IMG/VR virus record: IMGVR_UViG_2571042445_000002
Direction: 5' to 3' (one strand)
From: a virus
Lineage: Duplodnaviria > Heunggongvirae > Uroviricota > Caudoviricetes
DNA length: 64,000 bases
Positions 1-64,000 of the stretch are shown here, piece after piece. A program made the position numbers and the translations under genes. How positions within the stretch are numbered: the stretch's first letter is position 1; every line of letters begins with the position of its first letter. The notes beneath the pieces are model-generated. The model was not told the origin of the DNA. It was given only the letters and a program-made list of their open reading frames with translations, and ran no database searches.

Positions 1-2
1 AC

Positions 3-1172
3 GGGCGATATATCACTGACGGCCTGTCCTCTAAGGATTTCACACGCGTATTTGAACTCATCAGGAAAGAGCAAAACCGCAAACGCCGCCAGGCGAACAG
101 GACACTCACGCCGGGCAGGCTTAGGAATAAATCAGCCGAAGACATTCTTAAGCTGGGGAAAAAGAAAGGCGGCACGTTCTTTACGCGTGACGATCTGAAA
201 GGCTTCGAAAAGCTGCGAAGCAAAGCTCGCGAAAAATACGACAGCAAGACGGCTGGCATTACATACGCACAACTGGTAGCGTCCAGCCAGGCTATCGATA
301 TTAAGCGAGCAAATAACGCCGTAGACGACGGTTCTGGTATCAAAAGAGCTACGCCCGTATCTCTTCGTCACAATGTGATTAATATCCGCGTGGAAGCGTC
401 CGATATATCCGTTCACCAGCACCACATTGTCCGGGTACGTTTTGAAGAATGGGATCAGATGGTCGATGACATCGCAGAAGACGATAAATCAGCCCTGAAA
501 GTCACAAAATCACTGTGTGCCGGGCGAGTGTCTTTCGATTGTGACTGCGGTCGCCATCAATACTGGTATCGCTACATCGCCACTGCGGGTAACTTTGCCC
601 TGGCCCCGCCAAAAGAATACGCCTATCCAAAAGTTCGCAACCCTAAGCTGCAAGGCGTCGCCTGTAAACATGTGATCCACTCAATGACACGACTACAGTC
701 TGCCAGTTGGCAGATGAGTATTGCTCGTGCGCTACAAAAGGCTGCAACGCAAATTGCATTTGGTGACGATCGCCGCCGTACAACCAAACACTTCTCAAAA
801 GAAGACGAGAAGGAGTTTAATCGCAATCGTAGCAGTAAAACGAACGTTGAAGCCGCCAAACGCGAATGGAGGCTCTATCAGAAGCGCCAGGCAGCTTTAA
901 GTACAAAACTGGCGAAGGACAACGGCAAGATCGACAAGCTACGTGACCAACTGACCAGGGCCAGAAAGTTGTCAGACGCACAGAAAAAACGAGCGGCAGC
1001 AAAAGAAGCGGCCTTGCAACGTGAGAAACAGAAAAACAAGGAGCTTCAGCAACGCCTTGCCGATCAGTTCGCACTGAAGAAGCAGGCGTTCATTGATGCG
1101 CTGGTCATGGCAGGAACGTCACCTGAGCAAGCTGAAAAAATGTTTATGGAGTATGTGAAGAAAGGTTCTTAA
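3..1172 (+). CDS. hypothetical protein, 5' end outside window; SWIM-like CxC...CxH zinc-finger motif and K/E/R-rich coiled-coil C-terminus
   Basis: Frame is open from the window edge to the stop at 1172; motif FDCDCGRHQ...ACKHVIH; followed by hairpin plus T-run at 1181-1206. Confidence 0.5.
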   Translation, partial: GRYITDGLSSKDFTRVFELIRKEQNRKRRQANRTLTPGRLRNKSAEDILKLGKKKGGTFFTRDDLKGFEKLRSKAREKYDSKTAGITYAQLVASSQAIDIKRANNAVDDGSGIKRATPVSLRHNVINIRVEASDISVHQHHIVRVRFEEWDQMVDDIAEDDKSALKVTKSLCAGRVSFDCDCGRHQYWYRYIATAGNFALAPPKEYAYPKVRNPKLQGVACKHVIHSMTRLQSASWQMSIARALQKAATQIAFGDDRRRTTKHFSKEDEKEFNRNRSSKTNVEAAKREWRLYQKRQAALSTKLAKDNGKIDKLRDQLTRARKLSDAQKKRAAAKEAALQREKQKNKELQQRLADQFALKKQAFIDALVMAGTSPEQAEKMFMEYVKKGS

Positions 1173-1180
1173 TTTACAAC

Positions 1181-1206
1181 AAAGGCGGTTATCCCGCCTT
1201 TTATAT
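1181..1206. terminator. hairpin (AAAGGCGG-TTATC-CCGCCTTT) with T-run between convergent genes
   Basis: 8-bp GC-rich stem followed by TTTTATATT on + strand; lies between the stops of 3..1172 (+) and 1206..1955 (-). Confidence 0.55.
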
Positions 1207-1955
1207 TACTTGTCCTTTGATGTCGATTGAGACTCATATATTGTCTCTACGTCATCTATTAGTTTATTAATACCCCACAATCCAGTGTCTTTATAAAAAT
1301 CGCTTTCTTCAATTGCTTTTAATAAATCGGCAAAATCTTCTTGGGTGGAAATTCTTTTCTTTTTTGCTTTATATACATCGACAATTACTTTTATGCCGTG
1401 ATACAGAGCCACTCTGGCACTCTCAGTCTCTCTCTTCTTCTCTTCAATTGCAGACAATAATTTATATTGATCTTCTGTTTGCTTTTCTAGACTTAAAAGC
1501 TTGCTCTCTTTTTGCTTCAAGTTGATCTGCAACTCTTTTATTCTTGCCCTCTCTTCTAAATCAAACTCATAGTCAATGTATCTAATTCTTGCATAGTTCC
1601 TGCCTGTTGCTTTTGATATATACATTGTTATATAAGGCATTACCACTGACGCAGTGGTTCCATATATAAATGGCATAACAAAATGAGCCACAAACGGAGA
1701 TACAATGATGGGGCCAACATAAGGAAAGTGATATTTCTCACCAACCCATACTATAGACAATGTTGTATATATATCGTACTTTGATTTAAATAATATAATA
1801 ATATCCTGCCAATTAACGACAAAAAAAGAAACCACAACATATGCAAACAACTTATTGAATAACTTGTCTCTTATGGCTTCTTCTATTGTGTTCCTGACTG
1901 TGACATTTTCATCTTTATTTTCTAATGATGAATCTTTGCTCATATAAAAATTCAA
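1206..1955 (-). CDS. hypothetical membrane protein with C-terminal coiled-coil; AT-rich cargo gene
   Basis: 249-aa ORF; hydrophobic segments (FAYVVVSFFVV, IVWVGEKYHFPYVGPIIVSPFVAHFVMPFIYG) followed by charged heptad-like region; local AT-richness contrasts with neighbours. Confidence 0.45.
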   Translation of the reverse strand: MNFYMSKDSSLENKDENVTVRNTIEEAIRDKLFNKLFAYVVVSFFVVNWQDIIILFKSKYDIYTTLSIVWVGEKYHFPYVGPIIVSPFVAHFVMPFIYGTTASVVMPYITMYISKATGRNYARIRYIDYEFDLEERARIKELQINLKQKESKLLSLEKQTEDQYKLLSAIEEKKRETESARVALYHGIKVIVDVYKAKKKRISTQEDFADLLKAIEESDFYKDTGLWGINKLIDDVETIYESQSTSKDK

Positions 1956-2004
1956 ACCTTCTTATCTTTATTTTTGGTGAAGGCGGTCTTCCAGACCGCC
2001 AAAC

Positions 2005-2385
2005 TCAAACACCAACCAGGCTTTCAAGAGGAATGCCAAACTGGGAATGTAAACGACGAATCATAGGTAACGTCAAATTTCGCGTGCCATTAAGCACTTC
2101 GTAAACACGGTTTGACTTACCAATTGCCGGTTCCAGATCCTTCACTGTCAGCCCTTGCTGTTCCATACGAAACTTAATGGCTTCAATAGGTGATGGTGGC
2201 TCAATTGGGTAATGCTTTTTCTCGTACTCTTCGATGAGCAGGCACATTACTTCAAAGAAATCGCCTTCCGGTGTGTTCATTTCCGGTTCGTTATCGAACA
2301 TCGGTTCGACCGCACGCAGTGCGGCCTCATAATCTTGTTCTGTACGGATAGGTTTAATGTTCATTAATTCCAAAGGAAAGCCCAC
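2005..2385 (-). CDS. XRE-family HTH protein with HigA-like (N-terminal domain + C-terminal HTH) antitoxin architecture
   Basis: C-terminal Cro/C1-type HTH (GLTVKDLEPAIGKSNRVYEVLNGTRNLTLPMIRRL); 35 bp downstream of the higA-like gene on the same strand. Confidence 0.5.
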   Translation of the reverse strand: MGFPLELMNIKPIRTEQDYEAALRAVEPMFDNEPEMNTPEGDFFEVMCLLIEEYEKKHYPIEPPSPIEAIKFRMEQQGLTVKDLEPAIGKSNRVYEVLNGTRNLTLPMIRRLHSQFGIPLESLVGV

Positions 2386-2420
2386 TTGTTAAGTGGGCTT
2401 TTTGTATGTGTTTAACTATA

Positions 2421-2759
2421 TCAGGCTGCTTTTTTATTCAGGTTCCGCTGAGAAATAAATTTTTCAGCAGTATTGATACGACTTAACTCTTCCTGAACGC
2501 GCATATCATTTTCGACTTCCCACAGGTCTACTGCGGTCTGAAGATTAATCCAAAAATCTACAGAAGTATCGAATGCTTTTGCCAGGCGATATGCCATATC
2601 CATCGTTAGCTTACGATTGTTATTAACAAGAGCACTTACGGTGTTACGATGAACATGAAGTATTTCTGCTAACTCGTTGATCTTAAGCTCTAACGGCTCC
2701 AGGTATTCGTACAGCAGGATATCACCTACAGTCGTCGGTTTTCTGGTTGCCTGTTTCAT
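2421..2759 (-). CDS. higA: HigA-family antitoxin (HTH)
   Basis: 112 aa; HTH segment TVGDILLYEYLEPLELKINELAEILHVHRNTVSALV; directly follows toxin gene (toxin-first order typical of higBA). Confidence 0.6.
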   Translation of the reverse strand: MKQATRKPTTVGDILLYEYLEPLELKINELAEILHVHRNTVSALVNNNRKLTMDMAYRLAKAFDTSVDFWINLQTAVDLWEVENDMRVQEELSRINTAEKFISQRNLNKKAA

Positions 2760-2830
2760 TTTTTGCCCTTACTAGCGTGCGTATTAAGTGGACTCTGGTC
2801 AGTACCCGGCTCATCCGCCGGGTATTTGTT

Positions 2831-3133
2831 TTAGTATTTGTGAGGGTCGAGATACAAGTCCTCGGCCTTTCCGTTAACCCACTTAAAAATTAACCTGTAT
2901 TGCTTATTCACCCTTATTGATGAATAGCCGTTTAGCTTCCCTGACAATTCCTCATACCGATTACCTGGTGGTGATCTCAAGTCCTTCCAAGTAGTTGCAG
3001 CATTGATAATATCCAGCTTCCGCAACAATGTAATCTGAATATCAGAAGGTATCTTTTTGTGTGGTATTGAAAATTCAAAAAAATCATCAAGCCACTCATC
3101 CCTGAAATTCTTTATGTTAATCTTTTTGCTCAT
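2831..3133 (-). CDS. higB: HigB-family toxin (RelE/ParE superfamily mRNA interferase)
   Basis: 100 aa; C-terminal SIRVNKQYRLIFKWVNGKAEDLYLDPHKY resembles HigB/RelE core motifs; ATG at 3133. Confidence 0.6.
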   Translation of the reverse strand: MSKKINIKNFRDEWLDDFFEFSIPHKKIPSDIQITLLRKLDIINAATTWKDLRSPPGNRYEELSGKLNGYSSIRVNKQYRLIFKWVNGKAEDLYLDPHKY

Positions 3134-3296
3134 CGATCATTTTATCCTCCATGATTATTAATGAATGTCATAATGATAGCGCACCGTTGCACCGTGCGCA
3201 AGTGCATATTGTAACAATTCCCCTCCTCCATCCAAAATCACAATCTCCCGAAAATCTTCCTTTCGATACCTGATAAATCGACCTTTGAGGACGCTT

Positions 3297-4088
3297 ATGG
3301 GCCGTTTTGATGAATGGCTTGCTGATGATGCAAGCCTGATGAGAAAGGAAACAGAACATGACAGCACGCAGAGAGAAGAGACAACGACGGTTGAAGCGAA
3401 TGAAGGAAGCACAACGGAAAATGGGAATGTCAGTGCAGGGCCATTCAGTATTCTGGAAGAGCACGCCGCCACCCAATCTAATAGCCATGATAATTGGCCT
3501 GATAATGCTGGTGACTCTGTTACGGAAGTGATTGAACCTGACATCGCTCCCCTACCGGCATCGCTCGCTAACAGAGAACCAAACCAGCAGCTTAAAACCC
3601 GATATAACGGACATAAAGCGTTCAACGACCAGATCCGCGCCGATTGGATGCTCATTATTGAATCAAGCCCTGACGCGTTCGAGGCGCTTTTATACCGCCC
3701 GGCTGATGGCACCTATGGCGTCGTAAACGATGAAACAGGTGAAGAGTCTTTCACGCAACTGGACAACAACCAGCGTGAGCTTACCTATCTGGAACCGGAA
3801 ATCGTATACGTCCTGGATAACCCGGACGGAAGGGATTCGTTTCATGCCATTGATGCCGATGGAGAACAGGATGGTCTTGCTGATGAAGTGCTAATCCTGC
3901 GTATTGCTGCAAACAACGTACCTGTTGGTTCAATCCTGGAATGGAACGAAGAAATGGCGAATGGCCTCGCCCGCCGCTGGTGGTACGTGCATCGAATCTT
4001 CAGCTACGGAACACAACACGTCGGCTCCCTTTATTACTGCATCCCGGCCAGGAACTTTGATACCACTCAAAACGGAGTGATCGAATGA
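3297..4088 (+). CDS. hypothetical phage protein (first gene of a 4-gene overlapping operon)
   Basis: ATG at 3297 preceded by GAGG at 3287-3290; stop overlaps next start (ATGA at 4085). Confidence 0.45.
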   Translation: MGRFDEWLADDASLMRKETEHDSTQREETTTVEANEGSTTENGNVSAGPFSILEEHAATQSNSHDNWPDNAGDSVTEVIEPDIAPLPASLANREPNQQLKTRYNGHKAFNDQIRADWMLIIESSPDAFEALLYRPADGTYGVVNDETGEESFTQLDNNQRELTYLEPEIVYVLDNPDGRDSFHAIDADGEQDGLADEVLILRIAANNVPVGSILEWNEEMANGLARRWWYVHRIFSYGTQHVGSLYYCIPARNFDTTQNGVIE

Positions 4089-4852
4089 CACCCAACAAAA
4101 CTCTCCTGTCCCGCATTGGCGAGTGGCAGACAACGCGTACTGGAAAATTCCAGACAACTGGTCTGGAAAGAGTGGATAACGCTTTTGCTACGCTAATCAG
4201 TGACATTTTTTCTGACGTAACGCTGGTGGAACCAGCAAAAGAAGAAAGGCGCTTTGCATCATTCCTGAGTCGCCCACCAGCGGAGCGTGTTTATGTTGCC
4301 CGTTTTGATAACGCGGTCGAGTTCCTTAAAGCGGTTCGCCGTGCTAATGCCGGGCAAGGGAGAAAGCCAGAGAATCCGAACATTAATCGCGATGCACTCC
4401 CTCTGATTAATATCTCGCGCTCAATGGATATCAGCTATATCAACAATGACCAGCAGATAGACCGCAAAAGCTGTGATCACTTCTGCGAACCTGGCAGCGG
4501 TATGCCTTTAGTAGCCCTGGAATACACCCAGGCAAATCTGACGTATGACGTTACATTAATGGCGACGGATAAGGCGACCATGAGTCTGATGTGTAATTCG
4601 CTAGGAGCACGTCTTCGCTTGATGGCAGGAACGCAGTTTGAAGCAACAACCCCGCTGGTACGAGTACCCGTCCCGCTAATTTGCGCGATTCAGGATGCTA
4701 AAGACATCAGTTTTACTGATGTTTCAGCCCCGATTGGGGAAGAGCGTATTTATGCTGCACAAACGGCAATTAGTGTTATAGCAGACGTGATCACCGCCTG
4801 GGAGCTGGACGCGAAACGAATTATTACTGAAACCTCTCTGAGAATGGGGTAA
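4085..4852 (+). CDS. hypothetical phage protein
   Basis: 255-aa ORF translationally coupled to flanking genes. Confidence 0.45.
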   Translation: MTPNKTLLSRIGEWQTTRTGKFQTTGLERVDNAFATLISDIFSDVTLVEPAKEERRFASFLSRPPAERVYVARFDNAVEFLKAVRRANAGQGRKPENPNINRDALPLINISRSMDISYINNDQQIDRKSCDHFCEPGSGMPLVALEYTQANLTYDVTLMATDKATMSLMCNSLGARLRLMAGTQFEATTPLVRVPVPLICAIQDAKDISFTDVSAPIGEERIYAAQTAISVIADVITAWELDAKRIITETSLRMG

Positions 4853-4855
4853 GCC

Positions 4856-5836
4856 ATGTCCCAGGAGCTACAGCAATACTTTCTACAGTCCGTTACCATC
4901 AACGGAAACAAAGTACCCAGGGAGTGGATATTCACTGCCGTATATGTGGAAAAGGCAAACCTGCGTGCACCATTGCTGAAACTGGAAATTCACGACATTA
5001 CCGGCACCATAATTGATGACTGGAAAACAAAATACGGCGCAGCACTGGTTGCAGAGATGGGAGATCCACAAGGCAATTCAGGCACGTTTAAAACAACTTT
5101 TTTCGTAACATCTGCGGTGCTGGCTGGTGATGTCATCACGGTCATTGCAGTCAGTGAAGACGTTCGGATATTTAAGATCCCCGCCATACGGGCTAACCTG
5201 CATACAAATAAAACGCCTGATACCATTTTCAAGACGTATACCGGTACACTGAAAATCGCCTCCAGCGCATTGAAACGAAGCTGTACGTACCATCTTTCCG
5301 CCGGGGAAAAACCCTCCAAAATGCTATCTGAAATGGCCCGCGATAAAGGCGCTTTATGCTGGGCCTGCCGTGGTCAGTTTAACTTTTATACATTAGCTGA
5401 CCTTATGAAAGCCAAACCATCATTCACCTATGAAGGGAACAACCCCAGGGCGGAATACACGATTTCAAAAATGAGGCTTATACAGCAAGAGTATGCCGTT
5501 ACGGCAAATACTCAGTATCGATTTACCGGCTATTCAATGACTGAAGGCTATGTCGAATATGGCGATAGCTCACTTCCAATACGCTATATATCCGATCCGG
5601 ATATGGAAACTCTGCGCAATATGCAATTGTCGCTCGTACCCAAAATGGATATTGAGGTCGCGGGTAATCCCGACATCACGCCGGGAATGGTTATTGAGAT
5701 CCTCGTGTATCGTTACGACCAGGAAAATAAGCTGGACGAATCGTTGCCTCGTAAGCTGTTGGTGAAAAACGTAGCCCATTTTGAGGACCGGATCGGCTAT
5801 ACAACACGAATGATATTAGGAGTACCCAACCAGTGA
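4856..5836 (+). CDS. hypothetical protein, possibly baseplate hub (gpD/gp27-like)
   Basis: 326-aa ORF immediately upstream of and overlapping the spike-like gene; functional assignment is by position only. Confidence 0.4.
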   Translation: MSQELQQYFLQSVTINGNKVPREWIFTAVYVEKANLRAPLLKLEIHDITGTIIDDWKTKYGAALVAEMGDPQGNSGTFKTTFFVTSAVLAGDVITVIAVSEDVRIFKIPAIRANLHTNKTPDTIFKTYTGTLKIASSALKRSCTYHLSAGEKPSKMLSEMARDKGALCWACRGQFNFYTLADLMKAKPSFTYEGNNPRAEYTISKMRLIQQEYAVTANTQYRFTGYSMTEGYVEYGDSSLPIRYISDPDMETLRNMQLSLVPKMDIEVAGNPDITPGMVIEILVYRYDQENKLDESLPRKLLVKNVAHFEDRIGYTTRMILGVPNQ

Positions 5837-6510
5837 AACGCAGAGCGCAAATCGTAGGGACCAAACACCCTGCCGGACTTATGCGAGCGCAGGTCCGCAT
5901 ACTGCCTGACTGGAACGGTGTACCGGATGAAGACCTCCCATGGGCAGAGTATCAAATGCCTATCGGTAACGCCTTTACACCTACAGTCAGCGGCGATTTA
6001 GTCTGGGTCGAATTTCCTTATCTGGATGCTAAAGGCAGGATAGACACGCGCCGACCTTTAATCGTTGGTGCGGCGCAGGATGCCCCAGGAGGCGTACCAA
6101 ATGTGCCTCCGGAAGCCTCCGGACAAGGAAGTGCATGGTCGCCAGAAGAAGTTGATGGTGCCCCTGCCCGCCCCCAGTTTTCGGCGACTGAAGATTTTGT
6201 TATTCACCGAAACAATATCCTTGAGGTCAGAACGGCTGGCGGTGGCTATGAAATAGCAAACACCGCCGCAGGATCAAGGATAGGGATGAACGAATCCGGC
6301 CAGATTTACATAATCGGCCCGGCGAATATAGTGCTTAATGCTGGAGGTGAGGTTAACGTCAAATCAAGCAGCAAAACCAATGTATCCTCAGATGGAGACG
6401 TTAATGTAAAAGGCAGCAATGTAACCGTCGCAGCTGATGGTGATATAGCCCTGAAAGCTGGTGGCGCGCTAAAAGCAACAGCGAGCAATTTCTCCTTTGT
6501 GAAGGGATAG
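5833..6510 (+). CDS. baseplate central spike protein (gpV/Mu gp45-like)
   Basis: N-terminal OB-fold-like segment (PWAEYQMPIGNAFTPTVSGDLVWVEFPYLD) and C-terminal beta-helix-like G/V/N-rich repeats (NVKSSSKTNVSSDGDVNVKGSNVTVAADGDIALKAGG). Confidence 0.5.
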   Translation: MKRRAQIVGTKHPAGLMRAQVRILPDWNGVPDEDLPWAEYQMPIGNAFTPTVSGDLVWVEFPYLDAKGRIDTRRPLIVGAAQDAPGGVPNVPPEASGQGSAWSPEEVDGAPARPQFSATEDFVIHRNNILEVRTAGGGYEIANTAAGSRIGMNESGQIYIIGPANIVLNAGGEVNVKSSSKTNVSSDGDVNVKGSNVTVAADGDIALKAGGALKATASNFSFVKG

Positions 6511-6516
6511 CAAAAT

Positions 6517-6564
6517 GCAAAACTGTGTTAGATAATTGAGTTTTGTTTTCTAACACAGTTTTGC
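6517..6564. promoter_or_regulatory. perfect 15-bp inverted repeat (GCAAAACTGTGTTAG ... CTAACACAGTTTTGC) containing the dispersed TGTTAGA/TCTAACA operator-like motif
   Basis: Arms at 6517-6531 and 6550-6564, 18-bp spacer; ends 5 bp before the rdgC start. Confidence 0.5.
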
Positions 6565-6569
6565 TAAAC

Positions 6570-7475
6570 ATGAGATTAGTCGCCTTTAAAAACATATACG
6601 TCTATCGCCTTGCCCGCGAAATAAAACTGGACTCAACCACCGTTAGTGATGCCTTAAGCCAATTCACATTCACTCCATGCGCATCACAAGAAATGGCAAA
6701 AGTCGGATGGGTGCCGGTTCTGGCTGACAACCTGATCCATGAATACCACGGTTTTCTACTTCTCCAGCAACAGCGAGAAATTAAGCTCCTGCCCTCTCAT
6801 GTCATTAAGGAGGAAGTGCAGAAAAAAGTGGAAAAGCTCGAAAATGAGCAATCTCGTAAGCTGAAGAAGTCGGAAAAAAACACCCTGAAGGATGAAGTTC
6901 TCCACTCTTTGTTGCCTCGCGCATTCACTCGCAAATCATTGTCGCGAATCCTTATTGATCGCGACAACTATCTGGTCTTCGTAGAAGCTTCCAGCGCCAG
7001 AAAAGCTGAAGAAATGCTGGCGCTCTTACGTAAATCACTTGGCAGCCTGCCAGTGATTCCATTCACGCCGATAGAACCGCTCGAAATGACTATGACCGAA
7101 TGGTTCAAGTCAACATTTCCTCAAGGCTTTAAAGCAGGCGAAGAAGCCATATTGAAATCTCTGTTCGATGACGGCGGCGCAGTTCGTTGCAAGAAAGTAG
7201 ACCTACAGTCAGAGGAAATAATGACTCATATTGAAGCCGGAAAAGTTGCAACAACAGTTGCAATCAACTGGCAGGACCGCGCGACCTTCAGGTTAAACGA
7301 TGACATGAGCATCAAAGCACTGACGTTTTGCGATGATCTCTATGACCAGAACGATGACATCGACCGTGAAGATGTTGCCCAGCGATTTGATGCTGACTTC
7401 ATTCTGTTCACAAGCGAATTATCCGCGATGTTTAGCTCGCTGGTGGAGGCCATTGGCGGTGAAGCAGAGCATTAA
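6570..7475 (+). CDS. rdgC: recombination-associated protein RdgC
   Basis: N-terminus MRLVAFKNIYVYRL, internal LKKSEKNTLKDEVLHSLLPRAF and DIDREDVAQRFDADFIL, C-terminus GGEAEH closely parallel E. coli RdgC as recalled; no obvious SD. Confidence 0.8.
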   Translation: MRLVAFKNIYVYRLAREIKLDSTTVSDALSQFTFTPCASQEMAKVGWVPVLADNLIHEYHGFLLLQQQREIKLLPSHVIKEEVQKKVEKLENEQSRKLKKSEKNTLKDEVLHSLLPRAFTRKSLSRILIDRDNYLVFVEASSARKAEEMLALLRKSLGSLPVIPFTPIEPLEMTMTEWFKSTFPQGFKAGEEAILKSLFDDGGAVRCKKVDLQSEEIMTHIEAGKVATTVAINWQDRATFRLNDDMSIKALTFCDDLYDQNDDIDREDVAQRFDADFILFTSELSAMFSSLVEAIGGEAEH

Positions 7476-7491
7476 TAACCGACCGCTGGCG

Positions 7492-8139
7492 GTGAGTCTT
7501 TGTGATTATACAGGGAATATGGTTTCCCCCTGGCTGGAACACGGCATTGATGCAGTCATTGTCGATCCGCAACACCAGGAGTCCGGCAGCCAATTGATGG
7601 AGTCAGGTGCTGTACTCACACGTATCAGCGCAATTATTGACAGTGATGAGGTCTACAATTTCCTTCGGAAAAATTTGCACAGAGTTGTATTTTTAGCCGG
7701 TTTCCCTCCGTGTACTGACCTGGCTGTATCTGGCGCACGCTGGTTCGCAGATAAAGCGAAAAAAGATCCGGTTTTCCAGTTCAAAGCAATGCAGGTTGTC
7801 TGGCAGTGTTACGACATTGCAAAGATGATTGGTTGCCCGTACATGATTGAAAACCCGGTCAGCCAAATATCGACATTCTGGCGTAAACCTGATCACATAT
7901 TCCATCCTTATCACTTCACTGCATATTGCAAGGAAGACAATTACACCAAAAAAACATGCCTGTGGAGCGGACAAGGATTCATCATGCCAACTCCGCGAAT
8001 CGACGAGTCGTTAGGTGATCCAGACAACCGAATACACAAGGCACCGCCAGGACCTGAAAGAGCGAATTTTCGTAGCGCGACACCTTACGGTTTTGCAAGA
8101 GCTGTATTTGAAGCAAATAAGGAGGGAATCCGTGGCTGA
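7492..8139 (+). CDS. short C5-cytosine DNA methyltransferase-like protein (start uncertain: GTG 7492 or ATG 7519)
   Basis: Motif GFPPCTDLAVSGARW resembles C5-MTase PCQ motif IV; MIENPV resembles ENV motif VI; N-terminal SAM motif degenerate; only ~215 aa. Confidence 0.45.
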   Translation: MSLCDYTGNMVSPWLEHGIDAVIVDPQHQESGSQLMESGAVLTRISAIIDSDEVYNFLRKNLHRVVFLAGFPPCTDLAVSGARWFADKAKKDPVFQFKAMQVVWQCYDIAKMIGCPYMIENPVSQISTFWRKPDHIFHPYHFTAYCKEDNYTKKTCLWSGQGFIMPTPRIDESLGDPDNRIHKAPPGPERANFRSATPYGFARAVFEANKEGIRG

Positions 8140-9049
8140 TATTGGTGCTAAATTTATTTCTTATAGCGACAATCATCGTCCTGCGGCGGAAGCCACTATC
8201 AGCCATATGCGACGTATTCGCTCGGAGGACGAATTTGATCGCCCCGTCTTTAAGTGGGTCGGCGGCAAATTTTCTGCACTGCCCATTATCTTCGAACACC
8301 TGCCCCACGGAAAACGGTTGATAGAACCTTTCGTTGGAGGTGGCGCTGTTTTCACTAATGCCGGATTTAAAAGCAACCTGCTGAACGATATCAATAATGA
8401 CCTGATTAACTTCTATCAGACATTGCAGCGTGAAGGGCATTCTCTTATCACACTGGCATATCGTTTTTTTCAGGATTACAACTCTGCTGATGCATTTTTG
8501 AATGTTCGCAATGCATTCAACAATGGTGCTTATGATTCCCTTCACCATGCAGCGGCGTTCCTGTATCTCAATCGTCATTGTTTTAATGGCGTCACTCGCT
8601 ATAACCGTAAAGGAGAGTTCAACGTCGGATATGGAAAGCAGAAATCCCCCCACTTCCCTCTCGCGGAAATGGAGGCGTTCCTGGCTGACGATATTTCAAA
8701 GTATTCGGAATTTGTGTCCGGCGATTTTGCTGGTGTAATTGAGGCTGCAGGGAATGATGATGTGATTTTCTGCGATCCCCCCTATGAACCATTGCCCGAC
8801 ACTACCGGATTTACAAATTACTCAGGGCATAGCTTTAGGTTTGAAGATCAACAACGGCTGGTGTCACTGCTGGTGGATGCCCACAGACGCGGAGCGAAAA
8901 TTGTGATAACAAACAGTGGTGCGCCTAACATTCGCGAACTTTACGTTGGCAATGGCTTCAAGGTGTATCCTATGCCATCCCGTCGCTCTGTATCCTGTAA
9001 AGCATCAACCCGAATGATAGCTAACGACATTATAGCCACGCTCAATTAA
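8132..9049 (+). CDS. dam: DNA adenine methyltransferase (Dam family, GATC-type)
   Basis: FKWVGGK...EPFVGGGAVF (motif I) and DPPY (motif IV) in Dam order; GTG start at 8132 preceded by AAGGAGGG; alternative ATG at 8207; overlaps previous gene by 8 nt. Confidence 0.8.
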   Translation: MADIGAKFISYSDNHRPAAEATISHMRRIRSEDEFDRPVFKWVGGKFSALPIIFEHLPHGKRLIEPFVGGGAVFTNAGFKSNLLNDINNDLINFYQTLQREGHSLITLAYRFFQDYNSADAFLNVRNAFNNGAYDSLHHAAAFLYLNRHCFNGVTRYNRKGEFNVGYGKQKSPHFPLAEMEAFLADDISKYSEFVSGDFAGVIEAAGNDDVIFCDPPYEPLPDTTGFTNYSGHSFRFEDQQRLVSLLVDAHRRGAKIVITNSGAPNIRELYVGNGFKVYPMPSRRSVSCKASTRMIANDIIATLN

Positions 9050-9051
9050 GA

Positions 9052-9074
9052 AAAGCCCCATATGGGGCTTTATA
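9052..9074. terminator. hairpin AAAGCCCCA-TAT-GGGGCTTT downstream of dam
   Basis: 8-bp GC stem, short U-tract. Confidence 0.45.
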
Positions 9075-9094
9075 ACATCAAATAAACGCCATTA

Positions 9095-9180
9095 CGGTAC
9101 ACTAATAACACCATTCTGGTACTAAAAAGGCATCAAGGTAGTATCAAAATACCACATGGAACCAAAACGGTGTTATTCCG
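9095..9180. repeat. centromere-like repeats downstream of the ParA/ParG-like operon
   Basis: AACACCATTCTGGTACTAAAAAGG and inverted CCAAAACGGTGTT; near-identical copy AACACCGTTTTGGTACTAAAAGAA at 10300-10323 on the other side of the operon. Confidence 0.45.
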
Positions 9181-9183
9181 GCG

Positions 9184-9471
9184 TCATTTTGTATCCTCAG
9201 ACTCTGCAAGCATGAGGATAGCATGGCGGATCATATTCAATTTGCTGCGATTATGCTTTTTGCTTAACGCATCAAGTACCTGGTACTCGTATTCATTGAA
9301 GCCAACACGAATGGATTTAAAATCACGTGGGGCGTCCTTATCGAGCACTTTGTTGTCTTCTGGTTGCTCACCCGGCACCAAATCAGCCTTACTGGCAAAA
9401 TCCTCAATTCGGCGTTCAAGATCGGGGTCTTTTACTTCGGGGGCTTTTACCGATTTACGAGGCTTAATCAC
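9184..9471 (-). CDS. small partition protein, ParG-like (candidate centromere-binding protein)
   Basis: 95-aa ORF overlapping the parA stop by 8 nt; basic N-terminus, C-terminal helical segment; size and position typical of type Ib ParB/ParG. Confidence 0.45.
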   Translation of the reverse strand: MIKPRKSVKAPEVKDPDLERRIEDFASKADLVPGEQPEDNKVLDKDAPRDFKSIRVGFNEYEYQVLDALSKKHNRSKLNMIRHAILMLAESEDTK

Positions 9472-10105
9472 TTAATAACTCCTTAACCAACATCTGGATT
9501 TCACCTTTAGCTTTCCCGTTGTCCATCTCAACAACGCCCTTCCCTTCAGCCATGCAATCGCGGTAAACCTTACGATCACGAATGATGGTTTTCAGCAACT
9601 TCAGTTGCGGATATTCAGCCAGGTACTCTTTGGCCTCATTGGTTTCATTCACAACCGGATTGGATGGGGCCATTGTTAAGACTGCGAACGCCTTAATGCT
9701 AGGATTAGGCATCAGGTCCAAAGCCTCTTCAAACACTTCAACAAAGTGTGCCAGCGTGTCTAAATCTGGTTGAGATGGTCTAAATGGGACCAACACAATA
9801 TCTGCAGCGGTTATGCCTGTACGCATCTCTTTGCTATCGCGCCCGGCTGTATCAACAACTACAAATTCATAACGCTTATCCAGATCGAGAAGTGTTTCTC
9901 GAATATTACCAAACTTCTGGACACAATGAATTACAGGAGAAACCTCTGCCGTGTTACGGTCAGCTGCCCAGCGGGCAGCTGTTCCTTGCTTGTCTGCATC
10001 TAGTAACACTACATCCTTATTTTCGCGGGCAAGCTCCGCACAGATGTTTACGCTTGTGGTTGATTTTCCACAGCCACCTTTTTGGCTGACTACCAATATA
10101 ATCAT
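9464..10105 (-). CDS. parA: ParA-family partition ATPase (small type Ib)
   Basis: Deviant Walker A VVSQKGGCGKSTTS at N-terminus; 213 aa. Confidence 0.8.
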   Translation of the reverse strand: MIILVVSQKGGCGKSTTSVNICAELARENKDVVLLDADKQGTAARWAADRNTAEVSPVIHCVQKFGNIRETLLDLDKRYEFVVVDTAGRDSKEMRTGITAADIVLVPFRPSQPDLDTLAHFVEVFEEALDLMPNPSIKAFAVLTMAPSNPVVNETNEAKEYLAEYPQLKLLKTIIRDRKVYRDCMAEGKGVVEMDNGKAKGEIQMLVKELLSD

Positions 10106-10390
10106 ATCCGTTCCTCGGTGTTATTTTGGTATCAAACTGGTTCCAAACAGAAGCCTTATTGATGCGGTTTTGGCTCTATAGTGGAGTCACTATGCTTTGC
10201 AAAAGTATAACACTAAACACTCTAAATTTACCCTCTGTTGCATCCTGTTTAACACGAAATCAGCCTCAAAGTGGAACCAGACACAAAACAGCACCATAAC
10301 AACACCGTTTTGGTACTAAAAGAACACCAAATTAGAACCATAACAGTATAAAAAAGGCTGCAAATTGCAGCCTTTGAAGATGTAGATTTG
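10106..10390. repeat. repeat-rich region upstream of parA (candidate parS/operator)
   Basis: GGAACCAGA, TGGTTCC, AACACCGTTTTGGTACTAAAAG repeated and inverted relative to 9095-9180. Confidence 0.4.
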
Positions 10391-10756
10391 TTAATCAGGG
10401 AGTGAGTTTGCCAAATTCTGTGCAGAGCGGCTTTTCGAAACGCCAGGTTTTTTAACATCCGCTGAGGCTGAGGGGTTTCCTTCAGGGTTTTCCCGAACTT
10501 CAGGCGAAATTTCAAGAAATGAAACCAGCATTTTTCTGATCACTTCAGGGCTATTATCACCGGATAAAAGCGATGCCAACATGGGAGGTAATCTGCTATC
10601 AACCTCGCCAAGAGCGATACCTGCAAGCATCGCTGTGCGCGCCATATCATTGCGATCTCTTAATGGATGGCCCTCAAGTTTTGCATCAGCATATTGCTCA
10701 CTGGCGTTAAGACCAGGACGAAGATAAAACAATACTTTTCGACGTTCCTGAGACAT
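10391..10756 (-). CDS. parR: ParR/StbB-like partition adaptor
   Basis: 121 aa directly downstream of the ParM-like gene; N-terminal RRKVLFYLRPGLNASEQ resembles R1 ParR ribbon-helix-helix region as recalled. Confidence 0.5.
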   Translation of the reverse strand: MSQERRKVLFYLRPGLNASEQYADAKLEGHPLRDRNDMARTAMLAGIALGEVDSRLPPMLASLLSGDNSPEVIRKMLVSFLEISPEVRENPEGNPSASADVKKPGVSKSRSAQNLANSLPD

Positions 10757-10766
10757 GGCAACCTCA

Positions 10767-11726
10767 TCAACCGATAGATTTTAGACCATAGACAAGAGCA
10801 AGTTGTGGATCATCAGCAACGAAAAACCTATCGTCACGAATGTTTACCTGCTCACGGATAGCATCAGCAACAAGCGGCGCGCCGCCACCAATGACCATAA
10901 CATGCGTGTATCCTTTGAAATCACTGATCACATCCAGTACGCGTGTACGGAGTCGTTCTATGCTTGACGAAATGGCTTTCTTAACATCATCAATAGCAGA
11001 CGGATCGTTAATATTGTCGGTCAAATAATCCTCATCATCACGATTAATGATTAATTGATCGACATTATAATTAGAGGTTTCGGTATTCGCTTTTGCAAGT
11101 GCCTGTCTGACCTCTTTAGTTACCAGCGAAACGCCGAGATTAGAATCGCCAAATACGCGAGAAACGGCGGTCATTTGCCCGGCGACCATCGACACATCCA
11201 GAGTAGTCCCACCAAGATCAACAATAAGCACAGAATGCGCTGGCACAAGGCTGTCGCACAGACCGATCCCTGCGGGTATTGACTCCGGGCGCACAGTCAC
11301 TTTTTTGATAGTAAAAACCTGACCTTTGTTAAGGGTGACTGGGCGCATCAGGCTGGCCTTTTTCCGCTCAATATTTTTCATGTTGTATTGTGCGTCGTCG
11401 TCATAAAACTCTGCCAGTGGCAACGTGACAACTATTTCCACTTCTTGAGGCTCAATGCCACTTGTAAGCAGGGCATGATGAACAGCAAGCACATTAAGCG
11501 GGCTGTATTGCCATTCAACGTTATTCGTCGGCAGCACATCCGGCGAGATCAAGTCATATGAATATTTTTCGTCATCAATGATGTAGTTAAACGGCTTTCC
11601 TGCGCCAAATGTGGCGGACCATCCACGTTTAAAACTGTTCGGACAGATATGGGTTCGAGTTTCCCCGTCCTGTTCCCACAGCATTTTGATATTGGTAGAA
11701 CCATCGTCGATAAAAATGCGCATCAT
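10767..11726 (-). CDS. parM: ParM/StbA actin-like partition ATPase
   Basis: MMRIFIDDGSTNIK... and VIGGGAPLVADAI motifs parallel R1 ParM over full length; start MM at 11726 with GGAG 7 nt upstream. Confidence 0.8.
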   Translation of the reverse strand: MMRIFIDDGSTNIKMLWEQDGETRTHICPNSFKRGWSATFGAGKPFNYIIDDEKYSYDLISPDVLPTNNVEWQYSPLNVLAVHHALLTSGIEPQEVEIVVTLPLAEFYDDDAQYNMKNIERKKASLMRPVTLNKGQVFTIKKVTVRPESIPAGIGLCDSLVPAHSVLIVDLGGTTLDVSMVAGQMTAVSRVFGDSNLGVSLVTKEVRQALAKANTETSNYNVDQLIINRDDEDYLTDNINDPSAIDDVKKAISSSIERLRTRVLDVISDFKGYTHVMVIGGGAPLVADAIREQVNIRDDRFFVADDPQLALVYGLKSIG

Positions 11727-11740
11727 ATTGCTCCACTTCT

Positions 11741-11911
11741 GAGACACATTTGAGAAAGAATTGAATTTTATATGAGAAAACAAAATAAGACCAGAAGTTA
11801 GATAGCGTAGAAAGCATCAAACTAGAGACGTAAGAGAGACACAAAAGAGACTTAGATGATACATGATGTACCCATGATACCCTTTTGAGACAAATCAGAG
11901 ACAAATATGAG
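11741..11911. repeat. parC-like iteron array (GAGACA repeats at ~10-11 bp spacing) upstream of parM
   Basis: GAGACACA at 11741 and 11835, AGAGAC at 11824 and 11846, GAGACAAAT at 11887 and 11898. Confidence 0.5.
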
Positions 11912-11975
11912 AAGTAAGAAATCTGAAGAGTGAAAATCACAAAGTGGAGAAGATTTAAGAAAAAGGAGGTGTTAG

Positions 11976-12260
11976 ATGAGTGCAATAGCGACCAGTGACA
12001 CAGTTTGTTCTGGTCATGGAGGATTCCCTCCGCGACCTGTAGCAGAAACAGTTTCCTGGTTTACCGTAAATGGAAAGCCAGTAGTTGTAGATGGGGGAGC
12101 GTTCCCCAGCCATACAGACGGAAATAGCGCGCACCCCGGATCAGCCGTATCGACGCGCTCATGGTTTGCAATAGGCGGGAAAGGAGTTGTTTGTGTGGGA
12201 GATCCCCTTTCTTGTGGCTCAGTCATCGCCAATGGTGAGGCAATTTTTCAGGTGTCATAA
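11976..12260 (+). CDS. PAAR-like spike-tip protein
   Basis: 94 aa, Gly/Pro/Cys-rich (CSGHGGFP..GGAFPSHTDG..GDPLSCGSV); strong SD AAGGAGG. Confidence 0.5.
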   Translation: MSAIATSDTVCSGHGGFPPRPVAETVSWFTVNGKPVVVDGGAFPSHTDGNSAHPGSAVSTRSWFAIGGKGVVCVGDPLSCGSVIANGEAIFQVS

Positions 12261-13054
12261 TGCTTGATTCAATCGCTGAAGTTAATGCATTCAAAATTCT
12301 AAATGCATCAGGCACAACTACGCCTGCATCTATCACGCTAAGTAAAACAGCGTCATCCAATGCCAGTTCTCTGGAAGAGAATATCCAGGCTCTTATCCTG
12401 AAGGATAAAGCATACCCGGCGTCGGTGGTTTCATGGGTCAATCAGCTTTCTGTCTTTTCAGAACAACTGAAAACTGTCAGTGCAGAAGCAACCAATTTAG
12501 CCGACTCGCTGTCTCCGTATACTTCGCCAACTGAATTACTTCAGATGAAAATTGGCTGGGAATGTTACGTCAAAGGTAATGAGTTATCTCCTGCGCCAGA
12601 ATTTGCTCTCGTAACAGTTATGGGAGATACCCTGCATCCGCAATCGCTTATTGACGCGTTGGCAGCATTTGAACTGGTGCCAATCACTTCAGCCATGACC
12701 GCTATAAATGCAAAAGTTCAGGCGTCAAGCGGGGAGGCTTCAGGCAACGGAAGTTCCACCGGAACAACACAGCAACCAGCACTAACAGAAGAAGAGATCA
12801 AAGCACTAAAAGACGCAGTGGAAGCAGCAACAGAACAAATAAATGCAATAAACAACACGAGCAGTAGTCTCTCAACACTTGTACAGCAAGTTAAGGACTC
12901 TACCGGAAAAGCCAAACAGGGACTGGAGAATGCTGTAGCTATTACGTTAACCGGTTCTCTACTGGGCGATGAAGTAATGAGTCCGGCAATCAGTTTGATC
13001 ATGCCACAAGGTGTGATCGATGCGCTCCAAAGCAACACTAAAAAGGAACCATAA
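12260..13054 (+). CDS. hypothetical protein
   Basis: 264-aa ORF, start overlaps PAAR stop (TAATG). Confidence 0.4.
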   Translation: MLDSIAEVNAFKILNASGTTTPASITLSKTASSNASSLEENIQALILKDKAYPASVVSWVNQLSVFSEQLKTVSAEATNLADSLSPYTSPTELLQMKIGWECYVKGNELSPAPEFALVTVMGDTLHPQSLIDALAAFELVPITSAMTAINAKVQASSGEASGNGSSTGTTQQPALTEEEIKALKDAVEAATEQINAINNTSSSLSTLVQQVKDSTGKAKQGLENAVAITLTGSLLGDEVMSPAISLIMPQGVIDALQSNTKKEP

Positions 13055-13124
13055 CCACACCATTTTAGCCCATAAATGGTTACAAATTGGTACACATATC
13101 ACACCAACAAAAAATCTGAAGAGG

Positions 13125-13583
13125 ATGGTTTTGAAAAAGATAATTTTGATAGTAGTTGCGCTTTTAGCCATTTATGGAATTTACCGTACTACGGCGGCAG
13201 TTATCGATCACATCAGGTATATCCGTTCCCTGGAAGACTCAAAATCACAACTTGAAAGCGAGAACAACACGCTTTCTACCGCATTGCAGTTAAGTGAAAA
13301 ATCGCGATCTGCCATGATGGCTGAAAACGAAAGAATTAAAACACTGGAGAAGGAGTACCAGCGCAAAACAGCAGAACTGAATACCAGCCTGATCAAACAA
13401 CGGGAGGAAAGCCAGAATGAAATTACTCGTCTTGAAACTGCTTTACGCAATGCTGGGGTTAATGATGTGCGTGTGCCTGATGACGTTATCAGGATGCAGC
13501 GGGAACGGGCAAAAGAAATCAATCAGCGTGCCAGTGAAAATTACCGTAGAAGCCACCAGCAAACCGCAGGCAAATCTGATTGA
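13125..13583 (+). CDS. i-spanin (Rz-like), start ATG 13125 or TTG 13131
   Basis: N-terminal signal-anchor KKIILIVVALLAIYGIY followed by long charged coiled-coil periplasmic domain. Confidence 0.5.
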   Translation: MVLKKIILIVVALLAIYGIYRTTAAVIDHIRYIRSLEDSKSQLESENNTLSTALQLSEKSRSAMMAENERIKTLEKEYQRKTAELNTSLIKQREESQNEITRLETALRNAGVNDVRVPDDVIRMQRERAKEINQRASENYRRSHQQTAGKSD

Positions 13584-13749
13584 TTATACCCCTTGCATAG
13601 TGCCAGAGGACACGCCTGTGCTGTTAAACAAGTATCCGGCATACACTGAACAGTTATTCAGCACTATCGATGAATGCAACCAAAGAAACGCACTGAATAA
13701 CCAAAGAAACAGGGAGATTTGGGAAGGGAAGGGGGATCAAGGCTCCTGA
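13417..13749 (+). CDS. o-spanin lipoprotein (Rz1-like), overlapping i-spanin in +1 frame
   Basis: Signal peptide with lipobox LSGC (MKLLVLKLLYAMLGLMMCVCLMTLSGC); Pro-rich mature region; starts inside Rz and extends 166 nt beyond it. Confidence 0.5.
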   Translation: MKLLVLKLLYAMLGLMMCVCLMTLSGCSGNGQKKSISVPVKITVEATSKPQANLIDYTPCIVPEDTPVLLNKYPAYTEQLFSTIDECNQRNALNNQRNREIWEGKGDQGS

Positions 13750-14219
13750 AGCCAGATGTCCTGGCTGTCAGCTTCTTCGAAACCGTGACAGACGTTAAAG
13801 TCACTCAAGCGATACTGGCGCTGACGGCCTCTATTTCGCTCATGCCAATGCATATATCCACCAGCAAATGCCAGCGGACAATCGCTATAGTCGATGTAGC
13901 CAATACCATTACCCAAACGCGCTTCGCGCGCCCCAGCTTTCCAGGACAGCAGAAAAGAGTCACGATCTGCCAGCATGACTACAAAATCATCTGGATCGCC
14001 TATGCAGTGAAGAATGCCTGCCTTGCATAACTGTTTGAGTGCCTTAGACTGACTCAGGATGTCTTCACCGTAATACTGAAAACAATCATCAACAATAGCG
14101 GGATAGCCAGCGGGTGGATTCAGGCTGGTTGGTATAGCTGACGCGATAGCCAGCATTAAACGATATTGTGTTTTCGATGGGTTCGCGTGACTCATGTTTC
14201 CTCTACTCACTGTCTCCAT
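13737..14219 (-). CDS. hypothetical protein
   Basis: 160-aa ORF on minus strand, second gene of a 2-gene leftward operon. Confidence 0.4.
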   Translation of the reverse strand: METVSRGNMSHANPSKTQYRLMLAIASAIPTSLNPPAGYPAIVDDCFQYYGEDILSQSKALKQLCKAGILHCIGDPDDFVVMLADRDSFLLSWKAGAREARLGNGIGYIDYSDCPLAFAGGYMHWHERNRGRQRQYRLSDFNVCHGFEEADSQDIWLQEP

Positions 14220-14599
14220 GCATTTTTCAGCTCCGGAATATCAGCCATTTCCACTAACTTCCGAAGCCCCGCGCTGACCTTCCCATTACCAACCGCAGCA
14301 AGCCAATCCCTTACTGACTTCGGCATATAAAGAGTGGTGGTTACAGGATCTTCCACTCTTACAGGTGTGCCCATTTGAGGCCACTTAACAGATGCCAAAA
14401 CGTCAGAAGGCGGGGTAAGCGCGGGAACATCAAGAATAGCCTTTCCTGAATGCAGAATCACGACTCGTTCAGCCAGGGAAAGAATATCTCTTTCGGTAAG
14501 AATTGATGACAGTTGAGCTTCTACAAGGCATCTGCTGCTTGTATTCAGAGAATGGCTTTTAGCACCATTTTTGTATGAAACGAAGATCTTGTACGCCAT
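14207..14599 (-). CDS. hypothetical protein
   Basis: 130-aa ORF; its upstream region 14600-14758 is AT-rich and carries operator-like motifs. Confidence 0.4.
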   Translation of the reverse strand: MAYKIFVSYKNGAKSHSLNTSSRCLVEAQLSSILTERDILSLAERVVILHSGKAILDVPALTPPSDVLASVKWPQMGTPVRVEDPVTTTLYMPKSVRDWLAAVGNGKVSAGLRKLVEMADIPELKNAWRQ

Positions 14600-14602
14600 T
14601 TG

Positions 14603-14680
14603 TTCTAATGTTATGTGTTAGAAAATTAAGATTAAAACACACCATGACGATTTTGTTAAAGAAAATTATTTTTCTAATGC
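14603..14680. promoter_or_regulatory. divergent control region with three copies of TTCTAAT/TGTTAGAAAATTAA operator-like motif and TTGACT -35-like hexamer
   Basis: GTTCTAAT 14603-14610, TGTGTTAGAAAATTAA 14616-14631, TTTTTCTAATGC 14669-14680, TTGACT 14684-14689. Confidence 0.45.
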
Positions 14681-14758
14681 TATTGACTAAATAACAAAGT
14701 GAGTATTGTCACCTCGTCAAAAGAATCTTCACGCCGCGCCCGAATTTAGGGTTTAACC

Positions 14759-16456
14759 GTGAACAAGAACATTGAGCCAGCTCGTAAGCGCGAGCGCGAG
14801 ATTATGAATCGGGCGGCAAGCGTCATGGCTATGACCGTCGATCCAACCACTGATGCTGCCGGTAACATGATTACCGACAACGAAGTGATGATGGCTAACC
14901 TGGAAAAAGCTATCCAGAAAGAGCCAATGTTTGAAGGCGTTGGACCAGAAGCAGCTCGCCAGATCATTGGTAGCTGGGCCATGTCTATTCATGAATACAA
15001 ACGCCAGCATGGGCATTATCCGGCAAGCGATGTATTAGCCAACGCCCATGTAGCACTTGAGCGCCTGATGATGGAGTCCGCTAAAGAGACGCATGAAGGC
15101 GCTGGCAAAGCCATGTTTGAATCAGTAGCCAAGGACATGCGCACCTCCGATGGTGTAATGAAGGTTGCACAATATGCCGCACTGATCCTGCCTGCTTCTC
15201 TCGGCGCAGCCACCAGCGACGCATGTACGTTTATCCCTTGTGATCGTGATGAAACCAATATTTACGAGCTGACCAACGTTGCTGGTACAAAATTCGGTAC
15301 ATTCGAGCAGGGCGATGAACTGAACATGCAGTCTGCTGGCGTGTATTCGCAGATGAAACGCCTGTACATCCTGACCGAAAAAGGCGATGGCAGCAAAACC
15401 ACCTTCCAGTTTGATATCCAGAACTTCGAAGGCCAGGCCTGCCCGCTGCGCCAGGGCTACAACAAACTGCTGATTAACCGCAAACCGTCCAAAGTAGATG
15501 ATGGTGACGGCAACCTGTATTTCAACGACAAAGACGTCAACGGCAACTCTTTCTCTGCTACAGCAAAAGTTAAATACGATACCGGCGTTATCGATATCAC
15601 CTTTAATGAAGCACCAGCAGAAGGCACAGAAATCGCTGTTCAGGTTGAAATCAACATTGAACGCAATCCGAGCCTGATACCAGTCATTAACCAGTCCATG
15701 CGCAATTACGCCCTGCGCCCGTCGCAGTACGTGATCGCATCCGAACATACGGTTATGACAGCATCTGACCTGAGCCGTGAACACGGACTCGAACTGGCAG
15801 CATTGCAATTCTCCGCAATGCGCAACTGGATTTCCCACGAAATCGATATGATGCGCCTGCGCACTCTGGTATTCCACACAGTTTACGGTCGTGAATTTGA
15901 TGTGGCACTGCCAGAAGCGCAGAACTACGAATCGTGGGTTGGTTTAATTCGCCATGTAGTGAACGCGCTGTCACAGGACATGGCTGACCGCACCCTGACT
16001 ACCGGTATCCGTGGTGGCTTTGCTGGTGGCGATGCTGCTAACTTCCTGCGTTCCTTACCGCCGCAGCACTTCCAGTTGGCACCGGGCTATGTACAGTCGC
16101 CGTACATTCAATACATCGGCACCCTGTTTGGTTCCATTCGTATCTACGAAGTGCCGAAGCCTATCTGCAAACAATTCCAGGAACATGGCTACGACTTTGG
16201 CCTGGACGACATCTACTTCTATGGTCGTGGCGAAGGCATTGGTAAAGCTGGCCTGGTCGCTGGTGATGCTGTGCCTGCTATTCCGTATGTCCACGAAACA
16301 AATCCAGCCCTGGTAAACCGCACCACTCTTTGGGGTACAGCAATCAACGATGTGCATCCGCGCAACGGTGAGAACTATTTCACTCGCCTTCGCCTGACAC
16401 GTTCGAAAGAAGGTGCGATTGACATGTTGAGCGGGCAAATCAACGAAAAAAAGTAG
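14759..16456 (+). CDS. major capsid protein candidate (large, ~62 kDa)
   Basis: 565-aa ORF adjacent to the sheath gene; GTG start at 14759 with AGGG upstream; size matches the P1 major head protein as recalled; assignment by size and position. Confidence 0.45.
   Translation: MNKNIEPARKREREIMNRAASVMAMTVDPTTDAAGNMITDNEVMMANLEKAIQKEPMFEGVGPEAARQIIGSWAMSIHEYKRQHGHYPASDVLANAHVALERLMMESAKETHEGAGKAMFESVAKDMRTSDGVMKVAQYAALILPASLGAATSDACTFIPCDRDETNIYELTNVAGTKFGTFEQGDELNMQSAGVYSQMKRLYILTEKGDGSKTTFQFDIQNFEGQACPLRQGYNKLLINRKPSKVDDGDGNLYFNDKDVNGNSFSATAKVKYDTGVIDITFNEAPAEGTEIAVQVEINIERNPSLIPVINQSMRNYALRPSQYVIASEHTVMTASDLSREHGLELAALQFSAMRNWISHEIDMMRLRTLVFHTVYGREFDVALPEAQNYESWVGLIRHVVNALSQDMADRTLTTGIRGGFAGGDAANFLRSLPPQHFQLAPGYVQSPYIQYIGTLFGSIRIYEVPKPICKQFQEHGYDFGLDDIYFYGRGEGIGKAGLVAGDAVPAIPYVHETNPALVNRTTLWGTAINDVHPRNGENYFTRLRLTRSKEGAIDMLSGQINEKK
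16447..16453 (+). other. candidate -1 frameshift slippery heptamer A AAA AAG at the last two sense codons of the capsid gene
   Basis: A-run 16446-16452 plus G 16453 in X XXY YYZ register relative to capsid frame; -1 frame is open for 33 codons to TAA at 16558-16560. Confidence 0.35.
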
Positions 16457-16597
16457 CAGTGGCGAACGTGTCAGTTTCACCAACGGCAATTGAAGTAAAC
16501 GAAGGTGAAACTATCGCCGCAAGCACTTCAAAGACACGAAAAACACCCAAAAAGAAGTAAGACAAGCCCCTGAATAGGGGGCTATATGGAGGAAAAA

Positions 16598-16876
16598 ATG
16601 GCTGATATTCAGGTAACTATTACCCCACCAAATGCGACAGATAAAACTTTCACTGTCGAATCCGATCATCCGGAAATTGTGAGAGTTGATGGAACCACAT
16701 GCACCGCAGTATCTGCTGGTACTGCGGTACTAACCATCAAAACTACAGATGGAAATAAAACCGCAACGTGCACTGTAACGGTTAATGAAGCCGCAGTAAG
16801 TGTCGACTCTGTCAGCGTTGATCCGTCAACCAAAGAAGTGACGGTAGGTGACAGCTTCACGGTCGGCGAAGCCTGA
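16598..16876 (+). CDS. bacterial Ig-like (Big_2-type) domain protein
   Basis: ITPPNATDKTFTVESDHPEIVRVDGTTCTAVSAGTAVLTIKTTDGNKTATCTVTV is a typical Big_2 pattern; SD GGAGG 5 nt upstream of ATG 16598. Confidence 0.5.
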   Translation: MADIQVTITPPNATDKTFTVESDHPEIVRVDGTTCTAVSAGTAVLTIKTTDGNKTATCTVTVNEAAVSVDSVSVDPSTKEVTVGDSFTVGEA

Positions 16877-16880
16877 TAAA

Positions 16881-16906
16881 AGTCTCCCCATGCAAATGGG
16901 GAGACT
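16881..16906 (+). other. 10-bp perfect hairpin (AGTCTCCCCA-TGCAAA-TGGGGAGACT) between Ig-like gene and sheath gene
   Basis: Perfect stem; no clear U-tract, so terminator function uncertain. Confidence 0.4.
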
Positions 16907-16941
16907 TCTCTCATCCGCTCGATAAAGAGGAAAAGAGCAGC

Positions 16942-18597
16942 ATGAATAAAATTGGTTTTTCTGTTGGTCAGGCGGCGGGCGTTGCGGTAGCGGACGTAAA
17001 TGCCGATGCTACCCTGTCCAACACATCTGGCGGTGCTTCCGTCTTTGCCGGGTTGGTTATTTCCCGCAGAGGGGCACCAGGCAAGGTTTTGCAGGTTACA
17101 GCAGCCAACTATCAGAGCGTGTTAGGTTCACCTCTTCACCCGCGCACCGGGGCCGCATTTGAACCATATCGCCACGTTGAACGCGCAGTAAAAGGCGGCA
17201 CCGGTTATGTGGTTCGCGTATGCGCAAAAGACATGAAAGTACCGGGCATTGCCGTTTCTGTTCAGGCCAGGTCGAAAAGCACCAAGTCAGCAAAAACTCT
17301 GCAAATTGCTCCGACCGAAGCAACGGTAAATATCGGCGATACACTGACCGTTCGTGCCGTTTCTGGAGCCACTTCTCCGGTAACTTTCGCTGCAAGCGAA
17401 ACACCTGAAATTTCCGGCAGTGAACTGGCTATTTTCTACATAAAGGACGGTGATGCTTCGACAAACCGCACGTTATCACTGACCCGTGAGGACGAAGAAA
17501 ATGACCTGTTCACTCTGGAACTGAAAGAGACACAGACCGATGGTTCTGTAGAAACTTTGGAAAGCTACCAGGTTTCTTTCGATCCGGATGCAACGAACGA
17601 TATGGGCCAGCCAGCATGGATTCCTGCGTTGTTAGAAAGTCAGTCCTCCAGGCTTGGAGCTGTACTGGCTGATGGTGCCGAAGACTCCGCTCACTTGCTG
17701 ACTTTCGAAGATGTAGCGTTTGAAGGCGGTACAGATGGCGATCTGTCCTCAATTGACGCTGATGATTATCTGAAAGCGTTAGAGGTTCTCGAAGCGTCAG
17801 AAGTTAATTATACCGCACTGCTTTCTATGGGCTGCTACGACGCATCCGTGCTGGCAAAAATTAATTCGCTGGCAGAAGACGTTCGCGTGGATATGTTCTA
17901 CGACCTGAAATGTGCTCAGACTGGTGATAACGCTATCGCGGAAGCTAAATCACATGGTTTCGGCAAATCCCACCAGGCTGCACGTTATCACTTCCCGTAC
18001 TCATGCCGTGACACTTTCAGCGGTATGAATGTGGTTTACGGAATCAGTTGTGATGCGTTCGTGGCAAAAGCGAAAGGCGTTGCGCTTGTGTCTGATGTAG
18101 GCGGCTGGCATTACGCCCCGGCTGGTCTGTCTCGCGCAATCATTGATCGCCAGAACATCACCAGACTCTCCGGAATTGGCACAATCGATCGTGAAGCGTA
18201 TGTGACCGCTCGTATTAACCCTGTAAGCGTTGCAGCGGATGGTTCTGTCTACATCGACGACTCCCTGACGACATACAGCAAAAATAACTATCTGCGATTC
18301 CAGCACGTTTCATCACTGATGAATGCAATTGCCCGCAATTTCTATGAAGTTGCTCAGGCAATCAAGCATGAACCTGATGGTGTAACGCAGGAAAGTCTGA
18401 CTAACGCACTGACAGATATTCTGGACCGTTTTTATGCGGCTGGTGCGCTGGTTACACCACGCGATGAATCTCAAGGTTCTGACCCTTATGTGGTCAAGGT
18501 AACTCAAAAAGACATCGACTTGTGGGAAGTGGAATGGTCCGTGTGCCCAACAGGCACTGCCCGTCGAATCCTCGGCAAACCAATCCTGATGCGTTGA
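16942..18597 (+). CDS. tail sheath protein (contractile tail) with inserted Ig-like domain
   Basis: 551 aa; internal Big_2-like segment (TLQIAPTEATVNIGDTLTVRAVSGATSPVTFAAS); C-terminal region typical of sheath proteins by general pattern. Confidence 0.5.
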   Translation: MNKIGFSVGQAAGVAVADVNADATLSNTSGGASVFAGLVISRRGAPGKVLQVTAANYQSVLGSPLHPRTGAAFEPYRHVERAVKGGTGYVVRVCAKDMKVPGIAVSVQARSKSTKSAKTLQIAPTEATVNIGDTLTVRAVSGATSPVTFAASETPEISGSELAIFYIKDGDASTNRTLSLTREDEENDLFTLELKETQTDGSVETLESYQVSFDPDATNDMGQPAWIPALLESQSSRLGAVLADGAEDSAHLLTFEDVAFEGGTDGDLSSIDADDYLKALEVLEASEVNYTALLSMGCYDASVLAKINSLAEDVRVDMFYDLKCAQTGDNAIAEAKSHGFGKSHQAARYHFPYSCRDTFSGMNVVYGISCDAFVAKAKGVALVSDVGGWHYAPAGLSRAIIDRQNITRLSGIGTIDREAYVTARINPVSVAADGSVYIDDSLTTYSKNNYLRFQHVSSLMNAIARNFYEVAQAIKHEPDGVTQESLTNALTDILDRFYAAGALVTPRDESQGSDPYVVKVTQKDIDLWEVEWSVCPTGTARRILGKPILMR

Positions 18598-18640
18598 TTT
18601 ATCTTCCCCGCTGAAACGCGGGGATGAATGAGGTTTCCTA

Positions 18641-19387
18641 ATGAAAAACTATTCTGTTGTTGATCCATTCATGCGCGCGCTATTTGCAGGCAAAACAGCC
18701 GATAACGCAGATACAGCCATACTGGAAAGCGCCAAAGATTCTGGTTGTTTTGAAAGTGGCGATAACGCCATCCTGGAAAGTGCCAAGAATGGAACCGATG
18801 GCGCGGATATCGAAGCCGCAATGATGGAAGCGGTGGAATCCCGTGCACAAAGTGACATCCGCAGTCTGGCAGCTTCAATGCTGGCGAGCTGGGTAGAAGA
18901 TGGCGACCCTGAAGCGGATTCATTTGATGCGCTGGCAATCACAATAGCTGGCCTGGCCGACATTGACGAAGACACAGAACTGACCGACGAACAGGTTGAC
19001 GCATATAACGACGCACTCGCGGCGTTGGCTAACGCGGCTGTGGCCCTGGGCGCTGATCAGGACGACGTCACCGAGATGATCGATGACGAAGATGACGCGG
19101 CAGCAGAACGCGTATTTGACGCACTGTCAGAAAGCGATAGCGAAATGATGGAAGAAGCCATTGCGATTTACACCGTTGCTGGTGGCAATGCCGCAATGCT
19201 CGAAGCTGTCAGCAAAAAAGTCGTTCGTGATGGCAAGGTTACTATCATCCGCAAACGCCCGCGCCCGCGTCGCATGACGTCCTTACAAAAGCAGGCGCTG
19301 AAAAAAGCTCGCCTTAAGGCGCATACGTCGATAGCTAACACTCGCCGCCGCAAGTCTATCCGCATTCGCAAAAAACGCGGTCTGTAA
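18641..19387 (+). CDS. hypothetical acidic protein with basic C-terminal tail
   Basis: 248 aa; D/E-rich body, C-terminus RKRPRPRR...RRRKSIRIRKKRGL. Confidence 0.4.
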   Translation: MKNYSVVDPFMRALFAGKTADNADTAILESAKDSGCFESGDNAILESAKNGTDGADIEAAMMEAVESRAQSDIRSLAASMLASWVEDGDPEADSFDALAITIAGLADIDEDTELTDEQVDAYNDALAALANAAVALGADQDDVTEMIDDEDDAAAERVFDALSESDSEMMEEAIAIYTVAGGNAAMLEAVSKKVVRDGKVTIIRKRPRPRRMTSLQKQALKKARLKAHTSIANTRRRKSIRIRKKRGL

Positions 19388-19405
19388 TGATGTAAGCCAC
19401 CTGTA

Positions 19406-20023
19406 ATGGTGGCCTGTTTGGGAGAAATAGCAGTGATTTGCGGCGCTAACGTTGCGGACGGAATCAGTCCGCTAATGAAAGCATACATCATATCAAGCGA
19501 GGATATGGTCATCGGATATATCGGCGAAGGTTCCTCTGCCGAATTAACGTCTCTGTGGCAGTCGCCATTTGAAGATAAAGCGATGGGCAGCATGTTAGGC
19601 GCTATTAGCGAGGCGGCATCATCTCTTGCAGGCATCGTGCAGACATCATCAGGGTACACGAGTAAAAGCCGGTTCAACTCCACCCTCGTGTGGGAAGGGC
19701 AACAACCGCCGGAATTTACCCTTGTACTGGATTTTTTAGCGATGTCCAACGCCAAAACGGAAGTGAATGACGCCATCACGACGTTGCTGAAAATGGCATC
19801 GCCAGAACTAAACGACATTACGCCTTTTGGTCGAGTCCCGGAGGCCGTAACGATAAATATCGGCAGGAACGTGATGTTAACGAACGTTGTGATCAAAAGC
19901 GTCAGCTATCAGCTTGACGCCCCGCGCACATCGGAAGGCTATTTCACCCACAACACGGTCACTCTGCAATGCAGTGGTAACACATCTATTAACCGCAGCA
20001 ATATCTCATCTGTTTTTGTTTAG
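19406..20023 (+). CDS. hypothetical protein (start uncertain, candidates 19406/19432/19474)
   Basis: 205-aa ORF in structural gene block. Confidence 0.4.
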   Translation: MVACLGEIAVICGANVADGISPLMKAYIISSEDMVIGYIGEGSSAELTSLWQSPFEDKAMGSMLGAISEAASSLAGIVQTSSGYTSKSRFNSTLVWEGQQPPEFTLVLDFLAMSNAKTEVNDAITTLLKMASPELNDITPFGRVPEAVTINIGRNVMLTNVVIKSVSYQLDAPRTSEGYFTHNTVTLQCSGNTSINRSNISSVFV

Positions 20024-20031
20024 GAGTAATT

Positions 20032-20523
20032 ATGGCCGGTTTTTCAAACACAAAAGCCGATCTCGCCTTCCTGAAAGCCAGATTCAACAAGAACCTGGCA
20101 GCAGGCGAAAAATTAATTGGCACTGAATATTGGATGACCATTAAGGGATACGAAAATCTGTCAGTGCTGATCCGCACCGCGCAGTTACCGGAAATGACGC
20201 GTGAAGACGTAGAAGATTACGCTCCAGGCGGTATGAAGTTCAACCAACACGGCCCGCTGCGTAACTCAGGTGAATTTCAGGTTACCTGTGCGGAGACGAT
20301 TGAAGGTGTTGTACTCGCTGCCGTCAAAGAGATGGTTTATCAGAAGAAATATCTGGATATCTCTTTCCAGGCTGCCGCTGAATCTAACAGCGGTGACAGC
20401 AAAGGTCTGTCACGTACTTACTCACACTGCAAAGTGTATTCCGATGCCGTTGATTTCTCATCAGAAGATGTAACGGCGGTTGTCAGACCGACCCTGCGTA
20501 TTGTGTACAACTGGGTTGAGTAA
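20032..20523 (+). CDS. hypothetical protein, possibly tail tube
   Basis: 163 aa, size and position downstream of sheath; SD GGAG upstream. Confidence 0.4.
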   Translation: MAGFSNTKADLAFLKARFNKNLAAGEKLIGTEYWMTIKGYENLSVLIRTAQLPEMTREDVEDYAPGGMKFNQHGPLRNSGEFQVTCAETIEGVVLAAVKEMVYQKKYLDISFQAAAESNSGDSKGLSRTYSHCKVYSDAVDFSSEDVTAVVRPTLRIVYNWVE

Positions 20524-20574
20524 TACCGATCCCGCTCAAAAGAGCGGGATTATCCCCCTCCGTCCGGAGTATTT

Positions 20575-21126
20575 ATGACACCTTCTGAACTATTAGAAAG
20601 CGTTAAAGCGCGATTCAATCCTCTTCTTGTACGGGAAGAGGAAACACTGAAAGCATTCCTGCTCAAAGCGTTGACTACTTACCAGGACAGGGCAGGCGTA
20701 GTTAAGGCGTTAAAGCTGGAGAAATCAGACGGCACGGCGATCCCTGTTCCGGATGATTATCTGTCTCTGGTCCACGTCACTGACCACAACGGGCTTCTGG
20801 TTTACGCCGACGAGATTGCCGGTTTTGTCGAACTTGAGCTTACCGGTTCTGAACGCTGGCCTTTCAAGATGCAATACCTTGTAAATCTCCGCGATCGCAA
20901 CCTGGATGAGTGGCAAGTGCCACCTGCGATTATCGGAATGCTTGAGGAATATCTTGAAGCACTTATCAATGTCCGCAACGTTGCCCGCCAGCGAAGGGCG
21001 TCAATTGATGGCAAGTTTGATTACTCCGATCTTCCTGATGAGGCGACGCTCTACGCGCGTGTTCAGGAGATAGAAGAAAAAATGGCAGCCAACCGGGCCA
21101 TTATCCCTGGTGCTACCATTTTTTAA
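20575..21126 (+). CDS. hypothetical protein
   Basis: 183-aa ORF. Confidence 0.4.
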   Translation: MTPSELLESVKARFNPLLVREEETLKAFLLKALTTYQDRAGVVKALKLEKSDGTAIPVPDDYLSLVHVTDHNGLLVYADEIAGFVELELTGSERWPFKMQYLVNLRDRNLDEWQVPPAIIGMLEEYLEALINVRNVARQRRASIDGKFDYSDLPDEATLYARVQEIEEKMAANRAIIPGATIF

Positions 21127-21139
21127 CACGGAGGGCTAC

Positions 21140-21847
21140 GTGAGTATTTTTAGTGCTACAACGCAAACGCTAGCCAGTGCGGTATCGTTTAGCGCGAAAT
21201 CGTTCACCAGCAACCTTATCAGCGACATTCTGGATAGAGCGGTGTCTGGCAGTGGCGTTAGTGGGAGCTACGGCAATGACATCGCTTACGGAAAGAACGT
21301 AGTTGCTACGGCTATGCGTATCCGCTATGCCCAGGGCTGGCAGTGGACGGTAGACGTAGACGGATTAAGCGGCTTTGATATGTTCGTTAAGGACATCACT
21401 TACAGTAGCGGGAATATTGAAACAGAAAGCAAAATCATTGGTAGCGTCGAGTTCAATAAGCCAACGCACGTAACCGCCGGGCCGGTAACAATGACGGTCA
21501 GAGACACAGAAGACGGCAAAATAATGAATTGGTTCAAAGAGCGCCGCGCTCGTGTAACCAATAGCGATGGTACGCTAAACCTGCCGCCAGATTATCTCAT
21601 GAATATCAGGCTATACCGCGTTACACAGGAAGGCGGGAAAGAGCTGGAAGAGGAAATGCGTGTATTTCCGACTCAGATAGGAGAGATCAGCCGCTCACGT
21701 GATCAGGTGTCCGAATTCTTGTCCTATCCGATCACGTTCCAGCGATACACATCTGCCGGTTCCGGCCTGTCCGCATTAGTCAATGGAGCTGCTGGTTTAG
21801 CAACAAGCGCACTTAAAAGCGCCGCCAGCAACGTGATCAAGTTTTGA
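21140..21847 (+). CDS. hypothetical protein
   Basis: GTG start 21140 with GGAGGG 5 nt upstream; 235 aa. Confidence 0.4.
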   Translation: MSIFSATTQTLASAVSFSAKSFTSNLISDILDRAVSGSGVSGSYGNDIAYGKNVVATAMRIRYAQGWQWTVDVDGLSGFDMFVKDITYSSGNIETESKIIGSVEFNKPTHVTAGPVTMTVRDTEDGKIMNWFKERRARVTNSDGTLNLPPDYLMNIRLYRVTQEGGKELEEEMRVFPTQIGEISRSRDQVSEFLSYPITFQRYTSAGSGLSALVNGAAGLATSALKSAASNVIKF

Positions 21848-21890
21848 AATGCAATATTAAAGTGCGAGAAGGAGAGGAAAGGACAAGCTT

Positions 21891-22081
21891 GAGGGCAATT
21901 TTTACACCAGCTATTTACACCAGTGATGGCATTTTTTACACATTCCTTATTAATCAATAAATTACTAATAATGTTAGCCGTTAAAGATCCAACCAACTCA
22001 CTAATGGTGTAAGAATTGCCCTCAATCTCTCATCTTTAAGGGCCAATCCTACACCTACAGAGAGGTGTAGAAATTGCCCTT
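21891..22081. repeat. AGGGCAAT(Y)2-3TACACC repeat family in both orientations, including a 44-bp imperfect palindrome at 22038-22081
   Basis: Copies at 21891-21908 (+), 22006-22025 (-), 22038-22055 (+), 22064-22080 (-); last two separated by 8-bp spacer. Confidence 0.5.
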
Positions 22082-22098
22082 AAGACTGCTGATGGAGA

Positions 22099-22330
22099 AA
22101 TGTTGACTATAGGCGAAATGGCTTACAACTAATGTTGACTGTACTCGATCCCGATCACAAAACATTGACTACACGCGACAAGAAATGAGAAAAGATTGAC
22201 TATAAGCGACAAATACTCAATGAAATAGCTGGTTTATCCATTGATCATGTGAAAAAGCTAATAACTAAATCCGCCAGCGTCAATGTTTGTCGCGTATAGT
22301 CAACGCTTAGAATCGCACACAGTCAATGTT
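22099..22330. repeat. incA-like iteron cluster downstream of repA (iterons in both orientations)
   Basis: TTGACTATAGGCG 22103, TTGACTGTACTCG 22135, TTGACTACACGCG 22166, TTGACTATAAGCG 22196; inverted CGCGTATAGTCAACG 22291, CGCACACAGTCAATG 22315. Confidence 0.55.
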
Positions 22331-23213
22331 ATGGATTTCGTTTATGGATCTGGAAACCTATTTTCCGACCATTCTTTATCTCTGAAAATTTAAGATATTC
22401 AACAGCTTCTAAGTCTTTCATGGCTTTACGAATCACACTGTTCTGAACGCTAACCGAGGACTTGAGGTTCAATCTGGCGCGAAGGCGCTCAATACTCACT
22501 GGCGCAGGGTTTGAAGGTAACGCTTCGAAAAACGTATAAAGCACCTTGGCTGTCTCTTTCCTGCCAAGTTTATCGAGCATTTTGAGCTTCAATATTCGCT
22601 TATAGTCAACGTAGTACAACTCAGACAACTGCTTCTGCGGTTGGATTCTTATAATGTCATTTTCAGTATCAAGTTCACTAAATGCCAATAAATTCATCTG
22701 GATATAACGAACATGTTCTTTGCTGGTGGGCAAGTTGAACTTCAGCAACGTCTGCTGAATACGCGTTAGAGAGTCGCCAATGCTCTTGCGAAAAGCCTTG
22801 GACAGCCGCTTCCTTGGATAACCGCAACGATCCACAAATTCAGAGAATGTTAGGGTGATCACACCATCATTGTCTGGTTTATAGTCAAACAATGCAGATG
22901 TAATGCCTATCCAAACCTTAAAATCAGTATCCATATCCAGGCGTGGCCCATGAATCTCAATACCCTGATACCCTTCCTGCTCTACAATCTTCAGGCTGGA
23001 CAGTTCTTCTGTCGCATCAGTTGAGTTAGTTAAACCGGCGTTCTTGCGACGTAAAGCAACACTGGTAGATTTCAATGTGGGAACAAACACCCCAAGCCGC
23101 AACAAAGCTATCGGCTGAATAGTGCTATTATTGTTAGGCTTTAAGCTGTGGATTTCTCCGGTATTCCCTGATATTTCCTCAACGTTCAGAAAGCCTTTTT
23201 TGTCATCTACCAT
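22329..23213 (-). CDS. repA: plasmid replication initiator RepA (P1 RepA-like)
   Basis: TIQPIALLRLGVFVP, HGPRLDMDTDFKVWIGI and C-terminal RLRARLNLKSSVSVQNSVIRKAMKDLEAVEYL parallel P1 RepA as recalled; flanked by iterons. Confidence 0.8.
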   Translation of the reverse strand: MVDDKKGFLNVEEISGNTGEIHSLKPNNNSTIQPIALLRLGVFVPTLKSTSVALRRKNAGLTNSTDATEELSSLKIVEQEGYQGIEIHGPRLDMDTDFKVWIGITSALFDYKPDNDGVITLTFSEFVDRCGYPRKRLSKAFRKSIGDSLTRIQQTLLKFNLPTSKEHVRYIQMNLLAFSELDTENDIIRIQPQKQLSELYYVDYKRILKLKMLDKLGRKETAKVLYTFFEALPSNPAPVSIERLRARLNLKSSVSVQNSVIRKAMKDLEAVEYLKFSEIKNGRKIGFQIHKRNP

Positions 23214-23261
23214 CCTGTTATTTCCTTGATTGACGGGGCTTTATAGCCAAATGAAAGATAC

Positions 23262-23505
23262 TTATCCACAGCCGTCTGAGGGCTGAGAGAATTATCGCAT
23301 ACAGTCAATGTTTATATCGCATATAGTCAACATTAAATCGCACATAGTCAACATTAAATCGCACATAGTCAACATTAAATCGCACATAGTCAATGTTGAT
23401 CGCCATTTAGGCCAGTGATGGCGCGGCTCGCAGCGATCCGGGATCTTCTTTGGATCTTACTGGTTCTCTTTGGGATCTATTTATTGGATCTACCCTGTGG
23501 ATAAA
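23262..23505. other. oriR-like plasmid origin: DnaA boxes, five 21-bp direct iterons, cluster of six GATC sites
   Basis: TTATCCACA 23262-23270; iterons TCGCAYAYAGTCAAYRTT at 23295, 23317, 23338, 23359, 23380; GATC at 23398, 23435, 23442, 23452, 23473, 23487; TGTGGATAA 23496-23504. Confidence 0.6.
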
Positions 23506-23575
23506 TAGGTTAAAGTCAAAATCACACACTCCCTATCCTCCAGCCAAACGAGTACCGACTTTTCTGGAGGAATCC

Positions 23576-24400
23576 TTGAACATTCCCAAATTCCCATTAC
23601 CTTCACAGCCTGAAATAGAAATTCAGTTTCATGCACCTACTGTGAAAGATGCCCTGAAATATTCAGACATCAATCCGGCAGAAGATGAGGCAACCACAAC
23701 AGAATACCTCAACGCCATGCAAGACGGCGAAATTAACGACAGCTCAAACTGGACAGTTCAGGATCGCAGAACCGCGCTTTGGTGGATCTTTGTCAATTCC
23801 AGACCAGATGCCGTAATGACTTACTCATACGAGTGTGGTCACTGTGGAAACGTTCATCACGCAGATATTAACCTTTCAGACCTTGCCGAAACGGTAGAAA
23901 TCCTGACTGTCCCGCCGTTTATTAAAACTATGGTCCCTATAAACGGAGTACCAACCGAGTGGACGCTTAAACCACTAACAGGGAAAGGAGCTGAATTGCT
24001 TGAGCGTATGCGCGCCACTTTGCCTGATATGAAAACTCCAGAGTACAGTGCTGAGGTTGCTCGTCTCCGCATAGCTGAGTTGGCCTTGTGTACATCTCTG
24101 AACGACGATCCAGAAGACTTCACACAAGCTGCAAACAGACGATTCGATATCATTGAAAACATGGCTCTGGAAACCGAGTTTACCCCTCTGGTAGCTCGCA
24201 TTCAGCTCATGCAGAAAGACCTTCGCCACGGCTTAAAAATGGCTATTGAACGAGGCACAAGCCGCCTGATCCTACCGCCACAACGCTGCAAAAACGCTAA
24301 GGAGGGTGCAGACGTGACTACCACGCTGTACGCCCCATTTCTCAATAGAGAGTTTATCCCATCAATTAGATCTGAATGGATGGCTAACCATTATCAATAA
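23576..24400 (+). CDS. hypothetical protein with CxxC zinc-ribbon-like motif (start uncertain; TTG 23576 has GGAGGA SD)
   Basis: Track ORF 23450 begins inside the origin; first start with SD is TTG 23576; motif YECGHCGN. Confidence 0.35.
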   Translation: MNIPKFPLPSQPEIEIQFHAPTVKDALKYSDINPAEDEATTTEYLNAMQDGEINDSSNWTVQDRRTALWWIFVNSRPDAVMTYSYECGHCGNVHHADINLSDLAETVEILTVPPFIKTMVPINGVPTEWTLKPLTGKGAELLERMRATLPDMKTPEYSAEVARLRIAELALCTSLNDDPEDFTQAANRRFDIIENMALETEFTPLVARIQLMQKDLRHGLKMAIERGTSRLILPPQRCKNAKEGADVTTTLYAPFLNREFIPSIRSEWMANHYQ

Positions 24401-24451
24401 CCTGACGTTATACGGCTACCAGCCAGTTAGTGACGTTGAACAATTACCGCA

Positions 24452-27400
24452 GTGGCGGGCACTCCATATGGAAAAAGCACTGGAAGAGAAATACAAAGCC
24501 CACGCCAAAAAAACAGGGTGATCACCGCCGATGTAAGTGAGGTTATTTTGAACGATAAAAAAGACCGAATAGCGATAATCGACGCAATACAAACGGCAAA
24601 CGCGAAAGAGCTAGCTGCGCTTTCAGAAATAAAAAAAGCACTTGAGTCTTACGGACGCAATCCTGATACCAGCGACGCACCACAAGGACGCGTAAGTCGT
24701 CGCCTGGCCCGAACAGGGAAAGCAGGGGCGCAACGCAACAGTTTCACACAGGGGCCGTATAAAGACCGGCTCCCTACCAGGAAACAGAGATTACGTATAA
24801 ACAACACTAGCGAGATAGATAATCCGCAAAAAGCAGCAGCAGATCACCGCACCGCTCATTCGGAATCAAAAACAGCACCGCTGGCTGAAGGCAAAGCCAC
24901 GAAGTCATCGCCTGAGCGCATTCAGTTGCTCACTCCTGACATTCAGCCTGCAAGGCAAGAACAACCAGTTAGAGAAAGCCAGAGCACCTCTGGTGCACCG
25001 TTACGGGATAGCAACGGACGATTTGCCTCTCAGAAAAAAAACGAGGATCTCGCACGCCAGAATGAGCTACGCGCACAGGCAAAACTACAGGTTGGGTTCC
25101 TGCGAAAACTCGGTTCCATTATGGGGGTTGATGGTTCAGGGAAAGCCGACGATGGAGCTGTAACCGATGCTGCCGGGGTAGGGGCTGGTGGTCCACTATG
25201 GATGGCAGCACGGGGCGTATTTGATATCTGCCGCGAGATTACTGGTAAGGCTAAATCATTGAAAGAATGGATAGATAATGGCAACGACAAGGCGGCTGGC
25301 GCACCGGTGGTCGCAAAAGCCCCCGCCATTACTTACCCGGCACCTGACAATGAAAGGAAGACTCCAGATAACGCGCCCGGTTCAGCAAAGGCATTTACTG
25401 AAGCCGTTAAAGAAAAATCTGTGCGTGCGATCGAAGAACAAACGAAAGTTCTTCAACGCAACGACAGCCAGATAATTGATGAGCTGGAAACTGTATCCGA
25501 AGAGATCCGGAAGCTACGAAAGTCCCAGGAGAGTGGGCTAAAACTGAGCGACCTCCTCGGCGGTGGCAGATTACGTACCAAAATATCCCCTACACGCGGT
25601 CGTAGCAGTGCACGTGGTGGCAACACGGGCCGCACTGGAGACAGTAAAGAAAACAAGGGCAAGAAGGGAAAAAACACCAGCAAACCTACTGAGACGGGCA
25701 GGAGTCAGGAAGGCAAAGAGGGGAAAAAAAATCAGCCAGGCAAAAACAACAGTGCGGGCGAGGAAAAAAATCGGACAAAAAATGCTGGTGGGAACGAGGG
25801 TAGTACCTCACCAAAATCATCGGGTGATAAATCTTCAGTTAAAACCAGAGCAGGTAAGGTCACTGAAGAAAGCGTAGCCAAAACGGCGGCTGGTGGAGCG
25901 GCAGGGAAAGACGCTGGTAAAGCGGCAACTTCCGCTGGGGAAAGCCTTACCAGGAAAGAGGCGGGTAAGGTTGCCGTTGCCACTGGTGAAAACATCGCGA
26001 AAAAAGAAGCTGGAAAAGTGGCTCTCAAAGCTGCCGGAGGTGTTGCCGCAAGGGCCGGATTCAGGGCGATTCCAGTCATCGGCCAGGTGGCTATGGTTGG
26101 TTATGATGCCGTAGACGGCTACAGCGACACAGAAGCGCAGAGGGCGACTTATAACCTGAAGGAAGGGCAGGACGTTACAACACAGCAAAAGAGCGCCTAC
26201 GCCGCTGCTAACGTCCTGGATATGGGCGGTCTGGTGACGGGAGCGGCTAACCTCATTGGCGAGGGGATGTCCGCGCTAGGCTTTGAAGGTGTCGGACAAA
26301 AACTTCAGAGTCTTGATACCAGCAATATTGCTCGCGGCATAAATAGTTCTATCGACGCGTCGAAGAACGCATTCAGCAGCCTAAAAGAATCGTTCTCATC
26401 AAGCAGCGAAGGCACTGCGCAGGTTAAGAAAGCCGTTGAAGATGGCACCAAGCAAACGGTAGCCGCAATTAATGATCTGGCCCGACAGCTACAGGGCGGG
26501 CGCAGAGGTGAGGATGGCGTGGGTGAACACGGCTACAAATCGCCAGACGAATTTAAAGCGCCTGAAAAAAATACAATAACGACTGATCTGAATATAGGCG
26601 GAAGCAACGCCAAGAACAGGAATTACCGGAATAACAACCTGGGGAACCTAGTTTTTGCAAATCAGGAGGGGGCGGTACTGGAAGCGCCGAACGCGAAAGG
26701 CGAACAGCGTTTTGCGCGGTTTAATACGCCCGAAGAAGGGATTCGGGCATTGGCAAACCAGGTATCGAGTTATTACAACGGTACAAGTGCTGCCGCTGGG
26801 TATCAGAAGCTGCAAACAGTATCCAGCATCATTTCAAAATGGGCACCACCAACAGAGAACAACACCAATCAGTACATTGAAAACGTCAGCAAATATCTAG
26901 GGGTATCCCCCAACGATAAAATAGACGTTAGCAACCCTGAAGTTATGACGCACCTTGTTCGCGCTATTGCGACGAAGGAGGGGGGTAACCCGGCGGTTAA
27001 CAACAATTTCATCAAAACAGCTCTTGGTTCATTCAACGCTAAAACTGGGCGTTGGGAAGGGCAATTCAATGATGAAACGCTGGAACACATTAATAAAATC
27101 CAGAAGGAAAAGGGCGGTCCTCTAATCGCTCGCAACTCCCAATATAGTGTCGGTAGCAAAGTCAAATACGCCAACGGCTCATCTTCTGCTATTCCTGCGT
27201 CAAGCGTAGCCCAGGCTGTAATGCCTAGCCCTACTGACGTGGTTCAACACGCACAGGCAGCTAAAAAACCGAAGGCAGCTCAACAGGAAAATGCCCAAGC
27301 GATCAGCCACGCGAAAGCTAGTGGCAATTCTTCCGCCGCAGCCGGATTGACGGAGCGGTTAATGAGTGCAGACGGTGTTGGGGGCGTCATCGCCGGGATA

Positions 27401-28315
27401 GTTGGGGGAGATCCCAATATGGGGCTAAATCTCGGCCCTGTCAGTTCTCCGGAAGAGATGTCCTCGTTAGCAGCAAAAGCCAAGCAATTGGATAAGTTTC
27501 TTGTTGAAAAAATATCCAGAGCAACGGGCAAAAACTTTAGTTTCCAGAAGGCGGAACAGATCGCCGATATCACTACGGCTATACAGCAAAAGCGCAACGT
27601 TAACCGCGATACAGAAACCATTGGCCTGCTTCCGGAGAGTCCGGCAACCATCAGCGAGAAGCGTGCCACATCGACACCGGCGGGTGTGCAGATGTACGAC
27701 AACGGCTACAAGGTGGTTGAAGGTGAGGACAGGGGCTTCTTTGGCTCGCTATTTGATTCAACTGTGTCAGGGCTTAACCAGGTAGGCTCCGCCGTCCTCC
27801 CCGCCGTTGGAGATAACCTCTCGCGACTTGTGGGCGGTATTGATAGCACCGGAATGTTAAATGACTTTGTATTGCAGTCCTCTGGACAGAATACCGATGT
27901 TGCTCGCGCTATTAGTCCGTTAACAAGGAGTGTTGGCGGTTGGCTGAATGGTGGCATACAGAAAACGGCGGATACGATCAGGGACACAACTGGCGCAATC
28001 AATCAAAGCCTGTTTGCTTCGGGCGTGGCTGCTAAAGAACCGTTCCTTGCAATGCCTCCGCAGCTACCAATCGTCACGGACCTCGCACGAAGCGGAATAA
28101 GGCAGATGCTAACAACAGATACCGCAAATAACGATCCGGCTATGTTGAAAGCACTGGAGAACGTTTATTCCGTTCTTAAAGAGATTCTTGGCGTAAGCAA
28201 AGACAACCGCAAAGGCGATCAGGACAAAGTTGTGAACACATCACAACCACAACCTCGTCAGCGTGCCAGCACGACTATCAATGACCCATCTCTTGACAAA
28301 TTACTGGAGGATTAA
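24452..28315 (+). CDS. tape measure / injection protein candidate (Sit-like) with low-complexity K/G/A-rich region
   Basis: 1287-aa ORF; long basic low-complexity stretch (residues ~350-520), coiled-coil segments; start uncertain (GTG 24452 or 24521). Confidence 0.5.
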   Translation: MAGTPYGKSTGREIQSPRQKNRVITADVSEVILNDKKDRIAIIDAIQTANAKELAALSEIKKALESYGRNPDTSDAPQGRVSRRLARTGKAGAQRNSFTQGPYKDRLPTRKQRLRINNTSEIDNPQKAAADHRTAHSESKTAPLAEGKATKSSPERIQLLTPDIQPARQEQPVRESQSTSGAPLRDSNGRFASQKKNEDLARQNELRAQAKLQVGFLRKLGSIMGVDGSGKADDGAVTDAAGVGAGGPLWMAARGVFDICREITGKAKSLKEWIDNGNDKAAGAPVVAKAPAITYPAPDNERKTPDNAPGSAKAFTEAVKEKSVRAIEEQTKVLQRNDSQIIDELETVSEEIRKLRKSQESGLKLSDLLGGGRLRTKISPTRGRSSARGGNTGRTGDSKENKGKKGKNTSKPTETGRSQEGKEGKKNQPGKNNSAGEEKNRTKNAGGNEGSTSPKSSGDKSSVKTRAGKVTEESVAKTAAGGAAGKDAGKAATSAGESLTRKEAGKVAVATGENIAKKEAGKVALKAAGGVAARAGFRAIPVIGQVAMVGYDAVDGYSDTEAQRATYNLKEGQDVTTQQKSAYAAANVLDMGGLVTGAANLIGEGMSALGFEGVGQKLQSLDTSNIARGINSSIDASKNAFSSLKESFSSSSEGTAQVKKAVEDGTKQTVAAINDLARQLQGGRRGEDGVGEHGYKSPDEFKAPEKNTITTDLNIGGSNAKNRNYRNNNLGNLVFANQEGAVLEAPNAKGEQRFARFNTPEEGIRALANQVSSYYNGTSAAAGYQKLQTVSSIISKWAPPTENNTNQYIENVSKYLGVSPNDKIDVSNPEVMTHLVRAIATKEGGNPAVNNNFIKTALGSFNAKTGRWEGQFNDETLEHINKIQKEKGGPLIARNSQYSVGSKVKYANGSSSAIPASSVAQAVMPSPTDVVQHAQAAKKPKAAQQENAQAISHAKASGNSSAAAGLTERLMSADGVGGVIAGIVGGDPNMGLNLGPVSSPEEMSSLAAKAKQLDKFLVEKISRATGKNFSFQKAEQIADITTAIQQKRNVNRDTETIGLLPESPATISEKRATSTPAGVQMYDNGYKVVEGEDRGFFGSLFDSTVSGLNQVGSAVLPAVGDNLSRLVGGIDSTGMLNDFVLQSSGQNTDVARAISPLTRSVGGWLNGGIQKTADTIRDTTGAINQSLFASGVAAKEPFLAMPPQLPIVTDLARSGIRQMLTTDTANNDPAMLKALENVYSVLKEILGVSKDNRKGDQDKVVNTSQPQPRQRASTTINDPSLDKLLED

Positions 28316-28320
28316 GACCG

Positions 28321-28695
28321 ATGCTTTATGAGATTGATGCCCGCCTTCAGACAAACGAGAGCGGGGTGGTGATCGCTGAAGGCGACACAAACGCCTGGAT
28401 AGCCCGACTCGATGAATGGCTACGGACACCAAATGGCAGCGTTTACGGATTGCCGTCATGGGGGAATCCGATGGAGGAGTTCAAACACGAACCCTTCGGT
28501 TCTGATACGTCACACATTGTTGAAGTGGCGATTGAAGCGCGAATGATGACGAAGCTACAGCAGGACTTACCAGGGCTTGGACTCCAGGCGATCCGCTGCG
28601 CGACTGTCTCTGAAGACCAGTTACTAATTAGCTTCCAGGCAAAAGGAGGCACCGTGAATGTTGTTATGCAGAAAGATAGCGGAGATACAGCGTGA
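28321..28695 (+). CDS. baseplate protein, gpW/gp25-like candidate
   Basis: 124 aa, immediately upstream of and overlapping the J-like gene. Confidence 0.4.
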   Translation: MLYEIDARLQTNESGVVIAEGDTNAWIARLDEWLRTPNGSVYGLPSWGNPMEEFKHEPFGSDTSHIVEVAIEARMMTKLQQDLPGLGLQAIRCATVSEDQLLISFQAKGGTVNVVMQKDSGDTA

Positions 28696-30122
28696 GTATT
28701 ACCGAATTACTGGACAAGTTTAATGCCAAGCTGAACGAAAACCCCTGGTGGGCGCGATTTGTAAACAGCCAGTTTATTCAAATGCAGTCCGTTTTGGGCG
28801 CGCAGATTGTTTATATTGCGCGTACATTTGCAAGCCGTGCACTTACAGAAGGATTCATTTCCACCGCGACGCGTAGAGCAAGTATTCTCGCGGCAGCGGA
28901 AGACCGTGGCTATGTCGGTCGTTTGGTCGATGCGTCATACGGCACTGTTTCCATCACCAACAAAACCGACAGGGATATTACTCTACCCGGAGGGGCTGAA
29001 TTACTGACAAGTGACCAGACACCAATTGCAACCAGCAGTAGTGTTGTTATCCCTGCTGGTGAAACAGTACCCGGCATAGAAGTAAAACAGCATGAAGCAG
29101 TCAGCGTAACGTTCGACGTGGTGCAAGAAACACCATTCTTGACGCTGTTACTTTCCCGTGAGTTAACAGCAGAAGTCGCCAGCCTGGAAGTTGTCGTGAT
29201 AACTAATGGTGTCGAGGAAAAATGGACACATAACCCCCTGTTCCGCATGTCCAGGGATAACAGTAAACATTATGTGTTGGTTTATAAGCCGACAGAACAG
29301 ATCGGCGTGCGCTTCGGTGATGGATCAATGGGGATGATGCCAGCGGCAGGGAGTCAGGTACGCATTGATATTATGGCAAGCCTCGGTGATTACACGCTGG
29401 CTGAAGGCCAGAAACTTGAACCAGCAGGGAACATCTCCGGGTATGTCGAATCACTGGAAGTAAAAACCGATTCGATCATTTCTGGCGGTGGTGGCATGGA
29501 AACTACCGAGGAAACCCGAAACAGGGCGCAGTATTATGTGGCCTACGATGAGCAGGTTGTTTGGGGCGGTGATTACCGCCAGTTCATTCAGAACGTGGTC
29601 AGTGGCACGTCATGGCTTAACGTGTGGGGGGAGGCGCTACAGGAGAAAATCACGGGCTTTGATGTGCGTAATATCAACAAAATTTTCTTTTGTGGGCACA
29701 AGCCCGGCGTAACACAGGAAGCTCTGAAAACAGAGATATTATCAGCCCTTGAGAGTATCCCTAATGAGCTGAATAAGAAGTTCGAATACGTCGCCACCAA
29801 TGAACAGCCGTTCAACATCAAATTTACCGGTATCGTAAAAAAGAGTGTGCTGGTGGATGACGCGCTAACTGCAATTAAAGCGGCACTGGAGGAGAACTTC
29901 GGTAAAGACTCCATGTCATTTAGCCAGCTATTGCAGAGTGATGACGATTCACAGCAATGTTATGCACAGGTCAAAGTAAAAGATATCTGGCGAGTAATCG
30001 AATCGCTGGATATGTTCCTGTCTTATGACGTGGCTACGCAGAACATGAAAGAAGCTGTGTACTTTAATGATTTTGTTTATCTGGACGTGGAATCATCAAC
30101 GTTCAGCATAACCTATCCGTAA
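28692..30122 (+). CDS. baseplate wedge protein (gpJ/gp6-like)
   Basis: 476 aa; position between W-like and I-like genes; N-terminal region resembles Baseplate_J family by general pattern. Confidence 0.45.
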   Translation: MSITELLDKFNAKLNENPWWARFVNSQFIQMQSVLGAQIVYIARTFASRALTEGFISTATRRASILAAAEDRGYVGRLVDASYGTVSITNKTDRDITLPGGAELLTSDQTPIATSSSVVIPAGETVPGIEVKQHEAVSVTFDVVQETPFLTLLLSRELTAEVASLEVVVITNGVEEKWTHNPLFRMSRDNSKHYVLVYKPTEQIGVRFGDGSMGMMPAAGSQVRIDIMASLGDYTLAEGQKLEPAGNISGYVESLEVKTDSIISGGGGMETTEETRNRAQYYVAYDEQVVWGGDYRQFIQNVVSGTSWLNVWGEALQEKITGFDVRNINKIFFCGHKPGVTQEALKTEILSALESIPNELNKKFEYVATNEQPFNIKFTGIVKKSVLVDDALTAIKAALEENFGKDSMSFSQLLQSDDDSQQCYAQVKVKDIWRVIESLDMFLSYDVATQNMKEAVYFNDFVYLDVESSTFSITYP

Positions 30123-30131
30123 GAGGTCACA

Positions 30132-30974
30132 ATGCAGAATAACTGGCTAAAAGAGCGTCTGACGCAATTTAAACAGGATTCTAAATTGTGGGCCGCCTTT
30201 GTTGATACGATTCAGGACGTGTGGAATGAATCGGTTGAACCTATTCTCACGCGAATAAGCAACCGTAAATCGTTTTTCACAATGGCAAGGGAGGATATGG
30301 ACACTCGCATTGCTGAATATGGTCGTTTCTTTGTTATCACAGAAACGGACAAAACACGCAGGCCAATGCTATTAGCTCAACGACTGGATGAGGTGCACTT
30401 CAAAGGAACAGTAAGGCCGATAGAGCAAACGTTCTGGCGTGAATTTGGCACAATCCCCGTCTCATGGGAACCTTTGTATGCGCCTGTCGATACAGAAAAA
30501 CATCCCTATGGTTCATTCTTCGCGACTGCAAATGAAATACCGACTGCTCAGGCACAATATGGTGAGTTTTTCCTGACATCCAGAGGGCTGGTTGTCGTCA
30601 ACCAAAATAAGCTGTATCGAGCTTATGATAGCGATGACAGAGACGTTGCTGTACAGAAGCTACTTGCTGATTTTGATACGGTTATAGCGCCGCTATTGCC
30701 ATTGCATATCGTGTTTGATGGTGTTTCTTTCCAGTTGAGCGCAACATTGCCGGAAATGGCGGAGATCCTGAATTGCTTATCTGCGGAAGTGTCCTTTATT
30801 GAGGGGGTGTACACGACGCAAGAGATGGTCGATGAACTATCTATTAGCGATACGATCATTCAATTAGACGGCATCCAGTTCGCAGGAAGGCCAGACCGGA
30901 CGACGGAAAGAGTGCTTCATCTCGATGAACTCCCGCTCGACGCCTGGGCGCTGGATTATAATTTTGCACCTTAG
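30132..30974 (+). CDS. tail protein, gpI-like candidate
   Basis: 280 aa following J-like gene. Confidence 0.35.
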   Translation: MQNNWLKERLTQFKQDSKLWAAFVDTIQDVWNESVEPILTRISNRKSFFTMAREDMDTRIAEYGRFFVITETDKTRRPMLLAQRLDEVHFKGTVRPIEQTFWREFGTIPVSWEPLYAPVDTEKHPYGSFFATANEIPTAQAQYGEFFLTSRGLVVVNQNKLYRAYDSDDRDVAVQKLLADFDTVIAPLLPLHIVFDGVSFQLSATLPEMAEILNCLSAEVSFIEGVYTTQEMVDELSISDTIIQLDGIQFAGRPDRTTERVLHLDELPLDAWALDYNFAP

Positions 30975-31090
30975 CAAACCAGGCCCCACCAACCTGGGTG
31001 GGGCCATTTCTCAAAACAAAAGACCACTGGAAATCACAAACTGAACATACTGCCCTTCGATTTATTGCTTGTTAAAGGGGCTATGTTCGT

Positions 31091-31537
31091 ATGGCTGAAA
31101 CTTTAAAATCCCAAAGCGATTCAAGTATTTACAAGGCGCAACTCCTTTCTTACTACTACTCTCGCCGTGCAGAGTCTGCAATCGGCAGGGGTGAGCGTTT
31201 TGTTATGACAAAGGCTTATTGGTGCAAGTCCGATCTTGTGACGGTAAATAGTGCTGGTGGCTGGACTATTTCTGATATTCCGCTCGACTTCAAGTTAAGT
31301 GATGCACAGCATTTTGCTGAATCCAATCTCATTCTTTCCAGCCTCGATGGTGTCATTACGATTAATGCCGCTTTTCCACAAGAAACGATGCCGGACGATA
31401 CACCTTACGATTTCAATACGCTGGTTCTCGTAGATGCAGAGGATCAGGCTTTTGGGGTTGTTTGTACTCAACAGGACACCTTATTCAAAGGTAAGCGATA
31501 CAGCTTGCTCATGACCATTGAACAGGTCGAGGGATAA
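31091..31537 (+). CDS. hypothetical protein
   Basis: 148-aa ORF immediately upstream of tail fiber gene. Confidence 0.4.
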   Translation: MAETLKSQSDSSIYKAQLLSYYYSRRAESAIGRGERFVMTKAYWCKSDLVTVNSAGGWTISDIPLDFKLSDAQHFAESNLILSSLDGVITINAAFPQETMPDDTPYDFNTLVLVDAEDQAFGVVCTQQDTLFKGKRYSLLMTIEQVEG

Positions 31538-31539
31538 TT

Positions 31540-34500
31540 ATGTGCGCAGATAAAGTAAAGAATATTGTCACCTTATCTTCGGACATTTCCGCTCCACTAA
31601 TTGCAGACATGCAATACTTTGAGCTGTATAGCACCGAAGCTCTAAACAGGAAGATGAAAAATATCGTTCTGCCCGGAGTGTACTGTGGGTTTGAACCGGT
31701 GCCAGGGGATGGTCTGTTTGTGCGTATTACATCCGAGAAAACAGAGGGAAGAGGGGCGGCTTCAATTGACGTGGGTAAATGTCAGATATCCGTGCAGCAA
31801 GTCAGTGATGTTCTTGTTCCTGTAGAAGCTGGTGTAACGACAATCATCGTTCTTGAAGCTAATTACGAACATGGAGTGAAAACCAGCCAGGTAGATAGCT
31901 CATCGGATATTAGCGCAGCGAGAATTATTGCTCTCGTTGATGAGGAAATAGCATCTAACCAGATTGAGCTATGCCGCGTGATCGTGCCTGACAATGCTCA
32001 AGCCGTTACCGCAGATATGATTAGCACTGAATATCGTGCTAATCGTGCTGTTGGTGTTGAGTTTTCCAGTGCTTTGGATAGTGACGAAGAATATAAAGCC
32101 GCAACACCTCTTGCTATCAGCACGTTAAACAAACTAAAAGCTCCGGTTGATAGCCCGGAGTTTATTGGTATACCTAAATCTCCAACTCCGGAACAAGGTA
32201 CAAACAGTACACAAATCGCAAACACTGCCTTTGTTCAGGCCGCAATAACCGCCCTTATTGATGGTTCTCCTTCGGCGTTGGATACGCTGAAAAAAATTGC
32301 AGATGCAATTAACAATGATCCTCAGTTTAGCCAGACGATTAATGCTGCTTTAGCTCTTAAAGCACCGTTATTAAGCCCGGCATTTACAGGGGTGCCAACA
32401 GCGCCTACAGCGTCACAAGGTACGAACAACACTCAGATTGCAACAACCGCTTATGTTCGTGCCGCTATTTCTGCATTGGTCGGCTCATCACCAGAAGCTC
32501 TTGATACTCTTAATGAGCTTGCTGCGGCGCTGGGCAATGACCCGAACTTTGCGGCTACAATGACAAATGCCCTGGCAGGTAAGCAGCCTCTCGACGCAAC
32601 CTTAACCGCGCTCGCTGACCTGGCGACGGGGGCAAATAAATTACCGTACTTTACCGGAACAGACACTGTAGCCCAGACTGATTTAACGTCAGTCGGTCGC
32701 GATATTCTTGCTAAAACAAGCACACTGGCTGTTATCCAATACCTTGGTTTAAGAGAACTCGGAACCAGCGGAGAAAAGCTCCCCCTGTTGAGCACAGCTA
32801 ATACCTGGAGTGCACGCCAGACTTTCAGCGCGGGGATCACTGGTACGCTGACCGGGAACGCCGATACTGCGACGAAATTAAAAACAGCCAGAAAGATTAA
32901 CGGTGTGGCATTTGATGGGTCGGCAGATATTACTCTGACCCCTGAAGATCTTGGCTTAACGGATATTGCTTCTCAAGCTGGTAACGCAGTTCAGCGTTCT
33001 GGCGACACAATGGGGGGGCAGCTAAAAATTGGCACAATAAATGCCCTTCGAATATTTAACCAGGACTTTGGCCTTATCTTCAGGAGATCCGAGGAATATC
33101 TTCATCTTATCCCGACAAATGAAGGGGAGGGTGAAAATGGTGACATCGGGCCATTAAGACCATTTTCTATAAACTTAAGAACTGGGTTGGTGTCCATCGG
33201 TAACGGCGTAAAAGTTGGCGGTGGTATTACTGGTAATTTGACGGGAAACGCAGATACTGCCACAAAGCTCAAGATAGCTCGAACGATCGGCGGAGTGTCA
33301 TTTGATGGCAGCGCCAATATCGACCTGCCTGGCGTGAATAAAACAGGTAATCAGAGCACTACCGGCAATGCTGCAACCGCAACGAAACTTCAGACGGCAC
33401 GCACAATCGGCGGAGTGTCATTTGATGGCAGCGCCAATATCGACCTGCCTGGCGTGAATAAAACAGGTAATCAGAGCACTACCGGCAATGCTGCAACCGC
33501 AACGAAACTTCAGACGGCACGCACAATCGGCGGAGTGTCATTTGATGGCAGCGCCAATATCGACCTGCCTGGCGTGAATAAAACGGGTAATCAGAGCACT
33601 ACCGGCAATGCTGCAACCGCAACGAAACTTCAGACGGCAAGAACAATCGGCGGGGTGGCATTTGATGGCACTGCCAATATCAACCTGCCGGGTGTGAACA
33701 TTGCTGGTAACCAGAACACAACAGGTAATGCTGCAACCGCTACAAAACTGCAAACAGCCCGCACAATCAACGGTGTTAAGTTTGATGGTTCTGCGAACAT
33801 TTCGATACCAACAATTACGTCCAGAGGGCGTGTTACTGCGCTCACCAGTACAACGCAAGGTGCTACTACTGGATTGCAGATGTATGAGGCGTACAACAAC
33901 GGCTATCCTTCTGCTTACGGGAATGTGCTTCATCTTAAGGGCGCAACTGCCGCTGGTGAAGGCGAGTTGTTCATAGGTTGGAGCGGCACAAGTGGTGCTC
34001 ATGCGCCTGTACATGTACGTTCGCGACGAGATACTGATACAGCCAGTTGGTCTGAGTGGGCGCAGGTCTACACATCGAAGGATTCCATCCCTGGTGTAAA
34101 TACAACAGGCAACCAGAACACAACCGGAAACGCGGCGTCTGCAACGAAATTACAAACGGCAAGAACTATTGGTGGTGTTTCATTTAATGGCACCGCAAAC
34201 ATCGACCTGCCGGGCGTGAATAAAACAGGTAATCAGAGCACTACCGGCAATGCTGCAACTGCAACGAAACTACAAACAGCGCGCACAATAGGCGGGGTTT
34301 CGTTTGATGGTACAGCAAACATCAATCTTCCGGGCGTTAATATTGCCGGAAATCAAAATACAAGTGGTAATGCAGCTACAGCGACAAAGTTAAAAACTGC
34401 CAGAAAAATAAGTGGAGTGGCTTTTGATGGTTCTGCAGACATCACATTAACGGCAAGTCATGTTGGTGCGTTACCAACAACAGGTGGTACTGTTACCGGT

Positions 34501-35049
34501 GAAATTATATCCAGCAGCCAAAATGCTATACGCCTAACTTATAATAATAACTATGGATTCCTAATAACTAATACTGGATATAGTTTCCAGATATCAACCA
34601 CTGGGCAAAATGTTAATGGTGATGTCGTTTACACTCCATTAAAGATAGATGGCGGTGATGGTCGCGTAGAATTAGGACGTGCTGATGGTCATGTAAGGGT
34701 TATGGGGAATTTATCTGCCGCTGGTCAGATTACCCCTGGTAACTATAGTAATTTCAACACGAAATATCAGGCTAAAAACACAGCATATGCCAACATTCAT
34801 GGATGGCATAAGGATACATCAACTAAGGTGATGATGCAGTGGGGGTTTATAACAAATTTAACTCCAGGAAGCGTGGTTAAATTTCCGACTACTTTTCCTG
34901 AGGCGTGTGCGGTAGTTGTGATTTCGCCTCACAGCGGGAATGCTGTCAATTCAATTCTTTATACATACAACCACTCAGTCACTGGTTTTACAGTGAAAAG
35001 TAGCTCCACTGATAAAATATATGCACAGTATGTTGCTTATGGTTATTAA
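31540..35049 (+). CDS. tail fiber protein with internal tandem repeats
   Basis: 1169 aa; conserved fiber motifs (PEFIGIPKSPTPEQGTNSTQIANTAFV, SPAFTGVPTAPTASQGTNNTQIATTAYV); repeated 40-aa units GNAATATKLQTARTIGGVSFDGSANIDLPGVNKTGNQSTT; SD GAGGG. Confidence 0.75.
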   Translation: MCADKVKNIVTLSSDISAPLIADMQYFELYSTEALNRKMKNIVLPGVYCGFEPVPGDGLFVRITSEKTEGRGAASIDVGKCQISVQQVSDVLVPVEAGVTTIIVLEANYEHGVKTSQVDSSSDISAARIIALVDEEIASNQIELCRVIVPDNAQAVTADMISTEYRANRAVGVEFSSALDSDEEYKAATPLAISTLNKLKAPVDSPEFIGIPKSPTPEQGTNSTQIANTAFVQAAITALIDGSPSALDTLKKIADAINNDPQFSQTINAALALKAPLLSPAFTGVPTAPTASQGTNNTQIATTAYVRAAISALVGSSPEALDTLNELAAALGNDPNFAATMTNALAGKQPLDATLTALADLATGANKLPYFTGTDTVAQTDLTSVGRDILAKTSTLAVIQYLGLRELGTSGEKLPLLSTANTWSARQTFSAGITGTLTGNADTATKLKTARKINGVAFDGSADITLTPEDLGLTDIASQAGNAVQRSGDTMGGQLKIGTINALRIFNQDFGLIFRRSEEYLHLIPTNEGEGENGDIGPLRPFSINLRTGLVSIGNGVKVGGGITGNLTGNADTATKLKIARTIGGVSFDGSANIDLPGVNKTGNQSTTGNAATATKLQTARTIGGVSFDGSANIDLPGVNKTGNQSTTGNAATATKLQTARTIGGVSFDGSANIDLPGVNKTGNQSTTGNAATATKLQTARTIGGVAFDGTANINLPGVNIAGNQNTTGNAATATKLQTARTINGVKFDGSANISIPTITSRGRVTALTSTTQGATTGLQMYEAYNNGYPSAYGNVLHLKGATAAGEGELFIGWSGTSGAHAPVHVRSRRDTDTASWSEWAQVYTSKDSIPGVNTTGNQNTTGNAASATKLQTARTIGGVSFNGTANIDLPGVNKTGNQSTTGNAATATKLQTARTIGGVSFDGTANINLPGVNIAGNQNTSGNAATATKLKTARKISGVAFDGSADITLTASHVGALPTTGGTVTGEIISSSQNAIRLTYNNNYGFLITNTGYSFQISTTGQNVNGDVVYTPLKIDGGDGRVELGRADGHVRVMGNLSAAGQITPGNYSNFNTKYQAKNTAYANIHGWHKDTSTKVMMQWGFITNLTPGSVVKFPTTFPEACAVVVISPHSGNAVNSILYTYNHSVTGFTVKSSSTDKIYAQYVAYGY
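33285..33660. repeat. three tandem 120-bp repeats inside the tail fiber gene (first two identical)
   Basis: 33301-33420 and 33421-33540 are identical; 33541-33660 differs at a few positions; diverged copies continue to ~33780 and recur at ~34150-34440. Confidence 0.8.
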
Positions 35050-35080
35050 AAATATAGTTAATTAGAATGAAGGTGCTTAA

Positions 35081-35503
35081 ATGGCAAAGTATTACAGCAA
35101 AGAGACTGGTGGTTTCTACGACGACAGACTAAAAGAAGATTACGATAAAAACGGTTCATGGCCGTCCGATACTGTACATATACCTGATGACTTATATGAT
35201 GAATTGTTATCAGGGTATGGCAATGGGAAAATAATAATTGCAAATGGCGATGGTTATCCAATGTTATCTGACCCACAACCTATGAGCTTAGAGGATAGAG
35301 TCAGCATTGCTGAAAACACCAAAAGTAGTCTTATGAATGATGTGAGCATAAAAATATCAACGCTTCAGGATGCTGTTGATATGGATATTGCCACTGATGA
35401 GGAAATAGAAATGTTGACAAAGTTAAAGAGGTATAGAGTTCTTCTTAATAGAGTTGACACTTCTGTTGATGCAGATATCTCATGGCCTGAGATGCCTGTA
35501 TAA
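35081..35503 (+). CDS. tail fiber assembly chaperone (Tfa-like)
   Basis: 140 aa; C-terminal EEIEMLTKLKRYRVLLNRVDTSVDADISWPEMP typical of Tfa proteins; directly downstream of fiber gene. Confidence 0.6.
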   Translation: MAKYYSKETGGFYDDRLKEDYDKNGSWPSDTVHIPDDLYDELLSGYGNGKIIIANGDGYPMLSDPQPMSLEDRVSIAENTKSSLMNDVSIKISTLQDAVDMDIATDEEIEMLTKLKRYRVLLNRVDTSVDADISWPEMPV

Positions 35504-35546
35504 ACAATCATAACAATCCAATCAGCACTGCTTTTTTGATATTTCA

Positions 35547-35575
35547 AGCCCTCTTTTGTTGAGGGCTTTATTAGT
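35547..35575 (+). terminator. rho-independent terminator after tail fiber assembly gene
   Basis: AGCCCTC-TTTTGTT-GAGGGCT followed by TTATTAGT. Confidence 0.55.
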
Positions 35576-35963
35576 GAGTGCTTTTGTGACCTTTTTTAGT
35601 AATACAATCCTTTGGTACAAAAAAGCCGCCGTCCAGTCAATGACGGCGGGCAAAATGAACACTCAGTTAGTGGTATCTGAGAGGGGGGCATTATATTCAC
35701 TGAATGACGCTTGTGAAGACTCACATGTCATCATTTTGTCCTCAAGAATCAGCTCACATCTTGCGCATTCAAGCGTATTTCTCTTTAAAGCCGTGTTTGG
35801 ACCATTTTGTTGATACGCGAATTTGGCATCCTCCACGCTCTGAGTGACGAGGTTTACGGACCACCGGGCCATCATATGCATCCATTTTGTGTGAATGGCA
35901 TTTAGTCGGGAAATAACAAACTGGATAAGTTGAAGCCGCGTTAAACGTCATTTCTGGAGGGGT

Positions 35964-36290
35964 ATGTTTGCAGATTATGAAAATCTGGCTGTAGCAGTCA
36001 TAACATCCCTGCTGAGTGGAACCGGCGTATTCCTTCTCGGAGTTAGAGACGGGCGCATTTCTGCGTCACTGCTCAACCTCGCGAGTGAATTGTTTACTGC
36101 GGTAACTGCCGGGCTTGCGGGGTTTTGGGTGGCTGATAGCTATGAATGGCCGGAAGGCATCATTTACTGCGTTGTTCTGATTGCCAGTAACAACGGAAGT
36201 GAAATTTTACAGGGCTTGAAGTCCAGAGCTAGTAACGTCTTGAATCTCTTAAGCGTAATAGCGAGTGGGGGAAAAGGTGGAGAGAAGTAA
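35964..36290 (+). CDS. holin-like small membrane protein (LydA-like candidate)
   Basis: 108 aa with ~3 hydrophobic segments and charged C-terminus; SD GGAGGGG; first gene of operon that includes the DarA-like gene. Confidence 0.4.
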   Translation: MFADYENLAVAVITSLLSGTGVFLLGVRDGRISASLLNLASELFTAVTAGLAGFWVADSYEWPEGIIYCVVLIASNNGSEILQGLKSRASNVLNLLSVIASGGKGGEK

Positions 36291-36736
36291 TGGGTGACTT
36301 TGGAAATTATTTCATTTTTATCATGGCATTTGTTGCCGTTATTGACCGTTTCTTATTTCGTCGCAAGAGTGTTGATATTTTGAGCATTGGCGAAGCTGTA
36401 GTGAAAGAGTCTGCTATAGCGTTTCCCGTGTCGCTTCGCGTTAAGCGAAGCTGGGTAAGCAATGCACAAATCGAATATTGGTTGCAGGACTTGAAAAATC
36501 CATCTGTGGTTATTTCGGGGAAAACAAGACCAGTTGACGCATCAAAACGCGGTGAGAGAGAAGAATATTTGCTCATCGACACGAAATATCTTGAGCCAGC
36601 GAAGTGGGATCTAAAGGTCACATTGACTAACGGTAATTGCCGCCTGAATCCGCTTTATCGCATTTTCCCTATCAATGACTGCATAGAACGCCAGTTTATG
36701 ATTGAAAAGTGTGAAGGAGACTGGAATGTCAAATAA
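36290..36736 (+). CDS. hypothetical membrane-anchored protein
   Basis: N-terminal hydrophobic segment FGNYFIFIMAFVAVI; overlaps flanking genes. Confidence 0.35.
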   Translation: MGDFGNYFIFIMAFVAVIDRFLFRRKSVDILSIGEAVVKESAIAFPVSLRVKRSWVSNAQIEYWLQDLKNPSVVISGKTRPVDASKRGEREEYLLIDTKYLEPAKWDLKVTLTNGNCRLNPLYRIFPINDCIERQFMIEKCEGDWNVK

Positions 36737-37343
36737 GTCTAATTATGTTCTTCTTAATTATGATGAGTTAAACGAAAAGGGGCTGGCAAAACTCGTCAAA
36801 GAAATCGGTAAAGGAGGCTACAAGATAGCGAGGGTGATCCCCGCCAGTAATGGCAGGAAGAAAGACGGGATCATGACGCGCACGTTTACCCTTATCGGAA
36901 TCGATGAGCAGACGATGGACGTTCAGGTTAATGATACTGGTGATATTTCTGGTGTAAAACTGAACGGAAAAATTGTTCCTTTCAAGCCAGTTAAAACGCT
37001 GATGGCTTTAGGGCAATCACTGGCTGCTTTATTTAATAAAGGCGCATCATCATTTCAGAAATCATTGGCGCGTAAGTTAGCTCGTGCGGCGAAAGATATT
37101 GATGATGGGAATAAGAAAATAAAAGGCGTTAAGTCCAATGCGCAGAAACTAGCAGAGGCAAAGGAATCTCGCGATGCGATCCGCGAGGATATTGAAAGGG
37201 CCAAAGAAAAATTAAATCAGGTGCAAGGTAATTCAGACCGCGCAACAAGAGAAACTGAAATCATTAGAACCGAGATGGCGCAGGAACTGGCGAAAACTCG
37301 CGTATTGAAAGAAGAAATAGCGCGCCTGGAGGAAGATGCATGA
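36726..37343 (+). CDS. hypothetical protein with C-terminal coiled-coil
   Basis: ATG 36726 with AAGGAG SD; 205 aa. Confidence 0.4.
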   Translation: MSNKSNYVLLNYDELNEKGLAKLVKEIGKGGYKIARVIPASNGRKKDGIMTRTFTLIGIDEQTMDVQVNDTGDISGVKLNGKIVPFKPVKTLMALGQSLAALFNKGASSFQKSLARKLARAAKDIDDGNKKIKGVKSNAQKLAEAKESRDAIREDIERAKEKLNQVQGNSDRATRETEIIRTEMAQELAKTRVLKEEIARLEEDA

Positions 37344-39292
37344 TAAAGAAACCTATTCGAATAAATATCCAGTCCACTTTTGCAGATACGCTCACTGGAT
37401 ATACGCCTAATCGTTGGGTGGCGGAGGATATCACCGAGGATGATTTACTTATCGAGCCTGCGACGCTGGAAGATATCGAGCTGGCCTATATGGGCAACGA
37501 AATTTTGGTAACTACCAATGAGGCAATGTTCGAAGCTATAACCACAACAAAATTGCGGTTAGCGCAAACAATGCGAGCATTTGTCCGGGCGCTTAATCGC
37601 GGCCTGAATGGCACTGACATTGCTGCGGGTACGGATGAGGCAGGTGAATATGAAGACGGACGTAATAGTATCGGTGGGGCAATCATTGGGCGCGTGCGCC
37701 GGGTTGCTAATATCCCTGTTGTAACAGCACAAATACCTCTAACCGATGGACAAACGACAAGCATAATTTTCCATTCTCCAACCGCAGACGGCACAAGAAT
37801 TAAAGGGGATGACGAGCTGGTTGCGTTTCAGTTTCTTCTTAACAAAAGAAACGTTACGCATGTTGTTGCGCCAATCGGTGGGCGTGATGTATCTCTGAGC
37901 CAGGTGTGTCAGGCGCTTTCTAACCTCATTGAGCGTAACAGTGCAAAATTCAAAAAAGCAAAGGAGCGCCAGGACAAAATGAAGGCTGATATTGAGGGGT
38001 ATCTCAATGAAGCCGACAAGCTGGCAGAAGAACGTTCTGTGCTGATTGAGCAGGTTGAAGACGCACAGCGGGGGCTGGCAGAGAAACGCTCAACACTCAA
38101 TGATATGCAGAATAAATTAGACGCACAAAAAGCCCTTAACGCGGAATTGCAGGCTAAGCGCGATAATTTATTGTCAGCTAAGAGCCAAGGAACTAAAGAG
38201 CGAGCCTTCAATGATCAACTGCGACACATAAAACATAATCTTGCTACAGAAGGCCAAACAACGCTGGATAATGGTGCTGTAGTTAAGTATGTCACGTCAG
38301 GCAGTGATAGCTTTGTCACGATTGAGGCACCAGAAGGCAATTTCAGTATTGATGTCAGTGCTGTTAAAGGTGGGAGTTCAGCGGACGCTGCAACCAAATT
38401 ACTTAAAGCCTATCGTGAACATAATGCTGATCAATACAAAGTGGATGTGTTGCCGGGCCAGCCTGAGCCAACTGATCAGCCGCAGCCTGAACAGGAGCCA
38501 CAACCAGCATCACATCCTGATCCCCTGGAGGTTGGTAAATATCGCTATGCGCTCCAATCTCGCCCGGCGGGTGTTGGTGCGGTTCCTGAAGGAAATAAAG
38601 CTGTACTTGACCGTCCTGATCAGGCTGATCCGTATTACGAATATGCTCGTCACGGAATCATTACGTATGACCGCAAACTGACAGATGAAGAAGTCAGTCA
38701 GTACGAGTTGCTATATCTCCCTGGTGACGATGAATTGAAAGAGATTGCAGGCGAATTGGTTGCGTCCAGTATGTCGAACCATATTGATGGCTACGTTGAT
38801 CTGTTTGGAAGCGACTTGAAAACCTTTAAGGCGCAGATAAAAATCCTCTTCCGCAAAGCATTTCCTAACGTCGCTTATCCACTTGGAGATGGGGAGAACC
38901 TTTTTATAATGGATATCTATAACGCGCTTCAGAATCAATCAGAAGTAGTCGAAGCTGAACAGACATTAGATCAGGCGCCGGAAGCAGTACAAGAACCAGA
39001 ACCTGAGTCTGAACCTGAATCCCCCCAAGAGTCTGATACAGGTTCAGATGGGCCAGTAGTTAGTGAGGCTGATCAGGAGGCGGACAGTGCGCTGGAATAT
39101 CTGAAATCCGTGCCGTTGCAGTTTACGTCCCGTGATTTGACGGTGATTAGAGCGGAGTTTGATCGCATTCAGGAGGCAGCTAATGTTCTTATCAACGCAG
39201 GTCGATATGATGAGAACGAGTCACTTGTTGGTGCGGCAGCCGATCACCTGATCAACATTCTGGCAGAGATACAACAAGGGGGCGTGTGGTGA
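37340..39292 (+). CDS. large hypothetical protein, possible DarA-like virion internal protein
   Basis: 650 aa; size and operon context (after holin-like genes, as in the P1 lydA-lydB-darA arrangement recalled); central coiled-coil, acidic Pro-rich linkers. Confidence 0.4.
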   Translation: MIKKPIRINIQSTFADTLTGYTPNRWVAEDITEDDLLIEPATLEDIELAYMGNEILVTTNEAMFEAITTTKLRLAQTMRAFVRALNRGLNGTDIAAGTDEAGEYEDGRNSIGGAIIGRVRRVANIPVVTAQIPLTDGQTTSIIFHSPTADGTRIKGDDELVAFQFLLNKRNVTHVVAPIGGRDVSLSQVCQALSNLIERNSAKFKKAKERQDKMKADIEGYLNEADKLAEERSVLIEQVEDAQRGLAEKRSTLNDMQNKLDAQKALNAELQAKRDNLLSAKSQGTKERAFNDQLRHIKHNLATEGQTTLDNGAVVKYVTSGSDSFVTIEAPEGNFSIDVSAVKGGSSADAATKLLKAYREHNADQYKVDVLPGQPEPTDQPQPEQEPQPASHPDPLEVGKYRYALQSRPAGVGAVPEGNKAVLDRPDQADPYYEYARHGIITYDRKLTDEEVSQYELLYLPGDDELKEIAGELVASSMSNHIDGYVDLFGSDLKTFKAQIKILFRKAFPNVAYPLGDGENLFIMDIYNALQNQSEVVEAEQTLDQAPEAVQEPEPESEPESPQESDTGSDGPVVSEADQEADSALEYLKSVPLQFTSRDLTVIRAEFDRIQEAANVLINAGRYDENESLVGAAADHLINILAEIQQGGVW

Positions 39293-39657
39293 AAATATCA
39301 GTAACGGAGCGCCTTAGCTTAGGCAAAGAACTGTCTGAGCTGATGTCTGCGCAAAAAAGCGCGACTGCGGTACAACGTGTCACTATTGGCGTGCGGATAG
39401 TTGAAGTGATGATGAAGCTGGGGCTTGGTTCATCGAATAATCCAGCACAACAGCAAGAAGAGGAAGTGCAACCGGCGGCACAAGAAACGCCTAAAATTGT
39501 TGCTGACTTCCTTAGTGGTGCATTTACTAAATCATCACAAATGGAGTTCATCGATGCTTTGAGAGGCATATCTCAATATGTTGGTGAATTTTTGACACTC
39601 GACCAGGCCAAAGAACAGACCGTAAACTGGGTTTCAGCTAACGGGTATGCAGCGTAA
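39286..39657 (+). CDS. hypothetical protein
   Basis: 123-aa ORF overlapping previous stop. Confidence 0.4.
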   Translation: MVKISVTERLSLGKELSELMSAQKSATAVQRVTIGVRIVEVMMKLGLGSSNNPAQQQEEEVQPAAQETPKIVADFLSGAFTKSSQMEFIDALRGISQYVGEFLTLDQAKEQTVNWVSANGYAA

Positions 39658-39748
39658 AAGAGAGGGGCAGAATGCCCCTTTCTTCTTAAAATAGTCACCG
39701 AAATAACACACTTTTTACACTGCCTTTTTTACAGAAAGGTGGTTAATT

Positions 39749-41134
39749 GTGACTCAAAACGTAACATCAGCACTTCTGGCCGCAGCGAACATTGAGGGGG
39801 TTATCGCTGTGGTGTCATCTCTTGAAAAGCAAGAGACGAAGTTGGGGCGTAGCAGCTATGTCGTCACCAGCAAAGGCGACGAAGTTAAAACAGCGTTCAA
39901 GGTTATTGATGCCAAAAAGCTCATCATTTCTAACAACCTGGACGGAAGTATAAATCCGTCATTTCCGGAGGAACTCCAGCCTCGCGATCGCACCCGACTG
40001 TCAAGTAAGCTCCAGGTTAACCGTATCGCCGCCAATTTACGCCCGGCACAACTCACTGATTCGGGTATGAGTAGTCATGGTTCCCCGATTGTTGGTCCGG
40101 ATAATGTCGTTGAGTCTGGTAATGGTCGAAGCATGGGAATCTGGCGTGCTTATGAACAAGGGCAGGCTGAAGATTACCGACAATATCTTATCGATCACGC
40201 TAAAGAGTTTGGCCTTAATCCCGAAGACGTCAGGGCAATGGTGATGCCTGTACTGGTTCGCGAGCGCCTCACTGACGTTGATCGTGCTCAATTTGCACGC
40301 GACTCAAACATCAGCGATCTGCAAGAGATGGCTGCAAGTGAGAAAGCGTATGCGGATGCGCAATTTCTCACTGAGAGCGTCATGGCGCTATTTAATCCTT
40401 CAGATGATGGAAATCTACTGGCGCGGTCCAATGATGCGTTTATTCGTGCGTTTTTGCACGAAATAGGTGATACCGCGACGGCAGGTTTGCTTACAGCCGA
40501 TGGACGTCCAACGAAACAGCTTATCGATCGCATTCAGAATGCGATTTTTGCCAAAGCCTATAAGGATGAGCGACTTGTTCGGCTTGTGGCGGAAGAACCG
40601 GATCCGGAAATGCGCAATATCCTGACCGCGCTTAATACAGCGGCCAGTGACTTTGCGCAAATGCAGTCGATTTCTGGCGATGCACATCATGATGCTGTAA
40701 CTGGTCTGGTTGATGGTATAGAGCAGGTGAACGGTCTGGATAAACAGGCTATAGCAGCACTCCAGGACGCGATTAACCTTGTTCGTGAAGCCAAAGACAA
40801 CGGTCAGGCAGTGGAAGAGGTGATAGCCCAGCGCGGACTCTTCGGTGATAGCACGCCGGAAGCTGAGGCGTTGGCGCTATTCATCGTGGCAAATAATCGA
40901 AGCGCGAAGCGCATGGGGGCTGCATTCAAAAAAATGGCACAAAAAATCAACGACGAACTGATTCATAAACAGCAGGCGTTGGGCGATATGTTCGGCGGTG
41001 GAGATGTCGATCTACGTAGTATTTTGACCGCTGTTTCTAATGAGATTGAACTGGAACATGGAGAGGGGAAAGGGCTTAACTTCACGATGTTCGAAGCCAA
41101 AACAGAACAAAGCGATTTTGGGCTGGAAACCTGA
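39749..41134 (+). CDS. hypothetical protein with ParB/Srx-like N-terminal region
   Basis: Segment IDAKKLIISNN...LQPRDR...SPIVGPDNVVESGNGRSMG resembles ParB N-terminal box pattern; GTG start with AAGGTGG SD. Confidence 0.4.
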   Translation: MTQNVTSALLAAANIEGVIAVVSSLEKQETKLGRSSYVVTSKGDEVKTAFKVIDAKKLIISNNLDGSINPSFPEELQPRDRTRLSSKLQVNRIAANLRPAQLTDSGMSSHGSPIVGPDNVVESGNGRSMGIWRAYEQGQAEDYRQYLIDHAKEFGLNPEDVRAMVMPVLVRERLTDVDRAQFARDSNISDLQEMAASEKAYADAQFLTESVMALFNPSDDGNLLARSNDAFIRAFLHEIGDTATAGLLTADGRPTKQLIDRIQNAIFAKAYKDERLVRLVAEEPDPEMRNILTALNTAASDFAQMQSISGDAHHDAVTGLVDGIEQVNGLDKQAIAALQDAINLVREAKDNGQAVEEVIAQRGLFGDSTPEAEALALFIVANNRSAKRMGAAFKKMAQKINDELIHKQQALGDMFGGGDVDLRSILTAVSNEIELEHGEGKGLNFTMFEAKTEQSDFGLET

Positions 41135-41149
41135 CCTGGCGACCGGACA

Positions 41150-41185
41150 CCCCGGATAACCTCCGGGGGATTCGGTATTTCTTCT
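41150..41185 (+). terminator. hairpin CCCCGG-ATAACCT-CCGGGG with U-rich tail
   Basis: Located 16 nt after the stop at 41134. Confidence 0.45.
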
Positions 41186-41245
41186 TTGAATAGAGCGTTT
41201 TTAACAAATACCCCGTAAATCCTCGCCCAGCAGGGCGGGGAGCAG

Positions 41246-41677
41246 TCACCGCATTGGTGTGACAGATACGACGATATTTTTATTCAGTTGATGCAGTGCC
41301 AGCTCGACAGTTTCAACTTTCGATGAATGTTCGACGTCGAGAAGCCGATCAATCTGAGTTCCATTTTTTCCGAGTTTGCGCGCCAACTCTGCTTTGCGTG
41401 TGCCGGTTTCTATCATCGCGTTGTGGAGTGCAGCCTTCATTGCTGGTAGCACTGGCAAAGAGACAACGTACTCACCTTCTTTTGGCTCGCTACCAGTGGG
41501 AACAGGTCGGCGTTCTTCAATCTCAATCGCAACCGCTGCGACCAATCCATAACCAGCCTCAAGCAACGCTTCTTCAACTGAGTCACCCACGGAATTAAAC
41601 AATGGTAGGTCGCGGCATGATACGACATACGCGCCGGTTTTGTCGTCGCGCTCCAGTTTTACCGGATAGTTAAACAT
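41246..41677 (-). CDS. hicB: HicB-family antitoxin
   Basis: MFNYPVKLERDDKTGAYVVSCRDLP N-terminal fold segment and C-terminal HTH (RKAELARKLGKNGTQIDRLL) parallel E. coli HicB as recalled. Confidence 0.7.
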   Translation of the reverse strand: MFNYPVKLERDDKTGAYVVSCRDLPLFNSVGDSVEEALLEAGYGLVAAVAIEIEERRPVPTGSEPKEGEYVVSLPVLPAMKAALHNAMIETGTRKAELARKLGKNGTQIDRLLDVEHSSKVETVELALHQLNKNIVVSVTPMR

Positions 41678-41707
41678 AGAGAAGCTCCTAGTGAAAAAGG
41701 CTGGGGC

Positions 41708-41890
41708 TTAAAGCCCCAGGTCCTTCATTATTTTCTTGCGTAGCGGTTCAGGCATTTCCTTTGAACCGTGGTCCGGGAAAACCGACCGCTTTCCGTTCAG
41801 GTTCACTTTCTGATGACTGCCGCCACCAGGCGCTTTCCTGAACTCTGCCCCTTGCTGGATTAACCAGCGTTTGAACTCTGAATACTTCAC
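41708..41890 (-). CDS. hicA: HicA-family toxin
   Basis: 60 aa; KYSEFKRWLIQQGA...GGSHQKVNLNGKRSVFPDHGSKEMPEPLRKKIMKDLGL parallels HicA; GTG start with AAGGAAA SD. Confidence 0.7.
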   Translation of the reverse strand: MKYSEFKRWLIQQGAEFRKAPGGGSHQKVNLNGKRSVFPDHGSKEMPEPLRKKIMKDLGL

Positions 41891-41962
41891 AAGTTTCCTT
41901 ATGCAATTTATCCATCATGGGCGATAAGAATAGTAACACAAAAGATATAAAACACAACAAAA

Positions 41963-41976
41963 ATGTTTATAAACAT
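41963..41976. promoter_or_regulatory. perfect 14-bp palindrome ATGTTTATAAACAT upstream of the 42123 operon
   Basis: Self-complementary; followed by direct repeats GCATATGG(A/T)GAAAAACA at 42019 and 42037. Confidence 0.35.
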
Positions 41977-42122
41977 AACTTCCTTGTTTGGTGGTTGCGT
42001 TTTTGGAAAAGCATTTCCGCATATGGAAAAACATCAGCATATGGTGAAAACAACGAAAAATTACTGATGAAATCACACACTGGATAAGCTGCCACGAAAT
42101 CGGAAACCTTTTGCGGTGAATC

Positions 42123-43808
42123 ATGGCAACGAAAGACAAAAACAAGGGCTTTCTGTCGGCATTGAAGAAAGCCTTCAGCGGTGGTGATGTTACGCCTGCC
42201 GATCCGGTCGTATTTGCGAGCGGGCATAGCGTCGTTGCTCGTTCTGGCCTGTCCGCCTTGCGTCCTGGCATCCTGGGGAGCAATAGCGATGGCATGACAA
42301 GCGCGGCGGATACTGTATCTATATCGGCAGAATTACCGAGTGACCGCCTGCAAAAATACAACATACTGGAGACGATGGCGAAAAGTCCGACTATCTCCAC
42401 AGCATTAAACATTCACATTGCGCATTCTCTGGCTCCATCAAAAAAAACAGGCCTCGCATTTATTCTCTCTCCGAAAAATGGGGCGGATAAGGAGGCTGTA
42501 AGTCGATGTGAGGAATTGACCGCTGATTTAAGCTCAATGATTAATGATGGCCTGCCATCGTGGGCCATGATCATGGCTATTTTCGGTGTGTCGTATATCC
42601 GTCCATATGCAGAGCAAGGGAAGGGGATAACTGGAATTGAGTCGAGCTATTACACGCTCCCTCATTTCGTTCAGGAGTTTTATCGCGGTAGCCAACTTGT
42701 CGGATTCAGCGGTGATTATATTCTGGATACGCATACTTTGCGCAGAGTTATAACCGAACCGTGGAATCTGGTTTCCATGAAAAACCCGTACTGGACGCCT
42801 CAGCATAAAGTAATGCCAGTAACTTACGGCACTAAAGGCTATTCCTTGCTTAGTGAACAGCAGGACAAGCCGTTAATGGAGACGCAGAACTACGGTACGT
42901 CGTTTCTTGAATACAGTTATGAACCCTACCTGAATTTATGTGCCGCGCTTGCTGCGCTGAAAGCAACGCGAAACAACGCTGCAAAAATTGATCGCCTGAT
43001 TGCACTCACAACGAACACGATAGATCCGGTAAACGCGGCGAATTATACGCGCGGGATCAGCCAGGCACTGAAGCGTCATAGCGACCTCGTAGCGCAACGG
43101 TCGATTAATTCTAATGCTCTCCCATCTGTACTTAACCATCTGATACCCGTCATGGGGGATGGGAAGAACGGGATCACCATTGATACGCAATCTATACCCG
43201 CAGATATCAGTGGTATCGAAGACGTTATGTTTCATCTCCGACAGCTCGCGGCAAGCCTCGGTATTGACGCAACAATGCTTGGCTGGGCTGATCAGATGAG
43301 TGGTGGACTTGGAGAAGGCGGTTGGCAGCAAACAGCTATCCAGGCCGCCTTACGCGCGAACTGGATCAGGCAGGCCGCCCAGCGGACTATTTATCGGCTT
43401 CATGACATTCACCTCGCTTATAAATACGGGAAGGTTTACACCGAAAAAAACCGTCCTTATGACGTGCAATTCAACTCAATGAACACAGCTATCCAGGAAG
43501 AGGAAAACCGAGAGCTGGATGCGCGCGCCAACTTCGTAGCTGTCATCTCGCAAATAATGGACCAGATCCAGAACAACCCGAAACTGGCGGGTAGCGACGC
43601 GTTTATGCGTTATCTGTTCACCGAACAGCTTCGTATCGACGATGACACTCTCAACGTAATGATCCAAGAGTTTAAGGCGAATGAATCAGAGCAAAACAAC
43701 GAGCATGGTATGTACGAATCCGCGCCGTTGTCGTCCGGTGACGATCCGGAAAACTGGACGCAAGAACAATTAATCAACTTTGCAAAATTTGTGATGAGCA
43801 ATAATTAA
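42123..43808 (+). CDS. hypothetical virion protein, possible portal
   Basis: 561 aa, precedes a gene with a coiled-coil C-terminus; assignment by size and context only. Confidence 0.4.
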   Translation: MATKDKNKGFLSALKKAFSGGDVTPADPVVFASGHSVVARSGLSALRPGILGSNSDGMTSAADTVSISAELPSDRLQKYNILETMAKSPTISTALNIHIAHSLAPSKKTGLAFILSPKNGADKEAVSRCEELTADLSSMINDGLPSWAMIMAIFGVSYIRPYAEQGKGITGIESSYYTLPHFVQEFYRGSQLVGFSGDYILDTHTLRRVITEPWNLVSMKNPYWTPQHKVMPVTYGTKGYSLLSEQQDKPLMETQNYGTSFLEYSYEPYLNLCAALAALKATRNNAAKIDRLIALTTNTIDPVNAANYTRGISQALKRHSDLVAQRSINSNALPSVLNHLIPVMGDGKNGITIDTQSIPADISGIEDVMFHLRQLAASLGIDATMLGWADQMSGGLGEGGWQQTAIQAALRANWIRQAAQRTIYRLHDIHLAYKYGKVYTEKNRPYDVQFNSMNTAIQEEENRELDARANFVAVISQIMDQIQNNPKLAGSDAFMRYLFTEQLRIDDDTLNVMIQEFKANESEQNNEHGMYESAPLSSGDDPENWTQEQLINFAKFVMSNN

Positions 43809-43821
43809 CCGGAGGGAAATA

Positions 43822-44820
43822 ATGCAATCACTGAATACCGTTACGGATCGCTTCTCCCTGGTAGAGAAAATCCGCAAACACACACCTCAGAACAATCGCA
43901 ATTACGTTATCCAGTCGGTACGAGACACATTCAACTCGCCAGAAACAAAAGAGCGTATCGCACTGGGTGAGATGTATGGTTATTACGGTCATGGTCGCCG
44001 GGCGATGCACTATAACAAAACGAAAAGCCTGGACTTGCCGGAAGTCTCTGTTGTGATGGTAGATGGGAAGCCTGTTGTATTGGAGAACGTGCCGTCAAAC
44101 AGGACTATCGACATTTCAATTGACGACAACGGCATTGTTACCCATACACAGGAAATACTGGATACGGACACCGGACGTATTGTTCAGGGTATGATTAATT
44201 CTGGCGCAGGTGGTTGGTCATGGGCTACATCTGGTCCAGATTACTCTGTATCCCTGGTAAAGTCTTTTCACGGTTTTGATTACGTAACTGTGCCTAACTA
44301 TATCAGCCTCGACAAGAAAAGCCTGATGCTTGAATCAGCAGAAGAACGCGACGCGGCGATTCATGCGGCACTTATCGAACAAGGTTTTACCGATAATGCT
44401 GCTACGGATCTGGTTCACCACTTTTCAGCAATGAAGAGTCAGCAAGCCATATTCGAATCAGCACAACGTGAAGTTCTGGAGTCGGAACTGATACATCTTG
44501 AAGTGGAAAATATGCAGCTTCGCGACAAACTACGCGACCAGGCCGCGATGATGGAAAGCCAGGGGGAGAACGCGAAGAAATGCCGCCGTATTTTGCGTGA
44601 TGCTATCCAGGAAATGCCTGTTTTTATCAGCGCAGAACAGCGCCGGGCGCTCTGCCGTATGCAGTCAGAGGATGATGCACGCATTGTCGCAGCGATGCTT
44701 GAATCCCTGGGGGCTAATGCCACTTATGGTCTGCCAATATCAGCCAATAAACAACAAGAAATACCGGTGAAAGAGAACAAGACGGTGACTCCGCTGATCT
44801 TTGTGTCTAAGAGGATGTGA
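43822..44820 (+). CDS. hypothetical protein, possible prohead protease/scaffold
   Basis: 332 aa; C-terminal coiled-coil segment; context only. Confidence 0.35.
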   Translation: MQSLNTVTDRFSLVEKIRKHTPQNNRNYVIQSVRDTFNSPETKERIALGEMYGYYGHGRRAMHYNKTKSLDLPEVSVVMVDGKPVVLENVPSNRTIDISIDDNGIVTHTQEILDTDTGRIVQGMINSGAGGWSWATSGPDYSVSLVKSFHGFDYVTVPNYISLDKKSLMLESAEERDAAIHAALIEQGFTDNAATDLVHHFSAMKSQQAIFESAQREVLESELIHLEVENMQLRDKLRDQAAMMESQGENAKKCRRILRDAIQEMPVFISAEQRRALCRMQSEDDARIVAAMLESLGANATYGLPISANKQQEIPVKENKTVTPLIFVSKRM

Positions 44821-44945
44821 GCTAAAAGCTAGCTTAATTTTCTAACACAGTGTGTTTTTATACACTGTTGATCCGACGGCACGTGATCGAGTAGGATCGC
44901 GGTCACTGCTCCGGTAGCGACTGCCAAAAAAAGCAAAAGCCGCTG

Positions 44946-44970
44946 AGTAGCGGCTTTTGGGTGTATAAAT
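44946..44970 (+). terminator. rho-independent terminator AAAGCCGCT-GAGT-AGCGGCTTT
   Basis: 9-bp stem followed by TTGGGTG. Confidence 0.5.
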
Positions 44971-45019
44971 CCACTGGCATAGATTTATACGGTAGATAGA
45001 TTTTTCACGGAACTATCTG

Positions 45020-45652
45020 GTGAGTATTTTAAATTCAGTTTCAGTTACTTTCAACACTTCTGAGTATAAAAACAACACTGAATACCACAAAAAAATCAAA
45101 GGTCATCAGTTGAGTTTTTTTGCTCGTCATAGCGGTTTTCTTTCCCCTTCACATAGCGCCATTATTGCCGAGTTCGCCAACCTGGCAGGAGCTACCGATG
45201 AATACATGATCCGTCGCTCATATGCGGATATGTCCGAGATTACAGGACGCAGTATTTCTACTGTGCGCCGGGCATTTGCCGAAGCGACGAAGTGCGGAAT
45301 GCTTGTTAAGCAGCATCAGGTAGCGAATAACAATGCTCAGGTGTGTAACGTGTACCGGTTTACAACACAATTTCTCCACTTCATTCATGTAGCAATGGAG
45401 ATAGGGAGTAAGCAGGGCATCAAATTTGCCAACGCCACAAAACTGGTTAAGCAGTTGATTTCAAAGGTTCGTTATTTTTTTGAAACTGGGAACCCCCTGT
45501 TCAAATTGAACAAGTCCCCCCATGTTCAAAATGAACAGCCAATAGAAAATAAGAGTCACTCTATAGCCAAAAGAAGAGAAAGATCATGCGCGGTTCAGCC
45601 AAAGGCTTCACCAGCAGATAGTTCTCAAGCGGATAATGGGGGGGCTGGATAA
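45020..45652 (+). CDS. hypothetical protein with winged-helix-like DNA-binding segment (start uncertain)
   Basis: Segment ITGRSISTVRRAFAEATKCGMLVK; 210-aa ORF. Confidence 0.35.
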   Translation: MSILNSVSVTFNTSEYKNNTEYHKKIKGHQLSFFARHSGFLSPSHSAIIAEFANLAGATDEYMIRRSYADMSEITGRSISTVRRAFAEATKCGMLVKQHQVANNNAQVCNVYRFTTQFLHFIHVAMEIGSKQGIKFANATKLVKQLISKVRYFFETGNPLFKLNKSPHVQNEQPIENKSHSIAKRRERSCAVQPKASPADSSQADNGGAG

Positions 45653-46036
45653 AAAACCAGTAATCAGGGAAGAACATACCAACCACTGCCTGGCGGCGGC
45701 AAAAGCGAGAGCTGCAAAGCGTCGTTCAGATGAGGGGCACGCAAAACGGCAGGCTCTGTATCGTACCGCTGAAAAGCTGGCAAAAAAATTTGCATGGATA
45801 CGTAGTGCCGCTACAGCAGTGAATAAGCCTAAACAATCCAGTGCCCTGGATTTCTCAATGGATTATTCTGGCTCCCAGGGGTGTGCAACCATTGGTGAAG
45901 CCTTTGACCTGATGAAACAGCGTGGCTATCGGTCTGAATTTGACCGGGAAGACTGGTCAATTCCGGAGGGCTTTCGGGGATGATGTTGCGATTGACTGTA
46001 CAATAACCGTGCGGCGGGAATTTCATCGCTCGAAAA

Positions 46037-46081
46037 TGTATGTTAGAAAATTAAATTGATGTTTCTAATCAAGAATGTATG
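46037..46081. promoter_or_regulatory. operator-like inverted motif TGTTAGAAAATTAAATTGATGTTTCTAAT
   Basis: Half-sites TGTTAGAAA and TTTCTAAT in inverted orientation; additional TTTCTAATG at 46131. Confidence 0.5.
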
Positions 46082-46399
46082 ATTTATATCGTCACTAAAA
46101 AACAGCATCTGATAAAAATTCTGTTGATCTTTCTAATGTTCAGGCTTATATTCATGCCGTCGTAGCAAATTCTGCGACCGGGTTTAGCAGCCTGAATGTT
46201 AGTGCGGACAACCGCAGATATCCGATATTGCGGTATTTTTGTGTCCGTAAAACCGCGTTACGCCCAAATTATGGTGGGGCGTGATGGGGAGGCTTCGGCC
46301 TGCTGGTTTCACTAACGCCAGTCTGCTAACCCCGTCACGTCCTGCCACCTGTTTAGCAGCGGGTAGCAGGTTGTTAAACCTGTTAGTGAGGCCGTAACT

Positions 46400-46624
46400 A
46401 TGGTTAATGCCAATCCTTGCTCACGTCCAGAATTCATCTGGCGTTTTCACTCCCTGCAAAAACACTGCGATCACTTCGCAATTGCCGCAACTGAAAAAGA
46501 AGCCCGTTCTCTGATCCCTGATCAGTATGGCGTTCTCACTGGTCGTTTCTCTACTTCCCCACAACCAAACACCAATCCCTGGTATCGCAATATTACCAAT
46601 CCCGGCATTGCGGAGGCTCACTGA
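46400..46624 (+). CDS. small protein translationally coupled to antirepressor (icd-like position)
   Basis: 74 aa; ATG 46400 with GTGAGG SD; stop overlaps ant start (ATGA). Confidence 0.4.
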   Translation: MVNANPCSRPEFIWRFHSLQKHCDHFAIAATEKEARSLIPDQYGVLTGRFSTSPQPNTNPWYRNITNPGIAEAH

Positions 46625-47331
46625 TGGATATCTGCATTCTCGAAAAGCCATCAATGACCAGCATTGAGATCGCGGAGCTGGTGGGAAAACGTCATGACAA
46701 TGTGAAACGCACTATTGAGACATTAGACAAAGGTGGCGTTATTGTTCGTCCTCAAATTGAGGTTTTCGAAAAAATCAATAACTTAGGACTACGACGTAGT
46801 GTTGAGGCTTACGTCTTCGAAGGCGAGCAAGGCAAGCGCGATAGCATTATCGTCGTCGCGCAGCTCTCTCCCGAATTCACCGCCCGGCTGGTGGACCGCT
46901 GGCGCGAACTGGAAGAACAAGTACGCCAGCCGTTGACCGAAATAGAGATGATCGCTGCAATGGCTGCAAATGCAGTTCAGCAGCAAAAGCGGCTTCATGT
47001 TGTTGAGTCAAAGGTTAGCCAGGTTGCTGAAACCGTCGAGCAGATCAAGAAGGGCAACATGCCAGAAGGTTACATTGGCTATCGTCAGTTAGCGGCGAAA
47101 TGTGGCCTGACTGAAGCCAAATGCCGTAACCTGGTCAACGCTAACCGGATTCCCACAGATACGCATGAGTTTTTGACGCCAGAGGGGGTATTGTCGCGTC
47201 GTACTATTGTGGCCTTATCTCCCTTCATGAATGCCTTTACCCTGATGATGTCGGAGGCTGAACACCGAGGAAAACGCTGGTATCACCCAAGGATGGGACA
47301 ATTCCAGGTGATCGGTTGGGGAGGCGAGTGA
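46624..47331 (+). CDS. phage antirepressor (Rha/Ant-like N-terminal domain)
   Basis: N-terminus ILEKPSMTSIEIAELVGKRHDNVKRTIETL matches Rha-family pattern; SD GGAGG 9 nt upstream. Confidence 0.6.
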   Translation: MDICILEKPSMTSIEIAELVGKRHDNVKRTIETLDKGGVIVRPQIEVFEKINNLGLRRSVEAYVFEGEQGKRDSIIVVAQLSPEFTARLVDRWRELEEQVRQPLTEIEMIAAMAANAVQQQKRLHVVESKVSQVAETVEQIKKGNMPEGYIGYRQLAAKCGLTEAKCRNLVNANRIPTDTHEFLTPEGVLSRRTIVALSPFMNAFTLMMSEAEHRGKRWYHPRMGQFQVIGWGGE

Positions 47332-47559
47332 TGGACATCATGCAGGCGGTAAAAAAAATCAGGGAAGGACAGGCTGAAGTGTGCCGCCGTAAAGCATGGA
47401 GTGTTGGTATATGGATCTGGCCTGATAATTGCTCTACTACCGGATGGTTTTGTATTAATGGATGCCAGATCCGGGAAGTCGATTTATCGACGGCGGATGC
47501 AGTCGGTAATGATTGGATCGTAACTTGAAGTGTGATGCCCCGGCCTGGCCGGGGCTTTT

Positions 47560-48051
47560 TCATGCCTCATTAGTTGAGGTTGCTGCGTCGCCGACAGGTA
47601 ACAGAACTGTATTGCGTGGTTCGCCAGCAGGCCAGCGATAGCCAGACACTCTTGATGTTGGGAATGCGCGAATATTAACAGCATCCCCCTGGTTCCCACC
47701 CAAGACAAGCAGATCGCCATTGGCGCGGCGTCCGACAACAAAGCCTACATGCCCACCGCCTGCGCGAGTAAATACAACGATACATCCGTATGCCGGTGTA
47801 TCTAATTTCTCGCCCCAATCCAGATAGGATTTTGCCGACTCAAATCTTGTTGAGCGGATGCCTACACGTTCCAGCATTGCACCGACAAATGCTGCGCACC
47901 ACGGCGTTTCATCGTCTTTAATTCCACCGCGCTTAATATCCCGCCAGAACTGGACGATCTCAGGATTGTGTTTCGCTCCTTTTATTTCGGTGACTCCAAT
48001 ATTTTTACGGGCTTCAATAAGCCAGCGAGGTTCATTATTGATCATAATCAT
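47560..48051 (-). CDS. peptidoglycan hydrolase candidate (papain-like Cys/His cell-wall peptidase)
   Basis: 163 aa; ETPWCAAFVGAMLER (Cys) and GGGHVGFVVG (His) arrangement typical of CHAP/NlpC-P60-like small phage hydrolases. Confidence 0.45.
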   Translation of the reverse strand: MIMINNEPRWLIEARKNIGVTEIKGAKHNPEIVQFWRDIKRGGIKDDETPWCAAFVGAMLERVGIRSTRFESAKSYLDWGEKLDTPAYGCIVVFTRAGGGHVGFVVGRRANGDLLVLGGNQGDAVNIRAFPTSRVSGYRWPAGEPRNTVLLPVGDAATSTNEA

Positions 48052-48238
48052 GCTCCGAATGAAAAAAGAGCAATAACTATGTTGAGAATGTGATTTCTAT
48101 TACACCAAACATTATTAAACGGCATTCATCTTTAACTTTATTCAATGTATTATCTAACAGAAAAGTTAAGTTGCGCTAAGTTAATGATAACACTGGTTAT
48201 TATTGGTTTGCGTTATTTATTTGAGAAAAGAGAAAGTT

Positions 48239-48736
48239 ATGAAAAAAGCAATATTAGCGACTATTGTTTGTGCATTTGCATTATCAGGATGCGCTCCGGT
48301 TCAGACATACAACAAGCCTCAGCAAGTAAAACAGTTTGTTAAACGCCCAGCATTCCCTGTAGAGGAATATCAGGCATTGCCGAAAAAAGGCACAGGTAAG
48401 GTTAAGGGGGAATTATTTGGAGTAACTCGCGGAGGGGATGTGAAGATTGGTGCTGGCTCCAATATCATACTGCGTCCGTATACTTCATATATCAAAAATA
48501 CCCCCAAAATTGATTACGACACTCAGACCTTAGAAATAATCGACGGCAGGGTTGCGGAATATGACAGAACTGTCCTGACTGATGCTCAAGGCAAATTTGA
48601 GTTCGAAAACGTACCACCAGGCCAGTATGAAGTGATTGGTTCGTTCAGTTGGTATGCTGGAAATTTCCCGCAAATCGTTCTTCTGAACAAAATCATTACC
48701 GTTAAGAACGGTGATGTTATCCAGGTTCAACCATGA
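48239..48736 (+). CDS. lipoprotein (possible carboxypeptidase-regulatory-like beta-sandwich domain)
   Basis: Signal peptide MKKAILATIVCAFALSGC with lipobox LSGC; C-terminal GKFEFENVPPGQYEV motif; AT-rich. Confidence 0.55.
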   Translation: MKKAILATIVCAFALSGCAPVQTYNKPQQVKQFVKRPAFPVEEYQALPKKGTGKVKGELFGVTRGGDVKIGAGSNIILRPYTSYIKNTPKIDYDTQTLEIIDGRVAEYDRTVLTDAQGKFEFENVPPGQYEVIGSFSWYAGNFPQIVLLNKIITVKNGDVIQVQP

Positions 48737-48848
48737 TCCCCTTTTGAGTAAGAACCTTCGGGGTGTGATTCTGCGAAATTAACACACTCCATACCCTCTC
48801 AAACCGTACCGCTTAAGGCGGATTTAACGGTTTTGAGGGGGGCTTCCT

Positions 48849-51800
48849 TTGGACAAAATAATTGATTCAATTAGCCAGGCCACCAGCATTGGGGCGCTGA
48901 TTGAAATTGTTAGTCGGTTGCATAAACCGCGAGCTGTAGTGACCTTTGGCGTTAAGAAAGTCGATGGCGTCAGTATTCAGAAAACACGCCGGGCAGCAAA
49001 CAACGCCGCAGTAAATCTTCTTAATTCCCTTCCGCCTGGCTTCGATGGGGCGAAATTAACTGACGAACAGCGCCAGATTCTTGCCGGGTATACCGGTGAA
49101 GGCGGCCTGACAGATGGTGAGGGCAGCCAATACGAATACTATACGCCACAGTTTATGGCAGAAGGTATATGGGATCTCTTCGGCGACTACGGTATTGATA
49201 GCGGTCACGTACTGGAACCGTCAGCAGGCACAGGTATTTTCCAGGAGACAAAACGGCAGGGCATGATAATGACCAGTGCCGAACTGTCTCCGATCTCCGG
49301 TCGAATAAACCAGCTTTTGCACCCGGAAGATGATGTGAATATCGGGGCGTTTGAGGCGCTGGCGGCGAAAGATGCAATGTATGACCACGCAGTTGGTAAC
49401 GTACCGTTTGGCGAAGGGCGTTCCGGCGTCGCCGGGCTTGATCCGGCATATGCAAACGAGAAGAACGTTGGCAATTATTTTGTGCTGCGCACGATCGACA
49501 AGGTTAAGCCTGGTGGACTAATTGTATTGGTGGTGCCGAATGGCATGACCGATGGTACGAAATACAAAAAATTGCGCGATAAAGTCAGCCGTAAAGCGGA
49601 ATTTTTGGGCGCGCATCGTATGCCTTCTGGTACGTTCAGCGAATCCGGTACAGATACCGTGGTGGACGTATGGGTATTGCGTAAACACCCGGAAACCTTC
49701 CTGGAGATGATCCCCGACACGGATGATGCAACGCTCAAATCGGCAAACGTCCTTTGGGATACCTTCCTCAAAGGGAAATGGTTTACAACCGAAGGGAAGC
49801 GATTTGTTTACGGCGACATGGAACGCACCAGCTTCCGCAATACCCTGGTGGTGAAAAAGGACGGTCGTGTATCCAATGAGTCGATGAAAACCGCGTTATC
49901 ATGCCGCTTTGAAAGCCGTATTAATTGGGATTTGCTCGGAGTAACTACCCAGGCATGGCAGGGCGCAAAAGTAGGGGATAAGCGTCTTGTAGGCGGTATC
50001 TGGCATGAGTTTGATGGCCTGAAATGGGTTAAGGACACGACAACCAAATCCTCCGCGCTTGATGTAAGTCGATATGGTGTTTCGACGTTTGGCGATCTGC
50101 AGATCGCGTTCCAGTCAACAAACGGGATTCTGGCTTTGTCATGGGACCAGATATCGGCGATCGCGTCCGACTATCCATCGGTTGTCAGTGATGAAGTGGC
50201 AGCAATGATTCGCTTTGCTGGCAAACAGCGAGAAAAAGACAGGGAGCGCGTTATGCGCGGTGCGTTGATAGGGCAGTTGATCAACAAGGCACTTGATTTG
50301 CGTAACCTGGGGGTGAACGTTGATGACAAACTGGCAGATGCATCCCGCCTGGCGGCAGCAGAAGTTGCGAAGTATGGACCACCGCACGCGATTAAGCTGA
50401 ATGGGCTTGCTGAAGCTGGCGCTAAAAACTGGATGACGTTCACTGGCAATGTGAAACAGGATGGTTCCACTTCTGACCTTCTGGCAGGGCGACTTGATGT
50501 AACGGATGGTGCTGCCGGTATTGACTTTACACGTCCGGAACAAGTGATAGCACATCTTTTCAGTGATGTAGCCCTTAATCCTATAACGCTGGGCGACTTT
50601 CGTGAGGCGTTTGCTGGTGAACTGCCAGAGGACGACGACGCGGCCCTTGAATACCTGGCGAAATTTGATGATATCGCTATTGATGGGTATGGCTGCCTGC
50701 TGCCGATGGACCGCGCCACCAGCGGCGATATTGTAACCAAAACAGCATTGCTGGTGGGCTGGCGTGATGCATCAACAGGTGAGCAGAAAGCGAACTTTGA
50801 GCGTCAGTTGGCGAAAATCGAAGAGAAACGCATTTTCACGCCACTAAATAAAGTCACCGTTAATCTGAACGCCCGCTGGCTGGATCGCCGCTTGATAAAA
50901 GAGTTCCTGGCAGAGCAGGGCTATGACGAGTTTAAGTACACTGAACCTGATCTGAAGGTCGTCGATGGCATTCTGGTATCTCCGGACGATTACGAAGGTA
51001 AGGACGGGGTATTTACCGGCTATCAGCTACGAACCGTAAACGGCAAAAACGGGAATGAGTTCAAGAAGGCCAACAATAAAGACGGCTTCCTGAACCAGTT
51101 AGAAAACTACCTGAACGGTGTTAAACCGCGTGGGCAGAACGCTAACGAGTACCTGGATAAAATTGCTCAACTGGAAGTTAGCTTTAACGACTGGTTACGC
51201 ACCCACCCGCAGGCGGATCAGATAGCCCGTGACTATAACGACGCATTCAATGGCTTCATTCCGTTCACGCACTCTAACGCACCGCTTGGCCTGGAAGGGA
51301 TTAGTGGAAAGCGCATTCCTCTGACTTATCAGAATGAAGAAGTTCGTCGCTTGTCAGAAGATGGGCGCGGCATCATGGGATTTGGTACCGGGCTGGGTAA
51401 AACCACGACCGCGCTTGCGCTTGAGGCGTATAACTTCGAAACAGGTCGTACTAAACGCACGTGTATTGTTGTTCCGAAGGCGGTTTATCAGAACTGGTAT
51501 CACGAGGCACAGAGCTTCTACAGTGCTGATGCCTTCGCCAATATGATGTTTATCGGTCTGGATGAAGTTCGTGATGACAGCGGAAATATTCTGACCGCTC
51601 CGGTGCTTGATGAAAATGGCGAACCCCGCCTCGACAGTAACGGGCAGCCTCTTACCAGAAATGTTGTGAAAGAGTCCGCCAGCGCCGTTATCGTTCAGCG
51701 CATGAACATGATCCCGTCGTCAAATTGGCGAACGGTCATCATGACAAAAGAACAATTCGCGTCTATCCCGCTACGAGAAAAAACCATCGAGGAGAACTCA

Positions 51801-54800
51801 CAGCAAGCTGTCTTTAATGCTGTGGAAATGGGGCGTCTTGACCTGGCGTCTGGTAAACACCGTGATGCGCAGAAGAAGAACAAGATTAAGGATCAGGCCG
51901 CGAATACCGGTACAACGAAGAAGCAGAATATCCCGTACTTTGAGGATATGAACTTCGATAGCGTGATAGCCGACGAGGGGCATAACTACCGCAACTCCTT
52001 TAATGCCGGGCGTGAAGCGGGACAACTGGCATATTTGCCTAACCCGGCAGTATCCAAGATGGCCCGCGACATGGCTGTAAAAGCTGCGTACATGATGAAA
52101 CGCAACAACGGGCGTGGTGTAGTCATGCTGACGGCAACACCGCTGGTGAACAGTCCGATTGATGCCTTCAACATGCTGTCTACTGTCATTCCGCAGGAAG
52201 AGTGGATGCGCATGGGCATCATTACGCCTGATGATTTCGTTCGTGTGTTTGGTAAAACAGCCACAGTTCAGGTCCAGAAAATTTCCGGGGAAGTGGAAGA
52301 GAAGCAGGGGCTGGTTGGCTTCCAGAACCTTGATGGCCTGCGTGGTATTTTCCATCGCTGGACTACTCTGAAGACTGCTGCGGACGTCGGGGCGACGGTT
52401 AAAATCCCTGATATTGTCGAGAATACCTTGCAGATCCCGATGACAGGGGAGCAGGAGGCTGCTTATGAAGAGCTTCGTAAGCGTGCACAGGAGTTAAGTA
52501 GTAAAGATGCGCTGACGGTTGATGAAAACGGGCATATCACAAACGAAAAACCGGATGATTTCATCTTCTCCATCATCCGCGACATGGATAAGGTTGCTAT
52601 AGATCCGGATCTGTATGCCAGTGCGATTACATTCCAGTTCCCCGTTGAGCTTGCAGACAAGGTAAAAGCTATTGCTGATGCCCTGCCAAAAGTAGCTGGC
52701 GGTAAAGTGGCAGATGATGCAGACGAGGCCGAAGAAGACGGCGCTGGTGGGCTGGTTAGTACGCGCACCAGTAAGGTAGTGAAGACCACCTTTAGTGAAC
52801 ATCCGGCGCATGTTGAAATACGTGCCAGCATTGAACTGGAAGCTGAAATACTGAAGGCCATTGCTGCCGCCGGGATTGATATGCAGCAGGTATCACACCC
52901 AATCCCGCCGAAGTATGCCGCGCTGATCGAAAACCTTCGTGAAGGTCTGAAGAACGGTAAACAAATTGTCTTCATTGATGAAAAAGCCCAGCACCAGAAG
53001 CTGCGCCGTATTATCGCCAGTGCACTGCAAATGCCGGAGCAGGAGATAGGCATTATCAATGCGACGACCGTTAGCCAGGCTGGCGGCATCAAGCTGAAGA
53101 AGGTGAATAAGCCGACTGAACCTACTCCGAATAAAAATGGTGAATACAAAGAAGGGGCATGGGAAACCTACTACAGCAAACTTGCCCAATATGAGGATTA
53201 TCTCTCAGCTAAAAATGATGCTGGCCTTGAGGGTATGGAAGGCATTGCCGCCGACTATAACGAAGGGCGCACGCGCATAATTATCTGTAACAAGAAGGCT
53301 GAAGTAGGTATTAACCTGCATATCGGGACAACCGATATCCACCACCTGACACTACCCTGGACACCAGCCAGTATCGACCAACGAAATGGGCGCGGTGCGC
53401 GCGTAGGTTCACCGCAAGAGAAGGTCAATGTTCACTACTATTGTGGCAAAGGCACATTCGACGACTTCCGTCTGGATACGCTGAAACGTAAGAAAGACTG
53501 GATCAAGATGGTGATGACCTCCGACATGTCAGAGATCGCCAATGGTGATGCGGATGATGCTGATGAACGCGCCATTATGCTGGCGGCAAACCCGGAAGAA
53601 CGCCGCGCAATCATGGCTCGCCAGGCGCAAGAGCGTGAAGAACGTCTGAAACTGAAAGCACAGCGCGAGGCCAACAATGCTCTCGATATCTACCTGAAAG
53701 CGGCAAACGCCGCTGGAAAAGATATCGGCATGATGGAGACAGAACTGAAAAGCGCGATGGAACAGATAGAGTATTACCAGCGAAATCTTGACGACCTGAT
53801 AAAAGCGGGTACGAACAGGAATGGGCAAAAATTCGCGCTTGAGCAGTTGAGTAGCTACAGAAAACGTGCGCGGGTGCTGCGGTTTGCGATCACCAGGGCA
53901 AAAGACGCGGATACCATAATGAAACGCTCTCGTGGTGATGTGGAGCGCGCTATTAAGTCTGGTGTGCTGGATATCAGTATCGATGTTATTCAGAACCCAC
54001 AGGAATATATGCGCACTGACAAGAATATCCTGTTGCATAAAGGTAGTTATTACCGTGCAGTCATTGATGATCGCGAAACAACAGCGATTGTCCGGGTGGA
54101 AAAAATTGACGGTGAAAAAGCACAATACCTCTGCCGTATCGCCTGGCTGGATAGAGCAAGTCGTTACGCTCGAGCACCGGGGTCAATCGTTACATTGCCG
54201 TTTGACTCTGTGATTGAAGCGGTAACTTTTGAAGAGGGGGTAGCTGAATCGCGCGCAACGGCTGCGCGTGGTGTTCAGTGCCACCAGCTATCAACAATAC
54301 TTACTCGCGATCAGTTCTATGATGCTATTCGCAATGGGGTAATGAATGTTATTGCTGGTAAACCTGGTAATGCATGGGGCGGTGGGTCAGCTATTAAATA
54401 CTGGGCATATCGCACAGATGATGGTCAGATCGCGCTGTCATCGGCCTATGATGGCGTGATAGGCCAAAAAATCGGGCGAGCATCGGATATAGCACCTGAA
54501 CGATGGATATATCCAGATGGCAACGATGAGGCGCTGAAGCGTGAAGTGGCAAAAATACAAGCCAGTGATAACCCGCTGAATATCGTGGACGGCGAGGGAT
54601 TCCTCCAGGCATTGTATGGGTATGATTACATCCAGGGAATGCAGGCATGGGGCGCACAGGCAACGATGGATGATGTTGTCCAGGAGTTCGAAAACTGGAT
54701 GGCTGGGCGTGGTCTGTCAGGTCGTTCGCTTAATAAAGTCACTTCTGAAGATATTCTTAGCTTGTTCCGCAAACCGTCCGGAGAAGGTCTGGAATCATTC

Positions 54801-55685
54801 TGGAGGACCGTGCTGGCATACCGTTTATTCAAGGGCAGAATGAAAGCCTTTAGCAATATCGATGATATTGAACGGATGTTTAATCAGGTCAAGATCGCCA
54901 AAATTAAGACGAAGATCGAAAAAACACGTTCTGCGCTGGTGGCCTGGCGCGATGCATTGTTTGAGCAATATAAATCACTCAGTGATGCAGATGGATGGGC
55001 GGCATTGGAACAGTTGGCGAATAATGGGGTAGATGGAGCGAAACTCGCCATAGTCCAGGCTGATAACCCCCTGGAATCACCGGCAGCACAGTGGATTAAG
55101 GTGGGGGCTGTCATCAATGCATTTGATGAAAAACACATTAGTAAGGACGATTTTGCTGATGCTGTTTCTGTTAATCGCCTGGTAGAAATGGCTACCCGCC
55201 GCGCCCGTGAGTTGAAAGACGGTGACTATGTGAATGAGTTGCCGGATGCGCTCAAATCAGCAACGTGGCAAGACTATGTATCGCTGAAAAACGGCGGGGC
55301 CACCGAATCAGAGATCGCGGAAAGGCTTGAACAGGCTGAAAGCAAAAGAGAAGAGCAGGCGGCAGTGGCTGAAGCCAGAGCTGATGAAGCGGCGAATGAT
55401 GACTATATCATTGTGGTTAATGATAAGCCGATTCGCGCTAAGGCGCGTGTTCGCGGGCGCTGGTGGAGTGTCAGCGAGGACGTCGGTGCGGTTTATCTCA
55501 TTGCCGACCAACCAGGTTCCTCGACAATACGGAACGCCAAAGACGCGATTAAGAAGATTGGCGGGCGTTTCTGGAATTTTGAAGCAAACCCGGTTGCTGA
55601 TGTGAACTTTGACCGTCCTGCATGGATGGTATCTACGCGTTACTCGGTAGATGAACTGCGTAAAATAATCGCCGATGCGGCCTAA
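48849..55685 (+). CDS. darB: DarB-like giant N6-adenine methyltransferase / SF2 helicase fusion (anti-restriction candidate)
   Basis: 2278 aa; MTase motif I VLEPSAGTGIF and motif IV-like GNVPFG near N-terminus; helicase motifs GFGTGLGKTT (Walker A), VIADEGHNYRN (DExH), LTATPLVNS, RNGRGARVG; size matches P1 DarB as recalled; TTG start. Confidence 0.7.
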   Translation: MDKIIDSISQATSIGALIEIVSRLHKPRAVVTFGVKKVDGVSIQKTRRAANNAAVNLLNSLPPGFDGAKLTDEQRQILAGYTGEGGLTDGEGSQYEYYTPQFMAEGIWDLFGDYGIDSGHVLEPSAGTGIFQETKRQGMIMTSAELSPISGRINQLLHPEDDVNIGAFEALAAKDAMYDHAVGNVPFGEGRSGVAGLDPAYANEKNVGNYFVLRTIDKVKPGGLIVLVVPNGMTDGTKYKKLRDKVSRKAEFLGAHRMPSGTFSESGTDTVVDVWVLRKHPETFLEMIPDTDDATLKSANVLWDTFLKGKWFTTEGKRFVYGDMERTSFRNTLVVKKDGRVSNESMKTALSCRFESRINWDLLGVTTQAWQGAKVGDKRLVGGIWHEFDGLKWVKDTTTKSSALDVSRYGVSTFGDLQIAFQSTNGILALSWDQISAIASDYPSVVSDEVAAMIRFAGKQREKDRERVMRGALIGQLINKALDLRNLGVNVDDKLADASRLAAAEVAKYGPPHAIKLNGLAEAGAKNWMTFTGNVKQDGSTSDLLAGRLDVTDGAAGIDFTRPEQVIAHLFSDVALNPITLGDFREAFAGELPEDDDAALEYLAKFDDIAIDGYGCLLPMDRATSGDIVTKTALLVGWRDASTGEQKANFERQLAKIEEKRIFTPLNKVTVNLNARWLDRRLIKEFLAEQGYDEFKYTEPDLKVVDGILVSPDDYEGKDGVFTGYQLRTVNGKNGNEFKKANNKDGFLNQLENYLNGVKPRGQNANEYLDKIAQLEVSFNDWLRTHPQADQIARDYNDAFNGFIPFTHSNAPLGLEGISGKRIPLTYQNEEVRRLSEDGRGIMGFGTGLGKTTTALALEAYNFETGRTKRTCIVVPKAVYQNWYHEAQSFYSADAFANMMFIGLDEVRDDSGNILTAPVLDENGEPRLDSNGQPLTRNVVKESASAVIVQRMNMIPSSNWRTVIMTKEQFASIPLREKTIEENSQQAVFNAVEMGRLDLASGKHRDAQKKNKIKDQAANTGTTKKQNIPYFEDMNFDSVIADEGHNYRNSFNAGREAGQLAYLPNPAVSKMARDMAVKAAYMMKRNNGRGVVMLTATPLVNSPIDAFNMLSTVIPQEEWMRMGIITPDDFVRVFGKTATVQVQKISGEVEEKQGLVGFQNLDGLRGIFHRWTTLKTAADVGATVKIPDIVENTLQIPMTGEQEAAYEELRKRAQELSSKDALTVDENGHITNEKPDDFIFSIIRDMDKVAIDPDLYASAITFQFPVELADKVKAIADALPKVAGGKVADDADEAEEDGAGGLVSTRTSKVVKTTFSEHPAHVEIRASIELEAEILKAIAAAGIDMQQVSHPIPPKYAALIENLREGLKNGKQIVFIDEKAQHQKLRRIIASALQMPEQEIGIINATTVSQAGGIKLKKVNKPTEPTPNKNGEYKEGAWETYYSKLAQYEDYLSAKNDAGLEGMEGIAADYNEGRTRIIICNKKAEVGINLHIGTTDIHHLTLPWTPASIDQRNGRGARVGSPQEKVNVHYYCGKGTFDDFRLDTLKRKKDWIKMVMTSDMSEIANGDADDADERAIMLAANPEERRAIMARQAQEREERLKLKAQREANNALDIYLKAANAAGKDIGMMETELKSAMEQIEYYQRNLDDLIKAGTNRNGQKFALEQLSSYRKRARVLRFAITRAKDADTIMKRSRGDVERAIKSGVLDISIDVIQNPQEYMRTDKNILLHKGSYYRAVIDDRETTAIVRVEKIDGEKAQYLCRIAWLDRASRYARAPGSIVTLPFDSVIEAVTFEEGVAESRATAARGVQCHQLSTILTRDQFYDAIRNGVMNVIAGKPGNAWGGGSAIKYWAYRTDDGQIALSSAYDGVIGQKIGRASDIAPERWIYPDGNDEALKREVAKIQASDNPLNIVDGEGFLQALYGYDYIQGMQAWGAQATMDDVVQEFENWMAGRGLSGRSLNKVTSEDILSLFRKPSGEGLESFWRTVLAYRLFKGRMKAFSNIDDIERMFNQVKIAKIKTKIEKTRSALVAWRDALFEQYKSLSDADGWAALEQLANNGVDGAKLAIVQADNPLESPAAQWIKVGAVINAFDEKHISKDDFADAVSVNRLVEMATRRARELKDGDYVNELPDALKSATWQDYVSLKNGGATESEIAERLEQAESKREEQAAVAEARADEAANDDYIIVVNDKPIRAKARVRGRWWSVSEDVGAVYLIADQPGSSTIRNAKDAIKKIGGRFWNFEANPVADVNFDRPAWMVSTRYSVDELRKIIADAA

Positions 55686-55721
55686 CAGATAAGGAGCGGC
55701 CCCAACCGGGGCCGAATTTGA

Positions 55722-56156
55722 ATGACGACATTAATTGACACTGTAAAACCGACGGAATCCTACCTTGAGGACATTTTGCCGCAGGCGCTCAATGGCAGGA
55801 GTGAAGAGGCGTTTCTGGATGCATATCTGGATGGCATGGCGGAAAGGCTGAAAAGAGATCCACAGCTTTATCATCTTTATGGGCCGTGGTGGCCTGCGCT
55901 TAAAACGTTATTGCTGGAGCGTGGCGACATATCATTTGGACAAGTTGTAGATAGTGATGTGGCAGAAATCTACAAAATGAGTCGCCCGGCGCTTACGGTT
56001 TTAGCCGGGCATCTGTATTCGAGCGATCGCCTGGAAAATGACGCGGTATACAATCCCGTTCATGCTCTGGAAGTCGCGCCTTATGCTGATGATACAGAGC
56101 CATACGTATACACAAGTTACGACGAGTCTATAGAGAAATATCGAATCGTGGGGTAG
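55722..56156 (+). CDS. hypothetical protein
   Basis: 144-aa ORF after GC hairpin 55697-55714. Confidence 0.4.
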   Translation: MTTLIDTVKPTESYLEDILPQALNGRSEEAFLDAYLDGMAERLKRDPQLYHLYGPWWPALKTLLLERGDISFGQVVDSDVAEIYKMSRPALTVLAGHLYSSDRLENDAVYNPVHALEVAPYADDTEPYVYTSYDESIEKYRIVG

Positions 56157-56158
56157 CC

Positions 56159-56419
56159 ATGCGGAAGAATCGTAGGTTTACGATCGACGACTTAAAAGCG
56201 TACTCACAAGGGAAGGGATACGCCCTTGAATACCACCGTTATAAGCGGGTATTTACCCTGCGGCATATAGAAAACCCTTCGAAATGGGGATGGATTTATT
56301 TTCCGCACACTGACGATAAGCTGGTGGGACTTGTTGATGATTTATCCTATGAAGGATGGATGATTGCTATCGACAAGGCGGTTACGGAAATTAACGAACC
56401 TGATAAAATAAACCATTAA
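56159..56419 (+). CDS. hypothetical protein
   Basis: 86-aa ORF, 2-nt gap from previous gene. Confidence 0.4.
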   Translation: MRKNRRFTIDDLKAYSQGKGYALEYHRYKRVFTLRHIENPSKWGWIYFPHTDDKLVGLVDDLSYEGWMIAIDKAVTEINEPDKINH

Positions 56420-56593
56420 AAATAACAAGTTGGGTAAATGACATACAATTTACCCGGCTTGTTGACCCGCATCACCATTTACTCTAAAAACAAGTCCGAC
56501 CTGTTGCATCCGCCTATCTCTTCAGTAGTATTCCCCTCGGTTTTGATAAAACTAACGCTCTTGTTATTATCGTGTTCATGATTTCAGGAAGTT

Positions 56594-56609
56594 TGTGTTA
56601 GAAATTTGA
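56594..56609. promoter_or_regulatory. operator-like motif TGTGTTAGAAATTTGA abutting the VRR-NUC start codon
   Basis: Motif ends at the ATG 56609; no SD present. Confidence 0.45.
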
Positions 56610-57052
56610 TGCGAAGACGCAGGCATCATAGTGCGTATTCTGAAATATCCCCGCACGCTGCTGCACTGAGAGAGTTAGAAAGAAATCCTGACTTATTAAA
56701 ACGGAATTACGAACATTACGAACAGGTTCGCGTTCTGGATTGGCTGTATCGCAACATGCGATACGTGTATGAGCACACACACTCAACACCGAACGGCGGC
56801 CTGAGAGGCAAAAGGACAGCCATTAAGATGGTGGCAGAAGGTCAGAAGAAGGGCTATCCGGACCTTTCTATTGACCTTGCTCGTGGTGGGTATCACGGAA
56901 TGCGCATTGAGATGAAGCACGGGAGAAACCGTCTGACTCCCGAACAGCTCGTCTGGATGACTCGCCTCACGGAAGCAGGCTATTACTGCTTTGAGGCGCG
57001 CAGTGCCGATGAAGCCATAAAAGCTATCACTGAATATGTAAATCTTGATTAA
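56609..57052 (+). CDS. VRR-NUC domain nuclease
   Basis: YEHYEQVRVLDWL ... GYPDLSIDLARGGYHGMRIEMKHGRNRLTPEQ matches VRR-NUC (PD-(D/E)xK) pattern. Confidence 0.55.
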   Translation: MRRRRHHSAYSEISPHAAALRELERNPDLLKRNYEHYEQVRVLDWLYRNMRYVYEHTHSTPNGGLRGKRTAIKMVAEGQKKGYPDLSIDLARGGYHGMRIEMKHGRNRLTPEQLVWMTRLTEAGYYCFEARSADEAIKAITEYVNLD

Positions 57053-57066
57053 ACGGAGAAATCGTT

Positions 57067-57267
57067 TTGCGTTTACTTAACGTGGCTGAACTTATCCCTG
57101 CCAGTGCTAACGTTGTTGCTCGTCGCTGCTCATGGCCTCATTCTTTCTGTATAGAGCTTAAAAAGATGGATGATGGGGCATTAGAAGCCCGAAACATAGT
57201 TACCGGCGACAAGGTATGCATTACCCCGGAAAGCGCGAAAGCCAATGATTGGGAGTTTGTTCATTGA
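57067..57267 (+). CDS. hypothetical small protein
   Basis: 66-aa ORF. Confidence 0.3.
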   Translation: MRLLNVAELIPASANVVARRCSWPHSFCIELKKMDDGALEARNIVTGDKVCITPESAKANDWEFVH

Positions 57268-57575
57268 GCAGAAAACACCACGTAAATCTGACGTTTGCTG
57301 ATGACGCCGGAAGAACCAGAAGCATAACCATGAAAGTTGCTTCCAGGAAAGTAACCGCGCCACTTATACGAGAGGCCGTAAGTGAACTTGATATGAGTGA
57401 GAATGCAGCTCTGTTATCGGTAAGCTGGCTGGGGAAAATGACGGATCAGGAATACTCGGATGGTATACCCCACGGTGAGCGGCAGATAGTAAAGCGCGCG
57501 TTTAGAATTTCAGAGGTAGTTGTCGTACTGATAGCTTTGATTTATATGGCATACATGCTACTCCAACACGTCTAA
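57249..57575 (+). CDS. hypothetical protein with C-terminal transmembrane helix
   Basis: C-terminus VVVVLIALIYMAYMLL. Confidence 0.3.
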   Translation: MGVCSLSRKHHVNLTFADDAGRTRSITMKVASRKVTAPLIREAVSELDMSENAALLSVSWLGKMTDQEYSDGIPHGERQIVKRAFRISEVVVVLIALIYMAYMLLQHV

Positions 57576-57646
57576 ACGGTCATAAACCCGCCAGTTGGCG
57601 GGTTTTTTGTTGCCTGAGTCTTTTTATTGAAATTGCATACTAATAA

Positions 57647-57670
57647 AATATGTTAGAAAACTAATTTCAA
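57647..57670. promoter_or_regulatory. operator-like motif AATATGTTAGAAAACTAATTTCAAG upstream of 57685 gene
   Basis: Core TGTTAGAAAA 57651-57660. Confidence 0.45.
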
Positions 57671-57684
57671 GAAAGGGAACAAAC

Positions 57685-58893
57685 ATGAGTCAGCAAGTAG
57701 AATCATCAAGCCTGGAGATCATCTCAACCGCAATTGAAACGCTGCGGACACAAATCGCGCTTATACAGAAACGAAATCCGGGCGATGACCTGTCAAAGCG
57801 ACTGCATGAGAGCGTCATTGCCACTACAGATAACCTGGTGGCGGAAATCAACCAGCTCCTTGATGATGGGGCAGTTGATTACAATAAGCTGGTGGATCAG
57901 TTTGAGGAATATCAGCAAGCCGTTAATGATGGCTTGATCCGTTTTTCTCAAGTCACTGGTGTATCAGCGACAGTTGAAAGCCTGGGGGATGCAGTTAATC
58001 AATTTGCCGCGAATATGCGTAATGAGATCGGCAATCTGGAGGCGCGTCTTGAGCAGGCAAATACACTGCGCAAATCTGCTGAAGTCGATTTGAGTCGTTA
58101 CAAAAAAGACTATCCGCCAAGCCTGACAAAACGACTGGATGTTGCGGAGAAAGATAACCGCACGCTGAAAAGAGAGCGTCGGGAACTAAAAGAGCGTTTA
58201 ACCAAGCTAAATCAGCAATGCGTTGAGTATCAAGGCGAACTCGTCACACTGCGTAAAAAGTTAGCAGCGGCGCAGAGCATTATTGAAACATTGAAACGAG
58301 AGTGCTCAGAGCTTGGTCATGATCTGAATCGCGCCTGTGGCATGGGGCAAAGGCCAGAGACATTCCCGCTAATGTATGACGGAAGAGAAGCTATTGCCTA
58401 TATCCATGAGTTTCCGCATGGTCTGGTCGCGGAGACTGGGCAACGTGGCGAAGCGTTGCTGACGGCAAATTACCATCAGCAAATCAGAACCAGCCGCCTG
58501 CTGACGATGGATGTGATCCCGTCAGTATGGGGAACGCCGCTTTACTACCGAATTCCTGGCTTCGAAACTGACTGGAATACCGACATAGACGAATGTCTGG
58601 CAGATAAAATTATGGCGTACCTTGAAACGGATTTTCCACGCTTGCATCGCCGGATTATGGACTCTAAGGATGCACCGATCGACGAATTGAAAATGCGTCC
58701 AGAGACGTTGGAGGCAATCAAGCAGACTGAGTTTGATACAGTGTTCAGTGTGGCCTGCATTCCAAGCAGCTTTCATGAAAGCATTCCGTTCATGCAGGGC
58801 GATCGCCGTCAGGAAATAATTGATGCTTGCCGGGTATGGGCGAACGAGTGGGATAAGAAGAACGGTGGAGTTGAAAATCTTTACGGGAAATAA
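57685..58893 (+). CDS. hypothetical protein with N-terminal coiled-coil
   Basis: 402 aa; SD AAAGGGAAC. Confidence 0.45.
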   Translation: MSQQVESSSLEIISTAIETLRTQIALIQKRNPGDDLSKRLHESVIATTDNLVAEINQLLDDGAVDYNKLVDQFEEYQQAVNDGLIRFSQVTGVSATVESLGDAVNQFAANMRNEIGNLEARLEQANTLRKSAEVDLSRYKKDYPPSLTKRLDVAEKDNRTLKRERRELKERLTKLNQQCVEYQGELVTLRKKLAAAQSIIETLKRECSELGHDLNRACGMGQRPETFPLMYDGREAIAYIHEFPHGLVAETGQRGEALLTANYHQQIRTSRLLTMDVIPSVWGTPLYYRIPGFETDWNTDIDECLADKIMAYLETDFPRLHRRIMDSKDAPIDELKMRPETLEAIKQTEFDTVFSVACIPSSFHESIPFMQGDRRQEIIDACRVWANEWDKKNGGVENLYGK

Positions 58894-58930
58894 TGTATTA
58901 GAAAATTAAAATTGTTTTTCTAACATATTG
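58893..58930. promoter_or_regulatory. operator-like palindrome ATGTATTAGAAAATTAAAATTGTTTTTCTAACATATTG
   Basis: Half-sites ATTAGAAAA and TTTTCTAAC inverted around AATTAAAATTG; second copy AGTGTTAGAAAGTAAATTTT at 59044-59063. Confidence 0.5.
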
Positions 58931-58981
58931 ATTATGTAGTTAACTTAACATAGAATTTTTCGTGCTGGTGGGGAGCTTCCC

Positions 58982-59044
58982 ATGTCGCTTGCGGGTTTGA
59001 TAGTCACTTCATTGTCTTTCCCCACCAGCATCAAACAATTTTAA
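58982..59044 (+). CDS. 20-codon hydrophobic small ORF (MSLAGLIVTSLSFPTSIKQF) enclosed by an 11-bp hairpin; candidate type I toxin-like peptide
   Basis: Stem 58964-58974 / 59019-29 sequesters the GGGGAG SD-like element; not in ORF track (below 60 aa). Confidence 0.25.
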   Translation: MSLAGLIVTSLSFPTSIKQF

Positions 59045-59553
59045 GTGTTAGAAAGTAAATTTTAAGGTAAGGGAAAGCTCCGGCACCGTGCAAATACATG
59101 CCCGGCAGGTTTAGTGCGTAAAGTGGTTTCAGCGAGAGCATTTTACGGAGTAAACGACAGTGACTTGAGCCACGGAAGGTCTTTTTATGGTGTTCATTGA
59201 TGATGATCTGGCAGTGAGTATGTTAAGTGGGCCAGGCTGCATCGGGTCATCATCAGTGCACATCCTCAACGTTAAGGAGGCGCAGAGTTGGGTTTTCCTC
59301 TTATTTTGCTGACTCTGAGTCTCCTTAACGTTGCGGTAATGCACCTATGCGGATGTGGCCTTGCATTGTGTCTTGAAAGAATGGGGTAAGGCCGGGGATA
59401 TCCTCAGGGGGAGGCACCCCCGCTGCAACGAACAGCCACAGACGGCAGTCGAGTGATGGAAACGTGCAAAGACTTTAAACCTCGTTACGGCTGGCGTGGC
59501 AAACGCGACAACCGAGACAGAGCGGTGACGGGCGGAGAGAGAGCCGCTTCAAG

Positions 59554-59628
59554 ATAAAAGCCGACTATGGATTCCTTTCTGCGGGCCTTTGAAAGTGAAT
59601 CTTGCTCAGGCAGTCGGCTTTTATGTTG
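59554..59628 (+). terminator. hairpin ATAAAAGCCGACT ... AGTCGGCTTTTAT (13-bp stem, large loop) with U-tract
   Basis: Perfect 13-bp complementarity 59554-59566 / 59612-59624. Confidence 0.4.
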
Positions 59629-59753
59629 ATACGTAGCGATAACCGCGACAGGCGCGGCGGTAAGTATGGCGGGGTTATTCCTTCCCCGTTGAGGACACCG
59701 AGTTGCCAGGTTGACCATACGCCTAAGTGGCAATACCGCGAGTGGGATATTTG

Positions 59754-59776
59754 CCCACCTTCGGGTGGGTGTTTTT
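59754..59776 (+). terminator. rho-independent terminator CCCACC-TTCG-GGTGGG + TGTTTTTT
   Basis: UUCG tetraloop hairpin followed by T6 run; implies a + strand transcript across the ORF-poor region. Confidence 0.65.
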
Positions 59777-60238
59777 TCAGTGTTTTCGTCATGGTTAGCG
59801 ACTTTGCGGCGGTTTAGAACCCGACCATTAAAGTAAATGCAAACGATGATCTGATGATGGTAGCGGCCTAAGAAGCCTGACGCCACGGGGTATGAGTCGT
59901 CCCCCGTCAAAAAATCGACCGCAGAGTGTCCCCGTCTGTGTATTAGGGAACGGGGAGGCATAACAGGCAAGGGCGCTGGTGTGATTAACCAGATGAATGA
60001 GAAGGGTCAGGTCTTTCTGGTCAGCGCCCTTACCTGTTACGTCCCTCCCGCGTAACAGCCATTGGTTAATGGCTTTCTGGGATAATGTCTTGTAACGGGT
60101 ATATCCCGTCATGCTGAAGGCGCTAATCACGCTGGAAGCCAGGGTTATGCATCCCCTGTTACCGAATTGCAGCCAGGGCGCGGTGCGCCGAAAAGCATAC
60201 GGAGGTGGAAGCCCTCGCCGGAGACGTACCCGGCAAGT

Positions 60239-60313
60239 GATGGTGTAGCTCAGTGGTAGAGCAGTTGGCTGTTAACCAACTGGTCGGTGGTTCGAATCCA
60301 CTCACCATCGCCA
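60239..60313 (+). tRNA. tRNA-Asn (anticodon GTT)
   Basis: Cloverleaf parsed manually: acceptor GATGGTG/CACCATC, D-arm GCTC-AGTGGTA-GAGC, anticodon loop CTGTTAA, T-loop TTCGAAT, 3' CCA encoded. Confidence 0.8.
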
Positions 60314-60315
60314 AT

Positions 60316-60391
60316 GCCGGTTTAGCTCAGTTGGTAGAGCGCCTGCCTTGTAAGCAGGATGTCAGCGGTTCGAGTCCGTTAACCGGCACCA
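60316..60391 (+). tRNA. tRNA-Thr (anticodon TGT)
   Basis: Acceptor GCCGGTT/AACCGGC, anticodon stem CCTGC/GCAGG with loop CTTGTAA, T-loop TTCGAGT, CCA encoded; 2 nt after tRNA-Asn. Confidence 0.8.
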
Positions 60392-60392
60392 A

Positions 60393-60479
60393 CACAACAG
60401 GTAAGGGTATTTTGCGACGTCGGAGATCGCCGAGCTTGGCAGAGGGTTCGAATCCCTACGAAGTACCCTTACCGTTGTG
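60393..60479 (+). other. tRNA-like element: canonical T-loop (GGTTCGAATCC) and D-arm-like hairpin enclosed by a 16-17 bp inverted repeat; lacks anticodon arm (pseudo-tRNA or structured RNA)
   Basis: IR CACAACAGGTAAGGGTA 60393-60409 / TACCCTTACCGTTGTG 60464-60479; cannot be folded into a full cloverleaf. Confidence 0.3.
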
Positions 60480-60579
60480 ATGAATGCACAGGCTGATGTG
60501 CCGCAACTACAGTAGTGCGCGCTTTGCGGGGCTTGCTACAACCCTGTGTCGGAGTTCAGCACCGACCATCACAATCACT

Positions 60580-60666
60580 GGAGAGTAGGGAGCATGGTGC
60601 TCAAGCGGTCTTGAAAACCGTCCCATTGCGCAAGCGATGATGGTTCGATTCCATTACTCTCCGCCA
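60580..60666 (+). tRNA. atypical tRNA-like gene, possibly tRNA-Ser(TGA) with long variable arm and unusual D-arm
   Basis: Acceptor GGAGAGT/ACTCTCC + G + CCA; anticodon arm GCGGT-CTTGAAA-ACCGT; T-arm GATGG-TTCGATT-CCATT; D-arm atypical (5-bp stem, 3-nt loop). Confidence 0.35.
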
Positions 60667-60922
60667 GCGCAACGTTAAGAGTATTTGGCTAATTAAGCGA
60701 ATGCCGGAAGCAGAACCGGATCACCAAATGCTCTTACCATTGCGGTGAATGCGGCTAAGCGCACGCGGAACAGTTAAAACAGTAAAGGTGGTCTTTTTAC
60801 TGGCGTAACGAGAATCCATAAGTGATCCGGCGTTAATTGTTAACTGGTTAACGTCACCGGGAGGCACCCGGCACCGCAACCTAACAGCAATGGCGTTTTG
60901 TCTTAAAAGGTGGCTGCAAGTG

Positions 60923-61051
60923 ATGGATTTTTGGGCGTTTGCCGATAAAAACCCGGAGTGGACATTATTGTTTCTGCTGGTGGTTGCATACGGGGTAGAG
61001 CAAGCGGCAAAAGCCTTACGCGGTTCTGGCAAAAAGCGTAAGCGTAATTAA
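60923..61051 (+). CDS. 42-aa small membrane protein candidate (MDFWAFADKNPEWTLLFLLVVAYGVEQAAKALRGSGKKRKRN)
   Basis: Single hydrophobic helix plus basic C-terminus; SD AAGGTGG; located between tRNA-like genes; below ORF-track size cutoff. Confidence 0.3.
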   Translation: MDFWAFADKNPEWTLLFLLVVAYGVEQAAKALRGSGKKRKRN

Positions 61052-61060
61052 CAGTAATCT

Positions 61061-61136
61061 GGCCCTTTAGCTCAGTGGTTAGAGCGGGCGACTCATAATC
61101 GCACGGTCACCGGTTCAAGTCCGGTAGGGGCCACCA
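61061..61136 (+). tRNA. tRNA with CAT anticodon, ileX-like (tRNA-Ile2/lysidine type or elongator Met)
   Basis: GGCCCTTTAGCTCAGTGGTTAGAGCGGGCGACTCATAATCGC...GGTTCAAGTCCGGTAGGGGCCACCA closely resembles E. coli ileX as recalled. Confidence 0.8.
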
Positions 61137-61588
61137 CATTTGGTTGTAACACGGCGTATGGCACATGCGTCGTTAGCGGTCTGGTGTAGCTGTTAGGTAC
61201 CTTTTACTAACACTGCATGGGCACACCAGGTAGCCGGAATGTGCAAGCCCCGTTCATAGCGTCGGACTGCGGATTCACCATCCTGGCGATTCGGTGTGAC
61301 AGCCGGAAGAGCACGGCGTACAACAGGAAAAGGCGTTTAATTAGCGTGAGCGCCGTTTCCGTTGTGGTAATTGCGGCTATGCGCTCGTGACGAAGCCATT
61401 TTCATTCACTACGTTCTGATAAGTGTCGTCGCCGGGCGTGGCTAACCTGGCAGGTGGAGGCACCACCGCCACAACTCCTTTCAATTCATCATATAGCCGC
61501 TCAGGCTGTAACCCTTAATTAATACGAAGTTACGACGTCACTACCGGTTCAGCCGGGGGATAGTCGCGCGTGTAAAAAAGGAGACGTT

Positions 61589-62164
61589 ATGTTAACGGCG
61601 AACGATAACGCGTATTCAGAAGATGATCTCGTTTTGAGTGACTTTATAGGGCGACGAGAATGCTGGACGCAAAAGCGCGAGGAGCTTTATGCAGCGTTAG
61701 TTCGTAAAGGCGTCAACATCGAAACCGCACAGAACGGTGATATGACAGTGGTAAGTGTTGGACTGCACGGCGTAAGTGTGTCAGCAATCAATCATGAGCC
61801 GTACATTGCGTTATCCGAGTCGATGGTAAGGTTAGTTAAGTTCCTGAAGTACACAGAAGCGAATAACGTGATCATCGCCAAAAAGAACATCCCGTTCTCA
61901 TCGGCCTTTTACTGGATGATGAAGGGGCTTGATGCCCGGCGAACATCATGGCCTAAAGGGAGCTATATATCGATGCTCCGTGGCAGTGTTGGTAGCAAAG
62001 AAAAGCTCGTCGAATTCCTGCCGGAAGAGGCATTCGATATTGTTGAAGGTTGTGATGTGATGGTTATGCCTCGCCTGGTAATGATGAATGGGGATTTACA
62101 GGCGCAGACAGACTGGTTTGCAACTGGAGTTGATATTATCGCTACTGACTGGGAGGTTTTTTGA
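61589..62164 (+). CDS. protein with C-terminal DUF2829/Tad2-like domain (candidate anti-defence signal sponge)
   Basis: C-terminal half SAFYWMMKGLDARRTSWPKGSYI ... NGDLQAQTDWFATGVDIIATDWEVF fits the recalled DUF2829 pattern (ARRxxW ... DWEV); start may be internal. Confidence 0.4.
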   Translation: MLTANDNAYSEDDLVLSDFIGRRECWTQKREELYAALVRKGVNIETAQNGDMTVVSVGLHGVSVSAINHEPYIALSESMVRLVKFLKYTEANNVIIAKKNIPFSSAFYWMMKGLDARRTSWPKGSYISMLRGSVGSKEKLVEFLPEEAFDIVEGCDVMVMPRLVMMNGDLQAQTDWFATGVDIIATDWEVF

Positions 62165-62544
62165 TGTACGAGGCTACTAAATTACGCACTGAGGATGCGA
62201 TGCACATTGGTTGGGACATCATCACCTGCAAGATAACATCATGCAAGGCTACACGCACAGACGCCGGACACAAGAGCACAATATCAGGTTATGTCGTGAT
62301 GTCAGTCAGGAGTGTGCGCATACGCTTCAGATGGAAAGCCTGCCAGGTTACATCATCAATGCCGCTTACCGTCGAGCAGGATTATTTATGCTTACCCGAA
62401 ATAGACGGAGCGTTGCTGGTGGGCAATAGTGGTCGAAAAGCCGATTTTGAAGCCAGTCTGAAGATGGCGCAGGCGGTGATCAACAAACATAAAGGGAAGT
62501 GGGAGGCAAAAGTTAAGCATGTTGTTCGTTTATCCCGCTGGTAG
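62161..62544 (+). CDS. hypothetical protein
   Basis: 127-aa ORF overlapping previous stop. Confidence 0.35.
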   Translation: MMYEATKLRTEDAMHIGWDIITCKITSCKATRTDAGHKSTISGYVVMSVRSVRIRFRWKACQVTSSMPLTVEQDYLCLPEIDGALLVGNSGRKADFEASLKMAQAVINKHKGKWEAKVKHVVRLSRW

Positions 62545-62577
62545 TGTTAGCAAATTGATATTAATTTTCTAATACAT
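62543..62577. promoter_or_regulatory. operator-like motif AGTGTTAGCAAATTGATATTAATTTTCTAATACAT
   Basis: Inverted half-sites GTTAGCAAA / TTTTCTAAT; TTTTCTAATACAT resembles the P1 C1 operator core (CTCTAATAAAT) as recalled. Confidence 0.5.
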
Positions 62578-62651
62578 CATGTTTTTGACAGTCTTCTCAG
62601 TATTAACAAGCTGATTATCATCCCCTCGGTCTTTTTCTATCCGGGGGATAA

Positions 62652-63044
62652 ATGGAGCAAATCAGTAGCGCCGAAATAGCGGATATCATGATCAGGGCTA
62701 ACTGCTATCTGACGGTCACCGAAATCACCAGCCGTGCAAAAGCACAATATCCTCACCTTCATGTGTCGCGCGTAAACGTAAATAACATCATACGTTTTTT
62801 TGTTCGTTCCAGTCGTGCCATTTGCGAAATAGACGACCGCGTATACCCCCGGAAATATTGGTTACATGGCCTGAATGGATACCAGTTCAAGGTGCGCGGG
62901 CGCACTCCTGAATTCGGTCGGCTGTTGGTGAAAAACACCAACCGAAAGATAGAAGCTCAATTACGAAAGGAGCAGCGTCAGTTGGTGGCGATGACTAACC
63001 AGCTATGGAACGCCGCTGTGAAAAAACGTGAGGCTTCCCTATGA
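62652..63044 (+). CDS. hypothetical protein, possible late-promoter activator (Lpa-like position upstream of pacA)
   Basis: 130 aa; directly upstream of and overlapping the PacA-like gene, as lpa is in P1 (recalled); functional call by synteny only. Confidence 0.35.
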   Translation: MEQISSAEIADIMIRANCYLTVTEITSRAKAQYPHLHVSRVNVNNIIRFFVRSSRAICEIDDRVYPRKYWLHGLNGYQFKVRGRTPEFGRLLVKNTNRKIEAQLRKEQRQLVAMTNQLWNAAVKKREASL

Positions 63045-64000
63045 CGTTAATTAACTGGGAAGCGCATCGAGCTAAGTTCCTGGAGTTAAGAGAAGAAACC
63101 GGGATCACCATAAAAGAATATTGCGAGCAGCATGACCTCAGCTTTAACACCGCCAGAAAGCATCTCAATATGAAAAAAAATGAGGTTAAGGCGAAAGCTA
63201 AGGCTACCGGGAAAAGTACAAAACAGCGCGCAAAAAGCAGTGCCACCGGCTCAAAAAAAGAGCAAAAAAAGGCTAATAAAAGCACAGAATTTACAAAAAC
63301 TGACAAATCGTTGGCTGGTGGACGGTTCCGCGCCATGCCGCAAAAACAAAATGCGGATCACAAAGAAAAGCCAAGTAATAACAACAAGATACACAAGGAT
63401 GTGAAGGGATCATTTTGTGATGAAATGGGAGAAATGATCCCTAAAAGCAGCGATAAAGCCCAACGAAACAAGGGATCATTGCAAATGATCCCTGATTCAT
63501 CAGCTCAAAGCACCACTTTGCCTGCCACCAACGTCGCCCGTGAGATGATGAAGAACGGCGCGACTGAACATTTACGACTTGCGATACAGATGGCGCAGGA
63601 ACGAGCAATTCAGTATCAGGCTATCGTTGACCAGGAAGCGGAGCGACTACAGGAAGAGATTGACGCTCTCGGTGATACACAGCCAGAGGGGATGCACCCA
63701 GGGCAGCGTCTTCTCGGACTGATCAGCGATGCGGCCTACTACATGAATGACTTTATCACCAGGCTGGCAGCCATCTATCAGAACGAGCAGAAGCTACGCC
63801 AGGGGGATGAAAAACTTGCGCAGGGCGCGCGTCAGCAGGCATTCAGGGAGGCTGAGGCCAGAGAAAAACTGGCGATTGCCCGCCTACAAGCCGAGCAGCG
63901 TGGCAAGGAGATTGAGTATCGCATTGGCGCTGACGCACGCGCCGCCAGGGTTATCGCCGCCGCTATACGTATGCGTGAGCGCGAGGAGCTGGATGATATA
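63041..64000 (+). CDS. pacA: PacA-like terminase small subunit / pac-recognition protein, 3' end outside window
   Basis: Open frame from ATG 63041 to window end (not in ORF track because unterminated); N-terminus MTLINWEAHRAKFLELREETGITIKEYCEQHDLSFNTARKHL parallels P1 PacA N-terminus as recalled. Confidence 0.5.
   Translation, partial: MTLINWEAHRAKFLELREETGITIKEYCEQHDLSFNTARKHLNMKKNEVKAKAKATGKSTKQRAKSSATGSKKEQKKANKSTEFTKTDKSLAGGRFRAMPQKQNADHKEKPSNNNKIHKDVKGSFCDEMGEMIPKSSDKAQRNKGSLQMIPDSSAQSTTLPATNVAREMMKNGATEHLRLAIQMAQERAIQYQAIVDQEAERLQEEIDALGDTQPEGMHPGQRLLGLISDAAYYMNDFITRLAAIYQNEQKLRQGDEKLAQGARQQAFREAEAREKLAIARLQAEQRGKEIEYRIGADARAARVIAAAIRMREREELDDI
63406..63491. other. pac-like site: four TGATCCC/GGGATCA elements (GATC-containing) in alternating orientation inside the pacA 5' region
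   Basis: GGGATCA 63406-63412, TGATCCC 63434-63440, GGGATCA 63472-63478, TGATCCC 63485-63491. Confidence 0.45.

Follow-up and report, generated by a model that had tools for sequence, protein, structure and literature searches.

Does the cluster of GATC-containing repeats near the end of this 64,000-nucleotide stretch of DNA (the window) mark the place where a phage-plasmid starts to package its genome? That a methylation-controlled pac site can lie inside pacA is already known: it is textbook biology of P1, the standard generalized transducing phage, on whose pac site phagemid and PAC-vector technology relies. Sternberg and Coulby reportedly found in 1990 that cleavage of P1 pac needs methylated GATCs and that pacase bound to under-methylated pac blocks further cutting. 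Both points are paraphrased in PMC10028697, which describes P1 pac as seven TGATCA/G Dam-site hexamers and reports that their synonymous recoding lowers P1 DNA packaging about 9-fold. The P1 record places hexamers at pacA nt 194-353 and puts the primary cleavage sites (nt 276-285), together with an IHF site, in the gap between the clusters; in the P1 sequence itself four TGATCA and three TGATCA/G hexamers flank the mapped cleavage sites inside pacA. An earlier note on this DNA had stated that P1 pac lies inside pacA and consists of Dam-methylatable TGATCA/G hexamers, and the record, the sequence and the publication all bear this out.

The reading frame that carries the repeats had been described as PacA-like and unterminated, and both descriptions hold. 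It starts at 63041 in an ATGA overlap with the stop codon of lpa and is still open at 64000 after 320 codons. Because the window ends inside the gene, what follows is visible only in a near-identical replicon, the circular, non-mobilizable 94-kb E. coli plasmid NZ_CP085065.1, which matches window positions 61000-64000 at 99.8% identity. There the gene is complete, with 454 codons (L003 8042-9406) and the annotation "DNA pacase A subunit". Downstream come pacB (9406-10914, 502 aa) and the genes for a c1-like repressor and a tyrosine recombinase. The 454-aa protein matches the PHROG terminase family phrog_1711 (E = 3e-167); its 502-aa neighbor matches large-terminase PHROGs. PacA of phage D6 has a gene of the same length and is 74% identical to the window-type protein (76% at the DNA level), and the D6 gene order lpa-pacA-pacB-c1-dre is that of the window lineage. 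P1 PacA is 21% identical (E = 9e-8) and collinear over its full length. Full-length homology to the P1 and D6 proteins is thus joined by the expected context, with lpa preceding the gene in the window and pacB following it, the latter in NZ_CP085065.1 only. Given the phrog_1711, D6 and P1 matches and the shared order lpa-pacA-pacB-c1-recombinase, the frame at 63041 is, by homology, pacA, and the window belongs to a D6-like E. coli phage-plasmid of the P1 group.

Phage-plasmids of the D6 type are frequent in E. coli, Salmonella and Shigella, and more than 130 plasmids in PLSDB carry this type of PacA. PacA matched none of the Pfam or NCBIfam models, a sequence search of the PDB gave no match, and a scan of one-genome-per-species contigs with a single PacA protein found no relatives. 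Megablast and tblastn of the phage collection returned D6 alone; P1 is too distant for the search modes used and was compared by its accession.

How is the protein built around the repeats? A single-sequence AlphaFold model predicts helices at aa 6-20, 24-30 and 35-57 with pLDDT of about 87-93, then pLDDT below 50 over most of aa 59-170, and long helices beyond. HTH_23 and other HTH Pfam models match aa 7-49, all below threshold, and Foldseek of the model against the PDB returned coiled-coil noise only (all E > 0.6). N36, T37, A38 and R39 are invariant across all PacA clades, and the putative recognition helix to which they belong reads NTARKHL in the window. Elements 0-4 (Table 1) lie in the predicted disordered linker, where the protein is least constrained; overlapping DNA signals would cost the protein least there.

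Table 1. Features of the window that bear on the candidate pac site (positions are those of the window; a dot marks a feature without strand).
Feature	Position	Strand	Basis
Dam-family N6-adenine DNA methyltransferase gene, phage-borne	8015..9049	+	TIGR00571 dam, PF02086
lpa (late promoter activating protein gene)	62652..63044	+	Pfam PF25716 BPP1_LPA, E 2.5e-50; lpa in D6 annotation
pacA (small terminase, pacase A subunit), codons 1-320 of 454, open at window end	63041..64000	+	homology
Coding region of predicted N-terminal three-helix (HTH-like) DNA-binding domain, aa 1-57	63041..63211	+	AlphaFold model
Outlying GGGATCA in the HTH-coding part, reads Gly-Ile-Thr, role uncertain	63101..63107	-	GGGATCAC invariant, 28 sequences
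Coding region of poorly conserved PacA linker, predicted disordered, aa ~59-170	63215..63550	+	pLDDT, column conservation
Candidate pac site, 140 bp with five GATC elements of the TGATCC type	63354..63493	.	motif and repeat search, conservation
Element 0, cGGATCAc (gTGATCCg on the - strand), pacA nt 314-321	63354..63361	-	GATC in 28/28 clade sequences; GGATCA invariant run
Element 1, AAGGGATCATT (AATGATCCCTT on the - strand)	63404..63414	-	GATC in 27/28
Element 2, AAATGATCCCT	63432..63442	+	GATC in 27/28; AAATGATCCC invariant in six aligned lineages
Element 3, AAGGGATCATT	63470..63480	-	GATC in 28/28
Element 4, AAATGATCCCT	63483..63493	+	AATGATCCC is the longest invariant run of the linker

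The earlier note had listed four TGATCC-containing heptamers in alternating orientation, and a motif search finds the same four: GGGATCA at 63406-63412 and 63472-63478, TGATCCC at 63435-63441 and 63486-63492. They span 87 bp, the end having been noted one base short. A repeat finder shows that the heptamers are parts of 11-mers, with two copies of AAGGGATCATT 66 nt apart and two of AAATGATCCCT 51 nt apart. Elements 1-4 thereby form two perfect dyads with spacers of 16 nt and 3 nt, elements 3 and 4 pairing as a 10-bp dyad across the 3-nt spacer. Beyond these four, the weaker element 0 and the outlying GGGATCA at 63101 are both conserved in the clade, although other clades encode the GIT peptide of 63101 without a GATC. 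The five elements at pacA nt 314-453 (codons 105-151) lie downstream of the part that encodes the predicted DNA-binding domain, and with five GATC elements in 140 bp the locus has the repeated Dam sites of a P1-type pac.

Are these repeats more than chance? GATC density does not set them apart. The whole window contains 242 GATCs versus 247 expected from base composition, four or more in 83 bp are expected about 0.7 times per shuffled window, and other clusters of at least four in 100 bp occur at 23398-23490 (the plasmid origin) and at 44796-44898. Since clustering within the window is at shuffle level, we rejected GATC density alone as evidence. The extended sequence is another matter: the 64 kb window has the 10-mer AATGATCCCT or its complement at the four element sites and nowhere else, and in 200 dinucleotide-preserving shuffles of the window the largest 10-mer family within 100 bp had two members in 199 cases, three in one and never four. 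Throughout the replicon of about 94 kb (the window plus the remaining 30 kb from the near-identical plasmid NZ_CP085065.1), the pacA cluster is the only place with at least three TGATCC/GGATCA hexamers within 120 bp.

To place the cluster in its family, we gathered PacA genes from PLSDB plasmids and 73 IMG/VR loci. All PacA clades have a 3-7-fold excess of GATC in gene nt 140-480 over the rest of the locus; the clade of D6 and the window, with 4-5 GATCs, has the weakest enrichment of the family (Poisson P 0.006-0.03 per locus). The arrangement differs between clades. P1 has a left group at gene nt 195, 202, 214 and 229 and a right group at 325, 337 and 348; Citrobacter plasmids have 175 and 187 on the left and 327 and 354 on the right; E. 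hormaechei has 157, 169 and 181 on the left and a right group at 380-471; and Pantoea plasmids have six to seven left GATCs, 12 nt apart in Asp-His repeats, with 363 and 379 on the right. The D6/window clade has only a right group, at 316, 368, 396, 434 and 447, whereas all other clades have a left cluster 90-200 bp upstream. At the position of the E. hormaechei left cluster, the D6/window clade has a 4-codon gap.

Within the D6/window clade, 28 distinct sequences fall into three lineages with 61-64% mutual identity over gene nt 130-480, and 39% of the linker columns are invariant among them. Against this background, all 28 sequences keep GATC at nt 316, 434 and 447, and 27/28 keep it at nt 368 and at nt 396; the longest invariant runs of the linker include GGATCA, AAATGA(TC) and AATGATCCC. 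The mean conservation of four of the GATC tetramers exceeds that of random linker tetramers (P = 4e-4 by a permutation that ignores kinship among the sequences, in a test that rests effectively on three lineages and the Enterobacter outgroup). Third-codon positions inside the five GATCs are invariant in 7/7 cases, versus 38% across the linker. As a positive control, P1 relatives that are about 60% identical in this region retain 6/7 of P1's defined hexamers. The earlier proposal of a candidate pac site within pacA is therefore supported by conservation of the GATCs at the DNA level as well as by the family-wide GATC excess at the same position in the gene.

But is it the DNA that is conserved, or what it encodes? 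The repeats could be a by-product of a repeated peptide (K-G-S-F/L ... M-I-P, twice) that serves PacA function, and play no part as DNA. In the window, elements 1 and 3 indeed encode Gly-Ser and elements 2 and 4 Met-Ile-Pro, and since the MIP tripeptide is itself conserved, throughout the D6/Enterobacter superclade, part of the conservation of elements 2 and 4 could be at the protein level. The codons tell otherwise. Element 1 reads AGA TCA (Arg-Ser) in D6 versus GGA TCA (Gly-Ser) in the window, and element 3 reads AGA TCA (Arg-Ser) in the Shigella and E. fergusonii lineages; GATC is preserved each time. The sister clade of Enterobacter hormaechei, with 53% protein identity, has its equivalents in all three frames, as GGA TCA, GAT CCG, ATG ATC CCC and GGG ATC AAG, which encode GS, DP, MIP and GI. 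Throughout the elements, the Ser, Ile and Gly/Arg codons are always those that preserve GATC, in a region predicted to be disordered, and the GATC clusters of other clades at the same place encode quite different peptides, such as DH repeats. Frame changes and Gly/Arg swaps that preserve GATC led us to reject the peptide motif, to which we give very little credence. Even less probable is that the dyads act as nucleic-acid hairpins, either as mRNA structure for pacA translation or stability or as an antisense terminator. As single-stranded DNA, 63395-63500 folds into two perfect hairpins (-18.2 kcal/mol, z = -3.8), and the second dyad with its T-rich tail scores terminator-like on the - strand; however, terminator-like hits number 3 versus 2.2 in shuffles, which is not higher. 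In D6 and in the Shigella/E. fergusonii lineages, one-sided changes break the stems without compensation on the partner arm, so that pairing persists just in the self-complementary GATC core and at a few bases beside it; we rejected the hairpins on this absence of compensatory changes. Because Gly/Arg swaps preserve GATC, reading frames vary and the stems are uncompensated, the aligned sequences identify GATC-centered DNA elements, and neither peptide nor hairpin, as the target of selection.

Two further readings accept a conserved DNA element and assign it differently. The cluster could be a Dam/SeqA-responsive element unrelated to packaging, which would, for example, control an internal or antisense promoter or time pacAB expression by sequestration. 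GATC clusters act in this way at oriC and P1 oriR, and a similar cluster lies at the replicon's own origin (23398-23490). Moreover, the overlap of lpa and pacA means that there is no P1-type late promoter between them, which leaves room for another control of pacA; the late-promoter box LPpac of P1 was looked for around pacA and not found above chance level. Against this stand the lack of any predicted sigma-70-like promoter on either strand of 63300-63600, the coincidence of the cluster with the mapped position of P1 pac in the homologous gene, and the reach of the elements, which extend well past the bare GATC, to a length of about 10 bp, and track the PacA helix variant. We regard a regulatory element of this kind as unlikely. 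Similarly improbable is a relic reading, in which an ancestral bipartite pac has left just its right half here and functional recognition in this clade needs further sequences beyond 63354-63493, such as the GGGATCA at 63101 or one that lies elsewhere than in pacA. The left (nt 157-181) and right (nt 380-471) clusters of E. hormaechei, the 4-codon deletion of the D6/window clade at the left-cluster place and the invariance of GGGATCAC at nt 61-68 in that clade all point this way, but the replicon has no other TGATCC/GGATCA cluster, and a single element 250-390 bp off would be an unusual partner.

The relation between the elements and the PacA helix deserves a closer look. In genes encoding NTARKHL, 110/154 elements are TGATCC/GGATCA and 2/154 are TGATCA; in those encoding NTARREL or NTARRYL, 230/300 are TGATCA and 5/300 TGATCC. 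This suggests that the type of hexamer may have co-evolved with the putative recognition helix of PacA, as seen in a single evolutionary contrast.

Taken together, the cluster at 63354-63493 is probably the pac site of the phage-plasmid, or the core of it, working like P1 pac: its position matches that of the mapped P1 pac in a homologous gene, and its elements are about 10 bp long and track the PacA helix. By analogy with P1, the putative N-terminal HTH domains of PacA would bind the AATGATCC(C) elements, arranged as two dyads plus an upstream half-site. PacA would oligomerize via its long C-terminal helices and recruit PacB, the large terminase and nuclease, which would cut nearby, and headful packaging would then run toward the pacB, c1 and recombinase locus. 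We infer binding, cleavage and packaging direction from this analogy.

Methylation may control the process. The earlier note had pointed to a Dam gene in the window, and the gene at 8015-9049 fits: it scores 231 bits against TIGR00571 (cut-off 115), matches PF02086 with E = 2e-53 and has the DPPY motif, with a score of 220 against the E. coli Dam equivalog model, below its cut-off of 441. With a GATC in every element, the site should, as in P1, be recognized and cut in a manner that depends on Dam methylation. By the same analogy, fully methylated sites would be cleavable and under-methylated ones protected, with the phage Dam supplying the methylation.

A more specific model makes the D6-type pac a design of its own: a compact site of two palindromic dyads of the asymmetric 10-bp AATGATCCCT, co-evolved with NTARKHL, without a second cluster or IHF-induced bending, whose dyads would be bound by PacA dimers or extruded as a cruciform for cutting by PacB. 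We consider this model doubtful in its full form. If true, the P1 terminase family would include a solution with a mechanism of its own, and with it a natural specificity-swap pair in which to dissect the reading of methylated DNA by PacA. If right, the assignment of the TGATCC cluster as pac would in itself have consequences. It would fix where D6-like packaging, and hence transduction, starts; it would give packaging vectors another, orthogonal pac/pacase pair; and it would set NTARKHL/TGATCC against NTARRYL/TGATCA as a natural pair for studying how a small terminase reads Dam-methylated DNA.

Finally, we would like to compare the cluster with known systems. It resembles oriC and P1 oriR in having Dam sites clustered within about 100 bp, as does the replicon's own origin at 23300-23500. 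Unlike these origins, the pacA cluster has no iterons, DnaA box or neighboring rep gene, and the flanks of its elements differ, with TGATCC in the pacA cluster versus GGATCT at the replicon origin. In other headful-packaging phages, pac also lies within or beside the small-terminase gene, as in gene 3 of P22, in Sf6 and in pacL/pacC/pacR of SPP1, where the small terminases are unrelated to PacA or distantly related in sequence. We know of no construction from Dam sites and no methylation control for the P22, Sf6 and SPP1 pac sites.

D6 pacA belongs to the same clade and has GATCs at identical positions (63, 316, 368, 396, 434 and 447). Its reverse-oriented elements are degenerate (AGGAGATCATT, GAGGGATCTTC) and its dyads therefore imperfect, whereas the window lineage has perfect 10-11-bp repeats. 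The D6 records AY753669 and MF356679 contain no pac site annotation, and a full-text literature search returned no description of a D6-like pac; the main D6 papers lie outside that search, so an earlier proposal is possible.

P1 pac is like the cluster in some respects and unlike it in others. The P1 hexamer is TGATCA/G, while the window elements are asymmetric TGATCC/GGATCA of about 10 bp (AATGATCCCT). P1 has clusters of 4+3 hexamers around a center of about 90 bp; the window has one compact cluster of 4-5 elements in two dyads and so differs from the bipartite plan, and it can possibly be read as 2+2 with a 34-bp center. P1 has an IHF site, whereas no match to the IHF consensus WATCAANNNNTTR with at most one mismatch was found in the window, D6, Shigella and Enterobacter sequences of pacA (nt 130-520), by a scan that recovers the annotated P1 site and is, as a consensus scan, a weak test. 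The putative recognition helices are NTARRYL in P1 and NTARKHL in the window, in PacA proteins only 21% identical. In both, short Dam-site repeats lie inside the homologous gene, downstream of its HTH-coding part, over a comparable length (161-162 bp for P1 pac, 140 bp for the five elements of the window candidate), and both phages share the order pacA-pacB-c1-recombinase and encode a Dam-type methylase. The finding overturns nothing: it would extend the known mechanism of P1 to a sister lineage in which the architecture has changed.

Among the relatives of the window's small-terminase gene, pacA, the sister-clade version on Enterobacter hormaechei plasmid p60214CZ_1 (L006) carries both a left and a right cluster of GATC-containing elements within the gene. 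Because both clusters are present, this sister clade is intermediate between the bipartite layout of P1 and the single-cluster layout of D6-like phages. In the pacA linker, which is variable elsewhere, AATTTACA and TGACAA at window positions 63288-63306 (pacA nt 248-266) are invariant in all 28 sequences of the clade formed by D6 and the window. This invariance may reflect a conserved F-T..D peptide, or it may mark another DNA signal, for example a site for an accessory protein.

At the upstream boundary of pacA, the gene overlaps its neighbor lpa by the tetranucleotide ATGA (63041-63044), and there is therefore no intergenic room for a late promoter of the P1 LPpac type. A search near this junction for the P1 LPpac box (GTGACTT..TANNNT) found none. 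Two genes upstream of lpa lies an ORF whose relatives are annotated as MW1434 family type I toxin-antitoxin toxin and which is kept in D6 (as orf6) and in the Enterobacter plasmid.

Coordinates of pacA clusters in the sister clade and of features in the window
Feature	Position	Strand	Description
L006 left cluster	pacA nt 157-181		ctGATCAg and two GGGGATCATT, spaced 12 nt
L006 right cluster	pacA nt 380-471		five elements, TGATCC type
repA-like gene	22329-23213	-	beside the P1-oriR-like origin
Origin iterons	within 23300-23500		four to five copies, ~20 bp each, aaatcgcacatagtcaacatt
Origin GATC group	23398-23490		six GATC in about 100 bp, mostly GGATCT-type repeats, after iterons
DnaA-box-like tgtggataa	near 23497		at the P1-oriR-like origin
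Four tRNA genes	60239-61136		Asn-GTT, Thr-TGT, Ser-TGA, Met-CAT; upstream of lpa-pacA block
191-aa ORF	61589-62164		two genes upstream of lpa

GATC sites also occur elsewhere in the window. Four fall within about 100 bp at 44796-44898, just 3' of an ORF (43822-44820), where a short inverted repeat (acacagtgtgt / acactgt) adjoins them. Far from pacA, the heptamers of that gene also form an inverted pair standing on its own (TGATCCC, 25 nt, GGGATCA; 36835-36873), which is probably due to chance. The P1-oriR-like plasmid origin (23300-23500) adjoins the repA-like gene.

Finally, the Dam-like domain of P1 forms a fusion with a second methylase domain. In the methyltransferase region of the window (7333-9049), a 268-aa ORF without a Pfam match overlaps the 5' end of the Dam-family methyltransferase gene (8015-9049); unlike the fused P1 methylase, the two look like separate ORFs.
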